Shown: positions 1 through 64,000 of the stretch, one piece after another | How the letters are laid out: each line of letters starts with the position of its first letter | Numbering within the stretch: position 1 is the first letter of the stretch | Source of the DNA: a phage | Assembly: GCA_020381345.1 (NCBI GenBank) | Contig: GCA_020381345.1_3636.1 | DNA length: 64,000 bases | Reading direction: 5' to 3' (one strand) | Position numbers and translations under genes: made by a program | The notes under the pieces: model-generated | The model's database searches: none | Seen by the model: only the letters and a program-made list of their open reading frames with translations | What the model was told of the DNA's origin: nothing

Positions 1-109
1 AAAAAAAAAAATTTCTTCCGTGGTGTTGCAATCCGGTCCGGAATGTGGATAATAACAATCAACGGGGAGCTAATCCCCACCACCACAAAAACCAGAAAGG
101 AGAAACAAA

Positions 110-310
110 ATGAGCAACAATATCCGCGTTATTAACTTCAAAAAAGAAGAAAAAATTGCCGTGCTGATTGACGGTCAAGAAATCTTCAAGGGCGACTATG
201 AAGATCATCAAACGGCGATTAGTATCACTCGCGTGATTGGTTACCATAATTTTTACCCCCAAGGCGCTGAGGCAGCGGTTAAACGAATCAAAGAGATTGT
301 AGGCCTGTAA
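110..310 (+). CDS. hypothetical early protein (66 aa)
   Basis: ORF with RBS AAAGGAGA upstream of ATG; first of a same-strand array of small ORFs. Confidence 0.55.
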   Translation: MSNNIRVINFKKEEKIAVLIDGQEIFKGDYEDHQTAISITRVIGYHNFYPQGAEAAVKRIKEIVGL

Positions 311-403
311 AATTTATTTTTAGATGGCCTTGACTCCAGGGCCATCAATAAAGTAAATTTAAACCCTGTTAAAATACCACGCAGTTAACAAGGAGTGATA
401 GAC

Positions 404-703
404 ATGTTTATCCAGGCTAATAATCTTTATTTCTTTGATGGTCAGATCGTAGATGGTGTGGAAGTGGAGATCACCGGGTGCCCTGGCGGTCAGGCTATGA
501 CTTTTCGGAATAATGCCTTTGATGATTCTCATATCGTTATGAGAATGGAAGTTACGAAGCTGGATGACAAGAAAACACTTATTGACTATTCTGTGAAAGA
601 TCATCCAGACTACCACATGATCCATGGTGATTTGTGCACTGTTGACCGTGACAAGGTGGGCGGCATCGTGATCGCTATTGTGAACGATGTTTTCTCAAAC
701 TAA
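404..703 (+). CDS. hypothetical protein (99 aa)
   Basis: Track ORF 395..703 begins at GTG overlapping the RBS AGGAG (391-395); ATG at 404 is the likelier start. Confidence 0.55.
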   Translation: MFIQANNLYFFDGQIVDGVEVEITGCPGGQAMTFRNNAFDDSHIVMRMEVTKLDDKKTLIDYSVKDHPDYHMIHGDLCTVDRDKVGGIVIAIVNDVFSN

Positions 704-720
704 CTTCAGCAGGTGATTTT

Positions 721-1071
721 ATGAAAGTCAAACTATATTACCTTAATGAGCTTAACCCCCTTGCCCAGGTCCGCGCCCTAGCTAATACCTTGATTTGTGA
801 GAAATCTGTATATTGTGTTGAGCTTAACGCCATGCGTGAACGTCTCAAAGGTGGTTACTTTAACATCCATGCCGCCATCAACGGCCTGAATATGGAATTT
901 ATCCGTTTACGTAACAGCCGCCGGAATCTGGCAAGAATGGAACAAGATCCGGCCCACCTTCGTAAGCTGGTTATTGAAAATCATCTGATGTTTAATGCCG
1001 ATGGTGATTATTACCATTTTCACCGCAGACGCTGGTACCGTGGCGGCAATACAGACAAGAATGCAAAATAA
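721..1071 (+). CDS. hypothetical protein (116 aa)
   Basis: ORF followed by a strong hairpin terminator at 1110-1140. Confidence 0.55.
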   Translation: MKVKLYYLNELNPLAQVRALANTLICEKSVYCVELNAMRERLKGGYFNIHAAINGLNMEFIRLRNSRRNLARMEQDPAHLRKLVIENHLMFNADGDYYHFHRRRWYRGGNTDKNAK

Positions 1072-1109
1072 GGCCCCTAGCAGGGCCTGCAGCAATATAA
1101 TTACATAAA

Positions 1110-1140
1110 GGCCATGCGGTTGCATGGCCTTTATTATTTT
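1110..1140 (+). terminator. rho-independent terminator
   Basis: GGCCATGC-GGTT-GCATGGCC stem-loop followed by TTTATTATTTT. Confidence 0.7.
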
Positions 1141-1188
1141 GGCGTTACAACGGCATACGAGGCGCTTAAAAAATTTTTAAAGAAGTAC

Positions 1189-1216
1189 TTGCATCATTCC
1201 CGACAATATGGATAAT
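1189..1216 (+). promoter_or_regulatory. sigma70-like promoter
   Basis: TTGCAT, 16-nt spacer, GATAAT; upstream of ORF 1274. Confidence 0.45.
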
Positions 1217-1273
1217 AAGAGTTGTCGAGGGGGAGGCCCCCAATCATTGACCAGATAGATAGGAGTTAAAATC

Positions 1274-1558
1274 ATGGCTATTGTTACCGCTGGCGATGTA
1301 GTAGAAATGGAAGCAAAATACTTAAAAGCGGGTATGCATATCCTACGGAATGATCAAGAGTTATTATTAACGATGGTTGACTATAATCCCGGCCAGGATT
1401 ATCCAAGCATCGACTACTTTTTTGAGTATGTTGATGAAGAGTTAAAAGAGGATGAGGCCTATTGCGGTGAGTTCTGCAACTTCTTTTGTCCTGATGAGGT
1501 TGTAAAGGTTATTTATCAACCTGGCGTAGCTTTCCCGCTGCACGCTATCAATAAATAA
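1274..1558 (+). CDS. hypothetical protein (94 aa)
   Basis: ORF with RBS TAGGAG upstream. Confidence 0.55.
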   Translation: MAIVTAGDVVEMEAKYLKAGMHILRNDQELLLTMVDYNPGQDYPSIDYFFEYVDEELKEDEAYCGEFCNFFCPDEVVKVIYQPGVAFPLHAINK

Positions 1559-1613
1559 ACCTGGCGGGGCCGAAAAGGCCCCCAATTATGAAAATAAAGA
1601 GAGGTAAATCATC

Positions 1614-1847
1614 ATGATGGAACAAATTAAACGCGCTGAGGCTATTAATGGCAATGTGATCTATTTTGTCAGTAAAAACGAAAAAGGCGTACCATATGCG
1701 GCGGTAATAGTACAACCTGACGGCGATTATTGGTTTACTGTGTACGGCGCTTATTCTTTTGGGCGTCCAGTGCATGATAAAATTTTGAAAGTAGCGAACC
1801 CTACCGGGAAGAATATCACAGCAGAAAAATTTTTTGAAAATAGTTGA
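1614..1847 (+). CDS. hypothetical protein (77 aa)
   Basis: ORF with RBS AGAGAGGTAAA upstream; preceded by hairpin GGGGCCGAAAAGGCCCC. Confidence 0.55.
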   Translation: MMEQIKRAEAINGNVIYFVSKNEKGVPYAAVIVQPDGDYWFTVYGAYSFGRPVHDKILKVANPTGKNITAEKFFENS

Positions 1848-1871
1848 CATGACCGTATAAAACTGTAATAT
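1844..1871 (+). promoter_or_regulatory. sigma70-like promoter
   Basis: TTGACA, 16-nt spacer, TAATAT. Confidence 0.5.
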
Positions 1872-1922
1872 ATAAATCAAAGGGAGCAACAAGCCCCACC
1901 AACCACAAAGAGGATAAAAATC

Positions 1923-2102
1923 ATGGCTATTATTGCAAAGACCGAGATCGTAGGCTTAGATTCTATTCTCCTCGCATATGAGGAAGCTATAGAAATGTAT
2001 GTGGTTTCCTATGGTGAGTATATCCGTGAATATGAATCTATTGATCTAGCTTTTGAATGTTATATTCGCCAGGTTAATAAAGCGTACGATGATTATCGTT
2101 AA
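1923..2102 (+). CDS. hypothetical small protein (59 aa), not in ORF track
   Basis: Hand-translated ATG..TAA ORF just under the track length cutoff; RBS AAGAGGATAAAAATC-ATG with the same CA-rich leader as its neighbours. Confidence 0.45.
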   Translation: MAIIAKTEIVGLDSILLAYEEAIEMYVVSYGEYIREYESIDLAFECYIRQVNKAYDDYR

Positions 2103-2193
2103 AATAGTTTGACAACAAACAACCATCTAACAAAGCATAATACATAAGGTGGTAGAATGATCCGCCACCCGGAACAAAGAAGAGGTAAACACC

Positions 2194-2439
2194 ATGAAAA
2201 GCAATAAAGGTTATAACGGTTACAAAAACAAAACTCATTGGAATGTAAGCCTTTGGATTAATAACGATGAGTCATTGTACCGGTTGGCCCAAGGATTTAT
2301 TAACGCTAATGCTAATCGTAATGATGCGGCGCGGGATATGATGCTTTTTCTGGAGCTAACCGGACAAGATAAGACCCCGGACGGCTTCAAGTACAGCACT
2401 ACGGCGATCCGTGCCGCGATGGTTGGAATGAAACACTAA
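2194..2439 (+). CDS. hypothetical protein (81 aa)
   Basis: ORF with RBS AAGAGGTAAACACC-ATG. Confidence 0.55.
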   Translation: MKSNKGYNGYKNKTHWNVSLWINNDESLYRLAQGFINANANRNDAARDMMLFLELTGQDKTPDGFKYSTTAIRAAMVGMKH

Positions 2440-2516
2440 AAGCACATAGCCGCCTTACCCTGGGGCTGTGGTATCGGCCCCATGAATAAGGTTACTAACA
2501 GAAGAGAATAAACACT

Positions 2517-2621
2517 ATGAAACAGAAATTAATCGATGCAGTGATCTTGGTTATTGCCCTGGGTATTGGCCTGATTGCAACCATGTCTAATATGATCTTG
2601 TCTTCCAACGGTATCGGGTGA
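2517..2621 (+). CDS. small hydrophobic peptide (34 aa), not in ORF track
   Basis: Hand-translated MKQKLIDAVILVIALGIGLIATMSNMILSSNGIG; RBS AGAAGAGAATAAACACT-ATG; single predicted TM helix. Confidence 0.4.
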   Translation: MKQKLIDAVILVIALGIGLIATMSNMILSSNGIG

Positions 2622-2630
2622 GGTTGGCAA

Positions 2631-2846
2631 ATGATCACTAACAAAACAGGCAAAACAGAATTTTTACGCAACTTACAGATCGGCAAGCCTGAGATCTGGT
2701 ACTGCACTAAAACACCGCGTGACGAAATGAAAGACTTCACCGCCACGCTGCAACGGGTAAAGATATCTATCACGCAGAAAAAGGCCTTACTAGTGGTGGA
2801 AGGGGAGATCCCCCAAACCGTTGTTATAGTTGAGCGTACAGCATAG
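2631..2846 (+). CDS. hypothetical protein (71 aa)
   Basis: ORF with RBS GAGGT upstream. Confidence 0.5.
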   Translation: MITNKTGKTEFLRNLQIGKPEIWYCTKTPRDEMKDFTATLQRVKISITQKKALLVVEGEIPQTVVIVERTA

Positions 2847-2937
2847 TTTAATTTATACCGATACCCGAAAATTAACCAACAAAGCATAAACAGGCGGTTA
2901 CCGCCGCCTTAAACGTAGCAGAAAGAGGATAGACACA

Positions 2938-3228
2938 ATGAAAAAGATGATCGCAGTGGTTGCCCTGGTTGTTGGACTTAGTGCGCCTGCAATGGCTAAT
3001 GAGCTGGCAAAAGAGGTTAATCTAACGGATATTCATGCCGTCAATCGAATCGGGGTTACTTATCGCTTATGCCTTGCCACTAAAACTTTTAATGACGGTA
3101 CAACAGAGTACTACGGATTTGAGGGTATCCGGTGCGGTGAACTTGCTCGCGACCTTAAGGAAGATCCAGACCTGGAAGATTTGCCGATGACGGTAAACGG
3201 TAAAGCTTACGTAAACCGCCAACAATAA
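2938..3228 (+). CDS. hypothetical secreted protein (96 aa)
   Basis: N-terminal signal-peptide-like MKKMIAVVALVVGLSAPAMA; RBS AAAGAGGATAGACACA-ATG. Confidence 0.6.
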   Translation: MKKMIAVVALVVGLSAPAMANELAKEVNLTDIHAVNRIGVTYRLCLATKTFNDGTTEYYGFEGIRCGELARDLKEDPDLEDLPMTVNGKAYVNRQQ

Positions 3229-3244
3229 GTAAGGGAGATGTAAA

Positions 3245-3436
3245 ATGAATACTGAACAAGTTAGAAAGGTATTGGCGGTACTGCGTTATCATAATCATAG
3301 AAAGGTCATAGACGATCCTGATTATGTAGATTCAAGCCTGGAAGAAGACACGCTACAAGCTATCAGCCATATGCAAGAATTGCTTAAGCGCATGACAGAG
3401 AAAAACCGACCGGACTACATAGGGGGTAAAATATGA
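3245..3436 (+). CDS. hypothetical protein (63 aa)
   Basis: ORF with RBS AAGGGAG upstream. Confidence 0.5.
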   Translation: MNTEQVRKVLAVLRYHNHRKVIDDPDYVDSSLEEDTLQAISHMQELLKRMTEKNRPDYIGGKI

Positions 3437-3744
3437 TCGCTATTACGCCAACCGTTTTAGATTGGTATCGGCAACGCATAGCTCCTCCGCTGGCTATCTT
3501 CAAAGATGCGGAAGCAAAACAACGCCGGATCTCAATACATGAGATCATCAACCTTAACGCTGGAGGCACACCATACCGCCCAGGGCCTGGCCGTGAGATG
3601 GACAATACGTTAGCGATCCTGAAGATACGCCGTAAACGGTCCTCCCTTACGCTGGACTCCTTACACACAATGCAGTCTCCGTTCCAGGTGACCGGGAAAC
3701 GGATCGCCAGGTCCTGGACAAAGGCCAATGATCGGACCGTATAA
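3433..3744 (+). CDS. hypothetical protein (103 aa)
   Basis: ATG overlaps upstream stop as ATGA (translational coupling); RBS GGGGGTAAAAT. Confidence 0.5.
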   Translation: MIAITPTVLDWYRQRIAPPLAIFKDAEAKQRRISIHEIINLNAGGTPYRPGPGREMDNTLAILKIRRKRSSLTLDSLHTMQSPFQVTGKRIARSWTKANDRTV

Positions 3745-3775
3745 ATAAAAAGTGTTTTGGTACTGATTTTGGGGG

Positions 3776-3804
3776 TTGACTTGTTCGGCCCCTTTTGCTA
3801 TTCT
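3776..3804 (+). promoter_or_regulatory. sigma70-like promoter
   Basis: TTGACT, 17-nt spacer, TATTCT. Confidence 0.4.
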
Positions 3805-3880
3805 TATTAAACGGGCGGCACTTGGGAACAGGGGGAGACAATCACCGGACCTGCCTGTCATATAGGAACTATAAAAACCG

Positions 3881-3909
3881 TTGACATCTGCCAGGGGGTG
3901 GGGTAACAT
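3881..3909 (+). promoter_or_regulatory. sigma70-like promoter
   Basis: TTGACA, 17-nt spacer, TAACAT; upstream of ORF 3963. Confidence 0.45.
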
Positions 3910-3962
3910 TATCTTGAAGGGGCAAAAGTGCCCACACAACAACCAGAAGAGAGGAAAACATC

Positions 3963-4235
3963 ATGTCAAGCTGGATTAATCAAGAAGTCGAATCACGTTT
4001 TAATGCTATTTGGGATCTCATCGAAAAAGAGGACGGAACATCAAGCCCTTACCTCAATAATCTTGAATTCCATTTTGTGGAAGCGATGAACGCAGAACAT
4101 GATCACGAAGGTGGCGCGGATGAGTTCGCTAAAGGTTATGGCTTTAATAATGCCAACGAAATGATCGAGGCGGTTGTACTCCAGGCTGAGGAAGATTATC
4201 AATTAAAAACGCTTGAATTCTGCCGCCGCAAGTAA
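3963..4235 (+). CDS. hypothetical acidic protein (90 aa)
   Basis: ORF with RBS AGAGAGGAAAACATC-ATG. Confidence 0.55.
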   Translation: MSSWINQEVESRFNAIWDLIEKEDGTSSPYLNNLEFHFVEAMNAEHDHEGGADEFAKGYGFNNANEMIEAVVLQAEEDYQLKTLEFCRRK

Positions 4236-4296
4236 TAAGATAATGACACGGGCCAAAAGGCCCACCAAACCAGAACCACACAAAGAGGTAAACATC

Positions 4297-4560
4297 ATGA
4301 AACGTCTTGATCAGCTTAAACTAGTTCAGTACATGGCCTACAAAGTTCTTGAAGTCCAAAAAGGTAGCAAAAAAGAGGTTTGCGAGAAAGCATATAAGAT
4401 CTTTACCCGTAAAAAAGATGATTGGATGTTACGCCAGACTAAAAAAGCCGATATCTTGGGGTACCTGGAAGAAGAGATCCGACTTGAAGAGCAAGAAGAG
4501 ATCCGTCGCAGTGAGGCAGATTATCAGGCAGCTTGGGAAAACTGGATGAGTAACAAATAA
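4297..4560 (+). CDS. hypothetical protein (87 aa)
   Basis: Track ORF 4213..4560 starts at an upstream alternative codon; ATG at 4297 follows RBS AAAGAGGTAAACATC. Confidence 0.55.
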   Translation: MKRLDQLKLVQYMAYKVLEVQKGSKKEVCEKAYKIFTRKKDDWMLRQTKKADILGYLEEEIRLEEQEEIRRSEADYQAAWENWMSNK

Positions 4561-4627
4561 TACAACAAGTTACATGGTCAGGGGGCAATAAAGCCCCTTG
4601 ATTGCATAAAAATTATGCCATCCTTGG

Positions 4628-4656
4628 TTGACATGGATCGGCAGTTTTGCTATATT
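4628..4656 (+). promoter_or_regulatory. sigma70-like promoter
   Basis: TTGACA, 17-nt spacer, TATATT; upstream of ORF 4706. Confidence 0.5.
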
Positions 4657-4705
4657 CTTTTTTGAAGGGAAGTTGTAAGAAAATTAACTAAGAGGTAAAA
4701 ACACC

Positions 4706-5125
4706 ATGAGCATTAAATCTAATAATCCGGCATATAGCTTTGATAACGCTTTTTGTCACGGTCCGGCGGCGAAAGGATTCGAAATCGATGGTAAACTAAT
4801 TATTGTCAATGTTGACGGGGAAGAGGTTGCAGTATATCCGGTGGCAGACGTAAAAAGCCGTTTACAATGCCGCATTGATGTTACCGCCTATCAGCTTGAT
4901 CCGGTCCGCATAGTTGCCCTGGTCCTGGAAGAAGAAATTAAAGCCATGCACCATAGCAACAGGTTTATTGGTGACGCACAGGATAATATGAAGGTATGCC
5001 GCCATAAAGTTAATGAAGTGCTTAAAGAATATGGCTTTAAAGATCTGATGATCAAACGTGAGGAAAAATTCCGCTACCGTAACGACCTGGCAAATCGAAT
5101 CTATGAAATATACGAATCATTATAA
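4706..5125 (+). CDS. hypothetical protein (139 aa)
   Basis: ORF with RBS AAGAGGTAAAAACACC-ATG; last plus-strand gene before the non-coding region. Confidence 0.55.
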   Translation: MSIKSNNPAYSFDNAFCHGPAAKGFEIDGKLIIVNVDGEEVAVYPVADVKSRLQCRIDVTAYQLDPVRIVALVLEEEIKAMHHSNRFIGDAQDNMKVCRHKVNEVLKEYGFKDLMIKREEKFRYRNDLANRIYEIYESL

Positions 5126-5143
5126 TTTCTTAACTAAACTATC

Positions 5144-5172
5144 AGGGGCTTTAAAAGGTCCCTTTCTTTTTG
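5144..5172 (+). terminator. putative rho-independent terminator
   Basis: Imperfect stem AGGGGC/GTCCCT followed by TTCTTTTTG. Confidence 0.45.
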
Positions 5173-5776
5173 TCTGTATTTCTCCTACCACAAACGGCCC
5201 CACCTGGCAAGTGGAATAATTGACTAGCCATCAATCCCACACACTGTACAAATATACATGTAAAATAGCTATTGCATAATCTTTCATTGTGTGGTAGCAG
5301 GGCCATTTTTACACGTTTTTCCTTCCAAAATTGCACGTAATGCAGCTATTGCACAAAATTTAACCTGATGCATATCTTCAGTGTCTTGTCAACAACTAAA
5401 AATCTTTATAAGTCATACACTTACACAACCACAAAAGCGTGTTCTACGTGAAAAATCGGGTATAACTATAGCCACTAAATTCCAGAATTCACGTAGCGTC
5501 ACCATTCTATAGTCTGCTAAGCATTTATTCCAACCATAGAATAACGGAATAGTCAATACCTGCATAAAATAATTATTCGTTTAAACTGCATAACATAAAT
5601 CAGCCAGGGTGTCAACATTTTTCGTAAACAGTCCGAAATTGTCACGGTAAGTTATCATAAACAGAGAAATCTTTAGTCGTCTAATGTTTACTGTACATTA
5701 CTATACTGACTGGAATCATTAGATGACTAAGAGAAAGATAAGAAACAATTAACAGTCTAATTATATTAACGATAAC

Positions 5777-6051
5777 AATAACAGCGGTTAAAGTCATGGC
5801 GCGACGGAGTCGCGACATAATAACACCGAGTAACCCTCACCCCCGTGAGCGTTGCGAATGTTATTATGCCATGACTAAATCATTTCAACACGTAACTATA
5901 GGCATAACAACATTCCCTCGGTGTTATTATGTCGCTAGTTATTATATAACTGTTAACAATAACGCCTCGGGAATAGTTCTGCCTGCACGATGTTTATAAC
6001 AGCAAGTTATGATCAACATTTCACAGATTATAATAACAGCGGTTAAAGTCA
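5777..6051. repeat. 20-bp direct repeat AATAACAGCGGTTAAAGTCA, two copies
   Basis: Identical 20-mers at 5777-5796 and 6032-6051. Confidence 0.7.
5812..5935. repeat. perfect 19-bp inverted repeat flanking an 86-bp loop
   Basis: GCGACATAATAACACCGAG (5812-5830) is the exact reverse complement of CTCGGTGTTATTATGTCGC (5917-5935). Confidence 0.7.
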
Positions 6052-6709
6052 GGCGTAGAAACAGTGGAAGTGTAAACAGTCAATCATGTAAATGATAAGT
6101 ATGTGAACAGTTATCCATGTAAACTATTAGACATGCAAACAATCAGGTGTGCAAAAGTGTCAAGGGTGTCACCAGTATGTCAGACAAGTTTTCCTCCTCT
6201 TTGTCAAGTGCTGCATGAAAAATTTACAAACTGGTATGGTAGCATTTTTGCGGCCCTGTTTACATTCAGTAATGTATGTATAATCCTTGTTGTGTGGGCG
6301 TTTAGACGTCTAGACGGTTGGAAGTCCACAGGTCAATATCTAATCTATCGGCTGCTAACTATATCCCACACAAATAGTAAGAAATATAATTGTTATGCGT
6401 GTAAACAGTAACTCATGTTATCAATCCCTGTATGGATCGCCAGTGGTGCGCATAATGGGTATTATGTTAAATTGCCAGTAATGATAACTATTCTCACAAT
6501 GATAGGTATTCTCATTCCCCCACACAAGATAGGTTGCAAATGTTGTGCCACTGTGTGAACGGCCTCACCTATTAATTTGCCTCACTGCCTCGATATTTGA
6601 GAATTATTATAAGAATGAGAAGTATTCCCATTTCGTCCGCCTGGCAGCACTCCTGTAGGTCAGGTCAAAATCGGGAGAGAACTGGACCTGTTCAGATATT
6701 TCTGGCTGG

Positions 6710-7894
6710 CTCTTCAGGTCTGTGTGGGAAAAGCCGACCCCTCCGGCGGCGGGGAGGTGGTCAATTAAAAAATTTACGGGGTATATGAAGCGCTCTTCAG
6801 GTAAGGCATGTATTATGGGATGAAACCCTCTTCAGGCAATGATATTTGTGGGTGTGATATTTGCTGGAAAGCCAGATATGACGGGACTCCCGGCGGGGCA
6901 GGGGTAGTACAGACAGGGAAAATATGGGGATGTAGTTGGGTGAATTGATCGGTCAGGTAGGGTATGGAATATGTTACAGGTATGTTAAATATGGAGGGTG
7001 AATATCTGTAGGATTTGTGTGTAAAATCAAAGACTTAAGTGGTGTTGTGGTATTTTCTATAAATAATTCAAGTTTAATAGGTAATATTTGTCCCTATCCA
7101 CTTTGTGTGGTAAACAAATTCAGATGAGATTGGTTTACAAGTGTATACATAATATACAAATTAAAGATACAAGAAACCCCCCTCCCCCTTCGGCTACCAT
7201 TCACCTTTTCCTCTGACTGGTACTTAAACACTTATTCAGACTCTTCAGGTTATCACCCATATATCATATGGCAGTGACTGGTGTCCTCCGGCCCCTCTTT
7301 CGTCACCCGTCCGCTTCGCCATGCTAATGCCATAGCCAAAGGTTCGGTTGTTCACCCTGTTCACTCAGGTGTATCTCCATACCCCTTCAAACCGAAGAGA
7401 ACAGAAAACCCGAATTACTCGGTAAAAGAAAAGAGAAGAACTTAATTTTATCAGGATAGGCAAGAATGTCAAGGCATGACTGCTCACTAAACAAGCAAAC
7501 AGTCATGTGTGGGAGGTAAGTGATTGTGGTTGTAGGAAATTTAGTTGAAAGATGTGTTATAGGTGCTTCCAGCACTTTAGCCGGGCAGCTAATTGTGTGT
7601 CAGTCCAGCGGTTCATCCTCTACTTCACTGAAATCAATGTTCATGGTCTCTTCCCAACCATCGATCTCAGCACAAGAGTGGAGTTCTTTAGGGTTTACTC
7701 CCAAAGCCTCAGCAACAGAGTCTATATTTAACACCTCTGGCAGGTATGATTCATCGAATTCAAGGTAAATCAGGCCACGAGTATTGTCAGCTCCACCAAA
7801 TAGTTCTATCTTCATGAAATCTCCTTCGGAAAATGAGTGTGAACAGGATTATACGTCCCAATGCGCAGGAATTATGCACGTTTGCCTCTTCAGG
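6710..7894 (+). repeat. five same-strand copies of CTCTTCAGG
   Basis: Exact 9-mer at 6710, 6793, 6828, 7241 and 7886; copies at 6710, 6828 and 7886 are followed by TGTGGG and the one at 6793 by TGGG; two are followed by CCGGCGG(C)GGG tracts. Confidence 0.6.
7600..7815 (-). CDS. hypothetical acidic protein (71 aa)
   Basis: ORF track; strongly acidic composition. Confidence 0.45.
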   Translation of the reverse strand: MKIELFGGADNTRGLIYLEFDESYLPEVLNIDSVAEALGVNPKELHSCAEIDGWEETMNIDFSEVEDEPLD

Positions 7895-7933
7895 CCATGC
7901 TTTAGCATGAGGAACCTGTGTGGGCTCGGTGCT

Positions 7934-8146
7934 TCATAGTCTACCACCCCTGAACTCTTCGTGCTCAGGCATAATAGAGAACCAGATATCTACGATGTCT
8001 TCCCACGTTAGGTCATTAGCCTCAGGATCTACCTGGAGCGAAGATGGAGAATCTTCAGAATCGAAGTTTTCCTCTTTCACTGGCTCAGCCAAGGGACATA
8101 TAGTCACTCCTTTTGATGTCTCTTCAGATGCATGTGTGTTGATCAT
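7934..8146 (-). CDS. hypothetical acidic protein (70 aa)
   Basis: C-terminal part of track ORF 7934..8347; ATG at 8144-8146 overlaps the upstream peptide stop as ATGA. Confidence 0.45.
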   Translation of the reverse strand: MINTHASEETSKGVTICPLAEPVKEENFDSEDSPSSLQVDPEANDLTWEDIVDIWFSIMPEHEEFRGGRL

Positions 8147-8244
8147 GTTCCACCCGTGAGTATTCCGGCAACAGCCGCTATGGACGTAATGATCATCAGG
8201 ATCACCACTAAAACTTCGGACAATGTTTTCATTGTGTATTCCAT
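8143..8244 (-). CDS. small hydrophobic peptide (33 aa), not in ORF track
   Basis: Hand-translated MEYTMKTLSEVLVVILMIITSIAAVAGILTGGT; RBS GGAG 4 nt upstream. Confidence 0.4.
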   Translation of the reverse strand: MEYTMKTLSEVLVVILMIITSIAAVAGILTGGT

Positions 8245-8506
8245 ATTCTCCAAATGATGTGTGGATATTATCACTGGAGCGGTAATGTGTCAACAGAAAC
8301 GCCGCGAGGGTTTGGTTAAAATCCGAGCGTATGGTGATTTGGGTCAAAACGGACGTGCGTTCTCGCTACGCTCGAAAGAGAGATTTGTTTGTAGGCCGTC
8401 CTTAAACGCTCTATAATGAGATTATCTGCCCAAGGTATGCAATCGTGCACCAGATAAAGAAAAGGACGCCACAGAGCGTCCTAGGTGTCTTAAATTTGAT
8501 ATTTTG

Positions 8507-8818
8507 CTATACCCACGAGGGCTTATCAAGATTGGAGTAGCTGAAAGGTGTCAAAAGGTGACTGTCAAAATCTCTCAAACTATCCAAATCTTTTTCCTCG
8601 TCCTGACACCATCTGTGCCTACATTTATTGTTGTAGTGCATGGAATGCATAGCGTTCTGCAACTTAACAGGTACAAGTGATTCAGGAGTAGATAGTATTG
8701 TAGGGTATGCCAGAACCACCTCAAACAGTGGAAACACATCGAAACTAAAGTCTACCTCTGCAGAGGTTGATGGCATATAGGAGTATTTAGCCGCCTTTGT
8801 AGACATAATCCACCTCAC
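8507..8818 (-). CDS. hypothetical protein (103 aa)
   Basis: ORF track. Confidence 0.5.
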   Translation of the reverse strand: MRWIMSTKAAKYSYMPSTSAEVDFSFDVFPLFEVVLAYPTILSTPESLVPVKLQNAMHSMHYNNKCRHRWCQDEEKDLDSLRDFDSHLLTPFSYSNLDKPSWV

Positions 8819-9141
8819 ACAGGTTTGATAATACCTTCACCTAATAACTCTTCATATCTAATCTTATCCGGATCCCACTCCTGGATAATTTCGAAGACAA
8901 TATCCAACCCAGGAATAATCACTTCTCCAGTGTCAAGTTTGGCAAGAACAAAACCAGAAGGCTGAATGGTTTCCCAGTTGCGACGATTGGAATAGAAGAC
9001 CTCGAAAATATCACCGACCTTGATCTGTTGATCAAGATGTTCAAGATTCTCTTTCATATAGACGCAGCGGATTTTTCGTGCAGGCCATAGACCACCTGCA
9101 TCACGTTCATTTAGCTCTTTCACAGTGATTGGCATTCTCAT
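8815..9141 (-). CDS. hypothetical protein (about 108 aa)
   Basis: Track ORF 8815..9192 would read through an intergenic hairpin; the internal ATG at 9141 has RBS AAGGA. Confidence 0.45.
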   Translation of the reverse strand: MRMPITVKELNERDAGGLWPARKIRCVYMKENLEHLDQQIKVGDIFEVFYSNRRNWETIQPSGFVLAKLDTGEVIIPGLDIVFEIIQEWDPDKIRYEELLGEGIIKPV

Positions 9142-9193
9142 AGCTGGTTCCTTTTGCAAATAGTGAAAGAGGGGCCGTAGCCCCTCTGCCATA

Positions 9194-9499
9194 TTATTCT
9201 ACAGAGCGTTTGAACAGAATGTCTGCCTCAGACATGTGCTCAACCTCTTCTTCAATCTTAGCGCGACGTTTTTCAGCTTCGTAGCGGATATCAAACTCTG
9301 TAGCCACCAAAGATTTGATGAATTTAGGAGAATACAGATGATCCTGCTTCTCAACAAGAATGATATCCTTGATGGCATCTTTCAAATCTTTAATCTGAAG
9401 CTGGAGTTCCACCAGTTCTTCAATTGTTTTGCGAAGGCGATCACGTTCTGCAGTGTCAGAAGGAAGAGAGGTGAACAGTTCAACTTTAGATTTAGCCAT
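9194..9499 (-). CDS. hypothetical coiled-coil protein (101 aa)
   Basis: ORF track; followed by hairpin GAGGGGCTACGGCCCCTC. Confidence 0.5.
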   Translation of the reverse strand: MAKSKVELFTSLPSDTAERDRLRKTIEELVELQLQIKDLKDAIKDIILVEKQDHLYSPKFIKSLVATEFDIRYEAEKRRAKIEEEVEHMSEADILFKRSVE

Positions 9500-9527
9500 A
9501 GTAAGAGTCTCCTTATGTTGTTTTAAA

Positions 9528-9779
9528 TTAACGTTCTACAAAAATACCGTTCAGTTCAATAACCAGGAATTTCTGGTCTTCACTATCGTCTCGTGCCAGC
9601 ACCTCACAGACGTATCGGTCATCCCCATCATCATCGCAGTCAAATACAAGACTGAGGACTTTATCATGATAAACCTTCGCCACTATCGCCTCGTAAGTAT
9701 TGCCGATTGTGAATCCAAGATAATCTCCAATGCATTTGACAACAACATGATCGCCAGCATTCAAGTCAATCTTCGTCAT
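9528..9779 (-). CDS. hypothetical protein (83 aa)
   Basis: Internal ATG at 9779 with RBS AAGGGG 8 nt upstream. Confidence 0.45.
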   Translation of the reverse strand: MTKIDLNAGDHVVVKCIGDYLGFTIGNTYEAIVAKVYHDKVLSLVFDCDDDGDDRYVCEVLARDDSEDQKFLVIELNGIFVER

Positions 9780-9934
9780 TACTGCGCCCCTTGGGTAATA
9801 ATACTGTATGTAAAACTTTAACCAGAGATGTGAATAACGCCCCAAAACACACCGATAGCGCTAAAACAGACAAGGCCATCATTAAAGCTTCAGTAAAATC
9901 AGTCACCCCTCACCTCTTGTTAGTCACTATACTG

Positions 9935-10198
9935 TCATTTATCCTTGCCGTCAAGAACTTTTTTAAATCTTTCAGGGATATCGCCTGTTCTTAGATAGCT
10001 CATGACCTCACAAGGTTCCCACTTAAATTTCTTACAAAGCAGGGCGGCTGAGATTGTTTCATTGCGAAAAGAAAGGATATTAATATCCCATTCTGAGAAC
10101 CCCAACTTCCGAAGGGTAGCTACAGAAATCCTCACCGCAACCCAGCAGCAAAAACATGCAACAAACGCCACTGCTATAACCCACATCAGGATGTTCAT
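9935..10198 (-). CDS. hypothetical membrane protein (87 aa)
   Basis: N-terminal hydrophobic helix MNILMWVIAVAFVACFCCWVAV. Confidence 0.5.
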   Translation of the reverse strand: MNILMWVIAVAFVACFCCWVAVRISVATLRKLGFSEWDINILSFRNETISAALLCKKFKWEPCEVMSYLRTGDIPERFKKVLDGKDK

Positions 10199-10207
10199 AC
10201 AAGCACC

Positions 10208-10291
10208 TCACTGAAATACAAGACACAGTGCTAAGGTTACAGACCAGCAAATAACTAACAGTGCCGTTGCAACCTTGGCAAGATTTATCAT
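10208..10291 (-). CDS. small hydrophobic peptide (27 aa), not in ORF track
   Basis: Hand-translated MINLAKVATALLVICWSVTLALCLVFQ; ATG overlaps upstream stop as ATGA; GAGG 7 nt upstream. Confidence 0.35.
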   Translation of the reverse strand: MINLAKVATALLVICWSVTLALCLVFQ

Positions 10292-10575
10292 AGTGCCTCT
10301 AAGATTTCATATCCTTCGGGTCGGAATACAAGCCACTCCGTGGCTCCGTTTGGTCGATACGCTTTATACAGAACAACCTGATCTCGGCACATGCACATAG
10401 CTACATAGTTTTCATCCACACCTGCAGCCTGCATTGCAGCTTCTTCTCCGGCAACTGCTTTGCTTACAACCTCCTTAGTAGGCAGGTGTGCGATCAGCTC
10501 GTCACCATCATTAATTCCAAAATGGCTGAGCTCCCCATTGGTATCTTTAATCTTAATTTTAACCAGATCTTTCAT
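10288..10575 (-). CDS. hypothetical protein (95 aa)
   Basis: ORF track; start adjoins upstream stop. Confidence 0.5.
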   Translation of the reverse strand: MKDLVKIKIKDTNGELSHFGINDGDELIAHLPTKEVVSKAVAGEEAAMQAAGVDENYVAMCMCRDQVVLYKAYRPNGATEWLVFRPEGYEILEAL

Positions 10576-10904
10576 TAGTCTTCCTCCAGGTTCAAAGGCC
10601 CTAAGATTTCATATGCCAGATTAGAAGTTACCAGAGGGTCTTCTGCATCTTTAGTATTATACCACCCGTGAATAACCAGAGTCCCACTCTGTTTCATATC
10701 CAACTGGAACTGTTCTGCAGTTTCCTCATCCATCTCTAAGATTTCCATAAGGTATTTGATGTTAGGAAGGTATGCAGCTGTTACAGTTCCCTCCACCAAA
10801 CCTTCGGGCCAACCTACATCTGGATGACAAGTAGGAACCAGGTTGGTCAGCTTAATGGTGTACGCTTTTTCTGCACGAGCCTTCAGTAACTGGTCAATCT
10901 TCAT
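10575..10904 (-). CDS. hypothetical acidic protein (109 aa)
   Basis: ORF track; member of tandem small-gene array. Confidence 0.5.
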   Translation of the reverse strand: MKIDQLLKARAEKAYTIKLTNLVPTCHPDVGWPEGLVEGTVTAAYLPNIKYLMEILEMDEETAEQFQLDMKQSGTLVIHGWYNTKDAEDPLVTSNLAYEILGPLNLEED

Positions 10905-11254
10905 TATTCGTCCTCCTCTTCGGTGCCTGCTTCCAGTAATAAGTTAAGAATATCTTCTGCACAAGGCTCATAGAACTCTTGGCCTTCATTATCGATGATT
11001 TTGTAGTCATCTCCGCGAATAATCAGAGGATCACTCTCAAAATTATCGAGACCTTTAACAACGACAACACGATCGATTGCCATCATTGTAAGAACTTTAT
11101 CGACATCTTCCTCTGCTACACCATACTGCAGCAGAATGTCTTTGGTAGGAGGAACAGCATCCACCACAACGCCGTTACCAAAACCTTCTGGAAGTTTAGC
11201 TAAAATATCTTCCGGAACCACATTCACATCAAAACCGGTAATTTCTACTTTCAT
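10904..11254 (-). CDS. hypothetical acidic protein (116 aa)
   Basis: ORF track; MKVEITG-type N-terminus shared with neighbours. Confidence 0.5.
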   Translation of the reverse strand: MKVEITGFDVNVVPEDILAKLPEGFGNGVVVDAVPPTKDILLQYGVAEEDVDKVLTMMAIDRVVVVKGLDNFESDPLIIRGDDYKIIDNEGQEFYEPCAEDILNLLLEAGTEEEDE

Positions 11255-11515
11255 TTACAGCACCTCTTCGTCAACTACTTCATAAAAATGGCCTGGGATT
11301 GCAATAGCGTTCTCACCTTCACCTACAAACACAGTTCCGTCAAGAATCAACATCATAAGAATGTCTGGAATATCCTCTTCCGGAACGTTGCCAAAACTTT
11401 TAATCAGTTTGTAGGTTGGAAGATTTACCTCTAAGATGTCACCATCTTTAGAACGGAAATCTACACCGTCCTGAATCTCTGCCGTTTCAAGGTTTTTCAA
11501 TTTAATCTTCATCAA
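11255..11515 (-). CDS. hypothetical protein (86 aa)
   Basis: ORF track; MMKIKL N-terminus. Confidence 0.5.
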   Translation of the reverse strand: MMKIKLKNLETAEIQDGVDFRSKDGDILEVNLPTYKLIKSFGNVPEEDIPDILMMLILDGTVFVGEGENAIAIPGHFYEVVDEEVL

Positions 11516-11591
11516 TCAGTCTCCTGTCTTGTTAAGATGAAGGTATTATTTCACACAGGGTTGGTGTTGTCAACACCTGTGTGCAAGAAAA

Positions 11592-11987
11592 TTACTGAAA
11601 CAGTGCGGATAAATTACCTTCTGGTGGGAACTTATCTGCCAAAAACGGTGTTAGCACAGTAGCCTTCTGAAGATCTGGGGTCCACTCGTTGTTCAGAACA
11701 TCCCAGTAGTACGCAATGTTACTGTGTGGGTGCCGCATTACGAACTTTTTCCCTTCGTAGTCATCTGAAACCTCTACAGAAGAAATAACAACAGAATCTT
11801 CAAGGGTTTCTTCATAGAAAGATCCGCCTTCAAATTTCCAACGAGATGCAAGAGCCCCTGCCTTGAACGCTGCAGATAACGGACTGTCGGCAAGAACATA
11901 CATTTCTTGCACTCTGTCGCTGCGATCCTTGCTTCTTACGTTGTACACAGTATCTGAGCTATACTCAACACGGTATAGGCTTACCAT
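11592..11987 (-). CDS. hypothetical protein (131 aa)
   Basis: Paralog of 13794..14192 (shared HP-S--YW---WTP block). Confidence 0.5.
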   Translation of the reverse strand: MVSLYRVEYSSDTVYNVRSKDRSDRVQEMYVLADSPLSAAFKAGALASRWKFEGGSFYEETLEDSVVISSVEVSDDYEGKKFVMRHPHSNIAYYWDVLNNEWTPDLQKATVLTPFLADKFPPEGNLSALFQ

Positions 11988-12346
11988 TACCGCACCTCCT
12001 CAATAACTTCCACATCTGAACCCACCACAAATGCAAAAGGACAGGTTTCATGAAAGACATCCGGATCGCCGCCAAGCTTGCTAACAATTTCTCCACCACT
12101 AATAAACACAAGCTCACCGATATTCATCAGATTGCTGAAATAGTATCCATAATGATTAAAGAATGCAGCAGGGTCAGGTAGACTAGTAGCCTCAAGTTCT
12201 ACATCGGTTGAGATTACTTTCTTATCATAACCTCTCGCCTTCTGAGATGCAAGATCTGCAGAATCTTCAGGCGACCGGAGATGCACAGGAATTGTTTCAC
12301 CAATAAAGCGTACTTTCATATTATCACCCAACAACCATAGCTTCAA
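11987..12346 (-). CDS. hypothetical protein (119 aa or shorter)
   Basis: ORF track; internal MKVRFIGE start possible. Confidence 0.45.
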   Translation of the reverse strand: MKLWLLGDNMKVRFIGETIPVHLRSPEDSADLASQKARGYDKKVISTDVELEATSLPDPAAFFNHYGYYFSNLMNIGELVFISGGEIVSKLGGDPDVFHETCPFAFVVGSDVEVIEEVR

Positions 12347-12587
12347 AAGGGGTCATGAACGAATAAACGGCATCATCATCTGCTTCAGGGAATGCTCCCA
12401 AAGACTTCATGTCTGAGCCTTTGACAAATACAAGGTTTTGATCAAAAGCTTCTTGGGGGTCAATCCGATACATATTTCGTAGAATATCACCTACCTCTTC
12501 ATCAAGAGGTGAGTATGCTGTGCACGTTTTTCCGATCAAGCTTTGAGAATCAGGGTATCCACCTGAAGTTTTAAAATAAACAATCAT
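12324..12587 (-). CDS. hypothetical protein (87 aa)
   Basis: Resembles the 14205/14449/18104 family (GYP and VxVKGxDxxSxGA motifs). Confidence 0.5.
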   Translation of the reverse strand: MIVYFKTSGGYPDSQSLIGKTCTAYSPLDEEVGDILRNMYRIDPQEAFDQNLVFVKGSDMKSLGAFPEADDDAVYSFMTPFEAMVVG

Positions 12588-12678
12588 ATAGTATCACCTC
12601 TGGTAAGAGATTGGGATTCCTTTCCCACAAATAATTACAAACCTTCCTTATAGAGGAAGCATGCTAATCCAAGCAGGA

Positions 12679-12948
12679 TTATTCCTCTACAATCTCATAC
12701 ACATCAGGAGTTACAATCAACTCTTCTCCGTTACCCGGTGCAACAAACACCACCATGCCTTCAGGTGTGTGCTTTTTAGCCATCTCGATAACATCTTCTC
12801 GCAGAGCTGGCTCCATCAGATCAAAACCTTCACCCAGGGCATCACGAACCACCTTCATATAGTCAACTGGTTGTGCTTCGACAATCATGCCTTCAACCAG
12901 TCCACAGTTTTTGTCTGCCAGCTCAGTTTTGAATAATTTAATTTTCAT
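12679..12948 (-). CDS. hypothetical acidic protein (89 aa)
   Basis: ORF track; MKIKLF N-terminus. Confidence 0.5.
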   Translation of the reverse strand: MKIKLFKTELADKNCGLVEGMIVEAQPVDYMKVVRDALGEGFDLMEPALREDVIEMAKKHTPEGMVVFVAPGNGEELIVTPDVYEIVEE

Positions 12949-13085
12949 TTAGAGGTCTCCTCAATTATTTGATATTAATAGCCGTAACCTAACACATTAA
13001 CTACAACTGCGATTGCAAACATAATTTCAAAGCATGCAATCTCTACATTTGGGACTAATTTCTTAATCATACCTATTGTAGCACC

Positions 13086-13403
13086 TCATTCTCCAAAGTC
13101 AATCTTTACTTTGCCTTTCCCCTTACCTTTCTTTCCACCGCATTTAGCCAGCTGACGTGCTGCAACATCTACCATACGGTCAGTTGCCTCGTAAGCATCA
13201 CTACCTTTAGCCTTGGCAATAACTTCTTTTCCAGAATTGTCAAAAATGAGCGCCATAACTTCCTGGTGATCATTTTCAACTTTTACACTTACACGTGCAT
13301 GATTTACAGAAGGATGTAGACGCTCCAGTTTTGACATTTTGTGGGAAATGAAAGACACCATACCTTCGGTGATTTCTACGTTGCCAGTGATCTCAATTTG
13401 CAT
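13086..13403 (-). CDS. ribosome hibernation promoting factor / RaiA-family homolog (105 aa)
   Basis: MQIEITGNVEITE N-terminus, VKVE block and ARQLAK C-terminal motif match the short HPF/YfiA family as recalled from E. coli; Lys/Gly-rich tail. Confidence 0.75.
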   Translation of the reverse strand: MQIEITGNVEITEGMVSFISHKMSKLERLHPSVNHARVSVKVENDHQEVMALIFDNSGKEVIAKAKGSDAYEATDRMVDVAARQLAKCGGKKGKGKGKVKIDFGE

Positions 13404-13485
13404 AACGTGTTCCTTTTAAAGAAGAGGGAATAACTCTCTCTTTGAAAACAATAATACTATAACTGAAGCGTTGTGTCAACAGTTT

Positions 13486-13776
13486 TTACAGCTTGTTGTC
13501 GATAGTTTTTAAAATATCCACAGCGAGATCTGCCATTTTTCGAACATACTCTGCAAACTCAACAGGATCCTTGATCAAAGAATTCACAGGGTCGTACCCT
13601 AGAGCGTTTAAAATGGCTGCAGCATCTACAACCTTCTCATCATTTGCGAAGATCTCTCCGTCAAACTTGTAGGTCCATTTTGAGTCAACCTTAGCAGAGC
13701 AGGGTTTGTCCATGCTTGTTACACCATCGTCTTTAAACTCTCCTGCGTTATCAATATTTAGAATTAAATCCATCAT
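13486..13776 (-). CDS. hypothetical protein (96 aa)
   Basis: ORF track. Confidence 0.5.
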   Translation of the reverse strand: MMDLILNIDNAGEFKDDGVTSMDKPCSAKVDSKWTYKFDGEIFANDEKVVDAAAILNALGYDPVNSLIKDPVEFAEYVRKMADLAVDILKTIDNKL

Positions 13777-13793
13777 GGTGACACCTCACTGTT

Positions 13794-14192
13794 TCAGTTT
13801 AGCTTTTCTTCAACAACCCCATAACTTGGGGCAGAGTCAAGAGCTTTCTGGTTTAAAAGTGGCGTAGCAGAATCTGCAAACGGTGTCCAAGTTTTTGTTC
13901 TGGCATTCCAGTAATGCTTAACTCTGGAATCTGGATGCACTATAACAAAAACTTTTTCACTTGTCAACACATTAATTTCTTCTACACCCTTGCTGATAAT
14001 TTCTCCGTCATAGCCCCCAGTCTGGTATCCTTCGTACCAGGTTCTTGCATAGGCATAGCCAGCCTGCCAGCATGCAGCCTCCTCCGAGGTGGAGACTACG
14101 TAGAAGTCTTTCTCAAATTCTGGAATACGCCCTTGCTTTACGCTCCAAGCCCCGCGAATTTTCATTGTAACTTTAAACAGTTTATTTTTCAC
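13794..14192 (-). CDS. hypothetical protein (132 aa)
   Basis: Paralog of 11592..11987. Confidence 0.5.
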   Translation of the reverse strand: MKNKLFKVTMKIRGAWSVKQGRIPEFEKDFYVVSTSEEAACWQAGYAYARTWYEGYQTGGYDGEIISKGVEEINVLTSEKVFVIVHPDSRVKHYWNARTKTWTPFADSATPLLNQKALDSAPSYGVVEEKLN

Positions 14193-14204
14193 AACGGTTA
14201 CCCA

Positions 14205-14459
14205 TCACAGCTCTACAATATCTGCATCTGACCCTACCCCAAAGGCATAGTAGGACTCTTCCCCGAAATAATATTCAGGTGCACCAGCGGTGATCAGGTC
14301 TGATCCTAAGATAAACACCACGTTGTGGCCTACATAACTGTGATGTTGCCGCACAGGATCATCCCACGGCAACCCTTCAAAGTATACCGCAGGGACGACC
14401 TTTCCTTTCAGGAAGGATTGCCCCAAGTAGACGTTAGAATCAAGAATTTTAACCTTCAT
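14205..14459 (-). CDS. hypothetical protein (84 aa), MKVK-LDS family
   Basis: Paralog of 14449..14676 and 18104..18337 (MKVKxLD, YxGQ, GxDLIxAGA). Confidence 0.5.
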   Translation of the reverse strand: MKVKILDSNVYLGQSFLKGKVVPAVYFEGLPWDDPVRQHHSYVGHNVVFILGSDLITAGAPEYYFGEESYYAFGVGSDADIVEL

Positions 14460-14676
14460 GATCGTCCTCCACTATCTCTACATCCTCACCTAGGGCAAAG
14501 TTGTAGGTCCACTGACTGTCAAAGCATTCCTGAGATGCACCAGCGGCAATAAGATCTGCCCCTTTTATTTTTAAAAGGTCAGGGTAATCTTCGTTAGGGA
14601 CAGCAGTAAACACTTTCCCCACTAAAGGCTCCTGACCAATATAGAAGCTTGAATCTAAAACTTTAACTTTCATCAA
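14449..14676 (-). CDS. hypothetical protein (75 aa), MKVK-LDS family
   Basis: Paralog of 14205..14459. Confidence 0.5.
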   Translation of the reverse strand: MMKVKVLDSSFYIGQEPLVGKVFTAVPNEDYPDLLKIKGADLIAAGASQECFDSQWTYNFALGEDVEIVEDDHEG

Positions 14677-14960
14677 CGGTCTCCATCAGGTGGTTGTGGG
14701 ACGTAAACACTGTTACGAATATCGTCCGCAGTATAGTAATAAGTGTCTCCAACCCTATCTCTGGCTGCAATGTACTCTGCTATACCAATAAGTGCCATTG
14801 ATTTGGTGGCGTATCTTCCCCACTCGTTAGCTCCCCAGTAGAATTTAGACCAATAGGGAATAAGACCGAACAAATATACCTTTTGACGAACTTCCCAGTA
14901 AGTGCCTTTCCCGACAAGTTTAAACTCAACTTCACCACTGTTAATCTTTTTCATTATCAA
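14673..14960 (-). CDS. hypothetical protein (95 aa)
   Basis: ORF track; 4-nt overlaps with neighbours. Confidence 0.5.
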   Translation of the reverse strand: MIMKKINSGEVEFKLVGKGTYWEVRQKVYLFGLIPYWSKFYWGANEWGRYATKSMALIGIAEYIAARDRVGDTYYYTADDIRNSVYVPQPPDGDR

Positions 14961-15253
14961 TCTCCCTCTACCGTGGTCGGATTGTCAGTAAGAAATTGAG
15001 CATTAGCTGGAGGCACACCTGACATTTTCCACACGACCATAAGTTTGTAACCAGGCACTCTATTAAGCGCAGATCGAGTAGAGTTTGTGCACGTATACTT
15101 TCGCTTTCCAAACCCGTTCTCCATCATAATCCAGTACCCAGTATCTTTGTCACCAGGTATTGGTAGACCACCTTCATCAACCCACTGAATGGACCACGGC
15201 ACGATGGCTACAGCTTTATATTTAAACTTTTTAAACCACTCAAAAAGTTTCAT
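14957..15253 (-). CDS. hypothetical protein (98 aa)
   Basis: ORF track. Confidence 0.5.
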   Translation of the reverse strand: MKLFEWFKKFKYKAVAIVPWSIQWVDEGGLPIPGDKDTGYWIMMENGFGKRKYTCTNSTRSALNRVPGYKLMVVWKMSGVPPANAQFLTDNPTTVEGD

Positions 15254-15256
15254 AAT

Positions 15257-15346
15257 TCAGCCTCGCATAGACATAATCACTATAAACAGGCAAACAATGA
15301 ATCCGAATGCCACGCCACCCATAAACGTTAATATTGATGCAATCAT
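15257..15346 (-). CDS. small hydrophobic peptide (29 aa), not in ORF track
   Basis: Hand-translated MIASILTFMGGVAFGFIVCLFIVIMSMRG; lies between two tightly spaced genes. Confidence 0.35.
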   Translation of the reverse strand: MIASILTFMGGVAFGFIVCLFIVIMSMRG

Positions 15347-15348
15347 AG

Positions 15349-15534
15349 TCAATCAGCCTCGCTTGGCAACTCTTCCACCTTAACATGCCGAAAAGTGTTA
15401 CCGTAATGGTTGATCCATGACATCAGCTCACTTTCTTGCTCTTCCTCTGGGATGAACTCTCGAATACTGACAAGTTTTAAGAAAACCCAATCACAATCTG
15501 CACCCATTCTACCAGACAGACAATAGTGCTTCAT
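15349..15534 (-). CDS. hypothetical protein (61 aa)
   Basis: ORF track. Confidence 0.45.
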   Translation of the reverse strand: MKHYCLSGRMGADCDWVFLKLVSIREFIPEEEQESELMSWINHYGNTFRHVKVEELPSEAD

Positions 15535-15553
15535 AAAAACCCTCCATCCTGGT

Positions 15554-15754
15554 TTAGAATACTGCCTCTTTTAATGATCCAAGGAGCAGCAGGTGTGAAA
15601 TCTGATCCACATCCATGGTAGATTCAATCTCCTCTTTTTTGAAAGGTTCTCGGCAAAACAGTACTACATTTGGGTTTTCGCTACGCACTATATAATACAG
15701 ATCGTTCAAATCATTCTCATAGTAGGTATTAAATTTAAGAATTTTGTCACTCAT
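15554..15754 (-). CDS. hypothetical protein (66 aa)
   Basis: ORF track. Confidence 0.45.
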   Translation of the reverse strand: MSDKILKFNTYYENDLNDLYYIVRSENPNVVLFCREPFKKEEIESTMDVDQISHLLLLGSLKEAVF

Positions 15755-16038
15755 TTTCTAATCCTCTTCTTAGATTTTTGTGCAGAAACGCTTTCTGCAA
15801 TACGAGACAGGCGTTCTTCTGAAGCTTTACCTACCCCAGGTTTCTTGAGCGGGTTATCTTTATGACCGCAATCCAATTGGATGCTAGATACCTCCCCAAC
15901 CTTGTAAGTCAATTCTAACAAAAGGTTGTCGTCCTTGTCAAATGTTTTTACGATAAATTTTTTATCGTCCTCCTGAACTTCATACCTAGTACCTGCAGTA
16001 TACAGCATGGTGCCATCAGTGTAGGATATCCAAATCAT
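15751..16038 (-). CDS. hypothetical protein (95 aa)
   Basis: ORF track; basic C-terminus. Confidence 0.5.
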   Translation of the reverse strand: MIWISYTDGTMLYTAGTRYEVQEDDKKFIVKTFDKDDNLLLELTYKVGEVSSIQLDCGHKDNPLKKPGVGKASEERLSRIAESVSAQKSKKRIRK

Positions 16039-16382
16039 TGCACCTCCTTCTGCTGCAACAGCATTAACTCTTTGTTGGAAATCTTTACTGCTGTCTTTAT
16101 TGTTCCATCTTCACGGAACCACGACCAGAATTCTACAGTGTCACCACTATCAAGCAAGGCATGACCATGGTAAAAATCCTTGTCCTTAGACAGTTTCTCA
16201 TCTATATCTGCATCGACACATTCGTGATCCATAGCATTTTGCCTGAATGCATCGGTTATGCCAATGCATGCCTTGCTCTCAAGACTGGTATATCCGATAT
16301 CTTTTAATTCAGTTTCCCAAGTCCAGTATCCTACAAAAGCCACAACAGCTACCCACATTAATATCGATTTAATCTTTGACAT
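16035..16382 (-). CDS. hypothetical membrane/secreted protein (115 aa)
   Basis: N-terminal hydrophobic segment ILMWVAVVAFVGYW. Confidence 0.5.
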   Translation of the reverse strand: MSKIKSILMWVAVVAFVGYWTWETELKDIGYTSLESKACIGITDAFRQNAMDHECVDADIDEKLSKDKDFYHGHALLDSGDTVEFWSWFREDGTIKTAVKISNKELMLLQQKEVQ

Positions 16383-16442
16383 TCTCTCTACCTCTTTCTT
16401 AATTTGTTTAATTATGGCACATCCTTTGTGCCTTGTTGCACA

Positions 16443-16904
16443 CTACTTAAACAACAGTTCAAAATAGTGCAAAATTAACAGAAGTTGAATTACGCCTAGC
16501 ACAACAGCAAGTATGTTAATCTTAGAATCAAAAAACTTCTTAACTTTTACCCTAAAAGGTTCCTTAATGTCCTTTACGATCCTATCTATAGATGACCTCA
16601 TATCCCTGATTACCATCCTGAACATTAAAGACGGATGATCCCTCTCTGTAACGGAATCGAAAACATACTCTCTTTGATCACAAGGGCCGCCAGCTCTGCG
16701 TATTAACCTCTCCACAGAGACCTCGTACGACACACCTGTAACGTAATCATCTATGACAAGGAGTGACGGGTCTTTATCGTCCAAGGGTATCAAAGTTATC
16801 TTTCCAGATTTTGTTAAAATTTCTCCTTTTTCAAGTAAGGTGTACCAATGCTCTCTGCCAAGACTGTTGAGGCACGTTTTTACATATTTAACAAACATCG
16901 TCAC
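16443..16904 (-). CDS. hypothetical protein with C-terminal TM helix (153 aa)
   Basis: ORF track; C-terminal ILAVVLGVIQLLLIL. Confidence 0.5.
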   Translation of the reverse strand: MTMFVKYVKTCLNSLGREHWYTLLEKGEILTKSGKITLIPLDDKDPSLLVIDDYVTGVSYEVSVERLIRRAGGPCDQREYVFDSVTERDHPSLMFRMVIRDMRSSIDRIVKDIKEPFRVKVKKFFDSKINILAVVLGVIQLLLILHYFELLFK

Positions 16905-17104
16905 CCCTCATCGCACGTCTGATATAACCACTCTATAAAATCTTGATACCATTCGCCCTCTGAGCGCTCCGTAGGCCAATAATCTTCACCCTCTCGTGCA
17001 TTAAAATCTGAGTATTCAACTTTCCACTCCTTTACCAGCTCGTGGAGAAGGTTTTCAGCCTGCTCTAAAGATTTATTTTTTGCCATTGCTGTCTCCTTTT
17101 TCAA
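16901..17104 (-). CDS. hypothetical acidic protein (67 aa)
   Basis: ORF track. Confidence 0.45.
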   Translation of the reverse strand: MKKETAMAKNKSLEQAENLLHELVKEWKVEYSDFNAREGEDYWPTERSEGEWYQDFIEWLYQTCDEG

Positions 17105-17305
17105 GATAGTTATACATCAGAACTGCACCACCTAAGATGGCTACCAGTAACAATACCCCAGATAGCATCTCAATAAACATGGCTTGAAACACTGGAAGGT
17201 CTCCCTAAATTAACGCACCATTTTAAATACATGCTCTTTTCCCATAAAGGTGCCTGGCTAAGATCTGCGTAGAACGCAATCTCTTTAAGAACAGTATAAA
17301 CAGTT

Positions 17306-17542
17306 TTAGGTGCGGTCTCCATCCCTACTCTCCTTTTTCTCCTTACGGATATTCTTGTAGTAATCAACTAGGCACATTATTACAATGAAGATAACAATAG
17401 GCCAAAAAGGTGCAGCAGTGATGATGGTGATAAAATCATCAAACTCCACCTTTCGTCTAGCTAAGATGCATACACCTGTCAAGAATACCGCTGTTATAAC
17501 GGCTATTACCAGGTAACCTATTAGCACAGCATTTATACTCAT
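17306..17542 (-). CDS. small two-TM membrane protein (78 aa); holin candidate
   Basis: Two hydrophobic helices and a charged C-terminus (KNIRKEKKESRDGDRT). Confidence 0.45.
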   Translation of the reverse strand: MSINAVLIGYLVIAVITAVFLTGVCILARRKVEFDDFITIITAAPFWPIVIFIVIMCLVDYYKNIRKEKKESRDGDRT

Positions 17543-17573
17543 TAGTCCTCCCTTTTGTAGGTTAAATTATATA

Positions 17574-18107
17574 CTACAGATGGTTGCTTATGGTGTCAAG
17601 AAAATTATCTCGTTCTTTCTCGGAGTTTTCACGGGTGTAGCTGAAAAACATATCTAGAATAACCTTATTGATATATTCCAGCTCCTCTGTGTTCAGGTAC
17701 TTAGCAGGATCTACAATGACATCCCAAATATCATACAGACCACACTCATGATATCCATAACGCCACTCAATTGTCAAGCTGAGCGGCAAATCTTTACCGT
17801 CACAAACAACCTTCCATCTACATATGTTGGTATCTGGGCGTATCTGTGCACGGTATACCTGTACAAAATCCAATTTGAATTTGAGGTATTCGTCATGCAA
17901 TTTAAGCACAAAGTTCTCGATTTGTGGAGACACTTTTGCAGCAAACTGTGCGTATTTGTATTTGCACTGGATGATCTTTCTGCGTTTTGCAGTTAAATTT
18001 TTTGCCGCCAGTTGTTCTTCAGTGTATCTCCACCTACGATCAACAAACGCAACAGGGTCTTTGTCCCCATAGAGGTCTTCCCAGTTAATCAGAAGCATAC
18101 CTGTCAC
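17574..18107 (-). CDS. hypothetical protein (177 aa)
   Basis: ORF track. Confidence 0.55.
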   Translation of the reverse strand: MTGMLLINWEDLYGDKDPVAFVDRRWRYTEEQLAAKNLTAKRRKIIQCKYKYAQFAAKVSPQIENFVLKLHDEYLKFKLDFVQVYRAQIRPDTNICRWKVVCDGKDLPLSLTIEWRYGYHECGLYDIWDVIVDPAKYLNTEELEYINKVILDMFFSYTRENSEKERDNFLDTISNHL

Positions 18108-18337
18108 TCCTCCACAACTTCAAGGCCTTTACCGCCTCGCTCTGGCAGATTACTTAAAGATAGGTAATACATATAATCAGGAGAGATCCTGCCAGACTCT
18201 GCACCTGCAGATAGTAAATCTTTTCCCTTAACCATGACAACATTATCGTTTGCAGATAGTCGTTTTGCTTCCACAATTTTACCAACGCAGTCAACCAAGG
18301 AAGGGTACCCTAAATCTGTAAGAAATTTAACTTTCAT
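18104..18337 (-). CDS. hypothetical protein (77 aa), MKVK-LDS family
   Basis: Paralog of 14205..14459. Confidence 0.5.
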   Translation of the reverse strand: MKVKFLTDLGYPSLVDCVGKIVEAKRLSANDNVVMVKGKDLLSAGAESGRISPDYMYYLSLSNLPERGGKGLEVVEE

Positions 18338-18376
18338 GCTACCTCCTACTTCTACCGTCCCTGGTAAGATAAATTA

Positions 18377-18775
18377 TTACTGAACAAAGCGCGGAGCTGG
18401 GAAGGATAACTCTTCTAAAGAGAAGATTTCATTCCCCACAATCCATGTTGCAGGATCATCTGGGTTGACTGGATAGATAATCATCACCTCGTCAGTGTTA
18501 CATACCCGCTTTTTACCTGTGGAGTCATCAGCAACCAGCATGCGCGGTTCTTCAGAAATGCACAGGTAGCCTCCTCGGCCCACTGTTCCTTCCACAGGGT
18601 CTTGCCCTTTGATCACGATGATTATCTTCTCTCCTGAGGCGATATTACCTTGCACACTCACCGTTTGACCAACCTTGGATGTGCCAATCTTAGTGACTTC
18701 GAACATTACATCCCGAATTACTGTTGCATAATCGCCAGACACTTTCTTACCTTCTTTAGTGATCTCAATCTTCAT
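18377..18775 (-). CDS. hypothetical protein (132 aa)
   Basis: ORF track; MKIEITK N-terminus. Confidence 0.5.
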   Translation of the reverse strand: MKIEITKEGKKVSGDYATVIRDVMFEVTKIGTSKVGQTVSVQGNIASGEKIIIVIKGQDPVEGTVGRGGYLCISEEPRMLVADDSTGKKRVCNTDEVMIIYPVNPDDPATWIVGNEIFSLEELSFPAPRFVQ

Positions 18776-19044
18776 ACACTGGGCTCCTTAAATGAATCTA
18801 TGTAATCAATTAAATCCCAAGCATCCCTATGACCTGTCAGAGGGTATACTTCTCCAAGAGGGATCATAGCAATAAGTCTATCAAAAACCCAATCTGGACG
18901 CAACATTTTATGGTGATACTCCCACTCACCTTCTACAGACTTTTTCTGAGTGATCAGGATCTCTGTGTAGTGTTTCGCCTGTCTTGAGTAGATTGAGAAT
19001 GACTTGTACATAAATGGCCCCCTCTTGTTGAAAACAAAATACAC
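18772..19044 (-). CDS. hypothetical protein (90 aa)
   Basis: ORF track. Confidence 0.45.
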   Translation of the reverse strand: MYFVFNKRGPFMYKSFSIYSRQAKHYTEILITQKKSVEGEWEYHHKMLRPDWVFDRLIAMIPLGEVYPLTGHRDAWDLIDYIDSFKEPSV

Positions 19045-19046
19045 TA

Positions 19047-19361
19047 CTACCAGGTCACTGTCAAGTAGGCAACTGTGTTATTTTTCTCCGGAGAGATGCC
19101 AACAACATCCACCTGCAGACCTCCTGCCCTCAAATCCCCAACAATGTGTGGGAAGTAGTCTGAGAGATGCGAGGGTAGATTTATCGAAAATCCGCATCCC
19201 AGAAAGCCTGCTAACGCTTTATTTTGTATCTCCCCTACAATCGCATCATAAATGGAGTTAAGCTCGTCAGGGAGCGTTACAGGACGTTTTAGCGCTAACT
19301 GGTGTAATTTGTCCTTAGCACTCATTTTCATTTCAGGTCTACCTCTGGTGGTGCCAACCAC
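19047..19361 (-). CDS. hypothetical protein (104 aa)
   Basis: ORF track. Confidence 0.5.
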   Translation of the reverse strand: MVGTTRGRPEMKMSAKDKLHQLALKRPVTLPDELNSIYDAIVGEIQNKALAGFLGCGFSINLPSHLSDYFPHIVGDLRAGGLQVDVVGISPEKNNTVAYLTVTW

Positions 19362-19861
19362 ATAAATGGCGGCAAGCCTAAACGGTTTTTCTTATCCCAC
19401 ACAAAATATGCATATGCTTGCCCGTCAGTTCTGCCATTTGATTGAAATGACGGACGCTTAGATATTGTGATCACAGTGGTAGGTGCATTATCAAGCCACC
19501 ATTCAAATCTGGCTTTGCTTTCCAGAAAATTAAGACGTAAAAGCATAATAACTACGTCAGCATCTTTCAACGCCTTGTCTACAAACTCACGAGCTAAGCT
19601 GTATGGTGGGTTGGTGATAATACAGTCAACATGGTTGTATTCTGTATTCAGATAGTCAACACCTTCTTGGATTTCTCCCCATGCAGATCCTAACGGCATA
19701 CGGGAGTAGAACACACCTGAGGCACTATTCCTGCAAGGCTCTAAGTAGGTCCAGTCTTCTGGGAACGGAATAAGGTCATACAGCCCTTCTGCACACCACT
19801 CCGGTGTCACATACTCATCGTAGGCGTTACGTTGTTCATCAGGTTTTCTAGCACAAGTCAT
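19328..19861 (-). CDS. DNA methyltransferase (N6-adenine or N4-cytosine type, 177 aa)
   Basis: Catalytic motif IV CIITNPPYS in translation; no adjacent restriction gene. Confidence 0.65.
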   Translation of the reverse strand: MTCARKPDEQRNAYDEYVTPEWCAEGLYDLIPFPEDWTYLEPCRNSASGVFYSRMPLGSAWGEIQEGVDYLNTEYNHVDCIITNPPYSLAREFVDKALKDADVVIMLLRLNFLESKARFEWWLDNAPTTVITISKRPSFQSNGRTDGQAYAYFVWDKKNRLGLPPFMWLAPPEVDLK

Positions 19862-19912
19862 GCAAATCTCCAGATCATAAAAGCCCTCCGAAGAGGGCTT
19901 TAGAATTAATGT

Positions 19913-20962
19913 TTAAACTTCTTCGACAATTCCTGCACCCAGGATTTTTTCATTGAGCTCTTTTGCTGTTTTAATAATATTATCTACCAGACGCTTGCGA
20001 GTCTTATCTTTCACCTTAACCTCTTCACCGCCGTTCAGAGTAGTCTTCAATTGAGACAGAATATCCTGAAGTTCAACGACAGAGAATCTCTGCAGATCTT
20101 CTGAAGTAATCTCACCCAGGGCAATTCGGACGGTCTCGCCACTTTCCATCTGCAGATTCAGGAACACAGTGTGAACATCACCTTTCGAACCACCCGCTTT
20201 TGCAGATTCAACAGCATGAACTAACTCATCTAAAGATGTGCACTGGTGAATCTCCGGAAGACCTGCTTCACCTAACACGCCTTCTTCATCACCTTTTGCC
20301 AGAAGCTTTTTCGGTTTTTGTCCGTTCTGGATGCGTTGTATGTTGCCTTCATCCAGAATAATAGCTCCAGTGCGTGCTGCCAGCTCTTCTCCGTCCAACC
20401 ACACTTCGCCGCCAGCTGTGATGGATGCGATCTCATCTTCTGTCAGCACCCCACCGTAGTATTTTTCGATTAAGCGTTCGAAACGTTTTTTCCAGTAGCT
20501 GACCTGAGTATTCATGTTCACACCGTTACCATAAGTGCCACCTTGGTAGTAGTGGAACATAAACTCTGTGTCCGGAGCCACAGTGCGTTCTTTGCAACCC
20601 AGCCATAAGATTGTTCCCGCAGAGCAGCACATCCCTTCAGCATGTGCAACAACGCTTGCCTGAGACTCGCGGAATGCCTGCAGATAAGCCATTGCAATGT
20701 GCACGCAACCCCCAGGACTATTGATGATCACCCGAATGCTTTCTTCCGGCTGAGCCATACGGATCGTCTGCAGACGAGACATATGATCTTGTAAGTCTTC
20801 CAAATCGTCGATATAAAGAACGTGGTCAACAACTGGTGTTGGGTAGCTGTATGTTTCCATAATACCACCCGGCATACCGAACATTTTATTACTCATAGGT
20901 TCGAAACCGTTCTGTTTTTCTTTCATGCCGTGTACCATGGTGCTACGAGGTGTTAAATTCAT
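19913..20962 (-). CDS. ClpP-family serine peptidase with C-terminal extension (349 aa)
   Basis: INSPGG motif and MCCSAG serine region typical of ClpP/S14-S49 peptidases; followed by hairpin AAAGCCCTC-TTCG-GAGGGCTTT. Confidence 0.65.
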   Translation of the reverse strand: MNLTPRSTMVHGMKEKQNGFEPMSNKMFGMPGGIMETYSYPTPVVDHVLYIDDLEDLQDHMSRLQTIRMAQPEESIRVIINSPGGCVHIAMAYLQAFRESQASVVAHAEGMCCSAGTILWLGCKERTVAPDTEFMFHYYQGGTYGNGVNMNTQVSYWKKRFERLIEKYYGGVLTEDEIASITAGGEVWLDGEELAARTGAIILDEGNIQRIQNGQKPKKLLAKGDEEGVLGEAGLPEIHQCTSLDELVHAVESAKAGGSKGDVHTVFLNLQMESGETVRIALGEITSEDLQRFSVVELQDILSQLKTTLNGGEEVKVKDKTRKRLVDNIIKTAKELNEKILGAGIVEEV

Positions 20963-21022
20963 GAGAAATCCTTAATATTGGAAGTTGAAAGCTATTTATT
21001 TAAACCTGATTCACATTTACCT

Positions 21023-21334
21023 TTATTTAGCAATCACTATAGAGTACTTACGATTGTCAGAAGCATCGCAGCTCAATGATTGCCAGTCTACCACATACCA
21101 CGTATCATTGTCAACAATCACTTTATCGCCTGTTCTGTAGCAGGTGCTGCTTTCAATAATCCGAGACTCGATAAAGAATCTGTGTCGGCGCTCACGTAGC
21201 AACGCTAAGTTGATTATATTGCCACCACTGTCCTTGATCCATACATTCTTGGATCCTTTATATGCCAGAATTGTCTCGCCGTTATAGACAAACAGGCAGT
21301 ATATTTTATTTAGTTTCTCTTGTATTGTGGCCAT
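21023..21334 (-). CDS. hypothetical protein (103 aa)
   Basis: ORF track. Confidence 0.5.
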   Translation of the reverse strand: MATIQEKLNKIYCLFVYNGETILAYKGSKNVWIKDSGGNIINLALLRERRHRFFIESRIIESSTCYRTGDKVIVDNDTWYVVDWQSLSCDASDNRKYSIVIAK

Positions 21335-21437
21335 ACTATCTCCTTCTCCTTGTCTTGTCCGATAATAATATCTAAAGCTTACCTGTTTGTCAACAACTGT
21401 TTTAGATATTTAAGGGTGGAATAACCACCCTTCTGTA

Positions 21438-22226
21438 TTACTCGGAAACAGGGGTCCAAATATGATTTGCACGATCCTCTATAAGATTGAGAGCAATCTG
21501 ACGACCCAACCCGGAACGAACGACATCGTCTGGACTATCAAAGCTGATCATTCCAACCTCGGGATCTGGATGACGAGTAAAGAAATCCGTCACCCATGCA
21601 AGGCCAGATTTACCAGGGATGTCACGTTGACTATTATCGCCCATAATTACAAGGGTGGCCTGATCAGAGATCCTTGTAATAATTGACAACATTTCTTCAG
21701 GGTTAGTTTGCTGTGCCTCGTCAATCAGGACAAAGCATCGCTCATCGAAACTACGACCACGAATGCTTTCAACTTCACAAATCTCGATACGGCTGTTCTG
21801 ACCATCTCCCAGCATTGCGGCAAAAGCACCTTTGCCAACACGACGACAAATAGTGTCCATCATGCTTCGAAGATAGGGCCACAGTTTTTGCATTGCATTC
21901 CCTGGTTTAAATCCTGAAGTCTTTCCTGTCTGAACGTAAGGACGTGCAACAATGATCTTATCAATCTCGTTCTTACGCAGAAGATCACCTGCATATGCAG
22001 ATGCCATGAATGTCTTACCGGATCCAAACACACCGTTTACAATAATAATCTTACGTGACCCTAGATAATCAAGATACTTTTGCTGCTTCTTATTCATTGG
22101 TCGGAGAGCTGGAGCAGTGTGCTCTCTTTCGTCAGCAAATTTCTCAGCAGCCTTACGCAGGCGATCAGATTTGCGAGCCTCTCTAGCTTCATCACGCATG
22201 CGTTTTGTTTCTTTAGCTCGACCCAT
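21438..22226 (-). CDS. phoH: PhoH-like ATPase (262 aa)
   Basis: Walker A GVFGSGKTF plus LIDEAQ Walker-B-like box. Confidence 0.8.
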   Translation of the reverse strand: MGRAKETKRMRDEAREARKSDRLRKAAEKFADEREHTAPALRPMNKKQQKYLDYLGSRKIIIVNGVFGSGKTFMASAYAGDLLRKNEIDKIIVARPYVQTGKTSGFKPGNAMQKLWPYLRSMMDTICRRVGKGAFAAMLGDGQNSRIEICEVESIRGRSFDERCFVLIDEAQQTNPEEMLSIITRISDQATLVIMGDNSQRDIPGKSGLAWVTDFFTRHPDPEVGMISFDSPDDVVRSGLGRQIALNLIEDRANHIWTPVSE

Positions 22227-22264
22227 GTTGGGACTCCTTTCAGATTGAGATGTGCCAAGTACTT

Positions 22265-22615
22265 TTACTGCAACAGTTTTTCAATAGCCGCTTCCATGCT
22301 GCTTGCAACAGCCTGAACTCGGATATTCATCTCTTCTTGGTGGATCAGCTCCTTAAGCTCTTTAACGGTAAATTCTTTAGAGAAACCTTCCACCATGATC
22401 TTGTGCAAGGCTTCTTGCGTGTCCACTTGCAAGAACTTTTCCAGTTTGTTGGCAGAGGCTTCTAAATCAGCCCGAATACGAGGGTCATCTGTGCGATTCA
22501 GCATTAGACGTAAGCCATCAAGATTAGTAGAAATAGCATCTGCATGTTGAGTAACTAACCGTGGCAAAATGAGATCTACAAACTTATTAGCCAAATCGAT
22601 ACGTTCTTGTGTCAC
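22265..22615 (-). CDS. hypothetical protein (116 aa)
   Basis: ORF track; GTG start overlapping upstream small ORF stop. Confidence 0.5.
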   Translation of the reverse strand: MTQERIDLANKFVDLILPRLVTQHADAISTNLDGLRLMLNRTDDPRIRADLEASANKLEKFLQVDTQEALHKIMVEGFSKEFTVKELKELIHQEEMNIRVQAVASSMEAAIEKLLQ

Positions 22616-22725
22616 TGTTGCACCCCCTCTTCATCCTCATGATATTTCTTTTCACGCTTGTGTTTTTTCTTAAGCTCAAGCGCAATCTCTTTTTTGTACG
22701 CCTTCTTCAAGGCTTTTTTAGCCAT
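22612..22725 (-). CDS. small lysine-rich protein (37 aa), not in ORF track
   Basis: Hand-translated MAKKALKKAYKKEIALELKKKHKREKKYHEDEEGVQQ; RBS GGAGG 6 nt upstream. Confidence 0.45.
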   Translation of the reverse strand: MAKKALKKAYKKEIALELKKKHKREKKYHEDEEGVQQ

Positions 22726-22787
22726 TTGGCACCTCCTCTGCTTTCATTACGACAATTATAACCAACTTAACAAAGCTTTGTCAACGA

Positions 22788-23261
22788 TTAGTCAACCTGA
22801 ACCCAACCGCCTGCTACTTTTTTAAACATTCTTTGGTTATCGCTACCTCGGAACGGTTTCTTGGTTGGTAAATCTTTTACATACTTACCGTCAATGATGA
22901 TATCAGCCAGTTTAAGAACATCACTAGAGATATGGTCAAATGTGAACCCAGTATATACAAGAATAGTTTTCTTGTCACCAAATTTTTCCTTAATTTTCTC
23001 CATCAGGCTAATAATATCTGGCTCATTATAGTATGCTAAGGGTTCTCCACCCAGCAGAGAGATACCACCCACAGACGGGTTATCTAAATCTGACAAGATT
23101 TTTTGCAAGTCTTCTTCAGTGAACTCTCTTCCCTTATCTTTTGACCAAAATGCCTGATTAAAGCAACCAGGGCAAGCGTGTGGGCACCCAGATACCCACA
23201 AGGCAGTTCTAATACCTGGCCCTTCGGTGTAAGATATTTCTGTGTATCCGGCAATGTTCAT
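22788..23261 (-). CDS. nrdG: anaerobic ribonucleotide reductase activating protein NrdG (157 aa)
   Basis: Radical-SAM cysteine cluster CPHACPGC; lies next to nrdD. Confidence 0.8.
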   Translation of the reverse strand: MNIAGYTEISYTEGPGIRTALWVSGCPHACPGCFNQAFWSKDKGREFTEEDLQKILSDLDNPSVGGISLLGGEPLAYYNEPDIISLMEKIKEKFGDKKTILVYTGFTFDHISSDVLKLADIIIDGKYVKDLPTKKPFRGSDNQRMFKKVAGGWVQVD

Positions 23262-23426
23262 AGATACTCCGCATCACATTTAGGGCAATGCCAAATAAAA
23301 TCGTCCAGTGCCTTGCACCAACGAAGATTGCAACGACAACCACACTTGCAAATTTTATAAATACCTTTAGACATATTGTACCTCCTTAGTTTATAGCATG
23401 TTTAAGATATGTGTATCTTTCTACGA

Positions 23427-24446
23427 TCATTTACCACAGATCTCTTTGTATGCTGCTTCCACTATGCTAAACACTTCAGGTCTGTAGTGAAAGAATTCAG
23501 TGCTTCCACTAAATGCTTTAGAGAAGTTTATTTTATACTTATTGAAGGCTTCATGCACAGATTTTTCTACACTCAGTATGTTTTCAGTCGATCCGCCCCA
23601 TGTTTTTACTATGTGGAGATCATAAATACCTGCACCAGCCTTCTTGGATGCTCTTAATATCCTTCCCTTCCTCGCTTCTACATTGACGCTCACACCGATC
23701 TTCATAAGTGTTGGCGCTTCTAAGTTATCAACCATGAGGTAAAGCTTCCCATAGTTGTGAGATAAGAAACCGTTTTTGGCACATTTAGGGCATCCACGAC
23801 CAGACAGGTGGCAAGAAGGTGTCTGGGTGAAGTGATTTCCACAAGTGTTGCAGATTATCTCTACCTTATCTTCGCAAGTCATATAATCTATAAAAGAGTA
23901 GTCATATTTATCGCCATGGATTTCTTTGGCTCTTTCTATGAATTCAGGGCCTTTATTCCTTTTTGCTGCGCTAATGAGTTTACTACACTCAGGGCACCCT
24001 TGGCCTTTCAAATGGTTAGATGGGGATTGCAAGAACACTCCGTGCTCAGGGCATACAATTTTTACAGGAGTTTTATAGTTAACATATCCAACCTTAGAAT
24101 AATCATAGGTGTCACCGTGGATTTTTACAAATTTTTTGATAATATCACTAGAATCGTTTCTAAGCTTATTGCCTACTGGCACTCTACCACACTTAGGACA
24201 CCCACTACCGTCAAGGGTATGATGTCCAGCGATCTGCGTAAACTCACCATGAACAGGGCATACAATTACAACCTTACTTTTAGCAGTTTTATATACGGTT
24301 TTTGAATAGTCATATTTATCGCCATGTACTTCTCTAGCTCTTTTTGTAAATTCTTCAGTCGTAAGTTGTTTTCCTCTAGGCATCTTTGATCCCTCTTGGT
24401 TCTCATAGATTAGCCAAGTATGCCACATCCTTGTGGCTTCTGTCAA
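23427..24446 (-). CDS. free-standing endonuclease-like protein with three zinc-ribbon repeats and GIY-YIG-like C-terminal domain
   Basis: Three ~50-aa repeats HGDKYDYS..CPxHGxF..GxGCPKC; C-terminal GKLYLMVDN..MKIGVSVNVEARKGR; inserted between nrdD and nrdG; likely start at internal MPRGK. Confidence 0.55.
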   Translation of the reverse strand: MTEATRMWHTWLIYENQEGSKMPRGKQLTTEEFTKRAREVHGDKYDYSKTVYKTAKSKVVIVCPVHGEFTQIAGHHTLDGSGCPKCGRVPVGNKLRNDSSDIIKKFVKIHGDTYDYSKVGYVNYKTPVKIVCPEHGVFLQSPSNHLKGQGCPECSKLISAAKRNKGPEFIERAKEIHGDKYDYSFIDYMTCEDKVEIICNTCGNHFTQTPSCHLSGRGCPKCAKNGFLSHNYGKLYLMVDNLEAPTLMKIGVSVNVEARKGRILRASKKAGAGIYDLHIVKTWGGSTENILSVEKSVHEAFNKYKINFSKAFSGSTEFFHYRPEVFSIVEAAYKEICGK

Positions 24447-24449
24447 GTA

Positions 24450-25412
24450 TCAGCAACTACAACTTCCATAGTGCTTAACCCGTTCTATAACTTCCGCTTG
24501 CTTACCTTTATTGTAAGGACGGGAGTTAGGACTGGAAAGGTATCCAGACACACGTCGAATTACACTGATCGTTCCCTCTTCATGGTTTCCACACTCTGGA
24601 CATACAAAGCCTCTAGCTGTTGCACTGAACTCACCAGAGAAACCACACTTGAGACATTTATCCACAGGCTGGTTGATACCAAAATACATAATGTGTTTAT
24701 ATCCGAAATCAACAAGAGCTTCCAAAGCATCTAAGTTGTTTTTCAGATTTGGTGTCTCTACGTATCCGATGTTGCCACCAGAGGAGATCATAGCAAAACC
24801 TTCCTCATACTCCCACTTATCAAAAGGAGAGCTATTGATCCATACTGGCTGATGGAAACTGTTGGTGAGATATTCATGCTCGTGCTTCAACACTTCAGGA
24901 TATTCACGATCCAGACAGGTTGCAGCTTTATAGCATAGACTCTCAGAAGGGGTGCCGTACAAGCTAAACGCTAGTCTACTTTCCTTCTTGTATCTCTCAC
25001 AAGCATCTCTCATGTGCTGAAGTATTCCAAGAGCTAAAGCCTTGTCACCCTCCCTGCCCAAAATCTGACAGGTTTCATACACACCAATATACCCAATACT
25101 GATGGAAGCGTACCCGTCATAGAAGAGTTTATCAATACTCTCTTCAGGGTCCAGGCGAGCAAGAGCGCCTTCACACCACATGATAGGGTTCTGCCCTGCC
25201 TTTGTCCCTTTTAGACGATTAACCCTTACAAGGTGAGCCTCGTATGCAAGATCCAGGTATTCGTCAAGAACTGCAAAGAAATCAACACCTTCCGTCTTAG
25301 CTTTTGCCGCAATCATTGGCAAGTTAAGGCTAACAACACCCAAGTTGAATCTGCCAAGGTATTTCTCCTCGCCTGTTACAGGGTCGCTATATTTCGATAA
25401 GAAACTTCTACA
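24450..25412 (-). CDS. nrdD: anaerobic ribonucleoside-triphosphate reductase NrdD, exon 3 of 3
   Basis: Starts CRSFLSKY and ends with glycyl-radical motif RRVSGYL; the track prefix MDLRTTLNIM is intron read-through. Confidence 0.8.
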   Translation of the reverse strand, partial: CRSFLSKYSDPVTGEEKYLGRFNLGVVSLNLPMIAAKAKTEGVDFFAVLDEYLDLAYEAHLVRVNRLKGTKAGQNPIMWCEGALARLDPEESIDKLFYDGYASISIGYIGVYETCQILGREGDKALALGILQHMRDACERYKKESRLAFSLYGTPSESLCYKAATCLDREYPEVLKHEHEYLTNSFHQPVWINSSPFDKWEYEEGFAMISSGGNIGYVETPNLKNNLDALEALVDFGYKHIMYFGINQPVDKCLKCGFSGEFSATARGFVCPECGNHEEGTISVIRRVSGYLSSPNSRPYNKGKQAEVIERVKHYGSCSC

Positions 25413-26174
25413 CATTATGTTCAGGGTGGTTCGCAAGTCCACCCCCGCACCTTTACGTGCTGCTGCATGTTCCCATGCAGATCAGACTATATCTTCACAC
25501 TTAGTGTGTCTACCATTTCGAGTGTCATCGGCTTACACCCTACACCGCTACATTCATCACGGTTAGTCGTTAGGCATTTCGTAACAGAACTCGTAATCAT
25601 AGTTATTAGGCGCACCACGTTTCAGGATAGCAGATATTCTTTTTCTATCCACTCCTAAAACATCAGCACAACATCTCAGACTTTTAAAGTGGAAAACCTC
25701 ACCAGTTAATTTGTTGGTGGCTTTCACACCGTGGCATCTTGTGTAAAAAGCATAACAGTTGTTGTTGTATCCTTCTTGCGTATTGTCTGGGCAAGCTCCC
25801 CACTCAAGGTTGTATACACTGTTATCTTTCCTGTTGTCCCCTTTGTGCTTAACATAGGGTAAATTGTCTGGATTTGGTAAGAACGCTTCAGCAACAAGTC
25901 TGTGAACCCTTAGGCAAACAGTCTTTTTGTTCTTGCGTATCCTAACAAGACGGTAACCTGTGTTTATCTCTTCCCACGAATGAATAATTCTTTCATTTTC
26001 GTAGCGGGTGCAATAAACATTGCCCATCTCGTCAATTTCATAACCTTCAAAATCACGAATTTGTTTTCTCATTTCAGGACTCCTCTTGGTCAGGAGTTCT
26101 GTTACGTTTAGCACGGGATTGTCCGTTCTGGAGTTTCCCCGTTTAGATAGATTTTACATGAGCAGTTATAGTTT
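25413..26174 (-). mobile_element. group I intron (nrdD intron 2) carrying an HNH homing endonuclease ORF
   Basis: 762-bp insertion between in-frame exons; exon ends in U and intron ends in G; contains CTAAACGGGG and ACAATCCCGTGCTAAA elements and a 3' block GATATAGTCTGATCTGCATGGGAACATGCAGC. Confidence 0.7.
25563..26072 (-). CDS. HNH homing endonuclease (intron-encoded, about 169 aa)
   Basis: HNH region RVHRLVAEAF..KHKGDNRKDNSVYNLEWG; RBS AGGAG before internal ATG; frame differs from nrdD. Confidence 0.7.
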   Translation of the reverse strand: MRKQIRDFEGYEIDEMGNVYCTRYENERIIHSWEEINTGYRLVRIRKNKKTVCLRVHRLVAEAFLPNPDNLPYVKHKGDNRKDNSVYNLEWGACPDNTQEGYNNNCYAFYTRCHGVKATNKLTGEVFHFKSLRCCADVLGVDRKRISAILKRGAPNNYDYEFCYEMPND

Positions 26175-26474
26175 ACCCATGCTCGTTACTTTACCATCTG
26201 TCGAGCCTGTCACTTTACGATTTAGTGGAACAGAGACAAAGTCAGGATAAATCCGCTCTGCAGAGCATTCCAGAGCTAATAGTTTCAAATCATAGTTAGG
26301 ATCTCCAGGGTTCATGTTGACACCCTCTTCTAGGAAGAACAGCACTTTAGGGAACACAGGTGTGATACGTTCTTCACCAAGACCCATTTTGTGGACTTTC
26401 AAGTAGTTTTTGGTAATCATTCTACCAAATACTGAGGTGTCCAGACCTAAACTTAATGTGATAAAAGGGGTTTG
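26175..26474 (-). CDS. nrdD: anaerobic ribonucleoside-triphosphate reductase NrdD, exon 2 of 3
   Basis: In-frame translation QTPFITLSLGLDTS..VFPKV..GDPNYDLKLLALECS..KVTGS..SMG matches the middle of E. coli NrdD. Confidence 0.75.
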
Positions 26475-26731
26475 CGGTCCCCACCCTTATGTTTCCACAA
26501 GGCCAGACTATCTCTTGCCTGAAATCACACCGTGTGATTCTTAATCAGACCTCTGCGTTTCGGAATCTTCCATAATCCCTACACCAAAAGGTTAGTCGTT
26601 ACAACCGCCTCACTCCTTGTGAAGCTAGTCACGGGATTGGCATAGCTTTCGCCTTAGCGTTCCCCGTTAGCCAGCGATCAGCTGACCCCTCATACTGAGG
26701 TTAGCAGAGTTTTAAAACGGCCAGTTTGTTA
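26475..26731 (-). ncRNA. group I intron (nrdD intron 1), ORF-less, about 257 nt
   Basis: Separates exon 1 (..NTLTSVNG) from exon 2 (QTPF..); the apparent exon 1 stop TAA is the intron start; GCCGTT near the intron 5' end can pair with exon end AACGGU; 3' end AGATAGTCTGG resembles the other introns. Confidence 0.6.
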
Positions 26732-27592
26732 ACCGTTGACAGAAGTTAACGTATTGATTTGATAGAGCAAAGTCTGCATGCTGTCAAACACGTCTTTATC
26801 TGTCATTTGCATTGCAACAGTCTCAGCATCTGGCAACCAATGTTCCTGGCAAAATTTAAGGTTCTTCTCATAGGTTGCTTCAGCATACTGTGCCAGATAA
26901 TGATCAATATGGCTCATAGTCTGACCACCATATTGAGCACTAGCTACCGCACTAGAGATTTGACTAAGGATTGTTGTTGCAACCCCTATTGACTTCGGCT
27001 TACTGACATGGGCGTTACCAATGTTGAATCCGTTTTCCAACATATCTGGATAATTTACCAAACAACAGTTTGTTAACGGACTGATCAAGTAGTCAAGATC
27101 ATGCACATGGATGAAGCCTCTATTGTGCTCTTCTGAGACACGGTCTGGCAGGATCTGTGTTGATGCAAGGTGTTTGCTAAGGATGCCTGCAAGCAGGTCA
27201 CGATGAGTGTGTACATGATTGGTAGGCTTATTTGCGTTTTCTTTTGTAAATTCATCACAAGTGCGATCCAAGAAGCCACTAATATCTGCAAGCAGTTTTC
27301 CACCTGCCTCTCTGTTATTATCTCTTGTCTGCCTATACTGGATGTATTCTCTGGCTGCACATTTTAAACCCATATCCATAAGAGCGTCTTCAACAAGGAT
27401 ATGGATATTTTTTACAGAGATCGTGCACTGGTCGGTTGGTAGATTGTTAGCAACAACTTCATTAACCGCGCAGGCGATCCGGTAAGCTTCTTCTTCAGTA
27501 TGTCCAGACTCAAGTAAGGCGGACTCTGCCGCCTTGATCACCTTAATTCCGTTATAGAACTCTTCTCTACCGTCCCGTTTTACAACTTTCAC
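26732..27592 (-). CDS. nrdD: anaerobic ribonucleoside-triphosphate reductase NrdD, exon 1 of 3
   Basis: N-terminal ATP-cone-like region MKVVKRDGREE and HRDLLAGI..HDLDY match class III RNR. Confidence 0.8.
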
Positions 27593-27867
27593 TTTTTCTC
27601 TCCAAAACCATTCTTAACAAAAGAGATGAAATCATCGGCACCGCCTATATGGGCACTTTCAAGATTACTTTCTAAGAAGATCTGCGGCAACGTTCTGGGT
27701 ACGATTGGACTGCACTTCTCAATAAGCTCTTCTTTTGTGTAACCCTCGCCAAGTGTCTTATATACAAAAGGCAGACCTTTACTGACTGCAAATTCTTTTG
27801 CTCTTACACAATGTGGGCAGTTATCTTTACCGTAAATAATAAAGAAAAAAGATTTTTCACAGCTCAT
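27589..27867 (-). CDS. glutaredoxin-like protein (92 aa)
   Basis: CPHC active-site motif after a beta-strand (IIYGKDNCPHC). Confidence 0.65.
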   Translation of the reverse strand: MSCEKSFFFIIYGKDNCPHCVRAKEFAVSKGLPFVYKTLGEGYTKEELIEKCSPIVPRTLPQIFLESNLESAHIGGADDFISFVKNGFGEKK

Positions 27868-27870
27868 GTA

Positions 27871-28959
27871 TTAAAACTCCCAAATTTCTTCTTCAGCGTC
27901 ATTAACAGTTGTGTTGACGCGGTAGTCAGTGTTCGACATTTCTTGGTTCGCCGTCTGTTGCAATGAAGGTTTCATCCACACCTGCATAAACGGTAGAGGG
28001 TCCTTTGTTGGCGGCACAAAGTCTTTGTCGATGCCGTAGTAATCATAAATCGGTGAGCAGTTATAGTCAACCCATTCTTTAAGCAACGGTGAGTTAAGAC
28101 CTATAATCGCTCTTCCTTCGCTGAAAATATAGTCACTCCAACCGTACTCTTTGGTTCGTACTTCATCAAGAATCTCTTTTAACTCCCCTTTTATCTCAAG
28201 GAAGCTTTTCTCCCATGCTGGATCATTAAGCAGGATATCAATGATGGCAAAATCACCTTTCGAGTGTAGCATTTCGTCAAGCATGATTTTTTGAACAAGC
28301 TGCGCCACCTGAACAAAAATACCCTGTTCAGCTACTGCGAAAGTGCATGCAAAACTTGCAATAAACTCAATACTTTCCAGAGCTAAAAGTGCAAAAAGCG
28401 CTCTAAGAATGCATTTCCGCACAATATCTTCTTCAACACTAGAAGGATCCAGTCGGTATTTTGCACCAATAACCTCAAGCTCTTGCATGTACTTGACAAT
28501 AACGCCAGATCTGCTCAGAACGTTTTGGTTTTCCTGAATCTCTTCTATAATCTCACGGGCATTGGGGAGGCATTGTCTAACAATCTCTGAGTAAGTTAGT
28601 GCGTGAAGAACTTCAATCTCTGACTGTTTCATCAATAGAGTGAAAAGCTCACTATTAGTGATGAATGGTGAAAAGAGGCAGATGATCGATCTTGCCGCAA
28701 CGCTATCAGCCTCCCATTGCCACATCAAGGTCTGCACCATTACATCATAAGTTGACTTGGAGCATGTTACAAAATCTGAAATAGATTGCGACAAATCCAC
28801 TTCATCCTCTGCCCAGTCTTGTTCTTTTTGTTTTTTGTACAGTTCGAACAGTTGTGGATATTTTTTGTTGATAGAGTCGTACATACCCATTTGCTGTCCC
28901 AGAAACAGCGGATAGTCACCAGTTTTATGAGCGGTGTTCTCAGCATTAAATACAGCCAT
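27871..28959 (-). CDS. nrdB: ribonucleotide reductase small subunit NrdB (about 362 aa)
   Basis: Position after nrdA and size; start placed at ATG 28959 (RBS GAGGTAG) rather than the track start, which overlaps nrdA. Confidence 0.75.
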   Translation of the reverse strand: MAVFNAENTAHKTGDYPLFLGQQMGMYDSINKKYPQLFELYKKQKEQDWAEDEVDLSQSISDFVTCSKSTYDVMVQTLMWQWEADSVAARSIICLFSPFITNSELFTLLMKQSEIEVLHALTYSEIVRQCLPNAREIIEEIQENQNVLSRSGVIVKYMQELEVIGAKYRLDPSSVEEDIVRKCILRALFALLALESIEFIASFACTFAVAEQGIFVQVAQLVQKIMLDEMLHSKGDFAIIDILLNDPAWEKSFLEIKGELKEILDEVRTKEYGWSDYIFSEGRAIIGLNSPLLKEWVDYNCSPIYDYYGIDKDFVPPTKDPLPFMQVWMKPSLQQTANQEMSNTDYRVNTTVNDAEEEIWEF

Positions 28960-28997
28960 TATTCTACCTCTAAAATGGGGCCGAAGCCCCTTTAAAA

Positions 28998-31313
28998 TTA
29001 TAGTGCACAGCTTTCGCAATACGGATCTTCAACTGAACTATCTGCAATCAAAGGATAGTTCTTTCTGGTTTCATCTTCAGCCTGTTTCTTGGCATGAAGT
29101 TCCTCTGCCAAGGAGTCACCCGCACCAACCCTGGAGTTTAAATAATACCATGTCTTCATTCCGAATTTAGTGGCACGGATAAGGTACCCTAGCTGCTCCT
29201 TCATTGAAATTTTACCATCTTTCAACTTGGTGTAGTCTATGTATAAATCCGCGCTGATTGCCTGACCTGTAAATTTTTGAATCACAGCATACATATCGAT
29301 CATGTCGTTAGTATCAACGTCCCAAGCCGAGGTGTAATACTCTTTCAACTCATCATAGTCAGGAACGATAAACAGCACCTGCCCTTGTGGCGACTTTTTA
29401 AAGATAATGTGCTCACGGACAGGATAAACCCCGTTAGTGGTGTTTGTTGCCAGCGAAGAGCTTTCATTAGGCATATATGCTTCAAGAACGCTATTACGTA
29501 GCCCACCATTTTCAATGATTTCTTTACGTAACCCTTCCCAATCCTGTTTAAGAGAAGGATCTTTCACCACGCTATCGACCTCTTTGTTATAGGTGTCGAT
29601 TGGTAACCAACCCTCCGGGTATTTTGTTTTATGCATCCACTCACAGACACCACGCTCTTTTGCCAATCGTAAACTTGCCTTATGCAAACTGTAGCTGTGA
29701 AGTTCTGCAAGATCGTGAACAAGCTGTTTACTTTCAGGAGATCCGTAAGTAACCTTGTGGCTGGCAATAAAATGTGCAACATTGGTAAGGCCAACTCCGA
29801 TGGATCTGCGTTTTTTAACAGTGCTCTCCATATTTTCATACGGATATGTCATGATTTCCATAACATTGTCAATCATAAGCACCGTGTAATATGCAACATC
29901 CTCATACTCCTCTGGGGTAACCCTTCCAGCTACAAGGGATGACAGGAAGCACAATGCAACTTCGCCATCATCAACATCGTGCTTGAAGATATTACGCATA
30001 TCTGAATAGCCTTTTGTCGGGAGGGCTATTTCTGCACACAGGTTACTTGAATAGATCACATCTTTAAAAGGTGTATGTCTATTCATCTCGTCTGTCCAGT
30101 ATACGAACAGCCTTCCAACCTCAGTACGCTGCGTGAGCAGTTCAACAGCAAGATCTCTAGCTCGGATCCATGTTTTAGGAATACTGTCATCTTTAGCGAT
30201 ACGATCAACCTCTGCATCAAACTCCTCCATAGACATGGTGAAGATACCCTCATGCAGTTGAGGCGCGTGCTTATAAGAAACAAGCATCCAATCTAAATTC
30301 TTAGCCACACGGTTGATAAACGACCTGTTAATACCTATAGAGTAGTCCATGGTGTTGATTCTTTTTGAAGCAACAGTCATAGGGTTTCTCAAACGGATTA
30401 GTTCATCAATCTGCGGATCCAGTGCAAGGAATGATACTGTTGCAGAACCGCCACGTGATTGTTGTCTGTTCTCCTTAACCCCAGCATCAATACCTCGATA
30501 ATATGGAATCTTACCCATATGTTTAATAGTGTTACCACGAACACCATCGCCTGCAGATCTTGAGGATAAGTAGTAGCCGATACCTGCCTGGTTAACCGTC
30601 ATTGTGTACGCAACTTCACGTGCCACACCAATAGATTTTGCTGTATCGTCAGCTTTTATTACACAACAAGATGCATACCCTGTCTTACCTGTGCGCAGCC
30701 CGTTTAAGTACGGTGTCGGGGCATTGATCTTTAAGTCGGACAGATAAGTGTATAATTTTACAACATCGTTGATACGACGTTCTTTCGGCATATTCTTCAT
30801 GACAGCCATTGCTATCCCCATAAACATCATCTGGGGAGATTCAAACAGGGTGTCTTTAAGAGTATCTTTGATCCCGTATTTGTCGCGAAACTGTTTAAGG
30901 ACTGCATAGCCGTAACCGAGATCTTTACTGTGGTCAATAACAGCGCCTAAAGTGTTTAGCTCGGTAAAGCTATAACCCATATCCTCCCAATACCCTTTCT
31001 CAACCATGTCGTTGTAAAATGATGGTAAGGAAGGGATCTTTGTAAACCCTCCAAAAGCCTCTTTATAAATCTGACCAATAAGAACACGACCAGCCATACG
31101 GGAATGTGCTTCGTCTTTACGGCTAACACAGGAGTCTATGATAGCTTGGTTAACTTCTTTGGTCGTACATCCATCATACAGTCGTTTGTATGCATCCAGT
31201 GCAATATGTGACCAATTTCCGTTACCGTCGTCACCGAAAATAGCTGCCTTATTTAAACGTTCTGGATCGAATGCCACTTCACATCCGTTGCTTTTAATTA
31301 CCTTGGTGATCAA
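28998..31313 (-). CDS. nrdA: ribonucleotide reductase large subunit NrdA (771 aa)
   Basis: Size, C-terminal CESCAL-type tail and adjacency to nrdB. Confidence 0.85.
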   Translation of the reverse strand: MITKVIKSNGCEVAFDPERLNKAAIFGDDGNGNWSHIALDAYKRLYDGCTTKEVNQAIIDSCVSRKDEAHSRMAGRVLIGQIYKEAFGGFTKIPSLPSFYNDMVEKGYWEDMGYSFTELNTLGAVIDHSKDLGYGYAVLKQFRDKYGIKDTLKDTLFESPQMMFMGIAMAVMKNMPKERRINDVVKLYTYLSDLKINAPTPYLNGLRTGKTGYASCCVIKADDTAKSIGVAREVAYTMTVNQAGIGYYLSSRSAGDGVRGNTIKHMGKIPYYRGIDAGVKENRQQSRGGSATVSFLALDPQIDELIRLRNPMTVASKRINTMDYSIGINRSFINRVAKNLDWMLVSYKHAPQLHEGIFTMSMEEFDAEVDRIAKDDSIPKTWIRARDLAVELLTQRTEVGRLFVYWTDEMNRHTPFKDVIYSSNLCAEIALPTKGYSDMRNIFKHDVDDGEVALCFLSSLVAGRVTPEEYEDVAYYTVLMIDNVMEIMTYPYENMESTVKKRRSIGVGLTNVAHFIASHKVTYGSPESKQLVHDLAELHSYSLHKASLRLAKERGVCEWMHKTKYPEGWLPIDTYNKEVDSVVKDPSLKQDWEGLRKEIIENGGLRNSVLEAYMPNESSSLATNTTNGVYPVREHIIFKKSPQGQVLFIVPDYDELKEYYTSAWDVDTNDMIDMYAVIQKFTGQAISADLYIDYTKLKDGKISMKEQLGYLIRATKFGMKTWYYLNSRVGAGDSLAEELHAKKQAEDETRKNYPLIADSSVEDPYCESCAL

Positions 31314-31618
31314 TTTGCTTCCTCCACTTCATTAACGTATTTATCAAGGCAGGTATCAGTATCTTGCTGGATAAAGGTATCCTCTTCTACAGAGATATTT
31401 ATAATTTTACCTGTATACTCGTCATAATAAACATCATCATACATTTTAATATCGTTTGTCAGGCCGTTGAACCAAAGCCAACCAACATATTCTGCCCGAC
31501 TTGCAAAACCAAGATCCTTCCACTTGGAGTTATGGCTCATCTTCACCACCTTAGCTTTCAATACCGAATAATTTTTCCAGGCGATGCAGATCTTCAAAAT
31601 TGAAAGGTTCATCAACAA
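31310..31618 (-). CDS. hypothetical protein (102 aa)
   Basis: ORF track; start overlaps next gene. Confidence 0.45.
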   Translation of the reverse strand: MLMNLSILKICIAWKNYSVLKAKVVKMSHNSKWKDLGFASRAEYVGWLWFNGLTNDIKMYDDVYYDEYTGKIINISVEEDTFIQQDTDTCLDKYVNEVEEAN

Positions 31619-32051
31619 TATGAATATCTTCAGCCTTTTCAGATTGTTTTGTATACTTTCTTACATTAACACGATCCTCTACTGGGATATCATACGGGAG
31701 ATCTTGAACAAGCATTGCCTCACCAGGTGCTTTATCCACATCTAAAATATCTACACCGTTATACATTTGCGGGTATCTAAAGTCTGCACGCATGACACCA
31801 GCAAATACATCTGCCTTTCGATAATGTGTTGGCTTATTTTTGCATCGAACGTTTTTTCCACGAAGAACATCAATACTTTTTAAATCAAACCCTACGGCAA
31901 AGAGTGCAGCTCGGAGACCGTTTCGTGTGCGAACGTTAAACCCGGGAACGGTAGATAGGAAATCCAAAGTAACTGAAATAAATGTCTTTTTAGGAATCAT
32001 AACATTACTCATATCTGTCTCCATTTCTGGCTCACTAACAAAGTGAGCCAT
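31551..32051 (-). CDS. hypothetical protein (166 aa or shorter)
   Basis: ORF track. Confidence 0.45.
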   Translation of the reverse strand: MAHFVSEPEMETDMSNVMIPKKTFISVTLDFLSTVPGFNVRTRNGLRAALFAVGFDLKSIDVLRGKNVRCKNKPTHYRKADVFAGVMRADFRYPQMYNGVDILDVDKAPGEAMLVQDLPYDIPVEDRVNVRKYTKQSEKAEDIHIVDEPFNFEDLHRLEKLFGIES

Positions 32052-32110
32052 TATTATAGATTATCTGATACTATTAGTCAACACAAAAGTTACCTATCGC
32101 TGTGATAGGA

Positions 32111-33094
32111 TTAACCTTTCACGAAGTGGTTATTAAGCAGTTGTCTGTGCTGAACCCACCCACAAAAGTTGGCAGACCAGAATTTACCATCACGGTCTTG
32201 ATGGGTTACACCTTCCTGCCAAGTACTGATGTCTTGTGTGATTTCACATGAAGACAGGTAGTAGTTTAAACGTTCCATTGCGTTATCGTGATCCATAGGT
32301 GTTGCCTGGTGCTCGTAAGGGCTTGCATGAATACGATCCCCACCAATCAATTTTTTAGCCACACTGTCTGCCTTTTCAAACGTGCTGTCAATATTTCGAT
32401 AAGATACTTGTGCACAGCAACTAGCACTGATAGACAGAGCTTCTTTAGTATCGAGAATGCAGAGCTTTCCTTCTGTGTCACGCACAGCGTAGTTAAACTC
32501 TCCGTCCAAATAAACGTGCTCTACATATGGGGTGTGCCATTGACCCGGTTTAAGGATTTCAGGAGTGCTATTCCCAAGAGCCTCCCACATACAATTAGCC
32601 AACATCTGAATCGTAGGATCCGCATCGTGCCAGCAACGGAGGTGGAAAAAATTATTCCATTCGGTGCTTGTTACAACTGTTTTCATTCGCTGAAAAGGCT
32701 CCACTAGGCGGTTACATACTTGCTTATGATAACCAGCAAGGGCGAACTTCTCTGCATGCCAAGCGGCGTTTTTTGCAGCTTCTTTCCAAAACTCTTCAGG
32801 AGTTAGCTCTATGTCAGTGTACTCTACACGGATCTTTTGATCGTGTTCCCCACCATCTTCCATTCCTCGCTTATTTACACCGAAGCGAACTGGCATTGCC
32901 GGATTCTCCAAAATCTGCTGCAGCATCTTGCCGAAAGGAACTGCACGGGAAGACATGGCGTTTCGGCTGAACACTCGGTGCGTCATAAGCTCTGAGTGAA
33001 TAATTCGAGGATACTCTAGCTCAAAAGTGGTGATACGCTTACCTTTCTCGGAAATGCTGTCAGCAATGATCTTTGCAGTGCACAGTTTTAGCAT
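32111..33094 (-). CDS. thyX: FAD-dependent thymidylate synthase ThyX-like (327 aa)
   Basis: ThyX-type motif HRVFSRNAMSSR; sits in the nucleotide metabolism cluster. Confidence 0.7.
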   Translation of the reverse strand: MLKLCTAKIIADSISEKGKRITTFELEYPRIIHSELMTHRVFSRNAMSSRAVPFGKMLQQILENPAMPVRFGVNKRGMEDGGEHDQKIRVEYTDIELTPEEFWKEAAKNAAWHAEKFALAGYHKQVCNRLVEPFQRMKTVVTSTEWNNFFHLRCWHDADPTIQMLANCMWEALGNSTPEILKPGQWHTPYVEHVYLDGEFNYAVRDTEGKLCILDTKEALSISASCCAQVSYRNIDSTFEKADSVAKKLIGGDRIHASPYEHQATPMDHDNAMERLNYYLSSCEITQDISTWQEGVTHQDRDGKFWSANFCGWVQHRQLLNNHFVKG

Positions 33095-33294
33095 TATTTA
33101 GCTCTCCTTGTTTTAATTTTGGAAATTTCGTCTGGGTTTATATTGGCCTTAAATGCAAGGTATCTGTTAAACATATCAGAGCACATATCTTGGGTGATCC
33201 TGGAGGCATACACTAGCTTACCCCCCAGATCATATACCTCCAGCCAGTCACCGTATCTGACTACAGGATCGCCACCTTTAGAACATCTGCCCAT
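33094..33294 (-). CDS. hypothetical protein (66 aa)
   Basis: ORF track. Confidence 0.45.
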   Translation of the reverse strand: MGRCSKGGDPVVRYGDWLEVYDLGGKLVYASRITQDMCSDMFNRYLAFKANINPDEISKIKTRRAK

Positions 33295-33295
33295 T

Positions 33296-33889
33296 TCAAA
33301 TACCTTCTAAAAACTTTCCTATTTTATACCAACTATTAGCGGTATAGTCAACACTGACCTTTAACTCCTCGAATTGCTCATAAGGCGTATCTTTTAGGAT
33401 TTTAATAACTTCAGGTCGTGAAGCGAATTGGTTAAGGTATTCATGCCTGTCGTCAATTATAACATCTACAGCCACATTTCCTTTGAAATGTGTGGCGTAG
33501 AAGCCGTGACCCTGGGTGTGATCGTCCAGATCCATAAAATCACTGGTCCAACGCTTTAAGAACCTTGATTTAGATGCAAGGTGACCTTTCTTGCATACCG
33601 AGATAAATGCAAGCTTGTGACCACGAGCCACCAAATCTTTCATAACCTCAATAGCCCCCTCTTCAGGCTTAAGAAAGTCGTAGAGGAATGGGTCACTCCA
33701 GAAATCAAAAGGCCCTATGATGTTTTCTTTGGGGCGATCAGGCCAATACTTTGACAGATCGTAATACATCAGTCCATTAGAAGGTTTAGCGACTGTCTTA
33801 CTGGCTGGACCATACAAACGCTCCAACCACTCCCACCATGCTGTTCCTGAATCTACCAGTGTCAAATCTACATCAATTCCGATTAACAT
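33296..33889 (-). CDS. HAD-superfamily phosphatase, possible 5'(3')-deoxyribonucleotidase (197 aa)
   Basis: HAD motif I GIDVDLTLVDS. Confidence 0.55.
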   Translation of the reverse strand: MLIGIDVDLTLVDSGTAWWEWLERLYGPASKTVAKPSNGLMYYDLSKYWPDRPKENIIGPFDFWSDPFLYDFLKPEEGAIEVMKDLVARGHKLAFISVCKKGHLASKSRFLKRWTSDFMDLDDHTQGHGFYATHFKGNVAVDVIIDDRHEYLNQFASRPEVIKILKDTPYEQFEELKVSVDYTANSWYKIGKFLEGI

Positions 33890-34500
33890 TCTTCTTGGGC
33901 CTCTTTAGCATCAATATACTTGCACACAATCTCCGATGCACACTCCCAAGGTGCACCTTCAGGGTTTACAACATCGAACTCAATCCCTTTTATTCCGTTC
34001 TTTTCCAGACTTAGATAGGTTCTGGAATCATTTCCCCAGTCATATCCGACACGGTGAATACGGAACAACAACAGATCTCCACCTGTGCTGTATGCGTACT
34101 CGCTAAGGCATGCCAGCTCCTCTTTGAAGCCACCATCGGAGTAAACAACAACCCCTTTACCTTTAGGGAAATCTTTCTTCAAAGATTCGACTGCGGATTT
34201 ACCGAAAGCATCTTCACCAAAAATAGGTTTAATCAGATTTTCACTACAATGGATCATCCATTCTCGCGGAGAAACATGCTTGCCGTCTATCATTAAGAAA
34301 GGGCAAGGCTCTTCTTTGTAGTGGCGGTCATAAAGTGCATTCCAGAGCTGAGGAGTTACACCAGCTGCCTTAATTACCACACTGAATAGCAGCTCCTTAA
34401 CCTCACGGTGGTGTGAGTTAGGAATAGCTTCCAACAAGAGATCTGCAATGTGATCCTTACCACTACTAGGTGGGGCGTTAAGAACAATAATATCCATCAA
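33883..34500 (-). CDS. P-loop nucleotide kinase-like protein, possible dNMP kinase (205 aa)
   Basis: Walker A-like NAPPSSGKD near the N-terminus. Confidence 0.4.
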   Translation of the reverse strand: MMDIIVLNAPPSSGKDHIADLLLEAIPNSHHREVKELLFSVVIKAAGVTPQLWNALYDRHYKEEPCPFLMIDGKHVSPREWMIHCSENLIKPIFGEDAFGKSAVESLKKDFPKGKGVVVYSDGGFKEELACLSEYAYSTGGDLLLFRIHRVGYDWGNDSRTYLSLEKNGIKGIEFDVVNPEGAPWECASEIVCKYIDAKEAQEEC

Positions 34501-34700
34501 AAACCTCCGTGGTATTCTTCAACTGCATCAATAATACTTTTACACTTATCTACCAGCTCGTTAGCCACTACAGCATCGTCTTCCCAAACAGCTTCCTCAA
34601 TCTGATCAAGCAATGATCGCATCTTGCCCATCATTTCTGGGATAAAGTTTTCTGAAAAGCTGTCTGGAATTGTTAACTTTAGTGTCATTGCGGTCTCCAA
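34497..34700 (-). CDS. hypothetical acidic protein (67 aa)
   Basis: ORF track. Confidence 0.45.
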   Translation of the reverse strand: METAMTLKLTIPDSFSENFIPEMMGKMRSLLDQIEEAVWEDDAVVANELVDKCKSIIDAVEEYHGGF

Positions 34701-34715
34701 CCATTCTATGCGTTA

Positions 34716-35174
34716 TTAGAAGTTTGTTTTTACACGTCCCTTTTCATCAACCTCGTTGTTAGCTAAAAGCGTTACAAAGTCTGTGAAACGGACATGAAGA
34801 ACTCTTTTCTTATCAAGGTATCCTAAAGCCACCCCTGAGAAATTTAGCATCAAAGGGGCTAAAGAAGCTCTGGCACTGAAATGCTGTTGTTCTACCCTTC
34901 CAACACCCTTAGTGTAGGATGGGTTAAGATTGTAAGTTCTGAATCCTAGTTTTGTTGGAGCTTTAGAATTAAAAACAACTTTATAGCGTTTCTTACTCAA
35001 CTTATGCTCCAAGATAAGCATTCCCTTATCACCCTTGATAAGTTGAAAATCTGTAAAGTGCTCTTTTAAGACGAAAGGTAGTGCCAGCCCCATCGCCTGC
35101 CCCCTTTGTACCGCTGTCTCACCAAAAGCTTTTGCATCAGTAAGTTCTTTGGTCAAGTCTATGCTTTTGATCAT
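34716..35174 (-). CDS. hypothetical protein (152 aa)
   Basis: ORF track. Confidence 0.5.
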   Translation of the reverse strand: MIKSIDLTKELTDAKAFGETAVQRGQAMGLALPFVLKEHFTDFQLIKGDKGMLILEHKLSKKRYKVVFNSKAPTKLGFRTYNLNPSYTKGVGRVEQQHFSARASLAPLMLNFSGVALGYLDKKRVLHVRFTDFVTLLANNEVDEKGRVKTNF

Positions 35175-35955
35175 ATCTGGTCTCCAAAATGTATTGTAGT
35201 TCTTTCTTGCCTATACTCTTCATTCCAGCAGTCTTACCTGCTTCTTCTTGAAAAGAAGAATAGCATTCAGCAAACACTCTGTCAACACCGTCAACTAAAG
35301 ATTTTATGAAATATGTAGATTCTTCAGATTTTGGATCATCATCGCCCAATACTTTTCCAGCGTTATACCCAACACGTCTTACACAGAAGTCGTAGTCATC
35401 CGGTGTGCTAAAAGAAAATAACTTATTCTCTCCAATCTCTACAGGATCCCTATTGCACGCCTTTTTCTCCCAAATTTGGAAAACACATGGCACGTCATAA
35501 GGTTTGCCATTAAGTAAAAACGAGTTCTTAGGGCACCTTTCGCTGTAGACAAGGTGCATAGACATGTCCAGTTTGTTTGCAAAAAATATTTTTTCAAATG
35601 TCCGTGGCAAGATGAAGGCTATAGCCCCGCCAAGCTCTAGCAATGATGCACAATGGTTAAAGAATTTGCAAGCTAAAGATGAATTCTTGCCAAATGGTGG
35701 GTTACCTATGAAGACATCTGCCTTGGGATGCACCTCCAAGAAGTTTGCCTGAATGCACTGTGTTGGCCCTTCAAATTCAGGATCTGGTACTAAATCGTAC
35801 GACAGTATCTCTGAAAATAGTTTTGAAAAAGAACCCCTTCCAGCAGAAGGCTCAACGTATGCACAATTCCCATACTTATCTTTTACTCTACCAACAAGAT
35901 ATTCTGCATACTCAGGGTTTGTGTAGTATTTGTCGTTAGACTCTTTCTTGCTCAA
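35137..35955 (-). CDS. N6-adenine DNA methyltransferase
   Basis: Motifs EPSAGRGSF and VFIGNPPFG; the track N-terminus reads through a terminator hairpin, so a TTG start at 35955 with RBS GGAGG is proposed. Confidence 0.65.
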   Translation of the reverse strand: MSKKESNDKYYTNPEYAEYLVGRVKDKYGNCAYVEPSAGRGSFSKLFSEILSYDLVPDPEFEGPTQCIQANFLEVHPKADVFIGNPPFGKNSSLACKFFNHCASLLELGGAIAFILPRTFEKIFFANKLDMSMHLVYSERCPKNSFLLNGKPYDVPCVFQIWEKKACNRDPVEIGENKLFSFSTPDDYDFCVRRVGYNAGKVLGDDDPKSEESTYFIKSLVDGVDRVFAECYSSFQEEAGKTAGMKSIGKKELQYILETRYDQKHRLDQRTY

Positions 35956-35961
35956 AGTGCC

Positions 35962-35992
35962 TCCAAAAGGAAAAGGGAGGCGCAAGCCTCCC
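35962..35992 (-). terminator. rho-independent terminator
   Basis: Minus-strand stem GGGAGGC/GCCTCCC followed by TTTTCCTTTT, just after the exonuclease gene. Confidence 0.6.
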
Positions 35993-36000
35993 TCTACTTG

Positions 36001-36984
36001 TTAGATTATCTGAATCAGGGTGTTTTTCATCTCTTCTCGGGTACGGATGTTGTTACGATCACGAACAACAGATCCACAACCTTCACAGCGGTATGTTTTA
36101 AATGCACTCAGCTGAGTATATGCCAAAGCTTCTTCCTCGTGAAGGTGTTCTCCACCACAGCGTGGGCAACGAACCTTTGGCTCCTCGTCCTGGTAGTACA
36201 ATGACATGTTTGGGTGCTGCTTAGCAAACGGGCGAGCCAGCAAATACAAGCCTTCCAGAGACAGGATATCACCAACATTATACTCCCGCATCTGTTTAAA
36301 TGCCTCAAGATCGCCATGGACACACTTGATCCACATTTCAAATGTGTGGTCAATCAGTTTCTGTCGGGCCAGTTGGAAGTATTTGCATGCATACTCTAAA
36401 GTGTTTGCATTCAAACGGAATGCCTTCTTGATCATTTTAAGGGTGTCAACCTCTTTGTAGGAGCTTGTTGGAGGCAACCCGTGAAATGCAAATCGTTGGT
36501 TGGCCCACCCACAGTCAAAACCTGAATTGTGGGCTACTGCGACATCGCATTTATCAAGATAATACCACAAGTCCTGAATCAATTCAAGATCATTGTGAAT
36601 ATCTTCGCCCCACATTTTATAATCAGGAAGAGCGCAGTCAACCACACTAGGACTGTCTAACCACTTACCTGCGAAAGTTAGCATATATGGCATAATTTCA
36701 ATACCGCAGGTTTGAATGTTGGTCTTATAGTGCCCAAAGAACCAGCCGTTTGTTGGAGATGTCTCTGTATCATACACCCAAACTTTAGCACCTTTGTGCT
36801 CTTCAAGGAAGCGCTCCGTTGCTTCTCCTACAATCTCTGACATATTCTCTTGTGCACGTTTAAGCTGCAGTCGGATCCAGCTCTCACGTGACTCACGGCC
36901 TAAAAATTCACGAGCAATTTGTCTATTAGTGTATCCCTGTTGCTTTAGTGTTAAAATTTGCTCAAGAGTTAACTTTGTCATCAT
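36001..36984 (-). CDS. DnaQ-like 3'-5' exonuclease with N-terminal HTH (327 aa)
   Basis: Exo motifs VWVYDTETS and AHNSGFD; N-terminal GYTNRQIAREF; C-terminal CPRCG..CEGCG zinc ribbon. Confidence 0.6.
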   Translation of the reverse strand: MMTKLTLEQILTLKQQGYTNRQIAREFLGRESRESWIRLQLKRAQENMSEIVGEATERFLEEHKGAKVWVYDTETSPTNGWFFGHYKTNIQTCGIEIMPYMLTFAGKWLDSPSVVDCALPDYKMWGEDIHNDLELIQDLWYYLDKCDVAVAHNSGFDCGWANQRFAFHGLPPTSSYKEVDTLKMIKKAFRLNANTLEYACKYFQLARQKLIDHTFEMWIKCVHGDLEAFKQMREYNVGDILSLEGLYLLARPFAKQHPNMSLYYQDEEPKVRCPRCGGEHLHEEEALAYTQLSAFKTYRCEGCGSVVRDRNNIRTREEMKNTLIQII

Positions 36985-36996
36985 CGTTAAGATTCC

Positions 36997-37218
36997 TTAG
37001 TAAAACTGAAGAATGTCTTTTAAAGCGAAGTCACGATATTCGCCCTTGTCTACATCGAAGGCACGCATCAACCACTGCTCTTCTTTATGATACTCTGTAG
37101 AGCCAAACCATAAATTAGGCTCAGTAACGCAGCGATCTGCAACAACACCTTTCCAGTTACGGTATTTCATCCTGATCAGGACTGAGTCGCAAGGATTGAA
37201 TACCTTTTTCATCCCCAT
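36997..37218 (-). CDS. hypothetical protein (73 aa)
   Basis: ORF track. Confidence 0.45.
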   Translation of the reverse strand: MGMKKVFNPCDSVLIRMKYRNWKGVVADRCVTEPNLWFGSTEYHKEEQWLMRAFDVDKGEYRDFALKDILQFY

Positions 37219-37762
37219 AGAAATCTCTCTCCTCAGTTTTCTTTATAAACTCTTGCATGTAGAACTCAATAGCCTCATGCTTGGTGCACTCCGGATCAAT
37301 GACAAGATTGAGATCTGATTCTGCTCGTGCAATAATCGTAGCTTTAGAGCATCTCCTCAAGAACTTTGTCATATCATCTCTGTAGTTTTTGTGGAGCGGG
37401 AAGTCGCTGTAGTCTTTCTCCAAATAGTCAGCCATCCGGCGCAACGCCTCTGATAAACTGCAATCTGTATACTCGTTACAGTATTTCATCCAGTATTTAA
37501 GCACATACCCCTCAAAGGTATTAGTGCATTGAGACAAAACACCCCTGCAACGACCAGTCAGATGATCATGATCTAAACAAGGCTTACGAAGTGGCTCGCA
37601 CAAGATCGGATCAAGACCATCCTGCTCCTCTGACAATTCTTTTCGAAAGTTGGCTATGTCCTTAGAATCTTTTAACCACCCGTTATGAACTGGGGCTTTG
37701 ACAGCTTTCTTTCTTATTTTACGCTTTGCGATAATCCCTCCAGATGAGCCCTGCCTATCCAA
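37157..37762 (-). CDS. endonuclease VII-like resolvase (HNH-type)
   Basis: Motif CEPLRKPCLDHDHLTGRCRGVLSQCTN resembles the T4 endonuclease VII signature; true start probably internal. Confidence 0.55.
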   Translation of the reverse strand: MDRQGSSGGIIAKRKIRKKAVKAPVHNGWLKDSKDIANFRKELSEEQDGLDPILCEPLRKPCLDHDHLTGRCRGVLSQCTNTFEGYVLKYWMKYCNEYTDCSLSEALRRMADYLEKDYSDFPLHKNYRDDMTKFLRRCSKATIIARAESDLNLVIDPECTKHEAIEFYMQEFIKKTEERDFYGDEKGIQSLRLSPDQDEIP

Positions 37763-38343
37763 TAAGCATCTGCGAGATCGGCCTTACCTTGTACCAAATT
37801 GATCCCGTCTAGGAACCCAGGTTCAGATACTTCGCAGGCCTTAACCATCAACTTTTTATCCATTGTAACAGGTTTCTTCACAGTATGCTCTTTACCTGTC
37901 TTTTTGTCAAGCTTTTTCTTCTCCTCAAAAGCAAGTTCTTCAGGAAGATGACTACGAGCAAACTTTTTGGCAGTTGTTGGTGTCACTGTGTGGACCTTAA
38001 ACAGGCCGTCATTTTCACAATCAGCTAAGGCATCCCAAAGCATAATTTCAAGACCGTAAAACAACCCAGCCAGTTCACGTGTGGCATCCCCGCGTGATCC
38101 AAAGGAAAGCCCTTCCATAACCACGGTGTCAACGTGATGCGTGTGGATATAATATCTGACCTGTTTGCAGATCCAGTCAATACGCTCAGCAGCTGTTGCA
38201 AAAGAAACCGTCCCTGGTTTCTTCTCTTTTGCAGATGAGCTTTGAGTTCGTAACACAACCTTATGAACAGGCTTTCCATCGTCCCATACAACGCAAGCTG
38301 TGTGTGTCAACGACTGGTCTATGGATAATAGACGCTCTCTCAT
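37714..38343 (-). CDS. RuvC-like Holliday junction resolvase (209 aa)
   Basis: N-terminal LSIDQSLTHTACVVWDDG and VVMEGLSFGSRG resemble RuvC-fold motifs. Confidence 0.55.
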   Translation of the reverse strand: MRERLLSIDQSLTHTACVVWDDGKPVHKVVLRTQSSSAKEKKPGTVSFATAAERIDWICKQVRYYIHTHHVDTVVMEGLSFGSRGDATRELAGLFYGLEIMLWDALADCENDGLFKVHTVTPTTAKKFARSHLPEELAFEEKKKLDKKTGKEHTVKKPVTMDKKLMVKACEVSEPGFLDGINLVQGKADLADAYWIGRAHLEGLSQSVK

Positions 38344-38675
38344 GCTTCCTCATCCTCCTCTCCTTCATCAGGAGCATAAGCCTTATCTTTGAACAAGACG
38401 AGAGAGCAAAGCTTAACATCTGTTTCCACACTGGTGAACATGCATAACCGCTCGCCCTCAATCAACTCACAATCCTCTTTTAAAACAGCAGACCATACAC
38501 GGTCATCTGCGTAATCATCTGTGTACAGGATGTATGAAATAGTGTCATCTTCATACAACCGCCACATACCTGTGGCAACAATAAATGTATTTTTTGTTTT
38601 AATGGTCCCTGTTGTATGATCATCCTCAAAAACAGCTTCCATAATTGCATTATCTACAGAATTTTTAGTCATCAA
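38340..38675 (-). CDS. hypothetical protein (111 aa)
   Basis: ORF track. Confidence 0.5.
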   Translation of the reverse strand: MMTKNSVDNAIMEAVFEDDHTTGTIKTKNTFIVATGMWRLYEDDTISYILYTDDYADDRVWSAVLKEDCELIEGERLCMFTSVETDVKLCSLVLFKDKAYAPDEGEEDEEA

Positions 38676-39811
38676 ATTGCTCCAACATTTCTAAGAACGT
38701 TAACAAGTTTTGTTTGATCATTGAATGTTCGCTTCATATACAAACAGTCAAAAATTATACTCATCCACTGACCTACGGAAATTCTACGATCAATACCATT
38801 GAAGTCAGTATACTTAACAACACCTTTCGGGAACCACTTCTTGTACTGATCAATAATAGCCGCCCACATCTCCTTTGGAGTGCTGCACTGAGACAGTAGG
38901 TAGAATGCTGAGGCATCCCCGAACTTACCTTTACCGATAAGTCCTTGATACGGCTTAATGTTGTCAGCAGAGTCACCACACAGCATTTGGTATCCGAAGA
39001 ACAGCATTCCGTAACCACCAACCTCTCCATTAGGCTTCATGAAGATGTTACCCATACCGTTATCGATCAGCATAGGGGTTTCCCTTACAAAATCTCCCTT
39101 ATCATTTCGCATGGGATCGAACACAAGCCCCGGTAGTGTTCTTTGGTCCTTATCAATAGAGATAATAAACTTGTTGAACTTACCTGTTTTTTGGTAGTGG
39201 TTCCAACCTTCAAATTGCTGGATAGCTAACCAGTCGTCAGCCTCGATACCGTTGATCACTTGAGCATTATACTGCTTTTGGAGATACTGTCTTGCATCTC
39301 CAAGCAGCAGTGGTCGAAGAGTATTGTTACGGTTGGCTTTATATCTTTCCGGCATTGGGAGATCTAGTCTGAAGTTACCTGTGCCTCCCAGCACCCCAAC
39401 GCACCGATCTTCCGGAATACCGAGATAATTAAGGACTGCATTAGCTTTACACTTAATTGTGTGCAAGCAGTTCTCTACAGGATCTGGGGTTTGGATATCC
39501 AAGACATCGAAATCTTCTCGTGTCCACGGAATAAACTCCTTGCCAGCCTTTTTACATGCAGCTTCACGGTTGGTATTCTCAGCTTTTAACCAACCACCAA
39601 CGGTGTTCTTCTGCCGCCCCCAGAACTCTGTTCGTGTTTTAAACATCTTCTTACGTCCGGAGGCTTTGTGTGTTACCTCAATTGTCCTTTTTTCACAACT
39701 TGCTGCAGCTTGATATGCAACCTGATCGAAGTCATAATAAACTATAGCGTCAGGTTCAAGAAGATCAGCCAGACAATCTATGGACTCAATAAGTGGATAT
39801 TCTCTACTCAA
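38672..39811 (-). CDS. 5'-3' exonuclease / flap endonuclease (379 aa)
   Basis: Motifs INGIEADDWLA and GDSADNI resemble FEN-family metal-binding and H3TH signatures. Confidence 0.6.
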   Translation of the reverse strand: MSREYPLIESIDCLADLLEPDAIVYYDFDQVAYQAAASCEKRTIEVTHKASGRKKMFKTRTEFWGRQKNTVGGWLKAENTNREAACKKAGKEFIPWTREDFDVLDIQTPDPVENCLHTIKCKANAVLNYLGIPEDRCVGVLGGTGNFRLDLPMPERYKANRNNTLRPLLLGDARQYLQKQYNAQVINGIEADDWLAIQQFEGWNHYQKTGKFNKFIISIDKDQRTLPGLVFDPMRNDKGDFVRETPMLIDNGMGNIFMKPNGEVGGYGMLFFGYQMLCGDSADNIKPYQGLIGKGKFGDASAFYLLSQCSTPKEMWAAIIDQYKKWFPKGVVKYTDFNGIDRRISVGQWMSIIFDCLYMKRTFNDQTKLVNVLRNVGAI

Positions 39812-40112
39812 AGACCCTCCTGTTAGTTATTCTGCAAGATGGTTGGATGCTGTAATGGAATGCATCATCACTCTCTGCAATAAGTGACTCAACATCCCAA
39901 TACTTTTCAAAAAGGAACGGATTAGACCCCCAGTGGTGGGTTATTTTCATCAAGGAGTCTGGTATCATATAACCACAGATCTTAATTACATCGCCAGGTT
40001 GAATTGTGTTTTCATGAAGGTTGCTTGCCTTCTTCAGAATCATACCTTTATGATTCTCGTTTGCATACAACTGGACAATATCTTTATCTTCAACAATAAA
40101 AATTTTAAGCAT
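39804..40112 (-). CDS. hypothetical protein (102 aa)
   Basis: ORF track. Confidence 0.5.
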   Translation of the reverse strand: MLKIFIVEDKDIVQLYANENHKGMILKKASNLHENTIQPGDVIKICGYMIPDSLMKITHHWGSNPFLFEKYWDVESLIAESDDAFHYSIQPSCRITNRRVFE

Positions 40113-40171
40113 GTCTAGTTCTCCTAGTTTATAAATATCTGACTGATAATATCAGATTAATAGCACTTTTG

Positions 40172-40465
40172 TCAAGACTTTTTAGTCTTTCTTGGAGAGC
40201 TTTTTGTTGATCTTTTCCTTTTGTGGTAGATTCCAAGTGCAGCGTTTTCTTGGGCGCACGTTTTAACAGTTCTCAGACAAGAACTTTCAGCTTTAGGCAG
40301 GTTTAACTCCCACCAACCAAGCCAGTAAAGTTCTGATTCAGACAACTGCTCAGATTCAGCCTTCCGATACAAGGCTTGCATACCTCTGATGATATCGTCC
40401 AGAGGTGTATCGAATACAAAAGCTGTCTTATCGAATTTCTCTTTTACAGGTCTCTTAGCCATCAA
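40172..40465 (-). CDS. hypothetical protein (97 aa)
   Basis: ORF track; basic C-terminus. Confidence 0.5.
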   Translation of the reverse strand: MMAKRPVKEKFDKTAFVFDTPLDDIIRGMQALYRKAESEQLSESELYWLGWWELNLPKAESSCLRTVKTCAQENAALGIYHKRKRSTKSSPRKTKKS

Positions 40466-40970
40466 GGTAACCCTCTATCCACGAAAAGTCAGTCTTCCAT
40501 TCTGGAACTTTACTAAGCTCACGCCACTCTGCAAAGCAGTCTCGGTAATACGCCTCTGCCATACCTTTGGTGATCTTATTCACCTTAGCCAACTGATTAA
40601 CTGCCTGAGCATACTTTCCACGGATATTTGCTAACCCAGGATGCACCGATGTGTGACAATCTGGGCACAACGCTATCAGTCCGACAAGCCGGATCACTCC
40701 CTCTTCGAAAGTGTAAAGTTCATGACACTCCACTGGGTGTTTGCTGCCTTTACCGCCGCACACCTCACAGGTGTAGTTGGCTTCTCTATAGCACTTCTTG
40801 CGGATCTTATCCCACTCACTCTTCTTCACAGCGTTTCGGAGGTTATTATACCAAGCTGTTTCTGGGATCAGTTGCACAATAAGCCTTCGTTCAGACTTCA
40901 TTAAACGTCCGTCTTCCACGTGTTCTCCCTCATTCAAAGAAATGGGTGCGAGGGCAGGAACCTGCCTCAC
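40455..40970 (-). CDS. zinc-binding HNH-like nuclease domain protein
   Basis: Cys/His arrangement CEVCGG..HPVECHELY..CPDCH; start may be the internal MKSERRL. Confidence 0.4.
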   Translation of the reverse strand: MRQVPALAPISLNEGEHVEDGRLMKSERRLIVQLIPETAWYNNLRNAVKKSEWDKIRKKCYREANYTCEVCGGKGSKHPVECHELYTFEEGVIRLVGLIALCPDCHTSVHPGLANIRGKYAQAVNQLAKVNKITKGMAEAYYRDCFAEWRELSKVPEWKTDFSWIEGYLDG

Positions 40971-41136
40971 CTTGTCTCACAAGCTCGTAGAGCTCACCTT
41001 GGCTTGTCTCATAAAGGCAAATACGTTTACCATTGTCCCGATATACATCGACAAGATACGCTGTTTCACCTGCAAACACGACACCACAGGCCAGACATGC
41101 CGCCATGAACAAAATTGCCAACAGAAAATCTTTCAT
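40930..41136 (-). CDS. putative secreted protein or lipoprotein (about 68 aa)
   Basis: Signal-peptide-like MKDFLLAILFMAACLACG; RBS GAGGGGGG; directly downstream of endolysin. Confidence 0.45.
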   Translation of the reverse strand: MKDFLLAILFMAACLACGVVFAGETAYLVDVYRDNGKRICLYETSQGELYELVRQGEAGSCPRTHFFE

Positions 41137-41201
41137 GGTTAAACCCCCCCTCAAACATTTTATGAGGTGACAATACCACTTCCGTGTGGTTATGTCAATG
41201 A

Positions 41202-41672
41202 TTAATCCAGGACAACACCGCCTGCCTTTTTAAACACCTCGATCAACTTCTCGATCTTCTGTTCATGCTGACCATATCCAGCACCAGGTAACGAAGCCCA
41301 GCGGGAACGGCATTTGCGGATAGCCTCGTGGATACGCCCTTCGTCAATGTCGGCGAGAGCCTTGCACTCACGGATCAGTTGCAACGCAATCTTGTCCTGA
41401 CTGGCAGGGCCAAAATCTGGTAATCCTAACTGTTTCATATAGTGTTTAGCGAACTTCTCCAAAACCTGGTAACGCCCAGCAGCGGAGGAGGTAAGTTTAG
41501 CATTTAGCTTAACGTAAACACCGGGATGCTTGCTGTAATCGCTGAACAGCTTGCCACCGACTATGACATCGTATCCCCGATCCTTGGTAGGTTGTCTACC
41601 GTTATCTGTGCCTTCCGAATATGCGATCATATCCAAGAAAGCTTTTCGTTGAATATTTTTATCAAGTTTCAT
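41202..41672 (-). CDS. endolysin, lambda R-like lytic transglycosylase (156 aa)
   Basis: Near colinear match to recalled lambda R (QRKAFLDM..SEGTDNGRQ..GYDVIVGG..GRYQ..WASLPGAGYGQ). Confidence 0.85.
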   Translation of the reverse strand: MKLDKNIQRKAFLDMIAYSEGTDNGRQPTKDRGYDVIVGGKLFSDYSKHPGVYVKLNAKLTSSAAGRYQVLEKFAKHYMKQLGLPDFGPASQDKIALQLIRECKALADIDEGRIHEAIRKCRSRWASLPGAGYGQHEQKIEKLIEVFKKAGGVVLD

Positions 41673-41800
41673 TTTTCATACTCTCCAGTTTACTCATAAC
41701 TAACCCGATCAACAACACTGCATAGTGTGGTTATGTAGGTGCCAATTGAAAAAAAAACCCTCATTCAATTGGCTACCGTTACCTACTAAACCTTCCTACA

Positions 41801-43084
41801 TCATTCCAGAACCTCCCAAGTGTATGGGTTAACATTTCGGACGCAGATACCGACAGGGAATTGGTAGTTGTTGTCTTCTGTCCTTGCTTGATATTTGAAG
41901 GTGACAAACTTGCCGATCATTTCCTGCATCCTGTCATAGCTACGCTCCTCGTGCGTGCCTTTCATCTTCATTTTAACAACAACACCTTCCTTGTCAACAC
42001 AGATAAGAACACCTTCATCATTCTTATCTTTCTCAACGTCAATAACTTTCACCTCTGCGTCGTTGAACTTTTTCCATTTCAATGCTTCAGATGTTCGCTG
42101 ACCATACTCATATTTACCACAGAAGTTACGCATAATGGTACCTTCATATCCCTCAGACATAAATATACCAACAGACTCTTCGCACCGATCAACTGTGTAT
42201 GCAAGCTCTGCATCAACAACCTTAATATGATCAAGCATCAAAGAAGCAATAGCACCATTTGCCTCCATAAGATCCTTACAGCGTCCAGACTCTGTTTCAG
42301 GATCCCACCACACCTTGTCGCTAGGAATATCAAAAATGTGATACTCCAGATCGTAGCTACAGTACCCACCGTAACGCAAATCATCACGAACAGGCTCAAC
42401 ATCGACAGGAATATCTACCTTGTTGAAGTTTTTGTATGTTGATAAGCCTGCCTTAATTGCGGCATGACGGCGTTTTTTATCTGCCTCATAGTCTTTATCG
42501 ATCTCGGCCTGAATCTCTTCCTGTGTGCGCCACCGTTTAGCAAGAGACACTATTTTCTGCAAAGGAAGACCATGAATGTAGAGTTCCCCATCAAGTTGTT
42601 TAATCCCAGTGGTAGAATGGAAAGAACGAAGTTGCTCTAAAAGATTTCCTTGAATAGGGTAGGACTTATTACCACGGGAAATAAATTTAGGCTCACCATT
42701 TTGGAAAACAACAAGCAGACGAAGGCCATCTAACTTACGCAAGATCCAGCAAGGTAGTTTAAGTGCCTTGCCACGCTTCAGGTAGTCATGCACCAGCATG
42801 GGTAAAAGGTCAACACCCTGCTCGCAATCTTCCATGTTTTCAACATACCCCAGACGGACTTGTTTTTCCCACTTGCTGATAGCCTCAAGCTCGGCCTGTT
42901 GCTCAGCTGTAGTCTCGTTGGCACGACCTACGTTCTTAGGTGTGCATACCGTCTCTTTGTACTGCAATTTACCGTCAAGCTTGCCAAACTCTACGATAAC
43001 CTTTTCGCCATCTGTAAATACTTTCCATTGCTGGTAACTTCCATCCTTATTCAGTGCATAAAGTGTTGTTTTGATTTGATGCAT
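41801..43084 (-). CDS. ATP-dependent DNA ligase (427 aa)
   Basis: Adenylation motif I KLDGLR. Confidence 0.7.
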   Translation of the reverse strand: MHQIKTTLYALNKDGSYQQWKVFTDGEKVIVEFGKLDGKLQYKETVCTPKNVGRANETTAEQQAELEAISKWEKQVRLGYVENMEDCEQGVDLLPMLVHDYLKRGKALKLPCWILRKLDGLRLLVVFQNGEPKFISRGNKSYPIQGNLLEQLRSFHSTTGIKQLDGELYIHGLPLQKIVSLAKRWRTQEEIQAEIDKDYEADKKRRHAAIKAGLSTYKNFNKVDIPVDVEPVRDDLRYGGYCSYDLEYHIFDIPSDKVWWDPETESGRCKDLMEANGAIASLMLDHIKVVDAELAYTVDRCEESVGIFMSEGYEGTIMRNFCGKYEYGQRTSEALKWKKFNDAEVKVIDVEKDKNDEGVLICVDKEGVVVKMKMKGTHEERSYDRMQEMIGKFVTFKYQARTEDNNYQFPVGICVRNVNPYTWEVLE

Positions 43085-43353
43085 TACTCTGCCTCTTCCT
43101 TAAAAATTTTAAACATCTCTTCTTTACTCATTACCAACCAGTCTCCCATAAAGTCAACTAACCAATCCCCCTGGTATAAGACCAGGTTACCAAACGGCTC
43201 AACAAGCTCACACATGCGACGAATATCTCTGGTCCGAACAGGTGACCATGTAAACACGCCTGTATCAATCCACCGTTGCAGATCAGATACTGATGAAGAG
43301 CTTCCGTCAAACTGGTGGGCTTCTACAGGTTTAGCAAGATTAAATAACGGCAT
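43084..43353 (-). CDS. hypothetical protein (89 aa)
   Basis: ORF track. Confidence 0.5.
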   Translation of the reverse strand: MPLFNLAKPVEAHQFDGSSSSVSDLQRWIDTGVFTWSPVRTRDIRRMCELVEPFGNLVLYQGDWLVDFMGDWLVMSKEEMFKIFKEEAE

Positions 43354-43678
43354 TGCAGTCCTCCTTCTGTAGTAGGTCTTTTATAGGATAAACAAGTAAG
43401 TGTGGATCGGAATAACGTATAGTCCTATTCTGCCACACTATGAACTTTATTACAACCAAATTTACAATATCTTTATCACCATGTAGCCCAACACACACAT
43501 TTGTCCATATTTTGTGGTTGAAGATCTTGCTATCGATGTAGATTTTAGTGTCAAACTTATCTTCCATTCTACCTATAAGTTTGATCAGCTCCTTCATCTG
43601 ATCCCCAAACACAGCATCGTTTTCAAGATCTCTAGAGTGCTTGTACATAACTATCTGCCTCACTTGCATACTTTCCAC
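43340..43678 (-). CDS. hypothetical protein (112 aa)
   Basis: ORF track. Confidence 0.5.
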   Translation of the reverse strand: MESMQVRQIVMYKHSRDLENDAVFGDQMKELIKLIGRMEDKFDTKIYIDSKIFNHKIWTNVCVGLHGDKDIVNLVVIKFIVWQNRTIRYSDPHLLVYPIKDLLQKEDCNAVI

Positions 43679-43711
43679 AACAAGTAAAGCCGGGTGATCC
43701 CGGCTATGTTG

Positions 43712-44425
43712 TTAAATATACTCTGTTACATCCTTGAAGCTTGAAGGCTTCATGATCTTACCTTTACTGTCAAGGAATATGATAACTTTATTACCGTTGT
43801 AGAATTCTTCCTTGGCAACAAAACCTTCATATCGACCATCAAAGCGTCGTTCAAGATCTTTAATCTCCAACTCGATTAGTTGTTCAGCAGGCATATCTGC
43901 ACTGGCACCGTGTGAATACCGTAGATGGTTGACCCGTGCAAACTTGCTGTCATTCGATTTGAGAACCTTACGCATCATCCCGCACACATCGCCGCGAAGC
44001 TGGAACAGCAAAGCTGTTGACAACTCTGCTAAGCGGTAAGCAGACGCTCTTTGCTTAGAGGTGTTTTTCGCAGCGATCAGTGTATCATAGAACTCGCCGA
44101 TCTTGAACTTAAGACCTCGCGGATTATCAAACAGGTTTGACCACTTTTCGTGATTGTCATTAACAAGATAAGCGGCATAACTTGTGACAACATGAAGATC
44201 GCAGGCCTCTTTTAGCAGGTGATCTCCACCATCACCTTTCTCCAGCTCTTCCAAAACCTCATTGAACTCTTCCTCAATGAAGCTAAGCTGTAATTCGAAT
44301 GGTGTGTATGATTTTTTCACTTTAGCTGCCACACGGTTCCAGTTTTCCACCCAATTGGCAGACCAAAGGTAGTTTTCAGGCTGAGACAGTTTTTCCAGGT
44401 TGTCGATCAGTTTAGTATTCAGCAT
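43712..44425 (-). CDS. hypothetical protein, possible MazG-like NTP pyrophosphohydrolase (237 aa)
   Basis: Acidic stretch FIEEEFNEVLEELEKGD..EACDLH resembles the MazG EExxE..D pattern; weak. Confidence 0.35.
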   Translation of the reverse strand: MLNTKLIDNLEKLSQPENYLWSANWVENWNRVAAKVKKSYTPFELQLSFIEEEFNEVLEELEKGDGGDHLLKEACDLHVVTSYAAYLVNDNHEKWSNLFDNPRGLKFKIGEFYDTLIAAKNTSKQRASAYRLAELSTALLFQLRGDVCGMMRKVLKSNDSKFARVNHLRYSHGASADMPAEQLIELEIKDLERRFDGRYEGFVAKEEFYNGNKVIIFLDSKGKIMKPSSFKDVTEYI

Positions 44426-44438
44426 TAAAGGTCTCCTT

Positions 44439-45200
44439 TTAAAGTTCCATAAAGTTTTCTACAGTTTCAATAAATGCTTTATCAGAGAAAGCGTCAACAG
44501 CACCGTTAAACCATACAGGGATCCCGCGATCCTCATATTGATAAAGGTCGCTACGTGAAATGCCACTTCCATCTGCACTCTGCGAATCATACTTGTTTAC
44601 AATCAGCAGTTTTGTTCCTTTACAAGTAGCAGGAAACAATTCCCAGTTAAAATTAATAACTGTGTTAGAACAACCCACTAGGATCACCATATCATTGCTG
44701 GTGAGAGATGTCAACAGGTCATACATGTCTGTATACTTAGGAGCAACCTCGCCGAAGAACACTACATTGGGCTTAACCCAGGTATACTTGCCTGTATCTA
44801 CCTCCGTGTATCCGATATTTTTAATTACATCATTACCTTCAGCATCTTCGTAGGTGATTTCAGGCAAATACCCGTGGACATGTAAAATATCTTCATGTTT
44901 TACACCAGCACGCTCCAGCAAATCATCTACATTGGTGGTAAGGTTGATCACACGACCAGACCAGCGGGAATACCACTCAGCGATCCGAAGATGTGCAAGG
45001 TTAGGATCAACACTGCCCAGAGCTACACGACGTGCATTGTAAAAGTCATGCACCTTATAGTAGTTCTTGGCAAAGGTGTGGATGTTGCACACCTCATCGA
45101 TGCTGAAATTCTCCCACATTGCAGTGCTACCAGATCGGAAGGTGGGAATACCAGATTCTGCGCTCAAACCAGCACCAGAAATAACAATAAGTCGTCGCAT
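44439..45200 (-). CDS. Sir2-family NAD-dependent deacylase / ADP-ribosyltransferase (253 aa)
   Basis: Sirtuin NAD-binding motif GAGLSAESGIPTFR at the N-terminus. Confidence 0.75.
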   Translation of the reverse strand: MRRLIVISGAGLSAESGIPTFRSGSTAMWENFSIDEVCNIHTFAKNYYKVHDFYNARRVALGSVDPNLAHLRIAEWYSRWSGRVINLTTNVDDLLERAGVKHEDILHVHGYLPEITYEDAEGNDVIKNIGYTEVDTGKYTWVKPNVVFFGEVAPKYTDMYDLLTSLTSNDMVILVGCSNTVINFNWELFPATCKGTKLLIVNKYDSQSADGSGISRSDLYQYEDRGIPVWFNGAVDAFSDKAFIETVENFMEL

Positions 45201-45208
45201 AAATGTCC

Positions 45209-45559
45209 TTAGTAGATGTTTTGTTTGATCTCTATTCCAAACTTCTTGAATGAGTCAGCAGCAAGCATAAATTTACGAGCTGCCGATGGATTAGAAGTAT
45301 GCACGAAAATAATCACGTTGTCAATAAGTGGTGGCTTTCCGAATACAAGTTTCTCCTCTAGCGCAGAGAAGCAGTCGTACCCTTCAAGAACTTCACCTAG
45401 ATCATTGTCAAAATACCATTCAGATACGCGTCTGTAGAGCTTTCTCTTATCATTAAGAAAATCCATAAATTCAGAAGAATTCTTTAGCCACAGAGCGTCT
45501 GGGAGTCCATAATCTGACGGATCTCTAAAATCATCAAGCCACACAATCCACTTCTTCAT
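45209..45559 (-). CDS. hypothetical protein (116 aa)
   Basis: Internal ATG overlaps the RNA ligase stop as ATGA. Confidence 0.45.
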   Translation of the reverse strand: MKKWIVWLDDFRDPSDYGLPDALWLKNSSEFMDFLNDKRKLYRRVSEWYFDNDLGEVLEGYDCFSALEEKLVFGKPPLIDNVIIFVHTSNPSAARKFMLAADSFKKFGIEIKQNIY

Positions 45560-46473
45560 TGCATATAGTCCTCGTTGTGGAAATAGCAGTCCAGTATCTC
45601 GCGACGCTCCTGCTCTAATAAGCAATTCCACACATCTTCTGTATAGTTGCTACGAATAAATTTTACCATACCGTAAAACTCCTCGTCAACACGTTTAAAA
45701 ATATCGTCATCCCAAATCTTCCATGCTTTACCTCTCATTACGGCCTTCCGTGCCAAATAGTATGGAGACTTGATCTTCAGCTGCAGGTCATAAGGGTAGT
45801 AAGGCTTACGGATCATATACCCTTCGCCCCTTGTTTCTGCAGCTAATTCTTTTGCATAGCTGAACGGGATTTCACGCACAGTGTGAGGACGTTTTGCACC
45901 AAGGTATTTGGCAATCCCATCTAAAGCTGCTTCTGGTAGCATTATTCCAGAATCATTATATCTGCAACCTATCAAATATGCGCCATGGTCTTCTTGAACA
46001 ATATGCGGATCTGAAGGGTGACAAATTTCAAACATGAATGTCATGTTTTCATTGCCCATAACCTTCTTGATAAGATCTAAATTACCACATTGCTCTTGGA
46101 TGGTTTCCTTTGCAAGGTTACAATATGGAGAATCAAGAGACCCGGTTGTTGAGAACAATAGTTCACCTTTATGAGATGATACCACACCGAGGAATCCGTT
46201 CTTTTTCTCTACCGCAGTAACAAGTTTACTGTCCGGTAGGTTGGTGGAGTTTTCTCCTAAGTTGAATACTTTTGTGAAAGGCCATGCCACAACATTCCCC
46301 TCATTGCCAACAACAATACCTCGGCACTCCAGTAAACGCGGAGACAAATGCCACAGATTGTTGTAGAATACTTTTCTGGCATATTTATAGATCTTTAATC
46401 CAAGATCTGGATAATACCGACTGGTTACAAGACCTTTGTCTACTAGGTCATCTGCATTAAAATACTTCATCAT
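45556..46473 (-). CDS. Rnl1-like RNA ligase
   Basis: Matches recalled T4 Rnl1 in LECRGI, KVFNLGEN and the nucleotidyl-transfer lysine region EKKNGFL; start placed at ATG with RBS GAGGA. Confidence 0.75.
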   Translation of the reverse strand: MMKYFNADDLVDKGLVTSRYYPDLGLKIYKYARKVFYNNLWHLSPRLLECRGIVVGNEGNVVAWPFTKVFNLGENSTNLPDSKLVTAVEKKNGFLGVVSSHKGELLFSTTGSLDSPYCNLAKETIQEQCGNLDLIKKVMGNENMTFMFEICHPSDPHIVQEDHGAYLIGCRYNDSGIMLPEAALDGIAKYLGAKRPHTVREIPFSYAKELAAETRGEGYMIRKPYYPYDLQLKIKSPYYLARKAVMRGKAWKIWDDDIFKRVDEEFYGMVKFIRSNYTEDVWNCLLEQERREILDCYFHNEDYMQ

Positions 46474-46534
46474 ACGTTCCTCATTTGTCATTTTGTCAGT
46501 CTATCCTGCCACACAAATAACCTAGTGTCAACAC

Positions 46535-46563
46535 TTGAAATTAACAAAACAGTTAGGTATACT
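46535..46563 (+). promoter_or_regulatory. sigma70-like promoter
   Basis: TTGAAA, 17-nt spacer, TATACT in the divergent region between RNA ligase and kinase. Confidence 0.5.
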
Positions 46564-46591
46564 ATCATTAAAATTAAAACGGAGGATTGCT

Positions 46592-47002
46592 ATGTCTAAA
46601 ATGCTATATATCGTGCGTGGTCTGCCAGGGTCTGGCAAATCAACACTGGCAAATGCGCTATCTTTAGAAGGTCTGTATCCACATTTTGAGAACGACATGT
46701 TCTGGTATGACGATGACGGCAATTACAACTGGGATGCAAGTAAAGTAACACTCGCAGCAAAATGGTGCAAAGATAACGTAGAAGATATGATGCGTATGGG
46801 ATACGACCGTATCGTGGTAAGTAATACGTTTACAAAAGAAAAACATGTGCAGGAATATGTTGACATGGCAATCAGTCATGGGTATAGTTATACCGTGATC
46901 GTGGTTGAAAACCGCCACGGTAATAAAAGCATTCATGATGTTCCAGACAAGGTTGTGGATCGTATGGAACGCCAGCTTAAAAACTGCATTAAACTTAAAT
47001 GA
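46592..47002 (+). CDS. P-loop kinase, polynucleotide 5'-kinase-like (136 aa)
   Basis: Walker A GLPGSGKST; RBS GGAGG 6 nt before ATG 46592. Confidence 0.6.
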   Translation: MSKMLYIVRGLPGSGKSTLANALSLEGLYPHFENDMFWYDDDGNYNWDASKVTLAAKWCKDNVEDMMRMGYDRIVVSNTFTKEKHVQEYVDMAISHGYSYTVIVVENRHGNKSIHDVPDKVVDRMERQLKNCIKLK

Positions 47003-47009
47003 GGAATGT

Positions 47010-47564
47010 ATGAAATACTTTGTAACAAGCGACACACACTTTCTCCACCAGCGGGTCATGGAGTTTGATTCATGTCAAAAACACAGATCTCAGTATGATC
47101 ACAATCTTGACAGTATGAATGCGGGAATCATCGCCGAGTGGAACTCTGTTGTGTCACCTGCAGACACTGTGTTCCACTTGGGAGATATTGCGTGCACTAA
47201 TGATAAGAATATCAACAAATTACTTCCAGATATTCTAAATATGTTGAACGGACATATTATTCTTGTTCGTGGCAACCATGACACAAGGACGACTGTCAGA
47301 ATTATGAAAGAGTTCGGTCATGAGGTTGTAGATTATTACGAGCTTCGCCACAACAAGAATTTGATCTGTATGAGCCATTACCAGTTTGCAAAGTGGAACA
47401 GAAAGCCTCACGGATCAGTCCAACTGTTCGGTCATGCTCACGGAACCACACAACAGTTGTTTGGCAGGCAGCTTGATGTCGGTTGGGATGTGTGGGGGAG
47501 ACTCTTACCATTAGAAGAGGCATACCGTACTGCAATGAGTTTTGATATTGACAGCAGGGAGTAA
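47010..47564 (+). CDS. calcineurin-like metallophosphoesterase (184 aa)
   Basis: Motifs SDTHF, GDIA and GNHD; track ORF 46905..47564 is an upstream-extended version of the same frame. Confidence 0.6.
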   Translation: MKYFVTSDTHFLHQRVMEFDSCQKHRSQYDHNLDSMNAGIIAEWNSVVSPADTVFHLGDIACTNDKNINKLLPDILNMLNGHIILVRGNHDTRTTVRIMKEFGHEVVDYYELRHNKNLICMSHYQFAKWNRKPHGSVQLFGHAHGTTQQLFGRQLDVGWDVWGRLLPLEEAYRTAMSFDIDSRE

Positions 47565-47611
47565 TCCCTGCTATTTTAAAGAAAATTGCCACACAAGGAG
47601 AATCAGGAGAT

Positions 47612-47962
47612 ATGAAAGATGGGGATAAGCTGCTATATCTTAAAGTCCCCCTTGAAATACTATCTATGTCAAAAGTTTTGAATGACACAACTGGGGAGGT
47701 TGTTGTTCTTGACTTGTATGACAAGATCGTATACTGCTACCTGCACAACTGGTATAAGCTTGGAGGAAATTCACGCTTCACACCAAGCACAAGGAAAATT
47801 GCAGCAGATGTTGGGATAAAGAAAACAAAAGCAGCAGCGTGCGTTAAAACTTTAGAATGTGCAGGAGTGGTTGAAACATCCACACAAGGGAGAGGTAAAA
47901 GATGCACATTTTCCAAAGTTTTGCCACCAGAAAAAGTTATTCGAATGTCAACAACTGGTTAG
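47612..47962 (+). CDS. putative DNA-binding protein (116 aa)
   Basis: HTH-like segment TRKIAADVGIKKTKAAACVKTLECAGVV; sits just upstream of the iteron array. Confidence 0.5.
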   Translation: MKDGDKLLYLKVPLEILSMSKVLNDTTGEVVVLDLYDKIVYCYLHNWYKLGGNSRFTPSTRKIAADVGIKKTKAAACVKTLECAGVVETSTQGRGKRCTFSKVLPPEKVIRMSTTG

Positions 47963-48035
47963 ACCAGTAAAAACTTAAATATCTGTACTATAAGGATTCG
48001 TATGTTTTATGTTCGCTCTGGAACAGAGGTTAGTA

Positions 48036-48121
48036 ACTGTCCGTGATACGGACACTACTGTCCGTCACGCGGACACATCTGCCCGTAATACGGACACTAA
48101 CTGTCCGTGATACGGACACAT
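48036..48121. repeat. four tandem ~21-22-bp iterons, each a GTCCGT-N4-ACGGAC palindrome
   Basis: Units start at 48036, 48057, 48079 and 48101; the third is degenerate (GCCCGT). Confidence 0.75.
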
Positions 48122-48250
48122 AAAGAATATAACTAAAATAACTAAATAATAAAAAATAAAAGATCTAGTACTTATGGTACTAAAGTACATATACTTAACT
48201 TATGTAGAATATACTAGATCCTAAGTACCATGTTTTAAATTTATTACTTA
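48122..48250. other. AT-rich tract with GTAC-containing palindromes (possible DNA unwinding element)
   Basis: About 130 bp of strongly AT-rich sequence right after the iterons, including AGTACTTATGGTACT. Confidence 0.4.
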
Positions 48251-48623
48251 CTATAGGTAGTGTCGGCCCTTCATTGGCACTCGCCTACGAGGGGCGAGAT
48301 GCCGGGCCTCCGTAGTGCACACAATAACAGAAGTGCATACATGCAGGTATGTTAACATGTGTGGTAGCGAAGCGATAGCGCAGGCCAAAGGCCGAGCACT
48401 AATGTGGGCCACCGACGAAAGCTTGCCAGCGCCGTAAGGAGTCGGTTAAGAGTCTCCCGCGCGAGTTTGGATAAAGTTTATGTGTGGAAACGGACAAGGA
48501 GGCCCCTAAATAGCCCCACAGCTATATAAACTATACCAGGTAAGGCAATCGCACCAGTTTGATAGAAAAGCTCGTTACAAAGCGATACAGTGAGTTTTTC
48601 TATAACTTGAAGAGGAGGCAGCT

Positions 48624-49202
48624 ATGAGTCAACGCAAAGATGACCGTGAAAAGATTGCAAAACGTTATCAGAATGAAGAACAGATGGAGAAAACTTTCAA
48701 GTGGAAGCCAGGTTTCCAGCGTAATCATTCTAACGCTCGTGATCGTAAGCATCCGGATAAGTGGTTAACACCGCCAAATGATGGCATTCAGGTTGGTGAT
48801 GAGAAGGAGCTGTCACCTGGAAAAGATGGCAACTACATTCGCACTAAGGAAGCAGGTCCAAAGGATGACAGCTATCTTGTAGATAAGGTTCTTGACGGTG
48901 TTGAGGTAGGTGTTGACACTGCACGAAACCTTTTTCTTGGTTGGTATCGCACAGGGTTTTTCGACATCAAGGCTATTCGTCGTGTTTGTGATATTAAAAA
49001 GTCTGCCTATGATGATGACTCCCTACATCGCACTCTGAGACAATACTCAGAGAGATACGGTCATCCAGTTATCACTCTTGACGATATTAACGAAGTGATG
49101 TATCATGCAGAGGTTGTTGCAGGTAGGTTCGGTGATGCATATCTCGGTATCCTTTCTGCAAAGGATGAGGTAATGTTAAATAAGATTTACTATGAACGCT
49201 GA
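48624..49202 (+). CDS. hypothetical protein (192 aa)
   Basis: ORF with RBS GAAGAGGAGG upstream. Confidence 0.55.
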   Translation: MSQRKDDREKIAKRYQNEEQMEKTFKWKPGFQRNHSNARDRKHPDKWLTPPNDGIQVGDEKELSPGKDGNYIRTKEAGPKDDSYLVDKVLDGVEVGVDTARNLFLGWYRTGFFDIKAIRRVCDIKKSAYDDDSLHRTLRQYSERYGHPVITLDDINEVMYHAEVVAGRFGDAYLGILSAKDEVMLNKIYYER

Positions 49203-49212
49203 GGGGCGATTA

Positions 49213-49401
49213 ATGAACAATCCGGTAGCAAAGAACTGTAATAAGTTCAACAAGTCTGCGATTCACACTGACAGGAAAAAGGGTTGGTTTCCTGACATTG
49301 ACGAGGAGCTTGAGAGTTACTTTGAAGATTTAGTCACCAATGCAGATGAGGTTGCGATTAAAGAATATGCAGACAGGAGGGATAAGGCCGGAATCTGTTG
49401 A
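49213..49401 (+). CDS. hypothetical protein (about 62 aa)
   Basis: Internal ATG at 49213 with RBS GAGGGG. Confidence 0.45.
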   Translation: MNNPVAKNCNKFNKSAIHTDRKKGWFPDIDEELESYFEDLVTNADEVAIKEYADRRDKAGIC

Positions 49402-49426
49402 CAAAAATAATGTTACCTGATAAGAT
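49398..49426 (+). promoter_or_regulatory. sigma70-like promoter
   Basis: TTGACA, 17-nt spacer, TAAGAT. Confidence 0.45.
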
Positions 49427-49477
49427 CTGCAATATGATGTGATACAATTTTAACTTACGAGGTCTACAGGTAATGCT

Positions 49478-49720
49478 ATGTTTAAGGTTAAGCTCGTTTT
49501 TCGTTCCATGAATGAGGATTATTTAGAAGATGAAGGTGAATTTCGTGCACTGGATGATGCAATAGATTTTGCCAACGACTTAGCTTGTATGAATACGGGT
49601 TATGGGTTATGTTGTTGGGATGGTGGTGTTCAGATCGGTGATAGCAAGATCTTCTACTTCTACCCTGAGCCCGATAACAAACAAATTAAGTATGTTTTAT
49701 TTATTTGTGCTTTACAATGA
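49478..49720 (+). CDS. hypothetical protein (80 aa)
   Basis: ORF track. Confidence 0.5.
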   Translation: MFKVKLVFRSMNEDYLEDEGEFRALDDAIDFANDLACMNTGYGLCCWDGGVQIGDSKIFYFYPEPDNKQIKYVLFICALQ

Positions 49721-50007
49721 GGTTGTTTTCGTGTATCATGATGAATATCCAATTTAAAGATGAATTTGATGGCTTTATCTCCGGATGCTTTGAAACAGGG
49801 TTCGGAGAAGACTGAGTTCCCCTTAGAGGGCTTGATAGTGCACCACACTTAAAATGGTAGGGGCAGCCAGCACATGACGATGTGACCCCAGCCAACCTGT
49901 AATAAGGTCGAGCCAAAGCGCGGTAATAGGCTCTGGTAACCCACTTGTTGGGTCTTGTTGGTCCAGGACGCTGGACAAGTCGCAGGGAATACCACCCTGC
50001 GGCGAGC

Positions 50008-50036
50008 TTGACAATCAGTGTTTGCTATGATAAAAT
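50008..50036 (+). promoter_or_regulatory. sigma70 promoter
   Basis: TTGACA, 17-nt spacer, TAAAAT; preceded by hairpin CGCAGGG..CCCTGCG. Confidence 0.55.
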
Positions 50037-50064
50037 CCACTTATCACGTGATAATGGAGGAAAC

Positions 50065-50403
50065 ATGGCGGATACAACTAAAAAGCGTCGCCGTAGAGGC
50101 AGACCTCTGAAAGAGGAGTCCAACGCCATTCAGCTAGAGAAGAACATCCTTGATATGAAGGAATCTTTTATAGCGATGGTTCCAGAAGCTCACAAAGTTT
50201 TAAGAGAGCTGATGTTGGACCCGAAAACCAAACAAAATATTCGTCAAAGCATTGCAGAGTATGTTCTTGACAAGGCAGACCGAATGCAGGAAGAATATGA
50301 TGAGATGTTTGGTGAAGAGGAAGAGGTGGTAGTAGAAGAGGCTGAAAAACCAGCACCTTTTATGCCGTTTACCACAGAAATACAGCCTGTTAGCAATAGC
50401 TAA
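50065..50403 (+). CDS. hypothetical protein with Arg-rich N-terminus and acidic C-terminus (112 aa)
   Basis: ATG 50065 with RBS GGAGG; N-terminal KKRRRRGRP. Confidence 0.55.
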   Translation: MADTTKKRRRRGRPLKEESNAIQLEKNILDMKESFIAMVPEAHKVLRELMLDPKTKQNIRQSIAEYVLDKADRMQEEYDEMFGEEEEVVVEEAEKPAPFMPFTTEIQPVSNS

Positions 50404-50412
50404 AATATTTTC

Positions 50413-50441
50413 TTGACAAACTTTGCTTAACAGTGTAATAT
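50413..50441 (+). promoter_or_regulatory. sigma70 promoter upstream of the tRNA cluster
   Basis: TTGACA, 17-nt spacer, TAATAT, about 60 nt before the first tRNA. Confidence 0.55.
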
Positions 50442-50499
50442 TGTAAACATGGTCTCCCACCTTTTCTGGCGGCTAAGGTGTAAAAGAAAGCCACCCAGT

Positions 50500-50574
50500 G
50501 CCCTGTTAGCTTAGTGGATAAAGCAGCGGCCTTCTAAGCCGTTGACACTGGTTCGAGTCCAGTACGGGGTGCCA
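50500..50574 (+). tRNA. tRNA-Arg (anticodon TCT)
   Basis: Hand-folded cloverleaf: acceptor GCCCTGT/ACGGGGT, anticodon loop CTTCTAA, T-loop TTCGAGT, encoded CCA. Confidence 0.7.
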
Positions 50575-50704
50575 AGTTCTTTTTAATGTAGCTTACTTTA
50601 GCAGAGTAAATCTTCGGCAAGTGGCGGTAACCACTTTACCGATACCTCATAGTTAGTGGTGAGAACACTAGCTATTTTAAAAAGAATTTAAATATTAGTA
50701 TTTA

Positions 50705-50792
50705 GGTGAGTTAATTCCGTAGGGGTAGCGGGGCAGACTGTAAATCTGTTATCATTGCGATTCGGGTGGTTCGACTCCATCACTCACCACCA
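50705..50792 (+). tRNA. tRNA-Tyr (anticodon GTA), long variable arm
   Basis: Acceptor GGTGAGT/ACTCACC, anticodon loop CTGTAAA, T-loop TTCGACT, CCA; 88 nt. Confidence 0.6.
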
Positions 50793-50906
50793 AATTTATA
50801 TTTTTAAATGCATAAATCATACAGATAATGGCATTGATATTTATCGTCGTTTATACTAGTCACTAACTGCTCGAAAATCAGTGTCATTATCAGTATTGTT
50901 TATAAA

Positions 50907-50997
50907 AGAGGGTAGGGAGCAATGGTGCTCAAGCGGTCTTGAAAACCGTCCCGTTGAGGATTACTCGATGATGGTTCGATTCCATTATCCTCTGCCA
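50907..50997 (+). tRNA. tRNA-Ser (anticodon TGA), type II
   Basis: Acceptor AGAGGGT/ATCCTCT, anticodon loop CTTGAAA, T-loop TTCGATT, CCA; 91 nt. Confidence 0.6.
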
Positions 50998-51095
50998 TAT
51001 TGTTGACCTTGTAATTAAGCGAAAGCCGGAAGCAGAACCGGATTATCAAATGTTACAGTCGTCATCGCCGACTAGCAACATGGTCAACATACTGA

Positions 51096-51192
51096 GCTAG
51101 GTAAGCCCTTTGGCAAGGGCGAGGATTTTTAATCCTGAAAATAGACGAGGTAGTCGTTGAATACATAGGTGGTTCGATTCCATCACCTAGCA
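51096..51192 (+). tRNA. atypical tRNA-like element (97 nt), anticodon uncertain
   Basis: Acceptor GCTAGGT/ACCTAGC, D-arm GCCC/GGGC, T-arm GGTGG-TTCGATT-CCATC, but non-canonical anticodon arm, 29-nt extra arm, A at position 8, no CCA. Confidence 0.35.
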
Positions 51193-51199
51193 CCTTTTT

Positions 51200-51275
51200 G
51201 CTGATGTAGCACAATTGGTAGTGCAATTGATTTGTAATCAATAGGTTGCAGGTTCAAGTCCTGCCATCAGCACCA
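51200..51275 (+). tRNA. tRNA-Thr (anticodon TGT)
   Basis: Acceptor GCTGATG/CATCAGC, anticodon loop TTTGTAA, T-loop TTCAAGT, CCA. Confidence 0.7.
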
Positions 51276-51276
51276 T

Positions 51277-51351
51277 GGCCCTGTAGCTGGAAGGTTCAAG
51301 CAAGCGACTCATAATCGCCAGACGGTGGTTCAATTCCACCCAGGGCCACCA
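51277..51351 (+). tRNA. tRNA-Met or Ile2 (anticodon CAT)
   Basis: Acceptor GGCCCTG/CAGGGCC, anticodon loop CTCATAA, T-arm GGTGG-TTCAATT-CCACC, CCA; D-stem weak. Confidence 0.55.
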
Positions 51352-51362
51352 AATAATGAATA

Positions 51363-51439
51363 CTCCGCGTAGCTCAGCTTGGTAGAGCGCCTGATTTGGG
51401 ATCAGGAGGTCGAGTGTTCGAATCACTCCGTGGAGACCA
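51363..51439 (+). tRNA. tRNA-Pro (anticodon TGG)
   Basis: Acceptor CTCCGCG/CGTGGAG, D-arm GCTC-AGCTTGGTA-GAGC, anticodon loop TTTGGGA, T-loop TTCGAAT, CCA. Confidence 0.7.
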
Positions 51440-51485
51440 CTTTCAGTTATACTTTAAACATATACAAACAAAAGGAACCTTTAAA

Positions 51486-51755
51486 ATGTATACACTTAAA
51501 ATTGTAGAGCGTGTAAATCCAACCCATACCGTAGATTTTCGTGACGATTTCAATCCTCTGGCTGTAAATCTTCGAGAGTCATATCATGAACTCAGCTGCG
51601 ATGCAGTGGTGGTCTTTTTTGAAGACAACTCTGAAGGGGCGGTAGCTTGTGTTGTTGATAGTGAGCAGAAGTTTTATATTTACAGAGATGTAGATGCATA
51701 CTTGATGAATGAAAATGCAGTTACTGTTAGAATCATCCACCGAGTGCCTCGATAA
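51486..51755 (+). CDS. hypothetical protein (89 aa)
   Basis: Track ORF 51396..51755 overlaps tRNA-Pro; internal ATG 51486 used. Confidence 0.45.
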   Translation: MYTLKIVERVNPTHTVDFRDDFNPLAVNLRESYHELSCDAVVVFFEDNSEGAVACVVDSEQKFYIYRDVDAYLMNENAVTVRIIHRVPR

Positions 51756-51810
51756 GTATTAGTCTCCTTTTAGTTAGTTTCGATCTATTTAGGTTACTCA
51801 ATTTTAACCC

Positions 51811-51846
51811 GCCCCGTTAGCTGTATAGCTGCGGGGTTTTTTCGTT
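51811..51846 (+). terminator. rho-independent terminator
   Basis: GC stem CCCCG..CGGGG followed by TTTTTTCGTTTC. Confidence 0.6.
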
Positions 51847-51860
51847 TCTGGAGCCTTAAA

Positions 51861-52259
51861 ATGATTTCAGTTTTAACATGGCTGAGCAGGTATAGAGGGA
51901 TCATAAAAGGTTTAGTTTTTGCAGCTGCGATAGGTACAGCTTATCTTGGGGCCGTGTATTGGTTTAACTCTAAGCTTAATGATGCCTACCAAGAAGGTGT
52001 GTCAGCAACAGAGTTAAAGTGGGAACGGATCCTTGATCAGCAACAAAAGCAGGCCGACAAAATTAAAATGGGCCACGCAGAGGAGGTTAAAAACCTTGAA
52101 AAATCCCTTTCTGATCTACAGGATAAATTAAATATGGCTGAGAAGGCAGGTAAAGAAAAGCAGATTATTTACCTCCAGTCACCTGAGGGTAAGAAGTCAA
52201 CACTCCCTGATCAGCTTATAGATATTTATAATGAGAGTATTAATCAGGAGGGTAGATGA
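51861..52259 (+). CDS. i-spanin (Rz-like, 132 aa)
   Basis: N-terminal TM helix then coiled-coil periplasmic domain; overlaps the next lipoprotein gene by 4 nt. Confidence 0.6.
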   Translation: MISVLTWLSRYRGIIKGLVFAAAIGTAYLGAVYWFNSKLNDAYQEGVSATELKWERILDQQQKQADKIKMGHAEEVKNLEKSLSDLQDKLNMAEKAGKEKQIIYLQSPEGKKSTLPDQLIDIYNESINQEGR

Positions 52260-52543
52260 GAGTTGCTACACTGTTTATTGTGTGCTTGTTATTATGTGGG
52301 TGTGCAACCAGCGTTGAGAGAGAATACAAGATTGACCCTCCGGATGTAGGAAGGTTGATTGTTAAACCCCCAGAAGGTGCCATGAAACCACCTGCTAAAG
52401 CTATGCCTTTGAAGAAAGGTGCGCCAGATGCAGTGAATTCTGGCATTATGAGGGATAATAATCTGTCTTGTAGCAATGATAGAGCTAAATTGATCATTTT
52501 GCAAGACTATATTAGAACACTGTTTCCAAAGGAGAGAGGTTAA
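52256..52543 (+). CDS. o-spanin (Rz1-like outer-membrane lipoprotein, 95 aa)
   Basis: Signal peptide with lipobox LLLCGC and proline-rich mature region. Confidence 0.6.
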   Translation: MRVATLFIVCLLLCGCATSVEREYKIDPPDVGRLIVKPPEGAMKPPAKAMPLKKGAPDAVNSGIMRDNNLSCSNDRAKLIILQDYIRTLFPKERG

Positions 52544-53285
52544 TGTCTAAGATTTACGGACCGTGTTCTGAAAAGCAGAAGATGATCCTAGAAAACGATG
52601 CAGATATTTTGGTAATCGGCGGTGCCGCAGGGTCTGGCAAGTCGTTCCTCTTGCAGTTGATGCCACTTAAAATTATTGATGACCCCCACAGCTCTGTGGT
52701 TATGTTCCGAAGAACAACCCCGCAGTTGGAAGGTGAGGGTGGACTATGGCCTAAAGCAGTAGCTATTTATAGTGATCTGCCTGAAAACATTAAGCCAAAG
52801 TTCAGAGAGAAGGATCATAAGTTCATTTTTCCACGGTTTGATCCGAACACTGGTAAGTGGGATAGAAGCAAAAAGGGAGCTGTTGTAAAATACTGCCACA
52901 TGGAGTATGTACAAGATAAGCTTAACCATCAGGGGCTTGAGTACACCATGGTTTGCTTCGATGAGGGCACGCAGTTCGAATGGGAGCAGATAGACTATCT
53001 GATGTCTCGTCTGCGATCTCAGTCAAAGTATCCATCAAGAATGGTTATCAGCTGTAACCCCGATTCAGAACACATGCTTGCCAAACTGGTTAGATGGTGG
53101 TTGGACGATGAAGGGTATCCAGATCCGGAGAAATGCGGTAAGAAAAGATATTTTATCCGACGCGACGGTGAATTTATATGGGGAGACTCTAAAGAAGAGT
53201 TGATAGAGAAATACACCACGGTTAACGGACTGGGTGTGGAGATCAAGCCAAGACCGTTGTCATTCTCGTTTATAGGCGCAACCAT
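52543..53285 (+). CDS. terL: terminase large subunit, exon 1 (ATPase domain); 3' boundary approximate
   Basis: Walker A ILVIGGAAGSGKSF and Walker-B-like MVCFDEGTQ; apparent stop at 53290 lies inside the intron. Confidence 0.7.
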
Positions 53286-54264
53286 TAAATGATAGTGGCT
53301 TCGTGCAGAAATGCACGTCGAATAACTTCGTTAATTGCTGGAAAATCCGATTGCTAAACGGACAATCAGCAGCTATAATTACCCTTCCGAACCTGTAGTA
53401 GGGAGATGTTTGAAATGAAAAATTTAGGCTTTTTAGGCTACAATCATTATTGTGCTACATACGATGGCAGAATTTACAGTCTGTATTCTAATAAATTCCT
53501 CCATCCTAATGTGCAGAAAAAGACTGGCTATGCTATGGTAACTTTGTGCGAGGACGGTAAAAAGTTCCAAGTGCTCGTTCACAGAGTGATTGCTATGACT
53601 TTTGTTGATAATGATAATCCCAGCGTGAAAACTCAAGTAAATCACCTTGATGGCAATAAGTTGAATAACGCCGCATGGAACCTTGAGTGGACAACACCTG
53701 AGGAAAACACACATCATGCTCATGAAATGGGACTTAAAAAGGACTATGTCAATAAATACAGGTCCCTAGATGATGCCACTGCTCTTGAAATATGTAGACT
53801 GTTAGAGCAAGGTGCAAGGGTAAAAGACATTTGTGAAATGTTTGGTGTCAATCAACCACTTGTAAGTGGTATAAAGAATGGCTCAGTATACCCAGATATT
53901 TCTAAAGAGTTTAACTTTAGAAAAGTGCCAACCTCTAATAGGATAAGTGAGCACAAGATAATAGGTATCTGCGAGGATCTTAGTGATAGGGTTTTGTGTG
54001 TAAATAAAATAGCTAAGAAGTGGGGCGTAAGTTTTAGTGTTGTTAAAGGAATAAAAGACCGTAAGACTTACACCTATATTTCAAACAATTACGATTGGTA
54101 ATGTAGTTCAACGACTATCCCGAGAGGGAGTAGGGCGCAAGCTTATGGCGCTCGAAAAGCGAAGCACCCTGAGATGGGTGGTGATATAGTCTACTCTGCA
54201 TGGTAACATGCAGCGGCACGTAATGGTGCGGAGGGTGGTGTTGCGACCACCTTTGAATATAAGG
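53286..54264 (+). mobile_element. group I intron in terL carrying an HNH homing endonuclease ORF; boundaries approximate
   Basis: About 980 bp between the ATPase and nuclease halves; contains CTAAACGGACAATC and a 3' block nearly identical to nrdD intron 2. Confidence 0.65.
53406..54101 (+). CDS. HNH homing endonuclease (intron-encoded, 231 aa)
   Basis: HNH motif VLVHRVIAMTF..VNHLDGNKLNNAAWNLEW; own RBS GGGAG. Confidence 0.7.
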   Translation: MFEMKNLGFLGYNHYCATYDGRIYSLYSNKFLHPNVQKKTGYAMVTLCEDGKKFQVLVHRVIAMTFVDNDNPSVKTQVNHLDGNKLNNAAWNLEWTTPEENTHHAHEMGLKKDYVNKYRSLDDATALEICRLLEQGARVKDICEMFGVNQPLVSGIKNGSVYPDISKEFNFRKVPTSNRISEHKIIGICEDLSDRVLCVNKIAKKWGVSFSVVKGIKDRKTYTYISNNYDW

Positions 54265-55069
54265 ATTCGATAATCCTGTCTGCTTGAGAGACAACCCAGA
54301 ATACCTTGCTTTTCTTGAAGGTCTGCCCGAGCTTGAAAAAGCCCAGCTTCTTCATGGCAACTGGTTTGCAAAGCCTGAGGGTGCAAACTATTTTCAAAGA
54401 TCTTTCCTTCGTGATGCCGATAGAGTACCCCTTGGATCAGTATCTTGCAGGGCATGGGATAAGGCAGGAACCGAGAGAACTTCCGGTAATAAATTTCCTG
54501 ACTTTACCGCCAGTGTTAAGGTAAGTAAAGATAGCGACGGCTTTTATTACCTGTCCGGTGATTATTGTCCTGAGAACGTGGATGACGGGAGGTATTCCAC
54601 AGGTCTGGAAGGCAAGTTCTGTAAAAAGGCTGGTGAACGAGATGTGATCATCAGGAAACAGGCGCAGTTTGATGGTGATGATTGTATAATCGTATTCTCT
54701 GTGGACCCCGGTCAGGCAGGTAAGAGTGAGTTCTTAACATCCTCCAGATCCTTGCTCGCCGAAGGGTTTAGGGTTGAAGAAGACCCAATGCCTTCCAACA
54801 AATCTAAACTGACAAGGTTCTCACCTTTTGCCAATCTTGCCCAACAAGGAATGGTTAGGATTGTAAAATCCAGTTTCCATCCTGATACTCTGGAAGCATT
54901 TCTGACTGAACTTGAAAAATTCAACGGGGAAAGATCAACATTTAACAGGAAAGACGACTGGGCCGACTGTGTAGCTTCTGCGATTAATTTCCTGGAGAAA
55001 GAGGAGGTAGCACTTCCTTGTGTGATTCCATCAATCTCATCACCTTCTATGTTCAAGCGTTTTATCTAA
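54265..55069 (+). CDS. terL: terminase large subunit, exon 2 (nuclease domain); 5' boundary approximate
   Basis: Open frame continuous from 54263 with no ATG; acidic residues consistent with a terminase nuclease domain (IIVFSVDPGQAG, DDWADC); track start is TTG. Confidence 0.65.
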
Positions 55070-55118
55070 GTGTTGCCAATCTTAATTAGATGTGGTAGAA
55101 TAGAGTAATCGGAGATAC

Positions 55119-55148
55119 TAGCCCTCTAACACGAGGGCTATTTTGTTA
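55119..55148 (+). terminator. rho-independent terminator
   Basis: TAGCCCTC-TAACAC-GAGGGCTA followed by TTTTGTT. Confidence 0.6.
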
Positions 55149-55171
55149 TACTGTTTTGAGGGGTAAAGCTT

Positions 55172-56728
55172 GTGTCCAAAAAGAACCGCAGGAAACACAA
55201 CGCCACAGCCAAAACTGTGAATAAATCTGGGAACGCAGGCGCACCAACTCATAATGTTCGTATGAGTGAGATCGGTTCTGGCGCACTTTCCCAAATTATG
55301 GCAGAGTCGCAATCTATGATGGTTGAGGAATTGCGTTGGCCTCAGCTGATTGCTACAGTGGAGACTATGAAATGTGATTCCACAGTTGCTACTGCCTTAG
55401 ATACAAAATATGTTTTCATCACGAAAGCATTTAATGATTTTAAGATCCTTTATAATGTTAAAAGTGAAGACTCTAAGAAAGCTGCCGAGCTTATAGAGTA
55501 TTCTTTGCGTAATTTGGCAAACCAACAAACTCTTCGAGATATTGCAAGAAGCGCAGCTACCTTTAACGAGTATGGTTTTTCACTGTTTGAGAAAGTATAC
55601 CGCAGAGAGAGAGAAGGTAAATATGCCGGGATGCTTCTTATTGATAAAATTGCATTCCGACCTCAGGCCAGCCTGTCCAGATCAGAGCCGTTTGTTTTTG
55701 ATAAGAATAGCAGAACACTGACAGGTATTTATCAGTCACCTAATGCATTTCTAAACACTCAGAATGCACGCTGGGCTGGACCTCTTGCTGCAATGCCTTC
55801 AAAAGGCTTTAATGAGCCTGAAATTTTCATCCCTGCTAAAAAGCTTATGCTCATGACCCTGTCAGGAACAGAATCTAACCCTGCAGGTGTGTCACCTATG
55901 ATAGGTTGCTACAGATCTTTCCGTGAGAAAGTTCTGATTGAAAACCTTGAGGTTGTTGGCTGTTCCAAAGACCTTGGTGGCGTGCTTGAGCTGAAAATTC
56001 CTTCCAATATTTTGAACAAGGCCAGCATTGACCCGAATTCAATGGAAGGGAGAATGGTTGCAGACCTTATGCTTGACGCAGCAAACGCCCATAGTGGTGA
56101 GCAAAGTTTCTTTATACTTCCGTCTGATAGAGATAAGTCTGGTAAAGAGCTTTACTCCATGACCCTGAAGGGGGTTGACGGTATGGGTAAGCAGTATTCC
56201 ACTAAAGATTTGATTGATGCCCGTAAGAAGGCGATTCTTGACCGTTTCGGTGCTGGCTTTATTAACCTCGGTAACGATAACGTTGGATCCTTCTCTCTGT
56301 CTGAGTCAAAACAGTCTATCCATGGTCATTTTGTTCAGCGTGATATAGATATTATCACTGAGGCCTTCAATAAAGATCTTATTCCACAGCTTCTGGCATT
56401 GAATGGTATCATCCTTGAAGATGATGATATGCCTAAACTGAAACCTGGTCTGATTGAAGAAGTGGACATGGAGAGCTTCTCCAAGTTTGTCCAGAGGATC
56501 GGTGCTGTAGGTTACTTGCCAAAAACTCCTGCAGTAATTAATAAGATTCTTGAAGTAGGCGGGTTTGATGAAAGATTTGACGAGGACATGGATCAGGAAG
56601 AGCTGATGAAGCTCTTGGGCCAGGACATCAGTAGAGCTGGTGATGGAATGGCTGCAGGATCCACTGGTAACGGCACTTCTAAGATGTCATCAACCAGAGA
56701 TAATTCCATATCCAACATGGAAAATTAA
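55172..56728 (+). CDS. putative portal protein (518 aa)
   Basis: Large ORF directly after terL, GTG start with RBS GAGGGG; call by position and size only. Confidence 0.55.
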   Translation: MSKKNRRKHNATAKTVNKSGNAGAPTHNVRMSEIGSGALSQIMAESQSMMVEELRWPQLIATVETMKCDSTVATALDTKYVFITKAFNDFKILYNVKSEDSKKAAELIEYSLRNLANQQTLRDIARSAATFNEYGFSLFEKVYRREREGKYAGMLLIDKIAFRPQASLSRSEPFVFDKNSRTLTGIYQSPNAFLNTQNARWAGPLAAMPSKGFNEPEIFIPAKKLMLMTLSGTESNPAGVSPMIGCYRSFREKVLIENLEVVGCSKDLGGVLELKIPSNILNKASIDPNSMEGRMVADLMLDAANAHSGEQSFFILPSDRDKSGKELYSMTLKGVDGMGKQYSTKDLIDARKKAILDRFGAGFINLGNDNVGSFSLSESKQSIHGHFVQRDIDIITEAFNKDLIPQLLALNGIILEDDDMPKLKPGLIEEVDMESFSKFVQRIGAVGYLPKTPAVINKILEVGGFDERFDEDMDQEELMKLLGQDISRAGDGMAAGSTGNGTSKMSSTRDNSISNMEN

Positions 56729-56783
56729 AAATTATCAACACAGGGGGTTGCAAAACCTCCTTTGGCGTGATAAAATAATCCAC

Positions 56784-57215
56784 ATGGGGAATAAGATGCC
56801 ACAGGAAGAAATGATTTCCTACGAAATCATCTACGAACCTGACACTAAAGATGCTCACGGTGAGTGGATGAGTAAAGACACCATCAAAAAGGCTAAAGAT
56901 AACTGGGACGCAGCATACGCCGCAGGCCTAGTTTCTGAGAACCTTTTCCACTTGACCTCTACAGATGCTTTCACCATTGAAAAGACGTGGATTCAAGAAG
57001 AGTTTGATGTTGTAGTGATTGGCACTGAGCAGGTCATCAAGGCTGGCTCTTGGGTTGCTAAAGTTAAATACAATAATCCTGAATTATGGGAAGCTAAGAA
57101 GGCTGGCATTGTTGGTGGCCTAAGCATTCAGGCAACAGGTAATGTTGATGAAGAAACTGGTGAAATTACCAACGTAAACTTCGGGATCAGTGTTGTAGAA
57201 GAGGGCAATGAATAA
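56784..57215 (+). CDS. hypothetical head morphogenesis protein (about 143 aa)
   Basis: Between portal and scaffold-like gene; track start overlaps portal, so internal ATG used. Confidence 0.4.
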   Translation: MGNKMPQEEMISYEIIYEPDTKDAHGEWMSKDTIKKAKDNWDAAYAAGLVSENLFHLTSTDAFTIEKTWIQEEFDVVVIGTEQVIKAGSWVAKVKYNNPELWEAKKAGIVGGLSIQATGNVDEETGEITNVNFGISVVEEGNE

Positions 57216-58192
57216 TGTCTGAAAAAACGATTACTATTAAAGAGAAGGGGATTGCCCTGTGCCATAAGGCGCAAGGCTATAGCGCTAACAACAGACCTGT
57301 ATCTCTTTTGATGAAGAGTGATCTTAAGCCTGAGCAGTTAACAGACGATATTGTTAAGGCACTTCGCCAAGTTACTGTGGAGCTTAGTTTTGAAGAATAC
57401 CTGCGTCGTTTCTTCGATATGTGGTATGATGATGCTAAAGCACTTGCACACATGCTTGGTTTTGAGATTGAAGAAGAGGCTTGGGCTAAAGAGCACCCCG
57501 ATTGGGAATGGGCGCAAGCTGACGCAGAGTCTTGTATTGCATGGCTGGAAGAGCGTTGTGATAACGTGACCATTCATAAGGCTGCAAAAGAAGGCAAGCA
57601 GCTTAGTGTGGTAGATCAGTACAGCCTGTTAAAAACACAACAGATTTTTGAACAAGTAACCGCTGATCTCTTCGATAAAGAAGGGAACCTGATCAAGGCG
57701 GTACAGGAACCTGCTGAGGTGGATAAAACTACCGAGGTGGATGATGTTGCAAAATCCGCAAATACCGAGGAGAATCCGGTGGACGTAACCAAAACTAAAG
57801 AGTATCTGGATCTGCTGAAGCAAGTAGAAGAGCTGAAAGCAACCCAGAGTAAAGCTGAAGAAATCATCAAGGCCCAGGTTGAAGTTGAAAAAGCTAAAAT
57901 GCTGACTAAGGCTCAAGCTTTAAGCTTTGTTGGTGAAGAAGATCACGCAACCCTGGTTGACTTCATGCTGGAAAAAGCTAACGAACCTATCGTAGCTATG
58001 CTGGAGAAAGCTCAAGCAAAAATTGAAGAGCTGGAAGCAGAGGTGCATAAAACTAAAGAAGAGTTTGCCACCACTGAACATGGTAATGATGGCGAACCTG
58101 TTGTGGATGATATTGCAAAATCCGCAGAAGAAATTCTTGCTGAAAACGTTGCAAAAGCACTTGCTCGTGCACGTGCAGAATCTAACAAATAA
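57215..58192 (+). CDS. putative scaffolding protein (325 aa)
   Basis: Acidic, coiled-coil-rich C-terminal half; sits before decoration and capsid genes. Confidence 0.5.
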   Translation: MSEKTITIKEKGIALCHKAQGYSANNRPVSLLMKSDLKPEQLTDDIVKALRQVTVELSFEEYLRRFFDMWYDDAKALAHMLGFEIEEEAWAKEHPDWEWAQADAESCIAWLEERCDNVTIHKAAKEGKQLSVVDQYSLLKTQQIFEQVTADLFDKEGNLIKAVQEPAEVDKTTEVDDVAKSANTEENPVDVTKTKEYLDLLKQVEELKATQSKAEEIIKAQVEVEKAKMLTKAQALSFVGEEDHATLVDFMLEKANEPIVAMLEKAQAKIEELEAEVHKTKEEFATTEHGNDGEPVVDDIAKSAEEILAENVAKALARARAESNK

Positions 58193-58212
58193 TACATTAA
58201 CGGGGGAAATAA

Positions 58213-58602
58213 ATGATTACCGCTCAATATTCTGATATCGTGCTCGGCAAAGTTGATTCTAGCGATGCTGGCTACAATTTTAAAGAGATGGAAATTACAC
58301 TGACAGAGCACCACCATGCTGGTACTGTTGTAACAAAAACTGGCACTATCGCTAACGATGATGGCTCAGACGTTTATGGTGTTCTTGTAGACCGAGCTTT
58401 GGTAAAAGATGCAGGAAAAGTTCATCTTGCTGAGCCTCTGCAAACAGGTCAGAAATATAAACTGGTTGTTGCAGTTCACGGTGTTACCTTTGCAAAAGAT
58501 AAGCTGCTGGGGTCTAACGGTGAAGCAGCTAAGCAGGCTGTTCTTGAAAAGCTGGAAGCTCTGGGTAACAAAGTTCACGTCCAGACTCTTGGTGAAGAGT
58601 AA
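58213..58602 (+). CDS. putative head decoration protein (129 aa)
   Basis: Small ORF directly before the capsid gene; call by position. Confidence 0.45.
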   Translation: MITAQYSDIVLGKVDSSDAGYNFKEMEITLTEHHHAGTVVTKTGTIANDDGSDVYGVLVDRALVKDAGKVHLAEPLQTGQKYKLVVAVHGVTFAKDKLLGSNGEAAKQAVLEKLEALGNKVHVQTLGEE

Positions 58603-58650
58603 GTCCTAAATTGTTCGGGAAAATATTTAAGTTTTACTTTGGAGAAATAA

Positions 58651-59661
58651 ATGATTACTCGTAAAGATGAATTTGGCATTGTTGATTTAGGTGCTACTCT
58701 GGACCTTGTTCCACGTCAATTCCGCCTGATTACTGGTATGGATCTGTTCGAAACCCGTCTCGGCACCTCAACAATTGCTCAGATTGAGCGTGTTGATGAA
58801 GTTGTAACCGACATTCCGGCACGCCGTCGTGGTGGTGAGCGTAACTACGTTGGTAGTGAACGTGCTCAGGTTAAAAACCTGAACATCCCGTTCTTCCCTC
58901 TGGACAAAGGCATCACCGCAGCAGATGTTCAGAACTTCCGTCGTTACTTCACCCCTGATGCTCCGAAAACTGTTCAGGACGTAGTAACCCGCGTTGTTCG
59001 CCGTATCCGTGTTTCTCATGAAGCACTGCGTGAGAAAGCGCTGTTCCAGGCTATTCTGGGCAAATCCTATGCACCTGGTGACACCACCTGTCAGTATGAC
59101 TACTACACTCTGTGGGGTGTGTCTCAGAAATCTGTTGAAATTGACCCTGCAAAAGCAGATCAGGATCCTATGGAGGTTCTGGAAGAAGCTCGTCTGCACA
59201 TCGCGCTGCAAGCTGGCGATAACGCAGCTGGCTACCGTATCGTGGCTCTGTGCTCTCCTGAGTTCTTCAGTGCAATCACTCACCACCCGCTGGTAGAACT
59301 GGCATACACCTACTACGGCTCTGCTCAGGAACCTCTGCGTCGCCGTCTGGGTGCTGGCGGTCAAGACAGCGTATACCGTGTGTTTGAGCATAAAGGTATC
59401 ACCTTTATCGAAGATATCTCTGGCAATATTCCTAAGAAAGAAGCTCGCATTCTGCCGATGGGTATTGATCAGATGTTCCAGCTGCACTTTGCTCCGGCAG
59501 ACGATGTTAACGAAGCAAACACTCCAGCACAGGAACTGTATATGTGGTATAAACACTCTGCATACCTGCGTGAAGAGAAGATTGAATCTGAAACTTCCAT
59601 GCTGGCAGTTAACACCCGTCCAGAGCTGGTTGTTAAAGCAACTCTGAAAGGTGGTGAATAA
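58651..59661 (+). CDS. putative major capsid protein (336 aa)
   Basis: Position in head module, RBS GGAG, and a very strong terminator immediately downstream. Confidence 0.6.
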   Translation: MITRKDEFGIVDLGATLDLVPRQFRLITGMDLFETRLGTSTIAQIERVDEVVTDIPARRRGGERNYVGSERAQVKNLNIPFFPLDKGITAADVQNFRRYFTPDAPKTVQDVVTRVVRRIRVSHEALREKALFQAILGKSYAPGDTTCQYDYYTLWGVSQKSVEIDPAKADQDPMEVLEEARLHIALQAGDNAAGYRIVALCSPEFFSAITHHPLVELAYTYYGSAQEPLRRRLGAGGQDSVYRVFEHKGITFIEDISGNIPKKEARILPMGIDQMFQLHFAPADDVNEANTPAQELYMWYKHSAYLREEKIESETSMLAVNTRPELVVKATLKGGE

Positions 59662-59685
59662 TCACTGAGGTGATTCATCCCATAT

Positions 59686-59720
59686 GGGGAGGGGGTTCTC
59701 CCCCTCCCCTTTTTATTTAT
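59686..59720 (+). terminator. strong rho-independent terminator
   Basis: GGGGAGGGGG-TTCT-CCCCCTCCCC followed by TTTTTATTTAT. Confidence 0.8.
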
Positions 59721-59742
59721 TAGGGTTTAACAGGAGTGTCCC

Positions 59743-60570
59743 GTGAAGCGAACCGTCTACCCAGTCGAGTATGATCCTCTATTAAGAGTTTTCAACAATC
59801 AGTTAAGTTTTTATCAATTTTTAGCACAATATAACCCAGAAATCAATGTTGGTTTATCAGCCCTGCTGCCACCAACAGAATTCGTTATTGGCAGTGTTCA
59901 CTATCCGTGCAGAACGATTGTAGACTTCTTCGAGAAGATTGCAAAACATACAGGCCTGCCAATTGATACTGGTATTTCAACTATCCGTATGGGTGTTATT
60001 CTTCTGTTCTTCACAGAGAACCTTGATGAAAGTACTTTAACACTGCAAAGCGGGGATGTCAATATCACACTCACTCCGTCAGTGTTTAAAGAGGTAGATG
60101 CTGCTTTCCAAGTTTCCGTGGCAGAGGGCCATTTATGGGACCCTGTAGGGATGCCTAAAAAAGTGACCATAAACGATGAGCAATGCAACATTGTTTATGA
60201 AGAAGATACCCAAACTTTCACCATTGAGTGGCCTAAGAAACGTTCTCAGGTTGTAAATCTTGGACTGGTCTCTACGATAGCTCCACCGCCTGAACCAGAG
60301 CCGGAGCCGCCTGTAGGTCCTACTGAACCTGGTGGTGACGGTGAAGTTACTGTAGCAGATCCGCAAGATGTGACTGTATCCTCTTCCTCATTTGTAGCCA
60401 TTGAGAATAAGGATGAAATCCTTAAACAGGCCGCAGCTCTTAACAACGAAGATGACAAAAGTGGTTCAAAAGATGCACTCCAAACCTTCGCTAAAGAGTA
60501 CGGTGTTACCTTAAGTAAGGCAAAAACTTTCCAAAATATGATGAAAGATTTTGAGGCTGCACTGGCATAA
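59743..60570 (+). CDS. hypothetical structural protein with Pro/Glu-rich linker (275 aa)
   Basis: GTG start with RBS AGGAG; internal PPPEPEPEPP linker. Confidence 0.5.
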   Translation: MKRTVYPVEYDPLLRVFNNQLSFYQFLAQYNPEINVGLSALLPPTEFVIGSVHYPCRTIVDFFEKIAKHTGLPIDTGISTIRMGVILLFFTENLDESTLTLQSGDVNITLTPSVFKEVDAAFQVSVAEGHLWDPVGMPKKVTINDEQCNIVYEEDTQTFTIEWPKKRSQVVNLGLVSTIAPPPEPEPEPPVGPTEPGGDGEVTVADPQDVTVSSSSFVAIENKDEILKQAAALNNEDDKSGSKDALQTFAKEYGVTLSKAKTFQNMMKDFEAALA

Positions 60571-60580
60571 TTTTGTTAAG

Positions 60581-60616
60581 GCCCCTTCCAAATCAGGAAT
60601 GGGGCTTTATTTTTAC
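60581..60616 (+). terminator. rho-independent terminator
   Basis: GCCCCTTCC..GGAATGGGGC stem followed by TTTATTTTT. Confidence 0.55.
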
Positions 60617-60629
60617 GAGGTATTTTCAA

Positions 60630-61250
60630 ATGGCATGGTATGAAGATGAAGAGATTATCCCGTCACCACCTAACCATGATGGTGTAGTCGATACCCCAGA
60701 AGAACCACCAAAAGAAGATCCTGTTCCTCCGGAACCTGATCCAGACCAACCTCTTATTGATATTATGAGGTTATTGCTTGGCAATGTTGATGAGGAAACA
60801 CTCCCTGATGAGGTAATTAAAACATTCCTTGACATGGAGAAGCTGAAACTAAATTATCCGGCAGATCCTGATAAGCTGCCCCTGCTTAAGTACAATGTGC
60901 TTGTGCAGCTTGTGCGGTGGCTGATGATGCAGGAAGTGTCCAGTGGTAATGCAAGTATAACTTCCCGTCTGGAAAAAATAGGTGATGAGACCATAGAGAT
61001 TCGTGGTGGATCTGCCTACGCCCAATGGAAGGATTTCCTTGATTGGCTGCTGGCACACCCAGACTATGTAGATTCTGAGCTAGATGCTTACAGCAGAATG
61101 ATTATCATTGGTGGTGTTCGTGTAGACGAAGGAATTCGGGTTAAATTTAATGAAAACAGCAACGGACCGTTCGATGTCCAGGGGATTACACCTATCAGTG
61201 GTCTAAATAACCAACCTCCTCGACACCCAAGACGCAAACGCAGTTTTTAA
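60630..61250 (+). CDS. hypothetical structural protein (206 aa)
   Basis: ATG 60630 chosen over the upstream alternative start, which overlaps the terminator. Confidence 0.45.
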   Translation: MAWYEDEEIIPSPPNHDGVVDTPEEPPKEDPVPPEPDPDQPLIDIMRLLLGNVDEETLPDEVIKTFLDMEKLKLNYPADPDKLPLLKYNVLVQLVRWLMMQEVSSGNASITSRLEKIGDETIEIRGGSAYAQWKDFLDWLLAHPDYVDSELDAYSRMIIIGGVRVDEGIRVKFNENSNGPFDVQGITPISGLNNQPPRHPRRKRSF

Positions 61251-61303
61251 AAATTGTTGCTTTTGATGTATCTTTGTGGTAAAATACATTAGTGAGGGAT
61301 ATA

Positions 61304-61762
61304 ATGCTAAAGGTTAAATGTCAAACAAGGTTCAACCTAAAGCGTTTAGATCGCTTCTACAAAGAACTTGTGAGACTTGAAAGTAAAACAATAACCTACG
61401 GCTTTTATGACGAACCTCACCCGTCAGGCTTAAATATGGCAACATTGGCAGCCATTCACAACTTCGGTTGGAACGGGCTGCCTGTTCGCAATTTCATGGA
61501 GACAGCCTTTGCATTTCATAGTACTCAACTACAGACCTTGACAGAAAAATTGTTGAGAGCTATGGCTAGAGGATCAAGTGCAGAGGCTATTCTTAAGCAG
61601 ATGGGGGACACAGGGGCCAAAGCTATCCAGTTTGTTATTGAGGCTGGGCAGTTTAGTAATCCTACTGTTAGTGAGCAGTGGGCACAAGAAAAAGGCTTCA
61701 ACGAGGCTATGCGGCATTACGATGTGCTGCTTGAATCTGCAACCTTTAAAATCGGACAGTAA
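61304..61762 (+). CDS. hypothetical structural protein (152 aa)
   Basis: ATG 61304 with RBS GAGGG; upstream TGTGGTAAAAT extended -10-like element. Confidence 0.45.
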   Translation: MLKVKCQTRFNLKRLDRFYKELVRLESKTITYGFYDEPHPSGLNMATLAAIHNFGWNGLPVRNFMETAFAFHSTQLQTLTEKLLRAMARGSSAEAILKQMGDTGAKAIQFVIEAGQFSNPTVSEQWAQEKGFNEAMRHYDVLLESATFKIGQ

Positions 61763-61776
61763 AATAAGGGGGTTGA

Positions 61777-62202
61777 GTGGCAGCAGGTTATAAGCTGATA
61801 GGAAAGAACAGACTAATACCTCGTAAAACATTCAAAGGTCGCCACAGAGTGTATAACAAAACAGTTGGTGGCCCTTTTGCCAACGAGGGGTTAGAACTTG
61901 AGTATGAAGAGTTTGATGTCTTAGAGTGTGTTGTGCAGCCGTTGACAGGAAGAGCAGCCAAAGATTACTCCTCTCAAATAAACCCTGAAGGTGACAGACA
62001 GTACGAGGCTTTTACAGTTTACTCCTCAACCAAGTTGTATAGTCCGGATGAAGGAACATATGCAATGGCTGATCAAATTCAACTTCCTGACATCCGTGGT
62101 GACTTGAAATGGTTTACCGTTTTAAAATGCGATGCATATGTTACCTCTGGTGGTGGGAGATATAGATTTTTTGTGGTAGAAGAGCCTGAAGGAGAAAACT
62201 GA
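61777..62202 (+). CDS. hypothetical structural protein (141 aa)
   Basis: ORF track. Confidence 0.45.
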   Translation: MAAGYKLIGKNRLIPRKTFKGRHRVYNKTVGGPFANEGLELEYEEFDVLECVVQPLTGRAAKDYSSQINPEGDRQYEAFTVYSSTKLYSPDEGTYAMADQIQLPDIRGDLKWFTVLKCDAYVTSGGGRYRFFVVEEPEGEN

Positions 62203-62753
62203 TGGAAGCTTTCGAAAAAGTTTTTTCTGATCTTGAAACAACCATTGCTAAGCTTGTCAAGGTTGCCACAGGAAGAACTGTAGTTCTGGCAGAAAGCTCT
62301 ACCATACCGAAGCCGGAAGGTGAGTTTGTACTCTTACAAACCTTGGCGATCAATCCCACCACTTGGGAAGATAATGAGTTTCAAGATGCGGAGGGTAATG
62401 CTTACGTCACCCACAGCTACACTGTTACCTATCTGCTAACAGCTTATCGTGGCAGAGCATATGCTGCACTTAGCAGAGTATTGCAAGCAATAAACCTTCC
62501 AATGTTTTATGACAAGTATTTCCCTCTGGGATCGTGCTTTGCCTACTCTAACAATTCAACAATCTCACCTCAAAGAGTGCCGTTGAATAAGCAGACGTAT
62601 GAAAATAGAGCCACTGTGATGCTGACATTTAACGTAAGGTTTGTTGAAACAGACATTGGGGCTTTTGAGGATCTTGAGGGAATTAAGGCTGAAATAACCA
62701 CACACTTCCCTTCGCCCAATTCTGGTAAAGCGGTTACAGACAGTGGTCAGTAA
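62202..62753 (+). CDS. hypothetical structural protein (183 aa)
   Basis: ATG overlaps upstream stop as ATGA. Confidence 0.45.
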   Translation: MEAFEKVFSDLETTIAKLVKVATGRTVVLAESSTIPKPEGEFVLLQTLAINPTTWEDNEFQDAEGNAYVTHSYTVTYLLTAYRGRAYAALSRVLQAINLPMFYDKYFPLGSCFAYSNNSTISPQRVPLNKQTYENRATVMLTFNVRFVETDIGAFEDLEGIKAEITTHFPSPNSGKAVTDSGQ

Positions 62754-62825
62754 TCGTTATAATTGTGTAGTGTAATGATTACACTGCGTGTTTGATATCC
62801 GTGCACAGATATTAAGAGGAAACAA

Positions 62826-64000
62826 ATGCCATATTTAGATAAAGTGGTAGATGTCACAGTTAACCTCGGAACCCAGCCTATTGACACTGTAGGTTTCGAA
62901 ACTCCCCTGTTCATCGCTATCCACAACAACTTTACTGAGCGAGCTCGCGTATATGCAGAGCTGGATCAGATGGTGGAAGATGGTTTCGCACAAGGCTCTG
63001 CAGCGTATGAGTTTGCAGCAAAAGCTTTTGGTGGTGTATTCCCTCCACAATACGTTATGATCGGCAGACAGGCCAAAGAAAATACAACTGTAGATTTTAA
63101 AGGTATTGCTGCCGCAGCTGATACCGATGTCGTAATGACTATTGCAAAAGGTAGCTACAATACTTCTTTGATAGTGCCTATCTCTGGTGGAACAGGTGCA
63201 ACTCAGATTGCAGAGTCAATGAAGACTAAAATTGAAGCAGATGATAGCTTGAACGATATCACTGTAGAGGCTTCTGAAGGTGTTCTCACCATCACTGGTG
63301 ACTGTACTGTTGGTTACCATACTGGTAACTATACAATCAAAAATATCGCCAATGCTGAAAAACCTTCTACAGTAGTTGATAAGATCAATGCTGAGCGTGA
63401 CAATTGGTACTTCCTGTGCCATGAAGACCACACCGACATTGAAGCATGTGCTAAGTGGGCTCAGGCTAACTACAAGCTGCATGTCTACTCTACTGCAGAA
63501 GATGTGACGGGTAAAGATAATAACATCGCCACCAAACTGAAAGCTGCACAATATGACAGTGTCGGCATGTACGATCCTCGTGCAGATAAGGACTTCCCGG
63601 AGGGTGGTATCATAGGTGCTATGGCATCCAACGATCCGTCTTACGGCGACAGCTTGCACTTAAAACAGATGCCAGGTGTGATTGCACCGTCTCTGACTTT
63701 AACTCAGCGTATGGCTATTTGGGAAAACCACGTTAACTTCTACAGAATGATTAACGGTGTTGGCGCTTTCTGGGAAGGTAAGTGTGCTTCAGGTCAGTAT
63801 GCAGACGCTATTCGTTTTGCACACTGGATCAAGTTCAGATCTGAAGAATCTATGTTTGGGTACATGCATCGTCGCTCCAACATGGGTTTAAGCATGAAGA
63901 TGTCTGATGATGATCTTCCGGTTATCAAGTCTGTCCTGATGAACAACCCAATCAACACTGGCATTAAGAATGGTGCGATCCTGACAGGTTTTGACGAAGA
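62826..64000 (+). CDS. putative tail sheath or major tail protein, 5' partial (runs past window end)
   Basis: Hand-translated frame from ATG 62826 (RBS AAGAGGA) is open for more than 390 codons to the window edge; absent from track because incomplete. Confidence 0.4.
   Translation, partial: MPYLDKVVDVTVNLGTQPIDTVGFETPLFIAIHNNFTERARVYAELDQMVEDGFAQGSAAYEFAAKAFGGVFPPQYVMIGRQAKENTTVDFKGIAAAADTDVVMTIAKGSYNTSLIVPISGGTGATQIAESMKTKIEADDSLNDITVEASEGVLTITGDCTVGYHTGNYTIKNIANAEKPSTVVDKINAERDNWYFLCHEDHTDIEACAKWAQANYKLHVYSTAEDVTGKDNNIATKLKAAQYDSVGMYDPRADKDFPEGGIIGAMASNDPSYGDSLHLKQMPGVIAPSLTLTQRMAIWENHVNFYRMINGVGAFWEGKCASGQYADAIRFAHWIKFRSEESMFGYMHRRSNMGLSMKMSDDDLPVIKSVLMNNPINTGIKNGAILTGFDE

Follow-up and report, generated by a model that had tools for sequence, protein, structure and literature searches.

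The early gene cluster and its upstream regions

The window, the whole 64-kb stretch of DNA analysed here, belongs to an rV5-like E. coli myovirus (Vequintavirus) with 97.6% identity to phages LL12 and Murica, and its bases 1–5125 hold the end of a cluster of small early ORFs. Fifteen plus-strand ORFs, designated here by their first base, lie in the analysed early region, and all features described below are on the same strand. Eleven of these ORFs have an upstream region of their own, and ORFs 721, 2631, 3245 and 3433 are translationally coupled and preceded by no part of a cassette. A GC hairpin without a U tract, with a stem of 5–8 bp, is found upstream of 9 of the 15. Because sigma70-type −10 hexamers end 8–12 nt upstream of five or six of the nine, a primary transcript is predicted to carry these hairpins at about +2 to +6. 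The earlier note on this DNA had overlooked the sigma70-type promoters, as well as the leaders and hairpins as crossover points at the DNA level. It had attributed to most early ORFs a hairpin followed by a leader of the form CCACCA..ACAAAGAGG. "Most" fits the hairpin alone (9/15), and the full pattern is confined to a minority (4/15): the leader, U-free and nearly G-free, occurs at the genes starting at 110, 1923, 3963 and 4297 and at none of the others. Both hairpin strings that it quoted are present, GGGGCCGAAAAGGCCCC at 1566–1582 and GGGCCAAAAGGCCC at 4250–4263.

The first cassette consists of a sigma70-type promoter, TTGCAA-16-GATAAT (26–53), which has an A/T-rich tract upstream and is conserved in 11 relatives; the hairpin GGGGA-GCTAA-TCCCC (64–78), which lacks a U tract and starts 10 nt after the −10; and the leader ACCACCACAAAAACCAGA (79–109; no U and one G), with the SD AAGGAG (97–102), the spacer AAACAAA and the ATG at 110. 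Upstream of ORF 1274, the promoter TTGCAT-16-GATAAT (1189–1216) is followed, 12 nt after its −10, by GGGGG-AGG-CCCCC (1229–1241) and a leader that is not C/A-rich. The promoter TTGACA-16-TAATAT (1844–1871; P174 in rV5 Table S4) precedes the segment 1882–1922, made up of the hairpin GGGAGC-AACAA-GCCCC (1882–1897; an A.C mismatch, with GGGGGC in relatives), the leader ACCAACCACA, the SD AAGAGG and the spacer ATAAAAATC, before the ATG at 1923. Similarly, TTGACA-17-TAACAT (3881–3909; P168 in rV5 Table S4) leads into the segment 3920–3962, where GGGCA-AAAG-TGCCC (3920–3933) starts 10 nt after the −10 and is followed by the leader ACACAACAACCAGA (no U), the SD AGAGAGG, the spacer AAAACATC and the ATG at 3963.

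Two further promoters are weak or doubtful. At 2109–2141, the candidate −10 sequences after TTGACA are CATAAT at 21 nt and AAGCAT at 18 nt, and rV5 Table S4 has no promoter there; the adjoining segment 2148–2193 comprises the hairpin GGTGGT..GCCACC with a 10-nt loop (2148–2169), the leader CGGAACAAAG, the SD AAGAGG and the spacer TAAACACC, before the ATG at 2194. The weaker promoter TTGAAT-17-TAAGAT (4213–4241) overlaps the 3′ end of ORF 3963–4235 and is followed, in 4250–4296, by GGGCC-AAAA-GGCCC (4250–4263; fold z = −2.8), the leader ACCAAACCAGAACCACACA (no U), the SD AAGAGG, the spacer TAAACATC and the ATG at 4297. For individual leaders, the z-scores of the fold range from −1.8 to −2.8.

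No promoter precedes three of the hairpins: GGGGCC-GAAAA-GGCCCC (1566–1582), without a U tract and between ORF 1274–1558 and ORF 1614–1847; GGGGCUG-UGGUAU-CGGCCCC (2462–2481; one G.U pair), after ORF 2194–2439; and AGGCGG-TTACCG-CCGCCT (2892–2909), upstream of ORF 2938. The sequence before the last of these shares AACAAAGCATAA with the region preceding ORF 2194, of which it appears to be a decayed copy. Other arrangements also occur. Upstream of ORF 404, the stem-loop ATGGCC/GGCCAT (324–345) holds the −35 TTGACT in its loop and is followed by TAAATT (354–359); this arrangement (324–359) has paralogous copies upstream of Murica genes 174 and 173. A terminator-like hairpin and the promoter TTGACT-17-TATTCT overlap at 3771–3804. 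A hairpin without a U tract, GGGGC-AATAAA-GCCCC, lies at 4581–4597. ORF 4706 itself has no cassette hairpin, and the segment 4628–4705 contains the promoter TTGACA-17-TATATT with an extended −10 (P164 in rV5 Table S4) and a hairpin-less leader that ends in AAGAGGTAAAAACACC before the ATG at 4706. Intrinsic terminators with U tracts are found at 1105–1140 (t177 in rV5 Table S4), where a true terminator closes the preceding unit, and at 5144–5172 (t164 in the same table).

The complete cassette is specific to the early cluster: a strict search of the plus strand of the 64-kb window for promoter, hairpin and SD-ATG gave four matches, all inside 1–5200. With up to two mismatches, AAGAGGWAAAMAYCATG occurs three times against 0.18 expected, always within the early region, and [AC] runs of 12 nt or more number six in 1–5200, where about 1.2 are expected. 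Leader A+C is 0.63 in the ORFan cluster and 0.46–0.50 elsewhere. Compared with other genes of the phage, cluster leaders have fewer U residues in −32 to −9 (2.95 versus 7.07, p = 5e-7) and 2.4-fold more ACA motifs (1.24 versus 0.51, p = 0.001). The leaders of ORFs 1274, 1614, 2517 and 2938 are mixed or A/T-rich. AGAGG or AGGAG with a mostly A-rich spacer of 7–10 nt precedes 9 of the 11 ORFs that are not translationally coupled; SD variants are AGAGA at ORF 2517 and AGAGAGG at ORF 1614. The −10 and the ATG are 46–58 nt apart in most cassettes, and the promoters of middle genes have leaders of 25–36 nt without a GC hairpin, although the contrast between early-cluster and other promoters is modest (MFE p = 0.017; at least four GC pairs, p = 0.05).

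Stem conservation and the position of the hairpins

Among distinct ortholog variants, changed cells amount to 3.2% in stems, 16.0% in loops and 8–10% in flanks (Fisher, p = 1.6e-9 versus loops and 3.7e-6 versus flanks, with independence overstated by the phylogenetic relatedness of the variants). The hairpin at 64–78 has no stem change and 11 loop changes in six distinct ortholog variants; relatives show five different loops, and one variant has a longer stem. At 2148–2169, the stem is reshaped yet retained in relatives, and paralogous cassettes differ in hairpin sequence while retaining the structure. Loops are free to vary, and several stems contain G.U pairs, which only the plus-strand RNA can form. 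Compared with loops and flanks, the stems are thus under purifying selection. In 18 of 23 promoter–hairpin pairs from Murica and two Phapecoctavirus loci, the gap between −10 and hairpin is 8–13 nt, with a mode of 10. The searchable literature contains no mapped transcript 5′ ends for rV5-like phages, and the position of the hairpins in the RNA is taken from promoter spacing only.

Related elements are the promoter-early stem-loop (PeSL) cassettes of the T4-like phages RB49, phi1, PST and nt-1 (Arbiol et al. 2010, PMC2839356; Comeau et al. 2014, PMC4122927), whose definition and promoter assays are given in PMC2839356 and whose stem-loops were proposed there to be attenuators or terminators. 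Applied here, that role would have the hairpins damp read-through from upstream promoters, leaving each small ORF to depend chiefly on its own promoter. In front of lacZ, one PeSL stem-loop lowered expression about as much as rrnB T1, which its authors read as termination (PMC2839356); the three promoter-less hairpins come after stop codons; and across 120 IMG/VR loci, the same hairpin sequence type is followed immediately by a U tract, as in a terminator, 55 times. We nevertheless consider termination by these hairpins unlikely. All predicted terminators of the phage have a U tract and none of the nine hairpins does, the U depletion right after them is the opposite of what a terminator requires, and the five or six hairpins downstream of a predicted start site would also terminate their own transcripts. 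Termination is instead probably supplied by other elements, because real U-tract terminators lie upstream of some cassettes, such as that at 1105–1140 before the promoter at 1189.

The earlier note had suggested processing, but five or six of the nine hairpins can be explained without it: with sigma70-type promoters 8–12 nt upstream, their predicted position is the 5′ end of a primary transcript. Processing, or 3′-end protection of the upstream cistron, is possible only at 1566–1582, 2462–2481 and 2892–2909. As an account of the whole family, it would have a polycistronic early RNA cut near the hairpins, which would act as processing sites or 3′-exonuclease barriers and protect the resulting ends. 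Intercistronic stem-loops such as REP elements do stabilize upstream mRNA segments, and the promoter-less hairpins at ORFs 1614, 2517 and 2938 are intercistronic. RNase III substrates, however, are typically long duplexes, much longer than stems of this size, most copies lie just after promoters and are already explained by a primary 5′ end, and known RNA families give no match to the region, all of which makes this account quite improbable.

The hairpins could also be sites for a specific phage or host protein, whether an N/boxB-like antiterminator, a translational repressor, or a recombinase or operator protein acting on DNA. The GAAAA loop at 1566–1582 is that of lambda nutR boxB. GGCGGGAA..TTCCCGCC hairpins are found repeatedly in different phage families, and the PeSL authors speculated on a recombination protein that binds GGGG...CCCC (PMC2839356). 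Yet loops and inner stem pairs vary between copies and orthologs, leaving no conserved recognition surface, 1–5300 contains no boxA-like sequence, and the hairpin sequences resemble ordinary terminator stems of unrelated viruses; we give a dedicated protein site scarcely any probability.

Recombination at leaders and hairpins

Indel junctions between relatives are located within leaders and hairpins. In phiWec191, typing phage 5, JeffSchatz and ECP32, an extra gene is bordered by a 28-nt duplication of leader, SD and ATG (4273–4300), and the loss of ORF 2194 in relatives reflects a leader-to-leader crossover. Deletion of ORF 4706–5125 was a hairpin-to-hairpin crossover between 4581–4597 on the left and 5144–5172 on the right, with a chimeric hairpin left behind, and a breakpoint recurs at 3793, within the overlap of hairpin and promoter at 3771–3804. 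The repeated leaders and hairpins are where crossovers have added or removed genes among relatives, and the control module also marks where related phages gained, lost or swapped small early genes.

Leader similarity might have arisen only because one ancestral intergenic region was repeatedly recombined and duplicated; the hairpins would then be terminator remnants that had lost their U tracts, and the elements would have no dedicated function. Leaders do recombine, as these junctions show, and the apparent decay upstream of ORF 2938 fits such an origin. Moreover, the C/A leaders did not raise predicted SD accessibility in silico relative to random leaders, a failed indirect prediction of the enhancer reading. 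We still regard this explanation as very unlikely, given that stem conservation is about five times that of loops, that the −10-to-hairpin spacing is tightly constrained across three phage subfamilies, and that paralogous cassettes keep the structure despite sequence differences.

A model for the cassettes and its relation to known systems

Each unit is probably an autonomous, PeSL-like early-gene expression cassette (promoter, stem-loop and SD) that doubles as a recombination substrate. Host sigma70 RNA polymerase would start about 7 nt past the −10, and we infer from the spacing a transcript beginning 2–5 nt before the 5–8 bp GC hairpin. By capping the 5′ end, the hairpin may hinder 5′-end-dependent decay by RppH and RNase E, on the model of ompA-type 5′ stabilizers. 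The U-poor, C/A-rich tract behind it would prevent action as an intrinsic terminator, leave RNase E few of its reportedly preferred sites, which are single-stranded and contain U, and offer ACA motifs, a type of element shown to stimulate translation. Strong initiation would then come from a purine SD (AAGAGG or AGGAG), a spacer of 7–10 nt rich in A and an AUG, often followed by AAA. Promoter-less hairpin–leader units are present between cistrons as well (ORFs 1614, 2517 and 2938). Similarity of 15–30 bp among leader/SD/ATG segments, hairpins and promoters could supply the homology for recombination that deletes, inserts or swaps small ORFs. A stability element coupled to a translational enhancer, as the earlier note had put it, stays a reasonable reading because the stems are conserved relative to loops and flanks and the leaders are U-poor and ACA-rich like known enhancers.

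The hairpins share GGGGCC/GGCCCC stems and loops of 3–6 nt with the phage's own Rho-independent terminators (t164, t177 and others in rV5 Table S4), but their tail is A/C-rich rather than U-rich and they follow a promoter rather than a gene. In the ompA and papA 5′ UTRs, 5′-terminal stem-loops stabilize mRNA (Emory, Bouvet and Belasco 1992; Bouvet and Belasco 1992; both listed in PMC3997798); likewise here, a short stable hairpin would lie a few nt from the predicted mRNA 5′ end, before a single-stranded leader and ribosome-binding site, although the hairpins here are shorter, more GC-rich and a repeated phage family rather than part of a single-gene UTR. Experimentally defined C/A-rich enhancers with ACA motifs lie upstream of the SD in enterobacterial mRNAs that are GcvB targets (PMC3879156). 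As candidate enhancers, the leaders resemble them in that the sequence immediately before the SD is poor in G and U and carries one to three ACA motifs (for example, CACAAAGAGG and ACACAACAACCAGAAGAGAGG), whereas long C/A runs occur in only about one-third of cassettes. A 10-nt perfect complement to GcvB R1 is found in one leader only (3934–3943) and is marginal after multiple testing.

The closest likeness is to PeSL, although, judged by title, none of the top 30 of 42 searchable papers that mention PeSL concerns an rV5-like phage. PeSL and the present cassettes appear to share a strong sigma70-like promoter with an A/T-rich tract upstream, and a polyG/polyC stem-loop with a predicted SD and start codon at the 3′ end. 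Both are present in numerous copies, grouped among small ORFs whose function is unknown, and in both, indels and replacements between close relatives cross over within cassettes, hairpin included. The arrangement at 324–359 resembles a PeSL subclass in which the stem-loop overlaps the −35. The two differ in that the stem-loop here almost always lies 8–13 nt downstream of the −10 rather than, as mostly in RB49 and phi1, between the hexamers or over the −10, and in that it lacks a U tract and precedes a U-poor, ACA-rich leader, which is absent from the PeSL description. They also differ in lineage, PeSL belonging to T4-like phages and the present cassettes to Vequintavirinae, with similar ones in Stephanstirmvirinae and Asteriusvirus; the same promoter–hairpin–leader architecture is found in Phapecoctavirus, phi92 and the jumbo phage BF17 (Asteriusvirus). 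The best reading is that the cassettes are a variant of T4-like PeSL that belongs to a different phage lineage.

The small-ORF cluster and its cassettes

Positions 1–5200 of the window share 97.6% identity with Escherichia phages LL12 and Murica and have matches in 302 phage records, nearly all of them Vequintavirus (rV5-like myoviruses). The corresponding stretch of the rV5 genome is the end of a transcription unit, 'genes 10-1-238-164', leading into a ~3-kb 'non-coding' box (PMC3606486). In the window, 110–5125 is filled by 15 small plus-strand ORFs of 34–139 aa, named here by their start positions. All early-cluster ORFs tested fall into PHROG families of unknown function, and one (2194–2439; 81 aa, PHROG 871) is assigned to DUF7249. 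The ~3.3 kb at 5150–8500, between the converging plus-strand early unit and minus-strand genes, contains no credible ORF and is the counterpart of the 'non-coding' box on the rV5 map. Rfam searches at permissive thresholds over 1–9000, this gap included, returned no match, and a tRNA/tmRNA scan of the same 9 kb found none.

An earlier note on this DNA had proposed that a GC hairpin lacking a U tract, followed by a CA-rich leader, stands before most early ORFs. Both hairpins that it quoted are present (GGGGCCGAAAAGGCCCC at 1566–1582 and GGGCCAAAAGGCCC at 4250–4263), and plus-strand GC hairpins without a U tract precede 9 of the 15 ORFs (64–78, 1229–1241, 1566–1582, 1882–1897, 2148–2169, 2462–2481, 2892–2909, 3920–3933 and 4250–4263). 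The combination of hairpin and C/A leader is rarer than 'most', occurring before only four ORFs: leaders devoid of U and almost devoid of G, with runs of A and C spanning 12–20 nt, are confined to ORFs 110, 1923, 3963 and 4297. Four ORFs are translationally coupled and have no upstream element, and ORF 4706 has a promoter without a hairpin. The hairpin stems are 5–8 bp long and the loops are dissimilar (GCTAA, AGG, GAAAA, AACAA, AAAG and AAAA).

The same note overlooked σ70-type promoters, which lie before most of the hairpins. We predict plus-strand promoters at 26–53 (TTGCAA-16-GATAAT), 330–359, 1189–1216 (TTGCAT-16-GATAAT), 1844–1871 (TTGACA-16-TAATAT), 3881–3909 (TTGACA-17-TAACAT), 4213–4241 (TTGAAT-17-TAAGAT) and 4628–4656, with a doubtful one at 2109–2141. 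The −35 of the 330–359 promoter is overlapped by a stem-loop at 324–345, such that the −35 hexamer of ORF 404 sits in its loop. The promoters at 1844–1871, 3881–3909 and 4628–4656 correspond to the P174, P168 and P164 predicted in the rV5 genome paper, in which hairpins and leaders are unmentioned (PMC3606486). A+T content is 65–85% in the 20 nt upstream of each of the seven promoters other than the doubtful one. ORF 3963 is preceded by tandem σ70-like promoters ~105 nt apart within 3776–3909 (TTGACT-17-TATTCT and TTGACA-17-TAACAT); the 75-nt gap between them (3810–3885) has no ORF and folds no better than shuffled sequences.

The spacing of these elements is narrow. The −10 hexamer is separated from the hairpin by 8–12 nt for five or six of the nine hairpins in the window, and by 8–13 nt (mode 10) in 18 of 23 pairs drawn from the whole Murica early unit and two Phapecoctavirus loci; the distance from −10 to ATG is 46–58 nt in most cassettes. 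With initiation ~7 nt after the −10, as is usual for σ70 promoters, a gap of 8–13 nt leaves 1–6 unpaired nt before the hairpin at the predicted starts and would place the first hairpin nucleotide roughly between +2 and +6 of the primary transcript. The searchable literature yielded no transcription start maps for Vequintavirinae or Stephanstirmvirinae.

The 3′ part of the cassette carries the Shine–Dalgarno (SD) sequence and the start codon of the ORF that follows, with the TIR consensus AAAGGG.AAA.A.CATGA. The arrangement is more frequent than chance would give: a 17-nt TIR motif occurs three times (0.18 expected), always within the early region, and the 5.2 kb at the start of the window contain all four strict promoter–hairpin–SD–ATG matches on the plus strand of the 64 kb. 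Folds of the leader regions score z = −1.8 to −2.8, and the leaders themselves are predicted to be single-stranded. The region before ORF 2938 (2846–2937) appears to be a decayed paralog of that before ORF 2194 (2095–2193): both contain TAGTTT...AACAAAGCATAA followed by a GGCGG-type hairpin, and 2846–2937 lacks a −35 hexamer. In phage YN3, the ORF 2938 ortholog has an intact CATAAT version.

Conservation, breadth and specificity

The arrangement is a real regulatory cassette that is typical of the lineage. Among distinct variants from 11 relatives, changed cells amount to 3.2% in stems, 16.0% in loops and 8–10% in flanks (p = 1.6e-9 for stem versus loop and 3.7e-6 for stem versus flank, values that are optimistic because the ortholog sequences are related). 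Loops are free to change, and across the hairpins both loop and overall length differ too widely for an unbiased alignment. Hairpin 64–78 has five loop variants and, in one ortholog, a longer stem (GGGGAG/CUCCCC), and the 2148–2169 stem is reshaped among relatives yet kept. Several stems contain G·U pairs that only the plus-strand RNA can form, and across paralogous cassettes stem sequence varies while shape is constant. The view that the hairpins are without function finds little support. At 1882–1897, the window reads GGGAGC; relatives that depart from it here show either GGGGGC or a stem cut down to GGGG. The window copy carries an A·C mismatch and a weaker stem (−6.8 versus −10.5 kcal/mol), which looks like a recent degenerative change.

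The same layout (promoter, ~10 nt, GC hairpin, SD, ATG) precedes small ORFs in Phapecoctavirus (three loci), phi92 and Asteriusvirus BF17. In Phapecoctavirus, the near-identical string CACGTAGGGCGGCAATGGTGCCGCC is repeated after the −10, and the 383-kb BF17 has three near-identical promoter–hairpin copies in 1.4 kb. Among the 120 loci listed in an IMG/VR scan for GGCGGGAA(N2-6)TTCCCGCC, none has the promoter–hairpin–SD cassette and at least 55 instances lie in terminator contexts; hence, the hairpin sequence alone is not diagnostic.

Specificity to the small-ORF cluster was assessed with gene calls borrowed from the Murica annotation, the cluster being genes 178–151, of which 75% are each preceded by a separate intergenic region of 40 nt or more (median gene, 268 nt). 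Leader A+C content is 0.63 in the cluster versus 0.46–0.50 in middle genes, late genes and the upstream half of the early unit. Within −32 to −9, cluster leaders average 2.95 U versus 7.07 elsewhere (p = 5e-7) and 1.24 ACA per 24 nt versus 0.51 (p = 0.001). Bona fide middle-gene promoters have leaders of 25–36 nt without a GC hairpin, and no cassettes of this type were seen upstream of middle or late genes. As a group, the cluster differs only modestly in structure from other promoters (p = 0.017 and 0.05).

Candidate functions of hairpin and leader

Each unit is probably an autonomous early expression cassette, for which a plausible mechanism can be proposed. Once the promoter fires, the RNA would begin just before the hairpin, which would cap the transcript and shield it from decay that depends on RppH and RNase E, by analogy with the ompA and papA stabilizers. 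In work from the Belasco laboratory, a stabilizer hairpin reportedly starts ~0–4 unpaired nt from the 5′ end. The U-poor tract would keep the hairpin from terminating and, given the site preference of RNase E, would offer few cleavage sites. ACA motifs adjoining the SD would enhance translation, and a strong SD with an A-rich spacer would complete the ribosome site. The ompA and papA stem-loops are the subject of references listed in PMC3997798, and experimentally defined translation enhancers contain ACA motifs like those beside the cassette SDs (PMC3879156).

Several other roles were weighed. The nine hairpins are absent from the plus-strand terminator-like sites of a scan that required five or more T among the 8 nt following a stem, and their tails are A/C-rich, unlike the U tract of an intrinsic terminator; separate U-tract terminators before some cassettes (1105–1140, and t164 at 5144–5172) argue that termination is not the hairpins' purpose. 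Four minus-strand terminator-like sites that overlap these hairpins or the nearby hairpin at 1071–1088 were flagged as a consequence of the AT-rich −10 region lying beyond the hairpin on that strand; T content after the stem is inconsistent (1–6 of 8 nt), so minus-strand termination was rejected. An attenuator role is the view held by the authors of the promoter-early stem-loop (PeSL) cassettes of T4-like phages RB49 and phi1 (Arbiol 2010, PMC2839356), who performed one reporter assay in its favor; for the three hairpins without a promoter, this role is compatible with the evidence.

RNase III sites are long irregular duplexes of ~20 bp, and stems of 5–8 bp are too short for a processing site of the T7 early-region type. 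More generally, the processing role, which the earlier note had offered alongside stability, has little support, as has specific protein binding at the hairpins. Lambda-type nut sites, which combine a conserved boxA with a boxB hairpin bearing a conserved GNRA-like pentaloop, were dismissed, given that 1–5300 contains no boxA-like string and that loop sequence differs from one hairpin to the next. Nor does the C/A leader appear to keep the SD open: the ensemble unpaired probability from SD to AUG is no higher than in random leaders of genome composition, 41–62% of which at least equal the four C/A leaders.

The leaders may also be exposed to host factors. ACA enhancers may be targets of the sRNA GcvB. 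In the ORF 3963 leader, the 10 nt ACACAACAAC at 3934–3943 are perfectly complementary to the R1 seed of Escherichia coli GcvB (nt 77–86), so that repression of this ORF by the host sRNA is conceivable. The match is marginal, as it occurs in only one of 11 leaders with a background of 0.7% per 53-nt window, and duplex energies of the whole sRNA with the leaders gave no significant pairing (z = 0 to +2 against shuffles). The host toxin MazF cleaves at ACA, according to a passage in PMC3997798; the ACA-rich leaders of ORFs 110, 1923, 3963 and 4297 could be good MazF substrates, a possible abortive-infection vulnerability.

Proposed recombination joints and relation to PeSL cassettes

Mapping by blastn against 12 relatives placed indel junctions at regulatory repeats (2208/2500, 4273–4300, 4599/5140, 1849, 2155/2167 and 3793). 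Loss of ORF 2194 reflects a crossover between two AGAAGAG..AAACA..ATGAAA leaders, and a 28-nt leader/SD/ATG (window 4273–4300) is duplicated on either side of the extra gene that phiWec191, typing phage 5, JeffSchatz and ECP32 carry. ORF 4706 was lost by a hairpin-to-hairpin crossover of 4581–4597 with 5144–5163, leaving a chimeric hairpin. Junction 1849 lies inside a −35 hexamer, 2155/2167 between a −10 and its hairpin, and 3793 just past a hairpin. Intragenomic repeats of 17–24 nt among the leaders confirm their shared homology. From these alignments, we read the cassettes as recombination joints at the DNA level. In typing phage 5 (locus L006, 2205–2225; window 717/1061), the deletion of ORF 721–1071 left a four-codon remnant ORF, ATGATGCAAAATAA, at the junction, and this crossover used ATG-level microhomology only, without a cassette repeat.

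Single ORFs of the early region also occur alone in Phapecoctavirus, phi92 and BF17, with match edges a few nt from the ATG. Jumbo coliphages of 350–380 kb (BF17, UB, Turkey3 and fEgEco12) carry ORF 2194–2439 at ~85% nucleotide identity; similarity sets in no more than 4 nt from the ATG, so the gene has moved between unrelated phage families. We consider it unlikely that the cassettes are joints of an integrase-free exchange system across unrelated virulent coliphage families (Vequintavirinae, Stephanstirmvirinae, Asteriusvirus and T4-like), in which small early ORFs would move via hairpin/leader/SD microhomologies, possibly as excised mini-circles, with the conserved 5′ hairpin and the ACA leader, free of U, ensuring immediate RNase-resistant expression wherever they land.

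If correct, our reading means that the PeSL idea, in which cassettes drive accessory early genes and act as joints that shuffle them, is not limited to T4-like phages but also holds for rV5-like, phAPEC8/phi92-like and jumbo coliphages, and suggests that the stem-loop serves as an mRNA 5′ cap instead of a terminator. It would also explain where and how early genes of unknown function, likely for host takeover or anti-defense, are gained and lost. Possible uses include compact natural promoter/5′ UTR modules for strong expression in E. coli and, for therapeutic rV5-like phages, improved annotation of the early transcription units.

Judged by top-ranked titles in the searchable literature, no PeSL-mentioning paper has an rV5-like phage as its subject. 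At the level of sequence, all defining PeSL features are present in the window cassettes: a predicted strong promoter with an A/T-rich upstream tract, a stable polyG/polyC stem-loop in or beside it (here, nine GGG..CCC hairpins), an SD and start codon closing the motif on its 3′ side, many copies among ORFans and indel crossovers inside cassettes. PeSLs are further marked by experimentally demonstrated promoter activity, terminator activity of the stem-loop and excised mini-circles. The G/U-poor ACA tract upstream of the SD that marks ACA enhancers is likewise found here, with long C/A runs in only four leaders. The cassettes differ from PeSLs in phage lineage, in hairpin position, which is nearly constant relative to the upstream −10 and not among the commonest for PeSL stem-loops, in the lack of a U tract and in the ACA-rich leader. 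Because the host genome is a Vequintavirus and the likeness is to the PeSL description, we class them as PeSL-like and not as homologous members.

Follow-up and report, generated by a model that had tools for sequence, protein, structure and literature searches.

A gene-free gap in the genome of an rV5-like coliphage as the probable concatemer junction, with a 459-bp direct terminal repeat

Comparative analyses of a 64,000-nucleotide stretch of phage DNA (referred to here as the window) indicated that the long gap between two convergent gene blocks is probably the concatemer-junction region of a Vequintavirus genome that is packaged as unit-length DNA, with a direct terminal repeat of 459 bp at its fixed ends. 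Orthology to relatives with defined ends established where the repeat lies (6183–6641) and how long it is, and the ends of this phage's own DNA are assigned by homology. A short direct terminal repeat was already known from published work on close relatives.

The terminal repeat within the gene-free gap

The gap spans 2474 bp (5126–7599): the plus-strand gene block stops at 5125 and a 71-aa minus-strand gene stops at 7600. An intrinsic terminator with an 8-bp stem followed by a T-run (5144–5163, plus strand) closes the plus-strand block, and a terminator is annotated at the equivalent site in the phages Alma, Murica, HdK5, and Gotham. Comparison with related genomes showed that the gap is conserved across over 120 genomes of Vequintavirus (rV5-like) phages; in the genome paper on rV5 it appears as a "non-coding" box without ORFs. 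The region was present in 122 phage records, 97 of which covered at least 80% of it, which ruled out the assembly artefact that the initial annotation had named as an alternative.

The absence of a convincing ORF between the convergent blocks, first noted from the sequence of the window, was borne out by tests of ORF conservation and codon position. In a 17-genome alignment, gap ORFs of at least 44 aa were mostly intact in only 0–7 of the 16 relatives, and both flanking genes were intact in all 16. Three ORFs were better kept, one of 47 aa (6415–6558; 14 of 16 relatives), one of 54 aa (7281–7445; 15 of 16), and one of 62 aa (10 of 16); the first sits in the terminal repeat and the other two in a near-identical stretch. 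The variable sites of the flanking genes were in excess at the third codon position (10/11/54 and 4/4/21 for positions 1, 2, and 3), unlike those of the gap, which were distributed evenly (14/18/12, 3/3/3, and 7/8/10 for the 47-, 54-, and 62-aa ORFs, respectively, and 55/60/54 for 5156–5755). None of the ten longest gap ORFs had a match in Pfam or PHROGs. These data bear on the possibility that the gap encodes small proteins that pipelines have missed or annotated inconsistently. Short hypothetical CDSs are present in some records (up to 14 in MiataMamis and 12 in Mangalyan), and the 47- and 54-aa ORFs are largely intact, but both of these ORFs lie in DNA that is itself well conserved (the repeat) or near-identical (7281–7445), most other gap ORFs are broken in relatives, and the longest (102 aa; 6103–6411) spans the physical end of the genome. 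With neither a third-position excess nor a family match, we consider small proteins to be an extremely improbable explanation for the gap.

Searches for RNA genes were likewise negative. ARAGORN identified zero tRNAs in the gap, and an Rfam 15 scan gave no family at the gathering score; at E ≤10 it returned only two chance-level matches, neither of them in the conserved element described below, and the gap was empty even at that threshold. There were no Chi sites in the region that might protect DNA ends.

The suggestion that the region may hold genome ends was supported by the records of relatives. Each end of the HdK5 and EdH4 records carries an exact 459-bp repeat, which maps to 6183–6641 base by base, and the repeat_region features of Gotham (1–459 and 136567–137025) are identical copies that are equal in length to the window repeat and match it at 433 of 459 positions. 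The ends of these three genomes had been defined from read ends or coverage. In addition, the records of Pr121LW and EcoIv14a_Aya open at the base equivalent to 6183, with that of Aya closing one base before it, and four "bov" records open at the equivalent of 6641; in all, one or other of these boundary bases opens or closes the records of at least four laboratories. The literature on these phages reports "458 bp terminal redundancies", with the ends placed where most reads stop abruptly, and all virions of Gotham are reported to have the same start. Among the 16 relatives the repeat is 90–96% conserved. As in the T7-type packaging class of phages, which have fixed ends and a short exact direct terminal repeat, HdK5, EdH4, and Gotham have the ortholog of 6183–6641 at both ends, and this ortholog aligns with the window repeat over its full length; the shared record boundaries are consistent with invariant termini, a point that two PhageTerm reports contradict.

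No second copy of 6183–6641 was found within the window, as the record has been collapsed or circularised and the repeat is therefore single. The repeat contains an 18-bp tandem repeat (6480–6514), and a repeat search identified AATGAKAA-type repeats of 17–18 bp on the plus strand (6480–6630; at 6480, 6498, and 6614), which are annotated as repeat_region in naswa, Alma, and magaca.

If the genome were instead circularly permuted and packaged by a headful mechanism, the gap would be no fixed end but a mere long spacer, or a pac site. The rV5 paper treats rV5-like genomes as circularly permuted, and PhageTerm classified the bov phages as "circular permutated" and BpE1AUH as "headful (PAC)". However, rather than permuted ends that lack a fixed repeat, independent relatives have 459-bp repeats with identical boundaries, the repeat being exact in three relatives sequenced from virion DNA in two laboratories. 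Further records open at the same base, Gotham is reported to have a single start, the revised bov records themselves open at the repeat boundary, and the repeat of the related phage KPP-1 has twofold coverage. Together, these data render headful packaging very unlikely.

Under the favored reading of fixed ends, the window would show the junction form with one repeat copy, and the gap would consist of approximately 1.06 kb of right-end unique DNA, then the repeat, then approximately 0.96 kb of left-end unique DNA. The left end of the packaged molecule would open at 6183 (GACAAGTTTT...) and its right end would be formed by another copy of 6183–6641, closing at 6641 (...TTTCGTCCGCC), a layout that would leave approximately 1.4–1.5 kb without genes at each virion DNA end. 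Both neighboring gene blocks would read toward the ends and stop at the terminator (5144–5163) or at a hairpin (7475–7507). We propose that terminase cuts concatemers between 6182 and 6183 and between 6641 and 6642, and that strand-displacement synthesis generates the second repeat copy, following the proposal made for T7. Since both boundaries of the repeat have to be cut by terminase, the region would also be expected to hold a packaging site.

Repeat arrays and unique DNA beside the repeat

The region had initially been described as repeat-rich, a description that proved real and above chance, since the counts of CTCTTCAGG, GTAAACA-type, and TGTCA motifs all exceeded expectation. The inner part of the right-end unique sequence (5126–5755) is conserved, AT-rich (35% GC), non-coding DNA, with 82–97% identity to the 16 relatives in 50-nt bins and zero indels, and has a conserved 12-bp hairpin on the plus strand (5269–5297). 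Next to it is a hypervariable cassette of direct and inverted repeats (5756–6068), with 26–78% identity and many indels. The cassette has ATAACA-core motifs in both orientations (eight exact ATAACA/TGTTAT matches in 5772–6038), a perfect 19-nt inverted repeat (5812–5830/5917–5935), and two direct copies of a 26-nt sequence (at 5771 and 6026), whereas the cassettes of relatives hold GGCAACTAT/ATAGTTGCC copies instead of the ATAACA core. A blastn search of 5835–6075 against the phage collection gave no match.

Two arrays separate the cassette from the left cut. The first is a tandem array of approximately 16-bp GTAAACA-type units on the plus strand (6069–6150; repeat family D1), with units at 6072, 6103, 6119, and 6135, i.e., four in 6072–6141 compared to 0.09 expected per 130 bp. 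By our reading of the sequences of relatives, the copy number of this array ranges from an estimated 4 to 12 and its position is constant. The second comprises phased (G)TGTCA repeats (6151–6182, plus strand) that finish exactly at the left cut, with TGTCA before it and GACAAG after it. TGTCA occurs at 6158, 6167, and 6178, giving three copies in the last 25 bp before 6183 compared to 0.1 expected per 60 bp, and every relative shown appeared by reading to have approximately 3–7 copies, 9–12 bp apart, with the last one abutting the repeat. We consider both to be putative arrays of sites bound by an accessory protein or by the small subunit of terminase. The arrays at the left cut appear to change copy number fast, and CTCTTCAGG copies beyond the other boundary may act in a similar manner.

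The same repeats raise the question of whether the region, or its AT-rich left part together with the iteron-like cassette (5756–6182), serves mainly as a replication origin. An initiator from the phage or the host would then bind to the repeated motifs and melt the AT-rich DNA next to them. The GC content of 33–39%, the several families of direct and inverted repeats, and the concerted swap of motif between lineages (ATAACA-core versus GGCAACTAT) would all suit an origin, and the rV5 authors, in seeking one, saw a change in GC skew here. However, the skew changes where the direction of transcription switches, the motifs have no initiator gene linked to them, and the arrays finish exactly at the cut site, which is a better fit to packaging. 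We regard an origin as a rather unlikely main role for the region. The two roles, origin and genome end, could coexist here.

On the other side of the repeat, the unique DNA adjoining the left genome end (6642–7030) is G-rich on the plus strand (GC skew +0.37) and contains CTCTTCAGG at 6710, 6793, and 6828. This motif is present in 8 copies in the window compared to 0.58 expected, and 5 of these are within 6710–7894. Exact or one-mismatch copies were found at equivalent positions in all 16 relatives, four of which have one mismatched copy. As placed by the alignment, a 90-column insertion follows 6657, just past the repeat boundary, in 13 of the 16 relatives. An AT-rich spacer (7031–7170; 28% GC) then extends to the conserved element; its right part (approximately 7093–7170) has been swapped for unrelated sequence in LL12, Mangalyan, and MiataMamis, with identity resuming at approximately 7171.

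Two other interpretations of motifs in this DNA were rejected. A role for CTCTTCAGG as a genome-wide regulatory motif was discarded as the three other exact copies are inside minus-strand genes. A hammerhead-like reading of CUGAAGAG was discarded as no copy had, by eye, a stem II/GAAA after it, and there was no Rfam match.

The conserved element and its orphan promoter

The segment 7172–7535 was 97–100% identical in 118 records. Most of it (7172–7437) comprises an ultra-conserved element, a candidate 260-nt RNA on the minus strand or a cis-acting DNA site, which has the lowest sustained nucleotide diversity of the 5.5-kb neighborhood (0.003–0.025 versus 0.02–0.08 in most neighboring gene bins). 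Its minus-strand end has the composition G5AG6 followed by TTT (7175–7190), and a fourth CTCTTCAGG copy is inside it, at 7241. The element was not matched in 5,426 E. coli genomes, which were searched for a host origin, and no homolog was found outside the genus by blastn of the phage collection or by nhmmer on the KPP-1 locus.

The element is downstream of a near-consensus sigma-70 promoter on the minus strand (7445–7472), with TTGACA, a 16-nt spacer, and TGnTAAAAT. The promoter matches 11 of 12 consensus positions, has an extended -10, and faces the terminal repeat with no gene downstream of it, and we refer to it as an orphan promoter. IMG/VR contig L013, the relative that diverges most, retains both hexamers, although its spacer has been rewritten and is 18 nt in length. 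Adjacent to the promoter, RNAalifold windows predicted a 14-bp hairpin on the minus strand (7475–7507; z = -4.3), approximately 90 nt past the stop codon of the last minus-strand gene. Based on this prediction, the hairpin is likely a 3' end or terminator-like structure.

An explanation of the gap that has to be weighed is that it holds one or more non-coding RNA genes, chiefly a stable, structured RNA of approximately 260 nt (minus strand, 7437 to approximately 7175) that would be transcribed from the orphan promoter and act in trans. Consistent with such an RNA are the near-consensus orphan promoter, whose hexamers were retained when its spacer was rewritten, the low diversity over a sustained stretch, and a predicted minus-strand fold in which the 5' and 3' ends are paired (z = -2.2). 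In our own reading of the alignment, three of three clean one-sided changes keep the minus-strand pairing and two of three break that of the plus strand. On the other hand, an RNAalifold analysis of the candidate RNA, based on 13 distinct copies, found zero compensatory pairs and a covariation term of -0.31, there was no Rfam family at E ≤10, the 3' end has no local terminator, the element has no homolog outside the genus, and a full-text literature search on Vequintavirus transcriptomes yielded no transcript data. We regard a non-coding RNA gene as less likely than not.

A search for trans targets found that the element shares 16 matches of at least 11 nt with other parts of the window, compared to 11 expected, which is at chance level. 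An apparent compensatory change in L013 (7311/7342) was rejected because it depends on a single-sequence fold and is a broken pair in the consensus fold. Additional relatives were sought in IMG/VR with two flanking proteins (3 and 2 loci) and by a metagenome scan with a 22-mer of the element (4 loci); these loci were too few and too similar for covariation analysis to be feasible with them.

Based on these features, the orphan promoter (7472–7445) and the ultra-conserved 260-nt element would drive transcription toward the repeat. Such transcription could serve junction processing or the priming of replication, comparable to the pause in T7, or it could produce a stable non-coding RNA. The transcript might end at approximately 7175 or continue into the C-rich DNA of 7030–6642, and a Rho-dependent stop is predicted. 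We tentatively speculate, at low confidence, that 7172–7535 is an undescribed module close to the left end of the genome, in which a sigma-70 promoter used by the host RNA polymerase produces a structured, G-rich transcript of approximately 260 nt, with G5AG6-UUU at its end, that primes replication or couples transcription to junction cutting. If this speculation is correct, priming by the transcript would involve a persistent RNA–DNA hybrid of the kind known from ColE1, the T4 ori, and mitochondrial CSBII, and the coupling version would be a sigma-70 counterpart, in a large myovirus, of the phiOR/junction-pause mechanism of T7.

Comparison with other phages and implications for Vequintavirus

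The closest comparison is with HdK5 and EdH4 (Korf 2019) and Gotham (Dias 2020), which have the orthologous repeat, with the same 459 bp and the same boundary nucleotides, and share the flanking non-coding DNA and repeat arrays with the window. The window differs from these phages in its cassette (5835–6075), which is unlike that of any deposited relative, and in that its ends are inferred here.

Arrays of short protein-binding repeats lie beside the terminase cut in P1 pac and lambda cosB. The short repeats of the window are similarly phased at approximately one helical turn directly at the proposed cleavage position, an analogy without homology; P1 is a headful phage and lambda has cohesive ends.

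The T7/T3 junction, which has a 160-bp terminal repeat flanked by the short-repeat arrays SRL and SRR, and the promoters phiOL and phiOR, offers an architectural parallel. Details of SRL/SRR and the promoters were reportedly described by Dunn and Studier in 1983 and Chung and Hinkle in 1990. Like T7, the window phage appears to have a short exact direct repeat at fixed ends and packaging-specificity sequences near the termini, with short-repeat arrays in the unique DNA that flanks the repeat to the left and right (present in 16 of 16 relatives) and a promoter upstream of one repeat copy that points toward the repeat. The likeness is architectural only, as there is no sequence homology (blastn of the phage collection returned only Vequintavirus records). 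Furthermore, the window phage is a myovirus of approximately 137 kb, its promoter is of the host sigma-70 type and not the phage-polymerase type, its end genes read outward toward the ends, unlike the early genes of T7, which read inward from the left end, and its gene-free flanks are far longer, at approximately 1 kb each. In T7, recognition sequences are near the termini, and a pause of the RNA polymerase at the concatemer junction starts maturation and packaging (PMC3276506).

Within the Vequintavirinae, Klebsiella phage KPP-1 (Mydovirus) has a 514-bp repeat that was defined by twofold coverage and PhageTerm. As in the window, the KPP-1 repeat is in a gene-poor stretch where plus- and minus-strand gene blocks converge. 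The two repeats have weak homology in reverse orientation and, by reading, similar boundary motifs; next to the equivalent boundary, KPP-1 has a 22-bp repeat family of its own, and its terminal repeat holds AATGAGAAT repeats similar to the AATGAKAA-type repeats of the window. Unlike the window, however, KPP-1 has TGATAAnnnTTATCA as its repeated motifs, one of its flanks is only approximately 330 bp, and nhmmer found no counterpart of the ultra-conserved element at its locus.

Several papers treat Vequintavirus genomes as circularly permuted; for some relatives, the reports of circular permutation or headful packaging rest on PhageTerm or assumption. Most of the approximately 120 deposited Vequintavirus genomes, including that of the type phage rV5, open at arbitrary positions. 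With the real ends inside the "non-coding box", as our comparisons indicate, these records can be re-oriented to the equivalents of 6183 and 6641. The proposed arrangement, in which the end blocks read outward and approximately 1.4–1.5 kb per end is gene-free, would be unlike that of T7, T5, or N4. The segment 7172–7535 and the cut-site arrays are concrete targets for deletion tests, and for the engineering of therapeutic rV5-like phages this region would be DNA to keep intact for packaging.

A gene-free gap between convergent gene blocks

The plus-strand gene at 4706-5125 and the minus-strand gene at 7600-7815 bound a gap of 2474 bp (5126-7599), which the initial annotation described as a 2.4-kb repeat-rich region lacking a convincing ORF and possibly holding genome ends, a packaging site, an origin or RNA genes. 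A blastn search of the phage collection with this interval (2.47 kb) matched 122 records at ~90-95% identity, at least 80% of the query being covered in 97 of them. Nearly all were Escherichia phages of the genus Vequintavirus (rV5-like myoviruses). The recurrence of the region in more than 100 independent genomes indicated that it is not an assembly artefact. Most relatives have nothing annotated here, and a few have short hypothetical proteins dotted across it or a small tandem repeat. In the rV5 paper, the interval between ORF163 and ORF164 is a grey box, "non-coding", that "contained no ORFs", with converging transcription noted; the origin search in that paper found a GC-skew change at 104,425-105,475. 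The matches also included 19 unannotated 'Campylobacter phage' records (GenBank MG0656xx, e.g., MG065644, MG065653) at ~88-94% identity, rising to ~98-99.5% at 7165-7545, which appear to be coliphage assemblies that were mislabelled or are contaminants.

Alignment of the window with 16 relatives showed that the gap ORFs were intact in only 0-7 of the 16, with the exception of three (47, 54 and 62 aa) that sit in well-conserved sequence, either at 6183-6641 or in the near-identical 7172-7535. Both flanking genes were intact in all relatives possessing them, and their variable sites fell mostly at codon position 3 (10/11/54 and 4/4/21); variable sites in the gap were spread evenly across codon positions. 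Pfam and PHROGs scans of the ten longest gap ORFs gave no match, a tRNA search of the gap found none, and an Rfam scan of it up to E = 10 identified no family. The absence of a convincing ORF was thus upheld by ORF breakage, even codon-position variation and the lack of family matches.

Two observations concern genes outside the gap. The 139-aa gene at 4706-5125, for which the annotators of the relative Murica noted a 'Rel homology domain', is found in some Vequintavirus genomes and is missing from Alma, FV3, HdK5 and IMG/VR contig L016; copies of 89-91% identity occur in IMG/VR contigs L014 and L015 with unrelated DNA downstream. It looks like a mobile accessory gene. In the tRNA cluster at 50500-51439, ARAGORN and Rfam disagree: the former calls a tRNA-Ser (50907-50997) and an unusual tRNA of 99 nt whose anticodon has four bases (51096-51194), the latter a weak tRNA (50705-50789) and a weak match at 51096-51192.

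A terminal repeat at the probable genome ends

Two positions inside the query recurred as the start or end of several GenBank records. The relatives HdK5 and EdH4 carry at both record ends an exact 459-bp sequence, corresponding to window 6183-6641, whose first bases are GACAAGTTTT and last bases TTTCGTCCGCC. Gotham is annotated with identical repeat_region copies at 1-459 and 136,567-137,025, equal in length to window 6183-6641 and sharing 433/459 identities with it. In addition, the first base of Pr121LW and EcoIv14a_Aya is the exact equivalent of 6183 (the last base of Aya being the preceding one), and four "bov" records begin at the equivalent of 6641. In EdH4 and HdK5, Korf et al. reported "short terminal redundancies of 458 bp", the ends being recognized by the abrupt stop of most reads. 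These exact repeats, shared record boundaries and published redundancies favored genome ends among the possibilities initially proposed, and orthology places the physical ends, with the repeat and its boundaries, within the gap.

The rV5 paper assumed circular permutation, and two PhageTerm-based calls also dissent from fixed ends. These reports do not fit the exact repeats and the identical boundaries in independent isolates. We regard the genome-end explanation as a whole as probable, although its sub-mechanisms deserve much less confidence.

The repeat is single-copy in the window, which therefore shows the junction (collapsed) form of the genome ends, with right-end unique DNA at 5126-6182 (1057 bp), the terminal repeat at 6183-6641 and left-end unique DNA at 6642-7599 (958 bp). 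Read as a concatemer junction, this layout gives a packaged molecule with ~1.4-1.5 kb of gene-free DNA at each end. The gene block at either end is read in the outward direction. An intrinsic terminator (5144-5163), also annotated in several records, closes the plus-strand block, and a 14-bp hairpin (7475-7507) lies after the minus-strand block.

The published repeats of HdK5, EdH4 and Gotham are the same element and its closest known counterparts; next is that of KPP-1, a Klebsiella phage (Mydovirus) with a 514-bp repeat (116,316-116,829) defined by twofold coverage and PhageTerm. The KPP-1 repeat also lies in a gene-poor stretch where plus- and minus-strand blocks converge, and sensitive blastn and profile comparisons gave weak reverse-orientation matches to the window repeat (E = 0.001, 0.005). 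As judged by reading, the boundary sequences of the two are similar, with GTCCGYC|TRGCA at one boundary and CTCYYTTGTCAAG...AAATTTACAA close inside the opposite one. A separate 22-bp repeat family, TGATAAnnnTTATCA, occurs in four copies in KPP-1, the first 17 bp from the boundary corresponding to the left boundary of the window repeat. On these likenesses, members of the subfamily keep a common architecture but have different repeated motifs. Short repeats of 328-342 bp have been reported in the related Stephanstirmvirinae. A C6-T(T)-C5 run lies near the terminal repeat in both phages (3373-3390 of the KPP-1 locus, L030; window 7175-7190). Since the two loci are reversed, the runs fall on different strands with respect to the repeat and are not obviously equivalent.

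Repeat arrays beside the putative cleavage site

Conservation varied along the gap: 5156-5755 was indel-free at 82-97% identity, 5756-6182 was hypervariable (26-82%, many indels), the terminal repeat reached 90-96%, and 6700-7150 reached 85-99%. Sequence just past 6641 was variable, with a 90-column insertion after 6657, as the alignment places it, in 13 of 16 relatives. The description of the region as repeat-rich was borne out: CTCTTCAGG has 8 copies against 0.58 expected in the whole window (5 within 6710-7894), GTAAACA-type and TGTCA units far exceed background, and the gap holds an 18-bp tandem repeat and a perfect 19-nt inverted repeat.

In every relative examined, the last ~150 bp before the left boundary consisted of two arrays. 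The first has ~16-bp GTAAACA-type tandem units (roughly 4-12 copies, counted by reading); the second, nearer the boundary, has ~3-7 (G)TGTCA units at 9-12 bp spacing, and its last TGTCA abuts the boundary as a short palindrome, TGTCA|GACAAG. Because the arrays vary in number yet always adjoin the putative cleavage site, they are candidate protein-recognition sites for packaging. Farther left is a cassette bordered by 26-nt direct repeats, with a short motif in inverted and direct copies. This phage has a motif with an ATAACA core where most relatives have GGCAACTAT, a change between lineages that looks like a concerted swap. The cassette of this phage (5835-6075) had no blastn match among 50,697 phage records. 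Repeats adjoining the terminal repeat of KPP-1 (L030 4310-4560) are similar to its ATAACAC-type motif, a likeness pointing to exchanged cassettes or an ancestral form.

The DNA right of the repeat is strongly G-rich (skew +0.37), and its CTCTTCAGG copies keep their positions in 16/16 relatives, exactly or with one mismatch. The fifth copy (7886-7894) lies outside the gap, in the intergenic DNA separating minus-strand genes 7934-8347 and 7600-7815, ~32 nt upstream on the minus strand of a TATAAT (7853-7848); given this placement, the motif may have an additional, regulatory role in minus-strand transcription.

We infer that replication would produce concatemers joined via one repeat copy, that terminase, guided by the boundary-adjoining arrays, would cut at 6182|6183 and 6641|6642, and that strand-displacement synthesis would duplicate the repeat, as in the T7 model. 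The T7/T3 concatemer junction is the closest architecturally; T7 has recognition sequences near its termini, and an RNA polymerase pause at the junction recruits terminase proteins (PMC3276506).

An ultra-conserved element with a predicted orphan promoter

The segment 7172-7535 was 97-100% identical across 118 records, with a nucleotide diversity of 0.003-0.025 compared to 0.02-0.08 in most neighboring gene bins. Identity resumed at ~7172 even in a lineage whose adjoining sequence (~7093-7170) is unrelated. The element had no Rfam match, no E. coli match and no counterpart at the KPP-1 locus, and its complementarity to the rest of the window was not above chance. A perfect 13-nt complementarity between 7289-7301, in the candidate minus-strand RNA, and 9165-9177, in the 5' portion of the coding sequence of minus-strand gene 8815-9192, is probably meaningless (~0.7 expected by chance).

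On the minus strand, the element contains a sequence match to a sigma-70 promoter (TTGACA at 7472-7467, a 16-nt spacer, then TGaTAAAAT with its -10 hexamer at 7450-7445), among the two best such matches in the neighborhood, with no conserved ORF downstream. The most divergent relative has a rewritten spacer, lengthened to 18 nt, between two unchanged hexamers, as would be expected if the promoter works. Its predicted transcript in the window (7437 to ~7175) is G-rich, and in its predicted fold the pyrimidine 5' end pairs with a 3' G5AG6 run followed by UUU (z = -2.2). RNAalifold found no compensatory pair in the candidate RNA, which offers very little variation, and the structure is unproven. 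Past the element, minus-strand RNA would first turn AT-rich, then rich in C and poor in G (7030-6642), a composition that would favor Rho-dependent termination before the repeat.

The predicted orphan promoter aimed at the repeat recalls T7 and its polymerase pause at the junction; T7 promoters near the ends also serve as secondary origins. Unlike T7, the promoter here is host-type, the terminal genes are transcribed outward and the gene-free flanks are much longer; there is no sequence homology.

The terminal repeat itself is already known, although it has made its way poorly into annotations and some papers contradict it. We found no earlier description of the ultra-conserved promoter element or of the detailed array anatomy, and any remaining novelty lies with these. 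With the ends placed where transcription units converge, no gene is interrupted.

Follow-up and report, generated by a model that had tools for sequence, protein, structure and literature searches.

Positions 5777-6051 of the window, the whole 64,000-nt stretch of phage DNA that was analysed in the present study, hold a multi-hairpin element for which selection is shown to act on the fold and not on most of the sequence. The element belongs to a family located beside the terminal repeat of Vequintavirinae and Stephanstirmvirinae, and this family appears to be undescribed. Herein, we propose, tentatively and with somewhat less than even confidence, that it is a cis-acting DNA element that folds in single-stranded form during end maturation, where it would give a fold-back or priming signal by which the terminal repeat is regenerated or the genome packaged.

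Results

Phage and genomic context

The window comes from a Vequintavirus, an rV5-like E. coli myovirus; approximately 120 phage records match it, and its core genes are 97-98% identical to those of phage FFH2. The element is located within a gene-free stretch of ~2.4 kb, between rightward genes that end at 5125 and leftward genes that start near 7600, and terminator-like hairpins bound this stretch at 5144-5163 (+) and 7422-7410 (-). The same stretch is the "non-coding" box reported for rV5 between genes 163 and 164, which belong to convergent units, without an assigned function or listed promoters (PMC3606486). The ORF at 5796-5999 is considered non-coding because it is not conserved, the relatives having a stop after nine codons. 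Pfam and PHROG searches gave no function for the proteins flanking the element, and no function assigned to its region was found in the literature.

Several other features were observed in the surroundings of the element. A near-consensus sigma-70 promoter (TTGACA-16-TAAAAT with TG) at 7472-7445 (-), aimed at the terminal repeat, is located downstream of the last leftward gene and is absent from the rV5 promoter list; the terminator-like hairpin at 7422-7410 (-) follows it within ~25 nt. In the gene-free stretch just outside the terminal repeat, the GC skew is +0.6 at 6800-7100 and then -0.44 at 7175-7325, with a GC content of 0.27 to 0.53 across these intervals, and G-rich repeats such as CGGCGGGGAGGTGGT are found at 6747 and 6891. 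Approximately 50 bp to the left of the element, a block shared without any difference by the window, FFH2 and PDX contains a 22-bp imperfect hairpin (5673-5694/5709-5730), followed on the bottom strand by a U-rich run.

Repeats and fold

The repeats described in the sequence-only reading of this DNA were confirmed, and both the inverted and the direct repeats are real and non-random. The inverted repeat is perfect over 19 bp, with GCGACATAATAACACCGAG at 5812-5830 and CTCGGTGTTATTATGTCGC at 5917-5935 being 100% complementary and 86 nt apart, and the 20-mer AATAACAGCGGTTAAAGTCA is present exactly at both 5777-5796 and 6032-6051, lengthening to 26 nt at 92%. Two hairpins were also observed inside the 86-nt loop, one of 15 bp with one mismatch (5856-5870/5901-5915) and one of the form CTCAC-CCCC-GTGAG (5836-5849). 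When up to 3 mismatches were allowed, the arm and 20-mer patterns each matched their two known sites and no others in the 64 kb; 0.02 matches are expected from shuffles, and 0/100 shuffles reached 2. Moreover, 5812-5830/5917-5935 is the sole perfect inverted repeat of at least 15 bp with arms within 300 bp in the whole window, and the 145-nt core is much more stably folded than its shuffles, with z-scores of -8.5 (top strand) and -7.4 (bottom strand).

From left to right, the left copy of the direct repeat (5777-5796) abuts a conserved island, CATGGCGCGAC, and is followed by the hairpin H1 (GCGAC-GGA-GTCGC; 5801-5813, -), which is identical in all Vequintavirus alleles and abuts the left arm of the closing stem P1. 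This arm (5812-5830, -) has a conserved proximal part, GACATAATA, and an allele-specific distal part, ACACCGAG. P1 encloses the hairpin P2 (AAC-C-CTCAC-CCCC-GTGAG-C-GTT; 5832-5853, -) and the 15-bp hairpin P3 (GAATGTTATTATGCC/GGCATAACAACATTC; 5856-5915, -), and it is closed by the right arm (5917-5935, -), the exact reverse complement of the left one. A spacer at 5936-6031, variable in length (28-121 bp) and sequence in relatives, separates the fold from the right copy of the direct repeat (6032-6051), which is identical to the left copy. The single mismatch of P3 reads A·C in the top strand but G·U in the bottom one. In the window, the direct repeat and the P1 arm have a 17-nt motif in common, and the arm motif recurs nearby as direct copies (repeat family D2). 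P1 has as its conserved core an A/T hexamer similar to a -10 box (TATTAT/ATAATA), without an evident -35-like partner.

Comparison with the common Vequintavirus allele

One nearly invariant common allele is present in ~118 relatives (118 records by BLAST, 20 loci read), conserved at 98-100% from the left repeat through the right arm. These relatives align to the window up to 5848 and from ~6070-6178, and the part between is unaligned; all sampled Vequintavirus sequences keep the same layout there in different letters. The common allele has the flanking 20-mer ATGCAAACGAATGGCATGGC at the same place as AATAACAGCGGTTAAAGTCA in the window, the arms GACATAATATAAAAGCAG/CTGCTTTTATATTATGTC, and ATCAC-CCCC-GTGAT as P2; its long inner hairpin also differs, the P3 sequence of the window being unrelated to it. 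The two alleles match in two islands only, CATGGCGCGACGGAGTCGCGACATAATA and GTAACC-TCACCCCCGTGA. All differences in the left arm are mirrored in the right arm, P2 differs by one compensated pair (C to A matched by G to T), and the same shape is obtained for both alleles, with z from -7.4 to -9.7. Judged from these alignments, the window phage carries a unique allele with largely replaced sequence and all pairing kept. That the sequence of the stems has been largely replaced while every base pair was kept indicates that the fold, rather than the sequence, matters. The window allele is rare and was probably acquired by recombination from an unsampled lineage, with a structure-preserving replacement of the stems.

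Searches for this allele in other collections are consistent with its rarity. Neither 50,697 phage records nor E. coli genomes gave a blastn match to 5840-6075, and the exact 19- and 20-mers of the window were absent from IMG/VR. In the GTDB genomes (596 Gb), a single 20-mer match was observed, inside a coding region of an unrelated MAG, which is about the chance level. A search for further alleles through the conserved island in IMG/VR and metagenomes returned only the common allele.

The sequence-only reading had held that presence in all relatives with no variation would point to a simple structural spacer. This is nearly true of the common allele; however, the window allele and the elements of other genera vary while preserving the structure, and such variation suggests a function rather than a passive spacer.

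A protein covarying with the allele swap was sought across the 64 kb by comparison with FFH2, and none was found. The window-specific segments consist of an accessory ORF that is also present in common-allele phages and of probable homing-endonuclease or intron insertions, and the winged-helix (wHTH) "replication initiation protein" encoded at 47612-47962 (+) is 98% identical to the FFH2 protein. This 116-aa product, so named in FFH2, has sub-threshold matches to HTH_36 and DUF6945 (winged-helix); its gene adjoins the point of divergent transcription at ~46.5 kb, and it is a candidate iteron-binding protein. The accessory ORF (103 aa) is located in a 349-bp segment, 3445-3792, that is absent from FFH2 and PDX, is present at an identity of at least 95% in 36 other Vequintaviruses, and has distant counterparts in phages of Cronobacter, Enterobacter and Pectobacterium; its distribution, which is uncorrelated with the allele of the element, suggests an accessory gene that comes and goes. 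Three further segments of 0.8-1 kb absent from FFH2, at 23387-24418, 25405-26174 and 53286-54264, contain ORFs of 339, 183 and 231 aa in the regions of the anaerobic ribonucleotide reductase and the large terminase, and these segments probably represent introns or homing endonucleases, a kind of insertion already described in the rV5 terminase. In addition, ARAGORN predicted a 99-nt tRNA-like gene with a four-base anticodon (atcc) at 51096-51194, within the tRNA cluster, and at 50579-50704 the window differs from FFH2, which has a tRNA-Tyr there.

The direct repeat exceeds chance in three Vequintavirinae alleles, at 20, 20 and 15 nt compared with shuffle maxima of 10-13. Its sequence differs in each of the three, being a 15-mer in A73/LTH01, and the flanking direct repeat is absent in Stephanstirmvirinae. 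The left copy always abuts the GGCGCGAC island, the repeat of the common allele resembles the downstream iterons (CATGCAAAC), and in A73 the right copy is probably inside the terminal repeat. The direct repeat could represent a pair of protein sites whose identity is maintained through gene conversion, or a template-switching substrate.

Homologous elements and covariation

The phAPEC8-like phages and two unclassified Vequintavirinae, A73 and LTH01, also have the 139-aa gene that precedes the element (4706-5125), and in these phages an equivalent fold is located downstream of it. More alleles were observed in phi92, PD06, Citrobacter phage Tr1, a Klebsiella phage and PsgM04F. The fold of the family comprises H1 and a perfect closing stem of 15-19 bp around at least two hairpins. 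The arms were compared directly; a MAFFT/RNAalifold alignment of four Vequintavirinae alleles misaligned them. Each of the six versions of P1 (GCGACATAATAACACCGAG, GACATAATATAAAAGCAG, GACACTATAAAACGAG, GCTAATAATAAGCCA, GCTAATAATAACGCA and GCTAATAATACCGCA) is perfectly complementary over 15-19 bp, so that all of the 1-8 differences between alleles are mirrored in the opposite arm, and P1 has no wobble pair in any allele.

In the alignment of six Stephanstirmvirinae sequences, 96% of cells pair, and 11 of the 54 pairs have changed on both sides, a number reached by 0/500 shuffles; slid controls gave at most 3. P1, the inner hairpins and H1 all contain such doubly changed pairs, with covariation in five helices (in helix 5, 3 pairs changed on both sides), and the H1 equivalent of these phages has a CCGGACA loop. 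A covariance model built from these six sequences alone matched the window at 5795-5928 (-) with 33.7 bits and an E of 1.3e-5, the sole match in the window, and aligned the UCCG loop of H1, which is conserved across the subfamilies; on the common allele (FFH2), the match was weak (E 0.16) and on the opposite strand. The covariation and the covariance-model match together indicate that the element belongs to a structure-constrained family spanning two phage subfamilies, and the fold and the compensatory stem variation of this family were both observed in the window, where its position by the terminal repeat is given by homology. No match at E<=1 was found in Rfam 15 for positions 5000-8000 of the window or for four related loci.

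Strand asymmetry of the fold

The folding is not equivalent on the two strands. For the bottom strand (in the orientation of the window), the Stephanstirmvirinae alignment has seven pair positions with G·U compared with one that is A·C, and the same seven are A·C mismatches on the top strand; at three of these seven wobble positions, G·U is present in all six sequences. There are 5-6 wobble pairs on the bottom strand compared with 0-2 on the top strand, and RNA folding of the bottom strand is better by 16-22 kcal/mol in Stephanstirmvirinae and by ~9 kcal/mol in the window, where the P3 mismatch obeys the same bottom-strand rule. In the common Vequintavirus allele, the wobbles are even (2 compared with 2), so that the asymmetry is clear in Stephanstirmvirinae and weak in Vequintavirus. 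A wobble asymmetry of one strand suggests that the element functions when single-stranded, as DNA or as RNA, and argues against a symmetric cruciform or pure duplex binding.

Position beside the terminal repeat

The YN3 record has an exact 458-bp repeat at both ends, which maps to 6183-6641 of the window, and terminal redundancies of 458 bp have been described in the Vequintaviruses EdH4 and HdK5 (Korf 2019, PMC6563267). From the homology of these end repeats, we infer that the window holds a concatemer junction, in which the element (5777-6051) is followed by iterons (6071-6175) and by one copy of the direct terminal repeat (6183-6641); by this comparison, the chromosome of the window phage would start at 6183 and end at 6641. 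The terminal repeat is conserved at 95-99% among relatives. The iterons, with a period of ~16 bp (TGTAAACAGT / TGTGAACAGT / ATGCAAACAAT; family D1), vary more than any other part of the region, their copy number being 1-9 in the relatives. A 17-mer, AATGATAAnnATTCTCA, is present three times inside the terminal repeat (6480-6496, 6498-6514 and 6614-6630), and near-identical copies are found in phi92 at 269, 327, 1208 and 1403, in the terminal repeat and upstream of the element; conserved across two subfamilies, it is a candidate protein recognition motif.

Inward of the right-hand terminal repeat, the element is always found at a distance of 150-330 bp, in the other genera as well. In phi92, direct terminal repeats of 343 bp, identical at both ends, are annotated, and the element ends 252 bp before the right-hand one. 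The phAPEC8-like phage Schickermooser has a 328-bp repeat (PMC6563267), and its element is located ~200 bp before this repeat, if the repeat is terminal in the record. In the window, 247 bp separate the right arm from 6183, compared with 154-330 bp in 21 Vequintavirus loci, and H1 is always on the side away from the terminal repeat. Circular permutation or headful packaging has been ascribed to such genomes in the rV5 paper (PMC3606486) and in one recent paper, and these descriptions conflict with the records that have fixed repeats. If permuted or headful packaging were true of the window phage, the case for a role in end processing would weaken.

Discussion

Herein, we propose a sequence of events to describe how the element might act at the concatemer junction, with the order direct repeat, H1, P1 enclosing P2 and P3, spacer, second direct repeat, iterons and ~458-bp terminal repeat. 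We infer that a nick would be made at the outer edge of the terminal repeat and that synthesis from this nick would run inward. The bottom strand would then be displaced, the terminal repeat first, the iterons next and the element last, and the strand displaced in this manner would be the same strand that the wobble pattern picks out. Once displaced, the bottom strand could fold, with P1 acting as a fold-back primer; alternatively, the fold might recruit a primase, a helicase or RNA polymerase, as single-strand initiation signals do. In either case, the displaced terminal repeat would be turned into duplex DNA, so that each genome cut from the concatemer would receive its own repeat. H1, the direct repeats (20-mers) and the iterons may serve as recognition sites for nicking or packaging proteins.

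The main rival is a structured non-coding RNA of the bottom strand, transcribed inward from the terminal-repeat side, whose functional parts would be the closing helix, the multi-way junction and the conserved loops, and which could have a role in packaging, regulation or anti-defence; we consider it unlikely, but worth serious attention. Covariation in five helices, very low folding z-scores, G·U pairs conserved on one strand only and loop motifs kept across subfamilies (UCCG in H1) are consistent with an RNA, since conserved multi-helix junctions and wobble pairs are also typical of functional RNAs, and the strong sigma-70-like promoter at 7472-7445 (-) is aimed at the region. However, a terminator-like hairpin stands directly downstream of this promoter, and a transcript from 7472 would, in the linear DNA of the virion, end at the left terminus without having reached the element. 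There is no conserved promoter in reach and no intrinsic terminator after the fold, the promoter and terminator scans gave no excess over shuffles in three lineages, and no Rfam family was matched. The six P1 alleles contain Watson-Crick pairs only, an unusual state for an RNA stem of 15-19 bp, and the P1 arm motif recurs as direct copies; on these several grounds, DNA is preferred to RNA. The small RNA gene suggested by the sequence-only reading retains some probability, since the bottom-strand wobbles favour a single-stranded form, but no promoter, terminator or Rfam match was found for it. Somewhat less probable than an RNA is a cluster of binding sites in duplex DNA, such as an origin or a terminase pac-type site, in which the inverted repeat would reflect symmetric binding and not folding. 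The motif ATAATAACA, with 4 exact and ~3 degenerate copies within 220 bp compared with 0.9 expected in 64 kb, speaks for binding sites, as do the 17-nt motif common to direct repeat and arm, the further copies of the arm motif that the Klebsiella and Tr1 phages have in the same direction, the adjoining iteron array and the small wHTH "replication initiation protein" that the phage encodes, and a site by the terminal repeat would suit a packaging signal. Yet the distal halves of the arms are perfectly complementary to each other and unlike the other copies of the motif, and the inner hairpins and H1 covary independently. In addition, a one-strand wobble asymmetry would be unexpected in duplex binding, the allele swap has no divergent DNA-binding gene to accompany it within 64 kb, and the GC content is only mildly low (0.33-0.41). 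The recombination site named in the sequence-only reading was loosely right, in that a DNA-processing site beside a direct terminal repeat is most likely.

Two other explanations have little in their favour. A transcription terminator or insulator separating the two convergent units would fit the location between them, and in phages Alma and Murica the inner hairpin of the common allele with a T-run is annotated as a terminator; this T-run, however, belongs to stem P1, terminator-like hairpins are already present right after the flanking genes (5144-5163 and 7422-7410), and the scan found none in 5777-6051, the stems of the window allele (P1, P2, P3 and H1) all lacking a T-run after them. Such a function, which would also leave the conserved H1, the junction and the fixed position by the terminal repeat unexplained, is very improbable. 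The miniature inverted-repeat transposable element with a 20-bp target duplication, also suggested from the sequence, resembles the locus superficially in its layout, with an inverted repeat inside and a direct repeat outside. The direct repeats are nonetheless not adjacent to the arms, being 15 bp away on the left and 96 bp on the right, and at one fixed position the alleles have different versions of the left "target" copy. The element is single-copy in the window, with no copies in the phage, E. coli and IMG/VR collections, and its homologues have conserved internal islands. The comparison with empty sites and the search for the element elsewhere showed the same locus occupied by a homologous element in all relatives and in two other genera. 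An insertion element was therefore rejected on the basis of the distant direct repeats, the single copy and the lack of empty sites, and we give it almost no weight.

The preferred reading, a DNA signal folding on a single strand, can be compared with several known systems. The complementary-strand origins of G4 and M13, the primosome assembly site of phiX174 and Frpo of the F plasmid are multi-hairpin folds of one strand in which G·T is tolerated. Single-strand initiation signals and ssDNA promoters of this kind start priming on displaced or single-stranded DNA and belong to ssDNA phages and conjugative plasmids. By analogy, the element would resemble them in its multi-hairpin, one-strand fold and in the -10-like core of P1. 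The pRNA of phi29 is encoded near the genome end, has a defined promoter and serves a protein-primed phage with a terminase-less packaging motor. The element is like pRNA in having a closing helix, a multi-way junction and hairpins no more than a few hundred bp from the chromosome end, with the structure kept as the sequence diverges strongly, and unlike it in the absence of a promoter or Rfam match and in belonging to a phage whose large terminase is of the classical kind. Origins of the iteron type (lambda ori, P1, R6K) combine direct repeats and initiator-bound iterons with an AT-rich unwinding element. The direct repeats and iterons by an inverted repeat, and a small HTH "initiator-like" phage protein, are reminiscent of such origins, whereas the structure-preserving covariation, the one-strand wobbles and the position fixed by the terminal repeat set the element apart; at its GC of 0.33-0.41 there is no sharp AT-rich block and no marked unwinding element.

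The closest parallel in mechanism is found in T7 and T3. Phages with short terminal repeats have one repeat per concatemer junction, which must be copied before or during cutting. In the models for T7, the copy arises by displacement of a strand or by synthesis that a primase initiates, and an intermediate with a hairpin that includes the repeat has been detected (PMC4281155); the junction signals and hairpin intermediate of T7/T3 go back to Chung & Hinkle 1990 and Molineux 2006, both as cited in PMC4281155. As in T7/T3, the element is in the non-coding flank of a short direct terminal repeat with adjoining arrays of short repeats, the repeat must be regenerated when concatemers are cut, and fold-back or primase-initiated copying has been proposed. 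When a long inverted repeat was looked for at the T7 right end, only imperfect ones of 10-12 nt were found. Since T7 has no comparable long inverted repeat by its terminal repeat, the link to T7 is a mechanistic analogy and not homology. The present phages also differ from T7 in being large myoviruses with different terminase and replication proteins, without sequence or structural homology.

The duplication of the terminal repeat during packaging has only been modelled even for T7, and it is unstudied in large myoviruses. It is possible, though we hold it as a doubtful proposition, that rV5-like and phi92-like myoviruses share an undescribed single-strand device, either a fold-back or priming DNA or a packaging-linked RNA, that enables them to regenerate their terminal repeats from concatemers. 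If this is true, the window phage would be a natural "stem-swap" mutant, indicating that only the fold and the islands (CATGGCGCGACGGAGTCGCGACATAATA and TCACCCCCGTGA) are needed. The covariation, the fixed position and the natural allelic variants offer a concrete, mutable target for fold-back and priming models, and the long-noted "non-coding box" of rV5 is given a likely role. Minimal cis signals of this type matter for engineering and rebooting therapeutic phages and for transducing vectors. Moreover, many Vequintavirus records that are called circularly permuted may have fixed ends in the region corresponding to 6183-6641.
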